Positions 1 to 11,134 of a DNA stretch of 11,134 nt are shown piece by piece. Position numbers and translations under genes: made by a program. Under the pieces are notes generated by a model that worked only from the letters and a program-made list of their open reading frames with translations, was not told where the DNA came from and searched no databases. The DNA comes from Promethearchaeota archaeon (lineage in GTDB: Archaea > Asgardarchaeota > Lokiarchaeia > Sigyniarchaeales > SOKP01). Within the stretch, counting starts at the first letter, position 1; every line of letters begins with the position of its first letter. The stretch spans positions 1-11,134 of the forward strand of contig JBHLNT010000136.1 in the NCBI GenBank assembly GCA_048941265.1, read 5' to 3'.

Positions 1-99
1 AAATCCTATTTTAAGTAATTTCTAGTGCTGAGCAGAATTTATTTATTGTCTAAATTTTATATATATTTCTAAGTTATTTGATTGAATTGCCAGTTGCAG

Positions 100-156
100 T
101 AAAAAGTTTGTAGTTAGGCTAAAAAGTTTCTTTAGAAGGGATAAAAAGTTTCTTTA
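100..156. repeat. Three short direct repeats, core TAAAAAGTTT (100-109, 120-129, 142-151); copies 2 and 3 identical over 15 bp (TAAAAAGTTTCTTTA)
   Basis: Read directly from the sequence. Start-to-start spacing is 20 and 22 bp. The repeats lie immediately downstream of the stop codon of the minus-strand deaminase gene. Confidence 0.8.
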
Positions 157-612
157 CTAAAAATTAACAATAATTAGATTTGATTCCTTCAGTAATTCTT
201 CTTTTACTTTATTTTCCATATTATATCCTTCTTTATAAACCACTTTTTTGATTCCTGCGTTAATAATTAATTTCAAACAACTCATACAAGGATAAGTTGT
301 GCTAAATAGGGTAGTTTCTCCTTTTATCGACGTACCATGTATAGCTGCCTGTATAATACAATTTATTTCAGCATGAACACCTTTACATAATTCTGGTTTT
401 TCTCCACTTTTTAAATCTTTTCTAACACAGGATTCAGGGGTGCAATGCTTAAACCCAGGTGGCACACCATTATAACCTGTAGAGATAATATGTGAATCTT
501 TGACTAGTACGGCTCCCACTTTTCTTTTTACGCACGTAGAGCGTTGAGAGACAACCTCAGCAATTTTCATGAAATATTCATCTTTAGAAATTCTAGTGTT
601 TTCTTTACTCAT
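157..612 (-). CDS. dCMP deaminase (deoxycytidylate deaminase / ComEB-like zinc-dependent deaminase)
   Basis: Zn-deaminase motifs HAE and PCxxC (HAEINC, YPCMSC); family-typical segment RSTCxKRKVGAVLVKDxxIISTGYNG; 151 aa. Confidence 0.92.
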   Translation of the reverse strand: MSKENTRISKDEYFMKIAEVVSQRSTCVKRKVGAVLVKDSHIISTGYNGVPPGFKHCTPESCVRKDLKSGEKPELCKGVHAEINCIIQAAIHGTSIKGETTLFSTTYPCMSCLKLIINAGIKKVVYKEGYNMENKVKEELLKESNLIIVNF

Positions 613-675
613 AACAACCCATCATTATGAATTCAATTTTAATACTTTTAAATAAATCAATATTTTAATTAAATT

Positions 676-2046
676 ATGACAAGTGATAGTAAGCAAAACG
701 TTACTTTTTTAATTTGGCTTTTAGCAATTATATTTTGCTGGATTTTGGGGACTACTGTTTCAACAATATTATTGGACTTTATCGTTGAATTATCTTTTCA
801 AGAGATTCAATTTGCAGAGTCATTATTTAGTTATACTATTGCGCTTACCATCTTCATTTGGGGTTATCTCGTTGATAGATTCAATAATAAAAGAAAAATA
901 ATTTTAACTTTAAGTTCTCTGCTATGGATTAGCGGGAGTTTTATGTTATTTTTTATTCCAATCAACTTTTTTACGTATAGCTTGATTCAGATCATTTGGG
1001 GTTTGTCATTTGGAGCTAGTGGGCCCTTAATTGCTTCATATCTAGGAGATGTTTTTAAAATTGAAGATAGAGGTAAATTATTTTCAATTTTTACTATTTT
1101 TATTTATATTATAAAAGGCTCTAATATAGTTATCAATGGTCTTATTGGAGAAAGCCTTGGAAATTGGAAAGCCCCGACTTTTATCTTTGCGATATTAGGA
1201 ATTCTAATTCTATTTGGATTCAACCTATTTAGTAAGGAGCCCAATCTTGCTTCAATTGAACCCGAATTTAAAACTTTTGAAGATTTTTCTTATAAATATT
1301 ATATAACTTCAGAAGAGATTAAAATAATCTTAAAAAAAAAGACAAACTCATTATTCTTAGCCCAAGGAATTAGTGGAATGATAGGCGTCGTTATTGTAAG
1401 CAGATATATGATCTATTGGTTTACAAGTGGTCAGTATGATGGATTGAATATTGATACCGGATTAGCATTGCTCCTTTTAGGAACTGGAGGGGCAGTAGGC
1501 GGACTTGTTGGAATAGTAATTGCGGGAAGGTGGATTGACAGCCAATTTAAGCATAATAAGATTAATAGGATACTCTTATTTTCAATTATTTGCTTGTTTA
1601 TGCAAATCATCTTCTATTCAATTTTAATTCTTGGAATAAATTACCCAAATGATATAAATAAGAAAATCAATAGAATTGATATCTTCCTCCAATTGTACCC
1701 AGCTTTTATTGGATTTATTCTTATTTTTAATCTGTGCGTTTTTTGCGGAACCCCAGTTGGAACAACAGTGGGAGTTGCTAGAACGCATATAAATCTTCCA
1801 GAACACCGCGGGACTGCAGGCGCTCTCTACGACTTGACTGATTTTATCGGAGCAGGGCTCGGGATAATATTAGGTACTGTGTTCATGATCATTTTGAATA
1901 GCTTTCGACTAACTATTTTATATGGAGCATTATTTTGGCTAATCTCAGGGGTCATTTGGTTATTTATTGCTAAATTCATAAAACAAGACTATGAAAGTTC
2001 TCGCGAAATTTTAAAAAATAGAGCAAATTCAGATAAGCAGAGTTGA
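676..2046 (+). CDS. Major facilitator superfamily transporter, substrate unknown
   Basis: 456 aa with about 12 hydrophobic segments in two halves; MFS motif-A-like WGYLVDRFNNKRK, repeated as AGRWIDSQF; loop motifs IEDRGK and PEHRGTAGA. Confidence 0.9.
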   Translation: MTSDSKQNVTFLIWLLAIIFCWILGTTVSTILLDFIVELSFQEIQFAESLFSYTIALTIFIWGYLVDRFNNKRKIILTLSSLLWISGSFMLFFIPINFFTYSLIQIIWGLSFGASGPLIASYLGDVFKIEDRGKLFSIFTIFIYIIKGSNIVINGLIGESLGNWKAPTFIFAILGILILFGFNLFSKEPNLASIEPEFKTFEDFSYKYYITSEEIKIILKKKTNSLFLAQGISGMIGVVIVSRYMIYWFTSGQYDGLNIDTGLALLLLGTGGAVGGLVGIVIAGRWIDSQFKHNKINRILLFSIICLFMQIIFYSILILGINYPNDINKKINRIDIFLQLYPAFIGFILIFNLCVFCGTPVGTTVGVARTHINLPEHRGTAGALYDLTDFIGAGLGIILGTVFMIILNSFRLTILYGALFWLISGVIWLFIAKFIKQDYESSREILKNRANSDKQS

Positions 2047-2052
2047 TTTTTT

Positions 2053-2544
2053 ATGAAACCGACGTTAAGGAATATTAAAGATTCAGATGGTTATCATATT
2101 ACCTCGATCATAAATTACTTCACAAAAAATAGTTTTGCTGCATTTCCAAATAAAGAAGTCGGAATTGAATTTTTTATTGCATTAAAAAAGGAAGCAATAG
2201 CATTTTATATGCTTGAGATAAATAAAGAACCAGTTGGTTTTTGTTGTTTAAGAAAATATAATCCATTTGAGACTTTCTCTCATACGGGGCTTCTTACTTA
2301 TTTTATTTTACCTGAATATACAAAGAAGGGTTTTGGTACTCTTATGTTGTCGCAACTAATCAATGATGCAGAATCAAATGGAATTAATAATTTACTTGCT
2401 TGTATTGCGTCTCAGAATATTCAGAGTATTAAATTTCATGAAAAACATGGTTTTATTGAATGTGGGAGGTTTAAAAACGTGGGATACAAATTTAATCAAT
2501 TTTTTGACCTTGTTTGGATGCAAAAATTCTTAACAGAGTCATAG
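2053..2544 (+). CDS. GNAT N-acetyltransferase, phosphinothricin/methionine-sulfoximine acetyltransferase (Pat/YncA)-like
   Basis: Acetyl-CoA motif A (YILPEYTKKGFGTLML) and the Pat-family C-terminus NxxSIKFHEKHGFxxxGRFKNVGYKFNQFFDLVWMQK. It starts 6 bp after the MFS stop, so the two are probably co-transcribed. Confidence 0.85.
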   Translation: MKPTLRNIKDSDGYHITSIINYFTKNSFAAFPNKEVGIEFFIALKKEAIAFYMLEINKEPVGFCCLRKYNPFETFSHTGLLTYFILPEYTKKGFGTLMLSQLINDAESNGINNLLACIASQNIQSIKFHEKHGFIECGRFKNVGYKFNQFFDLVWMQKFLTES

Positions 2545-2612
2545 ATAAATGAAAACTTTCTTGAAATTTTTAAAGAGAGACAAAAAATTTATAGTTAATT
2601 TTTGACAAAAAG

Positions 2613-2713
2613 TTACAAAGTATTAAATATTCAATAATCTAGTTATTCACTAACCGAAATCTAATTCATAAATCAACTTTATGTAATATTAAATTAAATT
2701 AGAGGTGAATAGT
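2613..2713 (+). promoter_or_regulatory. Putative promoter, leader and RBS of small paralogue 1: TATA-like TTAAATAT (2623-2630), conserved block 2653-2679, SD GAGGTGA (2702-2708)
   Basis: The same elements recur in the same order and nearly the same spacing at 3149-3252. The SD lies 5 nt before ATG 2714. Confidence 0.7.
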
Positions 2714-3046
2714 ATGGGATATATTGTTGTAACTGCTTGGTACCCAAGTCATTTGGGAACTGAGCTTGGGAAAAAGTACCTAGAAGTATTAAAAAAGTAT
2801 CCCCTTAGTAAATCCCCAGGAAAAGTGATTATACCAGTTATGGTTACGACGACTAAAAAAGGAATTAAAGTCATGAGTATTACTGAGTTCAAGGATGATG
2901 ATCCTCAAATGCATGCAGACGTTTTGAATTGGGCCAATAACAATATGGTAGAATACATGAACATCAAGGGTTTTGAATATAAGACTAGATTGTGGGGATC
3001 AATACAAGCATCTATGGAACTGATTGGACTGAAAATGCCTGAATAA
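2714..3046 (+). CDS. Uncharacterised ~110-aa protein, paralogue 1 (predicted small alpha/beta, possibly ferredoxin-like fold)
   Basis: ORF-track frame 2705-3046, start moved to ATG 2714 because the GTG at 2705 is part of the SD GAGGTGA. Aligns end to end with the ORFs at 3253 and 4760 (M-x-Y...W-x-P...K[YF]P...GI-x3-SI-x-E...GF[EK]Y...IG-x3-P). Confidence 0.85.
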   Translation: MGYIVVTAWYPSHLGTELGKKYLEVLKKYPLSKSPGKVIIPVMVTTTKKGIKVMSITEFKDDDPQMHADVLNWANNNMVEYMNIKGFEYKTRLWGSIQASMELIGLKMPE

Positions 3047-3087
3047 ATTATAATCCCTGAAATTTTTAAGAATTTTCTCAATTTCTC

Positions 3088-3096
3088 TTTTTTTTT
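3088..3096 (+). terminator. Oligo-T (T9) archaeal-type terminator after paralogue 1
   Basis: T9 run in a pyrimidine-rich tract starting 42 nt after the stop codon. Equivalent tracts follow paralogues 2 and 3. Confidence 0.55.
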
Positions 3097-3148
3097 CATA
3101 TATTGAACTCTTTTTTCAATTAAATCATGTTTATAAGTTTTAGGCTTT

Positions 3149-3252
3149 TTACAATAATGTTAAATATCCTTATATCTAGATATTAAACATACCGAAATCT
3201 GATTCAAAAATAAACTTAATTTAAGTTAAATATTAAAATTGAGGTGAAAATT
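3149..3252 (+). promoter_or_regulatory. Putative promoter, leader and RBS of small paralogue 2: TTAAATAT (3160-3167), palindrome ATATCTAGATAT (3172-3183), conserved block 3191-3217, SD GAGGTGA (3241-3247)
   Basis: Diverged direct-repeat copy of 2613-2713. The SD lies 5 nt before ATG 3253. Confidence 0.7.
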
Positions 3253-3576
3253 ATGCCATATCTTGTTAACAAATCATGGTGGCCAAGCGATAAAACTACC
3301 GAAGTTGTAAATAAAGCTGTTGAATTATTTCCAAAATATCCTCCAGATCCTTCATTATCAAAAACAGTTGTACCTAATTGTGTAAGAGCAACTAATAGAG
3401 GGATCGAGAATATATCTATAGCTGAAGTAAAAAAAGGAAAGCTTGAAGAAGCTTTAATAGCTGCCCAAAAATATGCAGCAGAATACCATGACATTGTGGG
3501 ATTTGAATATGCAATTCAAGTTTGGGCAACTCAATTAGAAGCATTTTCAGCGATTGGAAGGAAACCACCAGAGTAA
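3253..3576 (+). CDS. Uncharacterised 107-aa protein, paralogue 2
   Basis: ORF-track frame 3244-3576, start moved to ATG 3253 because the GTG at 3244 lies inside the SD. About 35% identical to paralogue 1 by hand alignment. Confidence 0.85.
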   Translation: MPYLVNKSWWPSDKTTEVVNKAVELFPKYPPDPSLSKTVVPNCVRATNRGIENISIAEVKKGKLEEALIAAQKYAAEYHDIVGFEYAIQVWATQLEAFSAIGRKPPE

Positions 3577-3602
3577 CTTAATAATAAAACTAAAATATTA
3601 AA

Positions 3603-3626
3603 GAGATTTCAAATCTCATTTTTTTT
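3603..3626 (+). terminator. Inverted repeat GAGATTT-C-AAATCTC followed by T8; putative terminator between convergent paralogue 2 and SDR
   Basis: Perfect 7-bp inverted repeat at 3603-3617 and T8 at 3619-3626, starting 43 nt after the stop. Confidence 0.6.
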
Positions 3627-3649
3627 CTAAGTTAATTTTAACAATATCT

Positions 3650-4546
3650 CTAACTAATACGATTTAGGAGGAATTCTATAAACTTCCTATTTTTTTTTAC
3701 TTCTCCATATAATTTTGCTTTTTTTTCCTCAAAATAAGCTTTAAAGAATTTCCAATCTGCTTTTTTATCTTTAGGTGCGCCTCTAATTAACTTTTTAACC
3801 CTTTCAAAATCTTCAGTAAATACGAATTCGTTATTTACGCTATTACCGGCTTCAGATAAATAAAATAGATAATAATCGTTAAGATCCCATGGATCTAAGT
3901 AATCATCGGGTTTATTTCCATCTTCAGCAGCGTCACCTCGAGTGATTCTTGTATCAACAAATTGTGGGCATATCTGGTTAAAAGTTATATTTTCGAGCCT
4001 ATATTCGAGTGCCATTGCTTTTTGTAATCCAACCACGGCATATTTCGAGGCAGAATAAGAAGCAAACAAAGGTAATGGAGTTCGGTATGCCTGGCTGCCT
4101 GTTATAATGAACCTAGCTCTGTCTTTCTTGTTGCTTTTGTTTAGATATGGGTATGCAGCTTTGAAAGTGTGATATACTCCTACTACATTTATCATAATCA
4201 CTTTAAGAAATCTTTCAGTTGTCACTTCATGAGTTATTGCTCTCCTTGTTATTCCCGCATTTGCGAGTACACCATTGAATAATCCCAACTCATCATGAAA
4301 TGCCTTAAAAGCGGTTTCTAATTCATCAAAATTTGTCACATCAGCAGTGTGGACAACTGCCTTTACATCCTCAATTTGTAAATCATCAATCATTTTTTTT
4401 GTAATATTCAACTGTTCTAAGGTTCTTGCAGCCAGTCCTAAACTTGCTCCTTCTTTAGCGCACGCAATTGCTACATGCTGCCCAATACCCCTTCCAGCAC
4501 CAGTTATGATTATATTTTTCCCTTTTAATAACATTGCTAAAACCAT
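3650..4546 (-). CDS. Short-chain dehydrogenase/reductase (classical SDR, probably NADP(H)-preferring) with a C-terminal extension
   Basis: TGxxxGxG (TGAGRGIG), NAG, catalytic Ser (ITGS) and YxxxK (YSASK); Arg after beta-2 (LAAR). An alternative ATG start lies at 4534. Confidence 0.92.
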   Translation of the reverse strand: MVLAMLLKGKNIIITGAGRGIGQHVAIACAKEGASLGLAARTLEQLNITKKMIDDLQIEDVKAVVHTADVTNFDELETAFKAFHDELGLFNGVLANAGITRRAITHEVTTERFLKVIMINVVGVYHTFKAAYPYLNKSNKKDRARFIITGSQAYRTPLPLFASYSASKYAVVGLQKAMALEYRLENITFNQICPQFVDTRITRGDAAEDGNKPDDYLDPWDLNDYYLFYLSEAGNSVNNEFVFTEDFERVKKLIRGAPKDKKADWKFFKAYFEEKKAKLYGEVKKNRKFIEFLLNRIS

Positions 4547-4759
4547 ATCAGTTTCAATTTAGAATATAATTAGAGTTGATATTATATAAATTAAATCTTC
4601 GCCGAAAGTGCAAAAATTGATAATTTAACACAAATGTAAAAATTTATATCCTTAATTATGATCCTTTTTATTTGCCACAAGAAATCAATTTTATTAAAAA
4701 TACTGAAAGAAGCGTTTAATCGCTAAATTAAATCAAAATGATAAAAGGAGGTTAGAAAT

Positions 4760-5104
4760 TTGGTTTATATTATGTTAACAGTATGGGTTCCCCCTGAGAA
4801 GGGGAGAGCATTAGGCAAAGCAGTATTGGATGGAGTAAAGAAATTTCCTGGAGATGAGTCAATTTCAAAACTAATCATACAAGCTGTTACAACAGATGAT
4901 TATGGTATCAGGGCATTTTCAATTAGTGAAGTATTAAAAGGTCAGATTACAAAAGCATTATCTCATACTTCTGAATTAGCGATTTTTTATGCAGAAACAA
5001 TTGGACCGGGATTTAAATACAAATTAGAGACTCTAATGTCGGCAATAGAAGCAATGAAAGTAATTGGACTTGAAATGCCTCAAGAAGCTCCCGAAATCTA
5101 CTAA
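4760..5104 (+). CDS. Uncharacterised 114-aa protein, paralogue 3
   Basis: TTG start preceded by the strong SD AGGAGGT (4746-4752). Shares W-x-P, KKFP, GI-x3-SISE, GFKY and IGLEMP with paralogues 1 and 2. Confidence 0.85.
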   Translation: MVYIMLTVWVPPEKGRALGKAVLDGVKKFPGDESISKLIIQAVTTDDYGIRAFSISEVLKGQITKALSHTSELAIFYAETIGPGFKYKLETLMSAIEAMKVIGLEMPQEAPEIY

Positions 5105-5131
5105 AGAATAAGAATTTTTAAAGTAGTTCAT

Positions 5132-5156
5132 AAAAAAATATTTAAATCTTTTTTTT
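5132..5156. terminator. A7-T-ATTTAAAT-C-T8 near-palindrome; putative bidirectional terminator between paralogue 3 and the esterase
   Basis: Inverted repeat 5132-5155 with one mismatched pair. It gives a T-run on each strand between convergent genes. Confidence 0.55.
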
Positions 5157-5209
5157 ATTATCAATATTTTTTTATACTTTAAATAGAAATTTAAAGAAAA
5201 AATTGAAAT

Positions 5210-6106
5210 TTACAAAAAGAATTTTTTTATGAATTCTCCCATTTTTTCAATTCCCTGCTGTCCTTCTAGAGCAAATGCAGCAAAAGCTGGAAATACGTGG
5301 GGCATATCATCCCAAATATCTAAGGTAACGTCTACACCCGCTTCTTTTGCCCGCTTAGCAAGCACTTCTGAATCATCAAGGAGGAGCTCAGCAGTTCCTA
5401 CTTGAATATATATAGGAGGTAAGCCTTTTAGATCCGCATATATAGGTGAAACTAAAGGATTCTGATAATCGGTGTCTCCTAAATATAATTCTGCAAAAAA
5501 GCTTATCCCATAAATAGTTATAACCGGGTCAATTTTTCTGTTCTTTCTATAGGATTCTCCGGTAATCCCTAAATCAGTCCAGGGAGAAAGCCCGACGGCG
5601 GCGGCTGGCAATGCTATTCCGTTGTCGCGTAGATTTATGAGTGTAGCAAACGTTAATCCTCCTCCAGCAGAATCGCCTGCTATTATAATATTTTTAGCAT
5701 TAATATTTTGCTCGTCAATAAGCCATTTATATGCCTTAGTAGAATCTTCTACGGCGGCAGGAAATGGATGTTCCGGTGCGAGGCGATATTCAATCATTAA
5801 AGCCCGAGTTTTGGTTGTTCTTGAAATTCTTGATACAAGTTCCCGATGAGAATTTAAAGAGCCACTTATATATCCCCCTCCATGCAAGTAGAAAATAATT
5901 TTGTCTTCTCGAGCCTCTGGTGCGGAAACCCATTCAGCAGGGATACCTTTAATATCTAGGGGAACACACTTTACATCTTTAGGAACTTTTACTAATTTGG
6001 CCAAATCTTCTAGACCATCACGTTCTTTTTTAACTCTTTCTTTGATATCTTCAGCCTTTCTTTCCCTTATTATGTTAATAACAAATTCCATACCTTTACT
6101 GACCAT
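5210..6106 (-). CDS. Alpha/beta hydrolase, hormone-sensitive-lipase (family IV) esterase or lactone hydrolase-like
   Basis: HGGG oxyanion motif, YRLAPEHPFPAA, nucleophile elbow GDSAGG, acidic residue in GTAELLLDD and catalytic His in MPHVF. Confidence 0.93.
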   Translation of the reverse strand: MVSKGMEFVINIIRERKAEDIKERVKKERDGLEDLAKLVKVPKDVKCVPLDIKGIPAEWVSAPEAREDKIIFYLHGGGYISGSLNSHRELVSRISRTTKTRALMIEYRLAPEHPFPAAVEDSTKAYKWLIDEQNINAKNIIIAGDSAGGGLTFATLINLRDNGIALPAAAVGLSPWTDLGITGESYRKNRKIDPVITIYGISFFAELYLGDTDYQNPLVSPIYADLKGLPPIYIQVGTAELLLDDSEVLAKRAKEAGVDVTLDIWDDMPHVFPAFAAFALEGQQGIEKMGEFIKKFFL

Positions 6107-6304
6107 TATTACTTTTACCTTTCCTTTTCTTTACTAAATTTTAATTTTAAGATTTTAAAGATTGGTTAATTTATATTATTTTTAGATTAATAAGGTTTAA
6201 ATTCATGCAAAATGATATTGGTAAAATTCTTAATCAGTAAATAACTTAGATTAAATAGAGTATAGATTATAATTTGACTTATTTTTCAATAACTATATAA
6301 AACT

Positions 6305-7021
6305 ATGAAGATTTTATCTGAAGTGGCATGGGGAAAACCTGTACTAAAGCTTCTCTCGTATGCAAATCAATTAAACAAAAATTGTAAGACCATAATTGTA
6401 ATACGTCATTCTGCACGAGAAGAGCCTGAAGAGCTTAAAGAGGTTTTTAAAGCACCTCTCACCACATTAGGGAAAGAGGCTGCTTTTGAATTTGGAAGTC
6501 TTTTACCTAATAGTAGAACTTATCAAATATATCACAGCACAATTGATCGGTGTAGAGAAACTGCTAAGTATATAGAAAAAGGCATTAAAAGTAAGAATGG
6601 AAAGACAATTTTTCATGGAGATATGGAAACATTAATGAGAATAAAGTGTATCGAAGAAAAATTTATAGAATATGTAGAGCGAGATGATTTTCTTTTCGTA
6701 GATCACTGGGTTGCGGGGCATTATCCTCAGGATGAGATCGAACCTGCTATTGAGCTTGCTAAACGTACAGCTTTTGAAATAACCTATAATTCAAATTCAA
6801 TAGAACAAAACACGTTAGATATTTATATAACTCATGACTTCCATATTTTAGTTTATTTATTCTATTGGGCGGGAGTTTTATCAACATCTCGGTGGATTCA
6901 ATATCTTGATGGATTTATCTTACAATTTAAGAAAAATAAGTTAATTTTTTTTTATAATGAGGGGAAAAAAGAAATTGATTATCCACATTGGTGGAAAAAC
7001 ATTCCTCTTACAAATTGTTGA
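6305..7021 (+). CDS. Histidine phosphatase superfamily protein (phosphoglycerate mutase-like fold)
   Basis: RH[G/S] motif (VIRHSAR), LTxxG (LTTLG), SxxxRCxxTA (STIDRCRETA) and second catalytic His (ITHD). Confidence 0.85.
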   Translation: MKILSEVAWGKPVLKLLSYANQLNKNCKTIIVIRHSAREEPEELKEVFKAPLTTLGKEAAFEFGSLLPNSRTYQIYHSTIDRCRETAKYIEKGIKSKNGKTIFHGDMETLMRIKCIEEKFIEYVERDDFLFVDHWVAGHYPQDEIEPAIELAKRTAFEITYNSNSIEQNTLDIYITHDFHILVYLFYWAGVLSTSRWIQYLDGFILQFKKNKLIFFYNEGKKEIDYPHWWKNIPLTNC

Positions 7022-7173
7022 TTTTGATTTGAAGACTTCTAATAAATATAAAGTAGATATTGAAATGGTTTAATATTTAATAAACAAAAAGTTATAATTC
7101 AATTATTATTATTTTGTAATAGATATTGAATTAATTCGAGTATCACTAATACTTATGCAATAGGTCTTAAGAT

Positions 7174-8484
7174 TTGTCAACATTAATGAAAATTGCGAAA
7201 GATGGCAAAACAACTAAAGAAATGGAGATTGTTGCCAAAAACGAGCAAGTAGATTTAGAATTTATTCGACGTGGAGTTGCTAAAGGAAGGATTATTATTC
7301 CAAAATCAAATGAGCGCGAATTAGATCCTCCAATAGGAATTGGTAAAGGTTTACTGGTAAAAATTAATGCAAATATTGGTTCTTCGAAAACGGTATGTAA
7401 TATAGAGGGAGAAGTGGAAAAAGCTAAAATAGCAGTGAAATATGGTGCTGATACCGTTATGGATTTAAGCACTGGAGTGACTGAGACTGATGTGAAAATT
7501 ATTAGAAAGAAAATTCTTGATCAAGTCAAGGTCCCTTTAGGAACTGTTCCAATATATCAAATAGCTTTAAGAGCAATCGAAAAAAAGGGTGCTATCATTC
7601 ATATGGATGAAGATGATATGTTCAAGGTTATAGAAGAACAAGCAAAAGAAGGTGTCGATTTTTTTACGATACATGTCGGAGTTACTAAGGATATAGTTAA
7701 TTATTTGGTCGATCACCCCAGAACAATGGGAATTGTTTCGAGAGGTGGTACTTTTCATGCCTCTTGGATTTTAGAGCATAATCAAGAGAATCCTTTTAAT
7801 AAAAATTATGATTATTTACTTGATATGGCTAAAGAATATGATTTTACGCTCTCACTCGGCGATGGAATGCGTCCTGGGGGAATTTTTGACTCAACAGATT
7901 ATGCTCAAGTTCAAGAATTATTAGAAATCTCAAAACTAGTGAAAAGAGCTTGGCAAAAAGACATACAAGTTATGGTCGAAGGCCCAGGTCATATTCCAGC
8001 AAATGAAGTAGAAAGAAACATTAAAATGCAGAAGTCATTATGTGATGAGGCTCCTTTTTACGTATTAGGACCATTAGTTACGGATATTGCACCTGGCTAT
8101 GATGAAATCGTAAGTGCTATAGGGGGAACTCTTGCAGGTTTAGCAGGTGCGGATTATTTATGTTATGTTACGCCTAGTGAGCATTTAGGCTTACCAAACA
8201 TAGAGGAAGTAAAGCGAGGTGTGATTGCTTCAAGAATAGCAGCTCATGCAGTAAATATAGCTAAGTATGGGGAAAGAGCTTCAAATTGGGACTATAAAAT
8301 GGATATTGCTAGAAAGAATTTAAATTGGCAAGAGATGATTAACCTGTCTATTGATCCTGAATTAGCGAGAGAAGTTCACTTTAGAAACGGTGCAAAAGAA
8401 TTAGATGAAGTTTGTAGCATGTGTGGAGAATTTTGCGCCATTAAGATATTAAGGGAAGCTCTTGAGAGTAAAAAAAAAAAATAG
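7174..8484 (+). CDS. thiC: Phosphomethylpyrimidine synthase (HMP-P synthase, radical SAM), short archaeal/anaerobe type
   Basis: Motifs KINANIG, GADTVMDLST, GTVPIYQ, SRGG, SLGDGMRPG, EGPGH, PFYVLGP, CYVTPSEHL and the C-terminal Fe-S motif CSMCGEFC. TTG start with AGGT 8 nt upstream. Adjacent to thiDN. Confidence 0.93.
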   Translation: MSTLMKIAKDGKTTKEMEIVAKNEQVDLEFIRRGVAKGRIIIPKSNERELDPPIGIGKGLLVKINANIGSSKTVCNIEGEVEKAKIAVKYGADTVMDLSTGVTETDVKIIRKKILDQVKVPLGTVPIYQIALRAIEKKGAIIHMDEDDMFKVIEEQAKEGVDFFTIHVGVTKDIVNYLVDHPRTMGIVSRGGTFHASWILEHNQENPFNKNYDYLLDMAKEYDFTLSLGDGMRPGGIFDSTDYAQVQELLEISKLVKRAWQKDIQVMVEGPGHIPANEVERNIKMQKSLCDEAPFYVLGPLVTDIAPGYDEIVSAIGGTLAGLAGADYLCYVTPSEHLGLPNIEEVKRGVIASRIAAHAVNIAKYGERASNWDYKMDIARKNLNWQEMINLSIDPELAREVHFRNGAKELDEVCSMCGEFCAIKILREALESKKKK

Positions 8485-8488
8485 TTTT

Positions 8489-9883
8489 TCAAATCAAATC
8501 AATAATTTTTTGAAGCTTTTTGATCATATCTTTTGAATTCTTCCCAAATAATCTAATCATAGGCTCCTTACCTTTTGCTCCGGTATCCCATATAATAGCC
8601 GGAATTTCCTTTATTCCTATCTTACTTATGTATTCCCTTATTAACCATTGCATTGTAGAATGCTCTTTTTTCTTAATTTCATCCGGTTGTGTTTCTCTAA
8701 TGAATTCGTAAGTTGTTAAATCCGTTTTTTCTTGGATTTTCTGAATTAAAAGTGCAGAGTATTTTAAATTCATTACAAAATTTATTGAGTTATCAAACTC
8801 TTTAGCAGTAAGAATTAATCGGGCCGTATGGTCTGAAACCCCAAATTTGATATCACCAGAAGCTTTAGGATAACCATTTATAATCGTAATTCTACCTTCT
8901 ATACCAGCAATCTCACTTTTATCTTTGGCATTCGGAAGAGAACCCGAAATATTTAGCCTTACTTCAGGAATTATTTCGCTAAATTTTTTATTTTCTGAGA
9001 TATAATTGTAGATTTCTTTTATCTGGTTGATAACTTCGATTTTTTGTTTAGAAATTGTTAAATTCAGAACCTTTCCTTTATCTGGTAATTCTATAAAATC
9101 TTGAAATCTCTCGTTAAAGAATTTTTCCGCGAGGGATATAGATTCTTCGATATCTTTTCCCTTACTTAAATAAGCTGTTATAGCAGAGGAGAATACACAA
9201 CCTGTCCCATGGATATTTCCTTTTATATCAATTTTTCTTTTCTCAGATATTTTAAAGAGTTTGCTATATCCCTCATCTATTTTTTTGTTAATGAGAATTA
9301 AATCAAAGATTTTATCCCTGTCTTCTCCCCCGCTTTTTATGATAACCGCTTTTTCTTCATCATAATTTTTCCCATACATTTTATTTAAAATGATAGAAGC
9401 AGCTTCTTTTAATTTATCAATATTTTCCATCCTGATGCCCTTAAGATCTACATTAGAATAGAAACTTGCCTCTGAAATGTTAGGAGTTAGAATTTTGATC
9501 ATAGGAAACAAGTTTTTTTCTATTTCATGTTCTATATCTTCACTGGAAAGTCTTTCTCCTGCACTAGAAATAGAAATAGGATCTAAAACAGCAATTAAAT
9601 CATATTTTTGAATGAAATGAACAATTATTTCTAAACCTTTAACATCTGGTATCATACCAATCTTAATATATTTCACAGGATAATTTCGTAAAACGGAGTC
9701 TAATTGTTTATCCAATTCATCAGAAAGAGATTTATACCCATAAAAATCGGTGGCACTCTGATAAGTTATAGCCGTAATCACAGAAAAGGGATGAACTCCA
9801 CACCTATCAAATGTCCTTATATCCGCCTGGATACCAGCTCCAGAAGAAGGATCTGCACCTGCGATAGTAAGAGCAAAATCCAT
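8489..9883 (-). CDS. thiDN: Bifunctional HMP/HMP-P kinase (ThiD) fused to archaeal thiamine-phosphate synthase (ThiN)
   Basis: N-terminal ThiD motifs LTIAGADPSSGAGIQAD, IKIGM, LTPNxxEA, HGTGC. C-terminal ThiN motifs IPEVRLN, GRI, FGVSDHTAR, STMQW, DTGAKGKEPMIRLFG. Confidence 0.93.
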   Translation of the reverse strand: MDFALTIAGADPSSGAGIQADIRTFDRCGVHPFSVITAITYQSATDFYGYKSLSDELDKQLDSVLRNYPVKYIKIGMIPDVKGLEIIVHFIQKYDLIAVLDPISISSAGERLSSEDIEHEIEKNLFPMIKILTPNISEASFYSNVDLKGIRMENIDKLKEAASIILNKMYGKNYDEEKAVIIKSGGEDRDKIFDLILINKKIDEGYSKLFKISEKRKIDIKGNIHGTGCVFSSAITAYLSKGKDIEESISLAEKFFNERFQDFIELPDKGKVLNLTISKQKIEVINQIKEIYNYISENKKFSEIIPEVRLNISGSLPNAKDKSEIAGIEGRITIINGYPKASGDIKFGVSDHTARLILTAKEFDNSINFVMNLKYSALLIQKIQEKTDLTTYEFIRETQPDEIKKKEHSTMQWLIREYISKIGIKEIPAIIWDTGAKGKEPMIRLFGKNSKDMIKKLQKIIDLI

Positions 9884-9924
9884 ATGAATATAAAAGAATG
9901 ATATCTAAAAATGCTTTTTTATTA

Positions 9925-10482
9925 TTATTTTGGAACCCTTTCAAAAGCCCATTGGGCTTTATCTTCTAAACCCAATTCTTGATACGCCTTCCCTAAGTAT
10001 AAAAATGCTTCTGGATAATCATACCTTTCTTTTACTAATTTAAATAAATGCCCAATCGCCATATCATATCGCCCTTTTAGGTAAAAAATCTTTCCCTTTA
10101 TAAATTGCATTTCTTGTTTTTGAGATTTTGGCAAATTGTTAATATTAATTGTATCTAATTTATCTAATGCTTCGTCATATTTTTTTGAATTGACTAATTC
10201 TTCAAAAATACTAGTAATCTTTAGATAAACCATGTTTTCAGCAATTTCCTCTATCTTTTTTTCTCTCTCTTTGCTAATTTTATCCTTTTCTTTTTCTTTT
10301 AAATAGTCTTTACTTTGATCAATTATATCCTGAGAATATGGAGTATTACACAAAGGGCAATTTGGAGAATGGAGAAGCCATTCTTTAAGACATTCATCAT
10401 GTACAGGATGATCATTAGAACATTTACGCAAAATGTCTTTACCTTCGACAATCTCCATATGACAAATTATACAATTGAGCAT
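9925..10482 (-). CDS. RING-H2 zinc-finger plus TPR protein (putative ubiquitin E3 ligase)
   Basis: C-x2-C-x13-C-x3-H-x2-H-x2-C-x10-C-x2-C with the conserved Trp (CLKEWL) and CPLC; charged helical linker; C-terminal TPR-like repeats (FIKGKIFYLKGRYDMAI, AFLYLGKAYQELGLEDKA). Start placed at ATG 10482 (185 aa) rather than at 10521. Confidence 0.88.
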   Translation of the reverse strand: MLNCIICHMEIVEGKDILRKCSNDHPVHDECLKEWLLHSPNCPLCNTPYSQDIIDQSKDYLKEKEKDKISKEREKKIEEIAENMVYLKITSIFEELVNSKKYDEALDKLDTININNLPKSQKQEMQFIKGKIFYLKGRYDMAIGHLFKLVKERYDYPEAFLYLGKAYQELGLEDKAQWAFERVPK

Positions 10483-10661
10483 ATATGGGCTCTTAAGCGT
10501 TAATTTGAATAATAAACACAATCAATAAAAATTTAAATAAATAATAAGAATTTCTGTTTTTAAGAGTATTGCTTTGCCAAAATATTTATGCATAACTTTT
10601 TTTACTACTAATAAATGCATAATTTTATTTCTGCCCATTTAAAATATTCGAGGCAAGCTTT

Positions 10662-11134
10662 TTGTCAATAAGTAAACTCTTTGATGAATTATTCAAAAAT
10701 TTTATGAAAATTAATCCTGAGGCTTATGCGGTAATAATTAGTGATCAAGAGGGATTAATCATTGCTGGCGAGAAAAGTGAGGATATTGATATGGAAATAA
10801 TTTCTGTACTAACTATTAAGGTAAATCCAATTTTGGAAAGTATTCGTAATGAATTTGCTTTTAAAAAATTTGGTACAGCTTCATTTGATACTGATGAACA
10901 TCGATTATTATTTATTTCTATAGACGAAAGTATAACAGTATCACTAGTGTTAGATATCATGGCGTCTATAGATAAAATTTATCCTTATGCTTATTTTTTA
11001 GCGGAAAAATCCGCACAAATAATTTATGACGAAATGGGGGAAAATTTTGAATTAAATATCCCAAACTTTGAATATGAAGCTGAACATTCTGAAAGATTAA
11101 AGAATCAAATATATCAAATGCGATTAGGAACAGG
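10662..11134 (+). CDS. Roadblock/LC7 (MglB-like) domain protein, 3'-truncated by the window edge
   Basis: Not in the ORF track because there is no stop in the window. Open frame from TTG 10662 (GAGG at 10650-10653; in-frame ATG at 10704): MSISKLFDELFKNFMKINPEAYAVIISDQEGLIIAGEKSEDIDMEIISVLT...FGTASFDTDEHRLLFISIDESITVSLVLD...QIYQMRLGT. The helix followed by AVIISDxEGLII hairpin is typical of Roadblock domains. Confidence 0.8.
   Translation, partial: MSISKLFDELFKNFMKINPEAYAVIISDQEGLIIAGEKSEDIDMEIISVLTIKVNPILESIRNEFAFKKFGTASFDTDEHRLLFISIDESITVSLVLDIMASIDKIYPYAYFLAEKSAQIIYDEMGENFELNIPNFEYEAEHSERLKNQIYQMRLGT

Follow-up and report, generated by a model that had tools for sequence, protein, structure and literature searches.

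The RING-H2/TPR Gene

The window (the whole stretch of 11,134 nucleotides analyzed here) carries on its minus strand a gene for a protein that combines a RING-H2 domain, a long charged helix and a TPR module (table 1). Its ATG coincides with the start of the homologs in 18 of 20 rows of alignment A1, and a TTG at position 10521 provides a possible alternative start 13 residues upstream. The AF2 model of the 185-aa protein has a pLDDT of 91.8. A first-pass annotation had read the same architecture from the DNA letters, leaving the strand unnamed, and proposed an InterPro/HHpred check. Run as a Pfam scan, this check places both zf-RING_2 and TPR_11 above their gathering scores and, together with the translation and the AF2 model, bears out the proposed order of RING-H2, charged linker and TPR-like repeats.

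Table 1. Position and supporting evidence of the features at the RING-TPR locus.
Feature	Position	Strand	Evidence or remarks
RING-H2/TPR protein CDS	9925..10482	minus	185 aa plus stop codon, ATG start; ORF list, translation
RING-H2 domain, residues 3-46	10345..10476	minus	Pfam match; phmmer alignments to solved RING-H2 domains; column counts
Long charged helix, E/K-rich, residues 58-98	10189..10311	minus	AF2 secondary structure
Three-TPR module, residues 85-182	9937..10230	minus	Pfam TPR_11 and others; AF2 helix pairs; Foldseek
AT-rich intergenic region, 179 bp, separating the divergently oriented RING-TPR and GTPase genes	10483..10661	.	Coordinates
Roadblock-like/Rab-like GTPase/C-terminal alpha-beta domain protein (~520 aa), first 157 codons	10662..11132	plus	Cut by window end
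ThiD-ThiN fusion (HMP-P kinase/thiamine-phosphate synthase)	8489..9883	minus	Phos_pyr_kin 1.7e-53, ThiN 9.4e-49 (Pfam)

A Canonical RING-H2 Domain with a Variable Linchpin

The zinc ligands follow the spacing C4-x2-C7-x13-C21-x3-H25-x2-H28-x2-C31-x10-C42-x2-C45, the canonical C3H2C3 arrangement of RING-H2 domains. The zf-RING_2 profile (PF13639) matches residues 3-46 with E = 8.5e-9 and 36 bits (gathering score 27.3), spanning profile positions 2-44 of 44. Among the 72 relatives of alignment A2, C21, H25, H28, C31, C42, and C45 are invariant; 67 rows retain C4 and C7, the remaining five being truncated at the N-terminus. Given zinc ligands that are invariant across aligned relatives, the RING/TPR pattern is, on sequence grounds, not a chance feature.

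The first-pass annotation had also pointed to a hydrophobic residue after Cys1, a RING-helix Trp and a CP motif, which correspond to I5, W35, and C42-P43. Column counts show these E2-contact positions to be near-invariant: position 5 is I, V, or L in 65 of the 67 rows that retain the N-terminus, W35 is kept in 71/72 and P43, which follows Cys7, in 72/72 (A2). Since this conservation exceeds the needs of zinc binding, we count it in favor of E2 docking.

In RING-type E3s a Lys or Arg that immediately follows the final zinc ligand, the linchpin, holds E2~Ub in its closed state. The window protein has no K/R there; the residue after Cys8 is N46. Arg occupies this position in 18/72 (A2) and 18/60 (A4) sequences and Lys in none, the others having N, S, T, H, D, E, A, or Y.

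The best solved-structure sequence matches of the RING are Arkadia/RNF111, ARK2C/RNF165, RLIM, RNF38, and synoviolin/HRD1. In phmmer searches, residues 3-48 align to these domains with all eight ligands in register, at E-values from 4.8e-5 (Arkadia, 2kiz) to 3e-4. Between C3 and H4 the window RING has three residues, and the one-residue gap that HMMER introduces lies further toward the start of the alignment. In the four alignments that extend to the residue after the last Cys (Arkadia, two RLIM chains, and ARK2C), this residue is Arg (CPICR), as it is in synoviolin (CPTCR), whereas the window protein has Asn; moreover, the flanking domains of these eukaryotic RING-H2 E3s are unrelated to those of the window protein.

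The Charged Helix and Three TPRs

Behind the RING, AF2 models residues 58-98 as one helix of 41 residues (block pLDDT 80-95), whose last turns double as the first TPR helix. The Loki majority carries a 7-residue insertion in this region (alignment A1). From the model we infer that the charged helix acts as a rigid single-helix spacer. Further helices are predicted at residues 102-111, 119-136, 139-152, 157-169, and 173-180, so that six helices form three TPR-like pairs; the TPRs of the first-pass annotation are thus present and its count of two to three becomes three, once the end of the long helix is included. TPR_11 scores 27.6 bits over residues 130-171 (gathering score 26.8), and four more TPR models match the protein below their own cut-offs. 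In Foldseek searches the TPR part matches the designed CTPR3 over about 100 columns (TMt 0.74-0.78, probability 1.00, E-values of at least 1.2e-3), and matches over 95-101 columns to three-TPR modules also include the TPR of CHIP, MamA, and PcrH. No solved structure in these searches spans both RING and TPR, and no match reaches E <= 0.001.

The TPR half is the best-conserved part of the protein. Its strongly conserved residues are mostly basic (K88, K131, K148, K151, K165, K175, W178, and R182), and the module closes with an invariant K175-A176-x-W178-A179-x2-R182 motif. Such invariant K/W/R residues would be expected if the ligand were fixed. In the Hsp70/Hsp90-binding TPRs of the CHIP and Hop type, a two-carboxylate clamp in the A helices binds a C-terminal EEVD-type peptide; in the present family the A helices of the TPRs contain the conserved K88, K131, and K165 and, for the majority of Loki rows, also N133.

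Phyletic Range

Homolog searches returned 341 RING-TPR proteins at E <= 1e-3, with relatives in 98 archaeal species genomes, and a family held in so many genomes is presumably under selection. All credibly labeled members are Promethearchaeota (Lokiarchaeia), the Atlas cluster of the family is 100% archaeal, and among the 19 proteins found by a profile search with alignment A5 the named ones are Promethearchaeota or Lokiarchaeota only. No eukaryotic relative appeared in the homolog searches, most rows of which carry no taxon label. As far as can be seen, the family does not extend beyond Loki-type Asgard archaea, which makes the label "prokaryotic" given at first pass too broad. The closest contigs belong to Promethearchaeia or uncultured-archaeon MAGs, whose RING-TPR proteins are 84% and 79% identical to that of the window and stand in the same gene order, which bears out the archaeal origin assumed earlier.

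Among 1963 candidates no longer (fusion) homolog was found at E <= 0.001, which is weak evidence. The extensions of the longer relatives P0125, P0127, P0130, P0137, P0141, P0147, P0159, P0160, and P0167 match no Pfam family (P0125 and P0127 are two-RING forms), and none of the longer relatives shows a fusion to a GTPase, an E2, or ubiquitin. In open-access and bioRxiv texts we found no paper on an archaeal or Asgard RING-plus-TPR protein or on its link to a GTPase.

Genomic Neighborhood

The RING-TPR and GTPase genes stand head-to-head in 79 of 81 loci, a divergent arrangement with a median gap of 168 bp being counted in 78 of 81, and the intergenic region of the window is presumed to be a bidirectional promoter region. 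The GTPase fragment is identical in 139 of 157 residues to the N-terminus of a full-length protein on contig L001. Full-length relatives match Pfam Ras with E = 6e-43, and in Foldseek the AF2 model of the GTPase matches Rab1/3/5/8/11 (E ~ 1e-15, TMt 0.83-0.90). On the other side, the ThiD-ThiN gene lies co-directionally 41 bp downstream of the RING-TPR stop codon; a co-directional ThiN-containing gene is next downstream in 65/81 loci, at a distance of mostly 18-50 bp. Neither an Rfam nor a tRNA scan gave a match in the window, and no TPP riboswitch was found beside the thi genes.

Other neighbors are kept as faithfully as the GTPase (ThiC in 58/58, ThiD/N in 65/66, and a NUDIX gene in 44/47). 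The whole block of ~7 kb around the RING-TPR gene is in fact syntenic, so the adjacency to the GTPase is a lead only. A mirror-tree analysis of 61 loci was considered as a sign of RING-GTPase coupling and set aside. The partial correlation of RING and GTPase given ThiC (0.45) and that of RING and ThiC given GTPase (0.34) both have a permutation p = 0.001, but the former is no higher than that of GTPase and ThiC given RING (0.48); the test does not discriminate, since shared phylogeny accounts for all the correlation.

For genes of the ubiquitin pathway we scanned the window and 80 further loci, with as much as 10 kb on each side, for UQ_con, ThiF-type E1, ubiquitin, and JAB families. The set comprised the 13 proteins of the window, 48 representatives (15 + 33) covering 47 of the 51 recurrent clusters left after shadow-ORF filtering, and 137 non-shadow ORFs from clusters of fewer than three members; the scan thus covered non-shadow ORFs of at least 70 aa. 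In none of the 81 loci did it find an E1, E2, ubiquitin, or JAB/Rpn11 gene within 10 kb of the RING-TPR gene. By this measure the gene is not part of an operon-encoded ubiquitylation system of the archaeal type (Ub, E1, E2, srfp, and Rpn11), and its placement away from any ubiquitin operon, noted earlier for the window, extends to all 81 loci within this distance.

A Putative Stand-Alone E3 Ligase

We propose, with a probability of roughly 55%, that the product of the gene is a soluble RING-type E3 of Loki-type Asgard archaea, one that stands alone and brings its own TPR substrate module. The N-terminal RING-H2 domain would bind two zinc ions in a cross-brace and dock a ubiquitin-charged E2 through the Ile after Cys1, the RING-helix Trp, and the Pro that follows Cys7. 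The charged helix, rigid and ~40 residues long, would keep the RING several nanometers from the C-terminal three-TPR module, which would capture a peptide of a substrate or an adaptor so that ubiquitin could pass from the E2 to a nearby lysine. The genes for E1, E2, and ubiquitin would lie elsewhere in the genome; ubiquitin-pathway homologs occur in Lokiarchaeota genomes according to the available text of PMC9192718. The only substrate candidate from our data is the Roadblock-like/Rab-like GTPase encoded head-to-head.

This reading draws on the end-to-end alignment of the RING with solved domains of active RING-H2 E3s, on the confident AF2 model, and on the resemblance of the TPR part to peptide-binding three-TPR modules including that of CHIP. 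Against it stand the linchpin, which is not K/R in the window protein and Arg in a minority of relatives, and the separation from any nearby ubiquitin-gene cluster, unlike the archaeal RING E3s known to be active. The E3 proposal of the first-pass annotation thus keeps its architecture, its archaeal origin, and its E2-contact residues, but with Asn at the linchpin the RING is not fully canonical. Since K/R is replaced by N, S, or T in most members, E2~Ub activation may be weak, or a second element may be needed.

To our knowledge, activity has been demonstrated for two archaeal RING E3s only, both small and encoded inside ubiquitin gene clusters. One is srfp (small RING finger protein), which acts as the E3 in the reconstituted E1/E2/RING cascade of Candidatus Caldiarchaeum subterraneum and is, like the window protein, an archaeal C3H2C3 RING-H2 with a hydrophobic residue after Cys1 and a helix Trp (available text of PMC5654768). 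As described there, I30 and W58, the equivalents of I5 and W35, are required for ubiquitylation in vitro; srfp is also the one archaeal RING known to have been tested by mutation, R69A having impaired the cascade, so that R69 is needed for efficient ubiquitylation (PMC5654768). According to the parts of that source available, the srfp gene shares an operon with those for ubiquitin, E1, E2, and Rpn11, and the protein has Arg (R69) as its linchpin but no substrate-binding domain (PMC5654768), whereas the window protein has no ubiquitin genes within 10 kb, Asn at the linchpin, and a helix spacer plus three TPRs. The other is a Helarchaeial RING E3, likewise from Asgard archaea and functional in vitro when combined with Asgard E1, E2, and ubiquitin (available text of bioRxiv 10.1101/2023.07.25.550441). 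It differs in being part of a Ub/ESCRT cluster and in recognizing its substrate, UEV-Vps23, via an N-terminal loop, and "TPR" occurs 0 times in the text available (bioRxiv 10.1101/2023.07.25.550441).

Eukaryotes offer several partial parallels. CHIP/STUB1 has its TPRs first, then a helical dimerization hairpin and a C-terminal, zinc-free U-box. It resembles the window protein in joining, in a single chain, a peptide-binding three-TPR module and an E2-docking domain with a helical region between them, but the order is reversed: the window protein has the RING first, and a zinc-binding RING-H2 in place of the U-box. By domain order and type of E2-docking domain it thus falls outside the CHIP/STUB1 family, and no sequence relationship between the two was detected. 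Foldseek aligns the TPR part with CHIP TPRs (9r1p, 7tb1_B, 4kbq_A, and 6nsv_A) over about 100 columns with TMt 0.63-0.67 and 14-15% identity, so the comparison with CHIP made at first pass is fair for the TPR fold only. TTC3, rapsyn, and LONRF are eukaryotic TPR-plus-RING proteins, far larger and with a C-terminal RING. The HOPS/CORVET subunits Vps11 and Vps18, also far larger, combine an alpha-solenoid with a C-terminal RING-H2, and their complexes work with Rab GTPases; here the likeness lies in helical repeats and a RING-H2 in one chain and in the Rab-like GTPase gene that is the conserved neighbor of the window protein. Beyond the two domains, our analysis found no homology to TTC3/rapsyn/LONRF or to Vps11/Vps18.

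If the E3 reading holds, a RING ligase carrying its own substrate-recognition module would be encoded away from the core machinery, and the principle that underlies the vast diversification of eukaryotic E3s would be present in the closest archaeal relatives of eukaryotes. The protein is small, confidently modeled and from a lineage with cultured members, which makes the idea open to direct in vitro testing, and the Rab-like GTPase whose gene is consistently paired with it supplies a concrete first candidate substrate. An Asgard (Hel) E1/E2/RING E3 cascade works in vitro, as stated in the available text of bioRxiv 10.1101/2023.07.25.550441.

Alternative Scenarios

In a first alternative, which we regard as somewhat unlikely, the RING is non-catalytic and the protein is a zinc-stabilized adaptor or effector whose RING and TPRs are protein-binding surfaces without ubiquitin transfer, for example a nucleotide-state-specific partner or regulator of the neighboring Roadblock-like/Rab-like GTPases. 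Its nearest parallel would then be the subunits of the Rab-binding HOPS/CORVET tethers that combine an alpha-solenoid with a RING-H2. The unconserved linchpin would agree with this, as would the consistent separation from E1/E2/Ub genes within 10 kb in 81 loci and a distant relative, P0139, with a weak zf-Vps39_C match below the cut-off (E = 4.2e-4). Nevertheless, I5, W35, and P43 are conserved equally to the zinc ligands, and the closest solved-structure sequence matches are all active E3 RINGs. The head-to-head position next to the GTPase gene in 79/81 loci also favors a non-catalytic partner, but this neighborhood argument is weak, since ThiC, ThiD/N, and NUDIX genes are equally kept and the partial correlation of RING with GTPase is not above that of GTPase with ThiC. 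An inactive protein would also be informative, as an example of a RING domain serving as a scaffold in archaea.

A related and distinctly unlikely reading makes the RING-TPR protein the dedicated partner of the head-to-head GTPase, the TPRs binding the GTPase or a GTPase-bound adaptor and the RING either ubiquitylating the GTPase or keeping it in a complex. Its basis is the divergent gene pair of 79/81 loci, which lies in a block that is syntenic throughout. In eukaryotes RING E3s act on Rag/Rab GTPases, and Rab-binding tethers have RING-H2 subunits. Were this reading true, the locus would be an archaeal forerunner of ubiquitin- and RING-based control of small-GTPase trafficking modules.

It is more improbable still that the protein is an E3 for a ubiquitin-like modifier that is not ubiquitin (for example one of SAMP/Urm1 type or a different beta-grasp protein) and partners with a non-canonical conjugating enzyme. 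The variable linchpin would allow this and Ufm1 homologs are reported in nine Asgard clades (available text of PMC12962969), but conjugation of the SAMP type is described as proceeding without E2/E3 (available text of PMC11354881), and the conserved surface of the RING is the docking surface for an E2 of UBC fold. A gene for a 95-aa ThiS/Ub-Mut7C-type beta-grasp protein does recur in 15 of 81 loci; these are a minority, however, and the gene lies about 7 kb upstream, near an aldehyde:ferredoxin oxidoreductase gene, a usual MoaD-type context.

Finally, RING-H2 being a mainly eukaryotic domain, a eukaryotic or chimeric contig, or an ORF and RING pattern arisen by chance, had to be considered and is refuted for practical purposes: the contig is archaeal, its gene order (RING-TPR, ThiDN, ThiC, His_Phos, and Abhydrolase_3) is common to two independent MAG contigs, L001 and L002, its genes are tightly packed and free of introns, an archaeal-type ThiD-ThiN fusion adjoins the RING-TPR gene, and the family has invariant zinc ligands and the archaeal distribution described above.

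One further observation concerns taxon labels. Thorarchaeota are reportedly without ubiquitin (available text of PMC9192718), and the occurrence of the family in "Thorarchaeota" was considered as a case against E3 function. We rejected it because Thor, Hod, Hermod, and Odin labels are spread randomly over Promethearchaeota rows that lie very short distances apart and are thus unreliable.

Architecture of the RING-TPR Protein

The gene lies exactly where the first-pass annotation had placed it, on the minus strand, which was not stated there. A TTG 39 bases 5' of the ATG offers a possible longer start; the ATG position is nevertheless where the protein starts in 18 of 20 aligned homologues. All eight ligands of a canonical C3H2C3 RING-H2 are present in the translation (C4-x2-C7-x13-C21-x3-H25-x2-H28-x2-C31-x10-C42-x2-C45), predicting zinc binding, and Pfam zf-RING_2 reaches 36 bits (gathering score 27.3) over approximately the whole profile, confirming the complete RING described at first pass. 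TPR_11 also passes its gathering score (27.6 against 26.8 bits), and four more Pfam TPR models match, each under its cut-off.

The AlphaFold2 model, computed from an alignment of 72 sequences, has a mean pLDDT of 91.8 with every residue at 70 or above; the relative placement of RING and TPR parts within it is not fixed, because pTM is 0.60. The charged linker proposed earlier stands, as a single helix, while the suggested two to three TPR-like repeats become three in the model, where the end of the long helix and the later helices form three TPR-like pairs.

A Foldseek search of the PDB returned no match at E<=0.001 (best E-value 1.2e-3) and no solved structure covering both parts, the alignments being limited to the last ~100 residues. 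These recover designed CTPR3-type proteins (TMt 0.74-0.78), the CHIP/STUB1 TPR (TMt 0.63-0.67), MamA and PcrH. The RING alone aligns end to end with the solved RING-H2 E3 domains of Arkadia (E=4.8e-5), RLIM, ARK2C/RNF165, RNF38 and synoviolin.

As a putative ligase with a built-in substrate module, the protein may be likened to CHIP. It is not a member of that family, given the reversed domain order and a predicted zinc RING in place of the U-box. The eukaryotic TPR-plus-RING proteins TTC3, rapsyn and LONRF carry the RING at the C-terminus. Nor does it belong to the operon-encoded systems of srfp, the Caldiarchaeum small RING finger protein, whose gene context it lacks. Our search of the open-access and bioRxiv literature retrieved no paper on an archaeal family joining RING and TPR, or on a GTPase gene paired with one. 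A 2026 preprint names "RING-type E3 ligases" in its set of alpha-solenoid structural clusters exclusive to Asgard archaea and eukaryotes (10.64898/2026.10.28.762692).

Positions of the RING-TPR gene, its parts and other features of the window and related loci
Feature	Sequence	Position	Strand	Remarks
RING-TPR ORF	window	9925-10482	-	ATG start, 185 codons
RING	RING-TPR protein	residues 1-50		AlphaFold2 model
zf-RING_2 match	RING-TPR protein	residues 3-46		Pfam
Uninterrupted Glu/Lys-rich helix	RING-TPR protein	residues 58-98		AlphaFold2 model
Five helices	RING-TPR protein	C-terminal of long helix		AlphaFold2 model
TPR_11 match	RING-TPR protein	residues 130-171		Pfam
GTPase gene	window	10662-11132	+	cut by window end at 157 codons
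Thiamine genes	window	7174-9883		
Paralogous ~110-aa ORF	window	2705-3046	+	
Paralogous ~110-aa ORF	window	3244-3576	+	
Paralogous ~110-aa ORF	window	4760-5104	+	
Masked N run	L001	6693-6793		interrupts ThiD-ThiN gene
Masked N run	L038	2561-2661		interrupts GTPase gene
UFL1-like gene	L050	17430-19631	+	734 aa; complete Promethearchaeota chromosome

Conservation and Putative Ligase Function

Across the 72-sequence alignment C21, H25, H28, C31, C42 and C45 are invariant, and C4 and C7 are kept in all 67 rows having the N-terminus. The E2-docking surface of RING E3s comprises the positions equivalent to 5, 35 and 43. Here position 5 is I/V/L in 65 of those 67 rows, W35 is found in 71/72 and P43 in 72/72, and the hydrophobic residue after the first cysteine, the helix Trp and the CP motif noticed at first pass are therefore conserved. 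In srfp, ubiquitylation is abolished by I30Q and strongly impaired by W58A (PMC5654768). No other archaeal RING is known to have been probed by mutagenesis. Our protein has both a RING-H2 and TPRs by sequence definition but lacks the linchpin of canonical RING E3s, a K/R directly after the last RING cysteine. This residue is N in the window (N46), and among the 72 rows N 23, S 19, R 18, T 3, H 3, E 2, A 2, D 1 and Y 1 (in 60 locus-derived rows: N 18, R 18, S 17, D 4, T 3).

Conservation is highest in the TPR half of the protein, where the 60 locus rows all share K88, G130, D140, I143, F147, K151, Y167, G171, L172, K175, A176, W178, A179 and R182. Several of these occupy usual TPR packing positions, whereas the conserved Lys, Arg and Trp do not, a sequence pattern which suggests that the module may bind a fixed, probably acidic, ligand.

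We put forward, with a probability of about 0.55, that the protein is a stand-alone RING-type E3 with a substrate-holding TPR module. The RING would dock a charged E2 for transfer, the charged helix could serve as a spacer between RING and TPR module, and the three TPRs would hold a substrate or adaptor peptide, with E1, E2 and ubiquitin supplied from elsewhere in the genome. All three have been reported in Lokiarchaeota (PMC9192718), and an Asgard E1/E2/RING cascade is active in vitro (bioRxiv 10.1101/2023.07.25.550441). Our confidence is held at this level by the absence of the linchpin and of a ubiquitin-gene neighbourhood.

Genomic Context

Scanning GTDB at one genome per species yielded 136 pattern matches, 98 of which encode a RING-TPR relative; the 80 best-scoring of these 98 loci were compared with the window (81 loci). 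ORFs of at least 70 aa were called and clustered by BLASTP, and Pfam was run on cluster representatives and on 137 non-shadow ORFs whose clusters had fewer than three members. ORF-based counts miss one ThiD-ThiN and one GTPase gene because of masked N runs.

The RING-TPR gene is divergent from a ~520-aa GTPase gene in 78/81 loci (median gap 168 bp, from longest-ORF starts), or 79/81 once tblastn places the interrupted L038 gene. At L070 an EamA transporter gene separates the two (1.26 kb), and the 5.4 kb of flank upstream in L002 includes no GTPase gene. Two or more long copies occur in 50/81 loci, the second standing in tandem upstream where mapped. The window's truncated copy matches the full-length protein of L001 at 139/157 residues. 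Full-length copies match Pfam Ras (E~1e-43 to 1e-45), Roc and Arf, and in one case Gtr1_RagA. Their modelled N-terminal domain (alpha-beta-beta-alpha-beta-beta-beta-alpha) is Roadblock-like, Robl_LC7 matching weakly (E=0.005) in one of four copies scanned, and proteins fusing Roadblock to a GTPase are already known from Asgard archaea (PMC10933270). By Foldseek, the GTPase domain resembles Rab1, Rab3, Rab5, Rab8 and Rab11 (E~1e-15, TMt 0.83-0.90, identity 26-33%); beyond it come a long helix and a second alpha/beta domain of unassigned fold (domain residues ~360-516 in L001; model pLDDT 74.8). Mean column identity is 66% for the GTPase against 56% for RING-TPR.

A ThiN-containing gene (a ThiD-ThiN fusion or ThiN alone) lies directly downstream on the same strand in 65/81 loci, and tblastn adds that of L001 to these. 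Most gaps measure 18-50 bp, the window's being 41 bp. Twelve more loci have a convergent ThiD downstream. Thiamine gene layouts differ by lineage: a ThiD-ThiN fusion of ~467 aa, a ThiN of ~194 aa with a convergent ThiD of ~277 aa, or ThiD alone. Rfam detects neither a TPP riboswitch nor any other family in the window.

Counting only loci with sufficient flank, neighbours are retained as follows: GTPase 65/67, ThiD/N 65/66, ThiC 58/58, NUDIX 44/47, histone 43/51, and genes farther out 0 to 32 of 47. The GTPase adjacency is no better preserved than that of the thiamine genes, and the similar retention of GTPase, thiamine and NUDIX genes indicates that a ~7-kb block of unrelated functions is kept together across the clade. 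A mirror-tree distance-matrix test over 61 loci likewise gives no specific RING-GTPase signal (partial correlations: RING-GTPase 0.45, RING-ThiC 0.34, GTPase-ThiC 0.48), and neither homologue searches nor the longer relatives reveal a fusion of the module to GTPase, E2 or ubiquitin. A link with the GTPase is thus a lead, not a finding. The main rival to the ligase reading, a non-catalytic RING-TPR adaptor that might partner the neighbouring GTPases, would suit the absent linchpin and the head-to-head arrangement; we consider it rather unlikely.

No UQ_con, ThiF-type E1, ubiquitin or JAB gene was detected by the ORF/Pfam survey within up to 10 kb of RING-TPR at any of the 81 loci, in agreement with the initial view that the gene stands away from any ubiquitin operon. 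The nearest candidates are a 95-aa ThiS/Ub-Mut7C beta-grasp gene ~7 kb upstream in 15/81 loci, near an aldehyde:ferredoxin oxidoreductase gene, and a UFL1-like gene (PCI/E3_UFM1_ligase/DDRGK) 7.4 kb downstream at L050 and at no other of the 81 loci. A ligase for a ubiquitin-like modifier other than ubiquitin seems improbable.

The three paralogous ~110-aa ORFs of the window match no Pfam family. Theirs is a family of 44 members in 29/81 loci, found in the ESM Atlas as Promethearchaeota-only "hypothetical protein" clusters.

Family Extent and Host Lineage

Of 480 candidates from a word-indexed protein search, 341 are RING-TPR homologues at E<=1e-3. Those listed, 120 in all, measure 177-205 aa, share 48-87% identity across nearly their full length, and come from Promethearchaeota/Lokiarchaeota MAGs; they already bear domain-based names in databases ("RING finger domain-containing protein" or "TPR repeat protein"). 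When representatives at 50% identity were searched exhaustively, 519 proteins reached E<=1e-3, 56 reached <=1e-10 and 4 reached <=1e-30, with generic TPR or RING proteins past about E=1e-10. The single matching ESM Atlas cluster (95 members) is 100% archaeal and most commonly Promethearchaeota, with no eukaryotic cluster near it. Of the best 80 of 98 loci, the nearest two lie on a Promethearchaeia MAG contig (L002; protein 84% identical) and on an "uncultured archaeon" contig (L001; 79%). Both repeat the window's order of RING-TPR, ThiD-ThiN, ThiC, histidine phosphatase and alpha/beta hydrolase. This shared order, the ~30% G+C, the intron-free, densely packed genes including an archaeal ThiD-ThiN fusion, and the all-archaeal Atlas cluster identify the contig as archaeal and non-chimeric, excluding the eukaryotic or chimeric source contemplated at first pass as well as a chance ORF.

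Fourteen loci are labelled Thor-, Hod-, Hermod- or Odinarchaeota and one further, L012, an actinobacterium. In a tree of the neighbouring GTPase taking in 13 of the 14 (L007, L011, L016, L021, L026, L045, L056, L068-L071, L075 and L076), labels need one change per row (3 rows/3 changes, 4/4, 4/4, 2/2), equal to the shuffled means, and the rows lie within a few percent of Promethearchaeota rows. Since the labels scatter as in a shuffled tree, we discount them as unreliable and take the family to be Loki-type rather than pan-Asgard. L012, titled Candidatus Nanopelagicaceae bacterium, carries the whole syntenic block on an Asgard-type contig and is probably a binning error.

A distant subgroup, typified by the homologue P0128, has mutual identities of 26-42% and one additional C-terminal helix; its members, where named, are Promethearchaeota/Lokiarchaeota. 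Four other distant relatives (P0125, P0127, P0130 and P0147) reach 500-675 aa, with no Pfam family in their extensions. In P0125 and P0127 a second RING-H2 at the N-terminus is followed by a coiled coil, a long S/T/K/P-rich low-complexity stretch and the RING-TPR module, and a short "FDPGLD..FDP"-like motif is common to all four.
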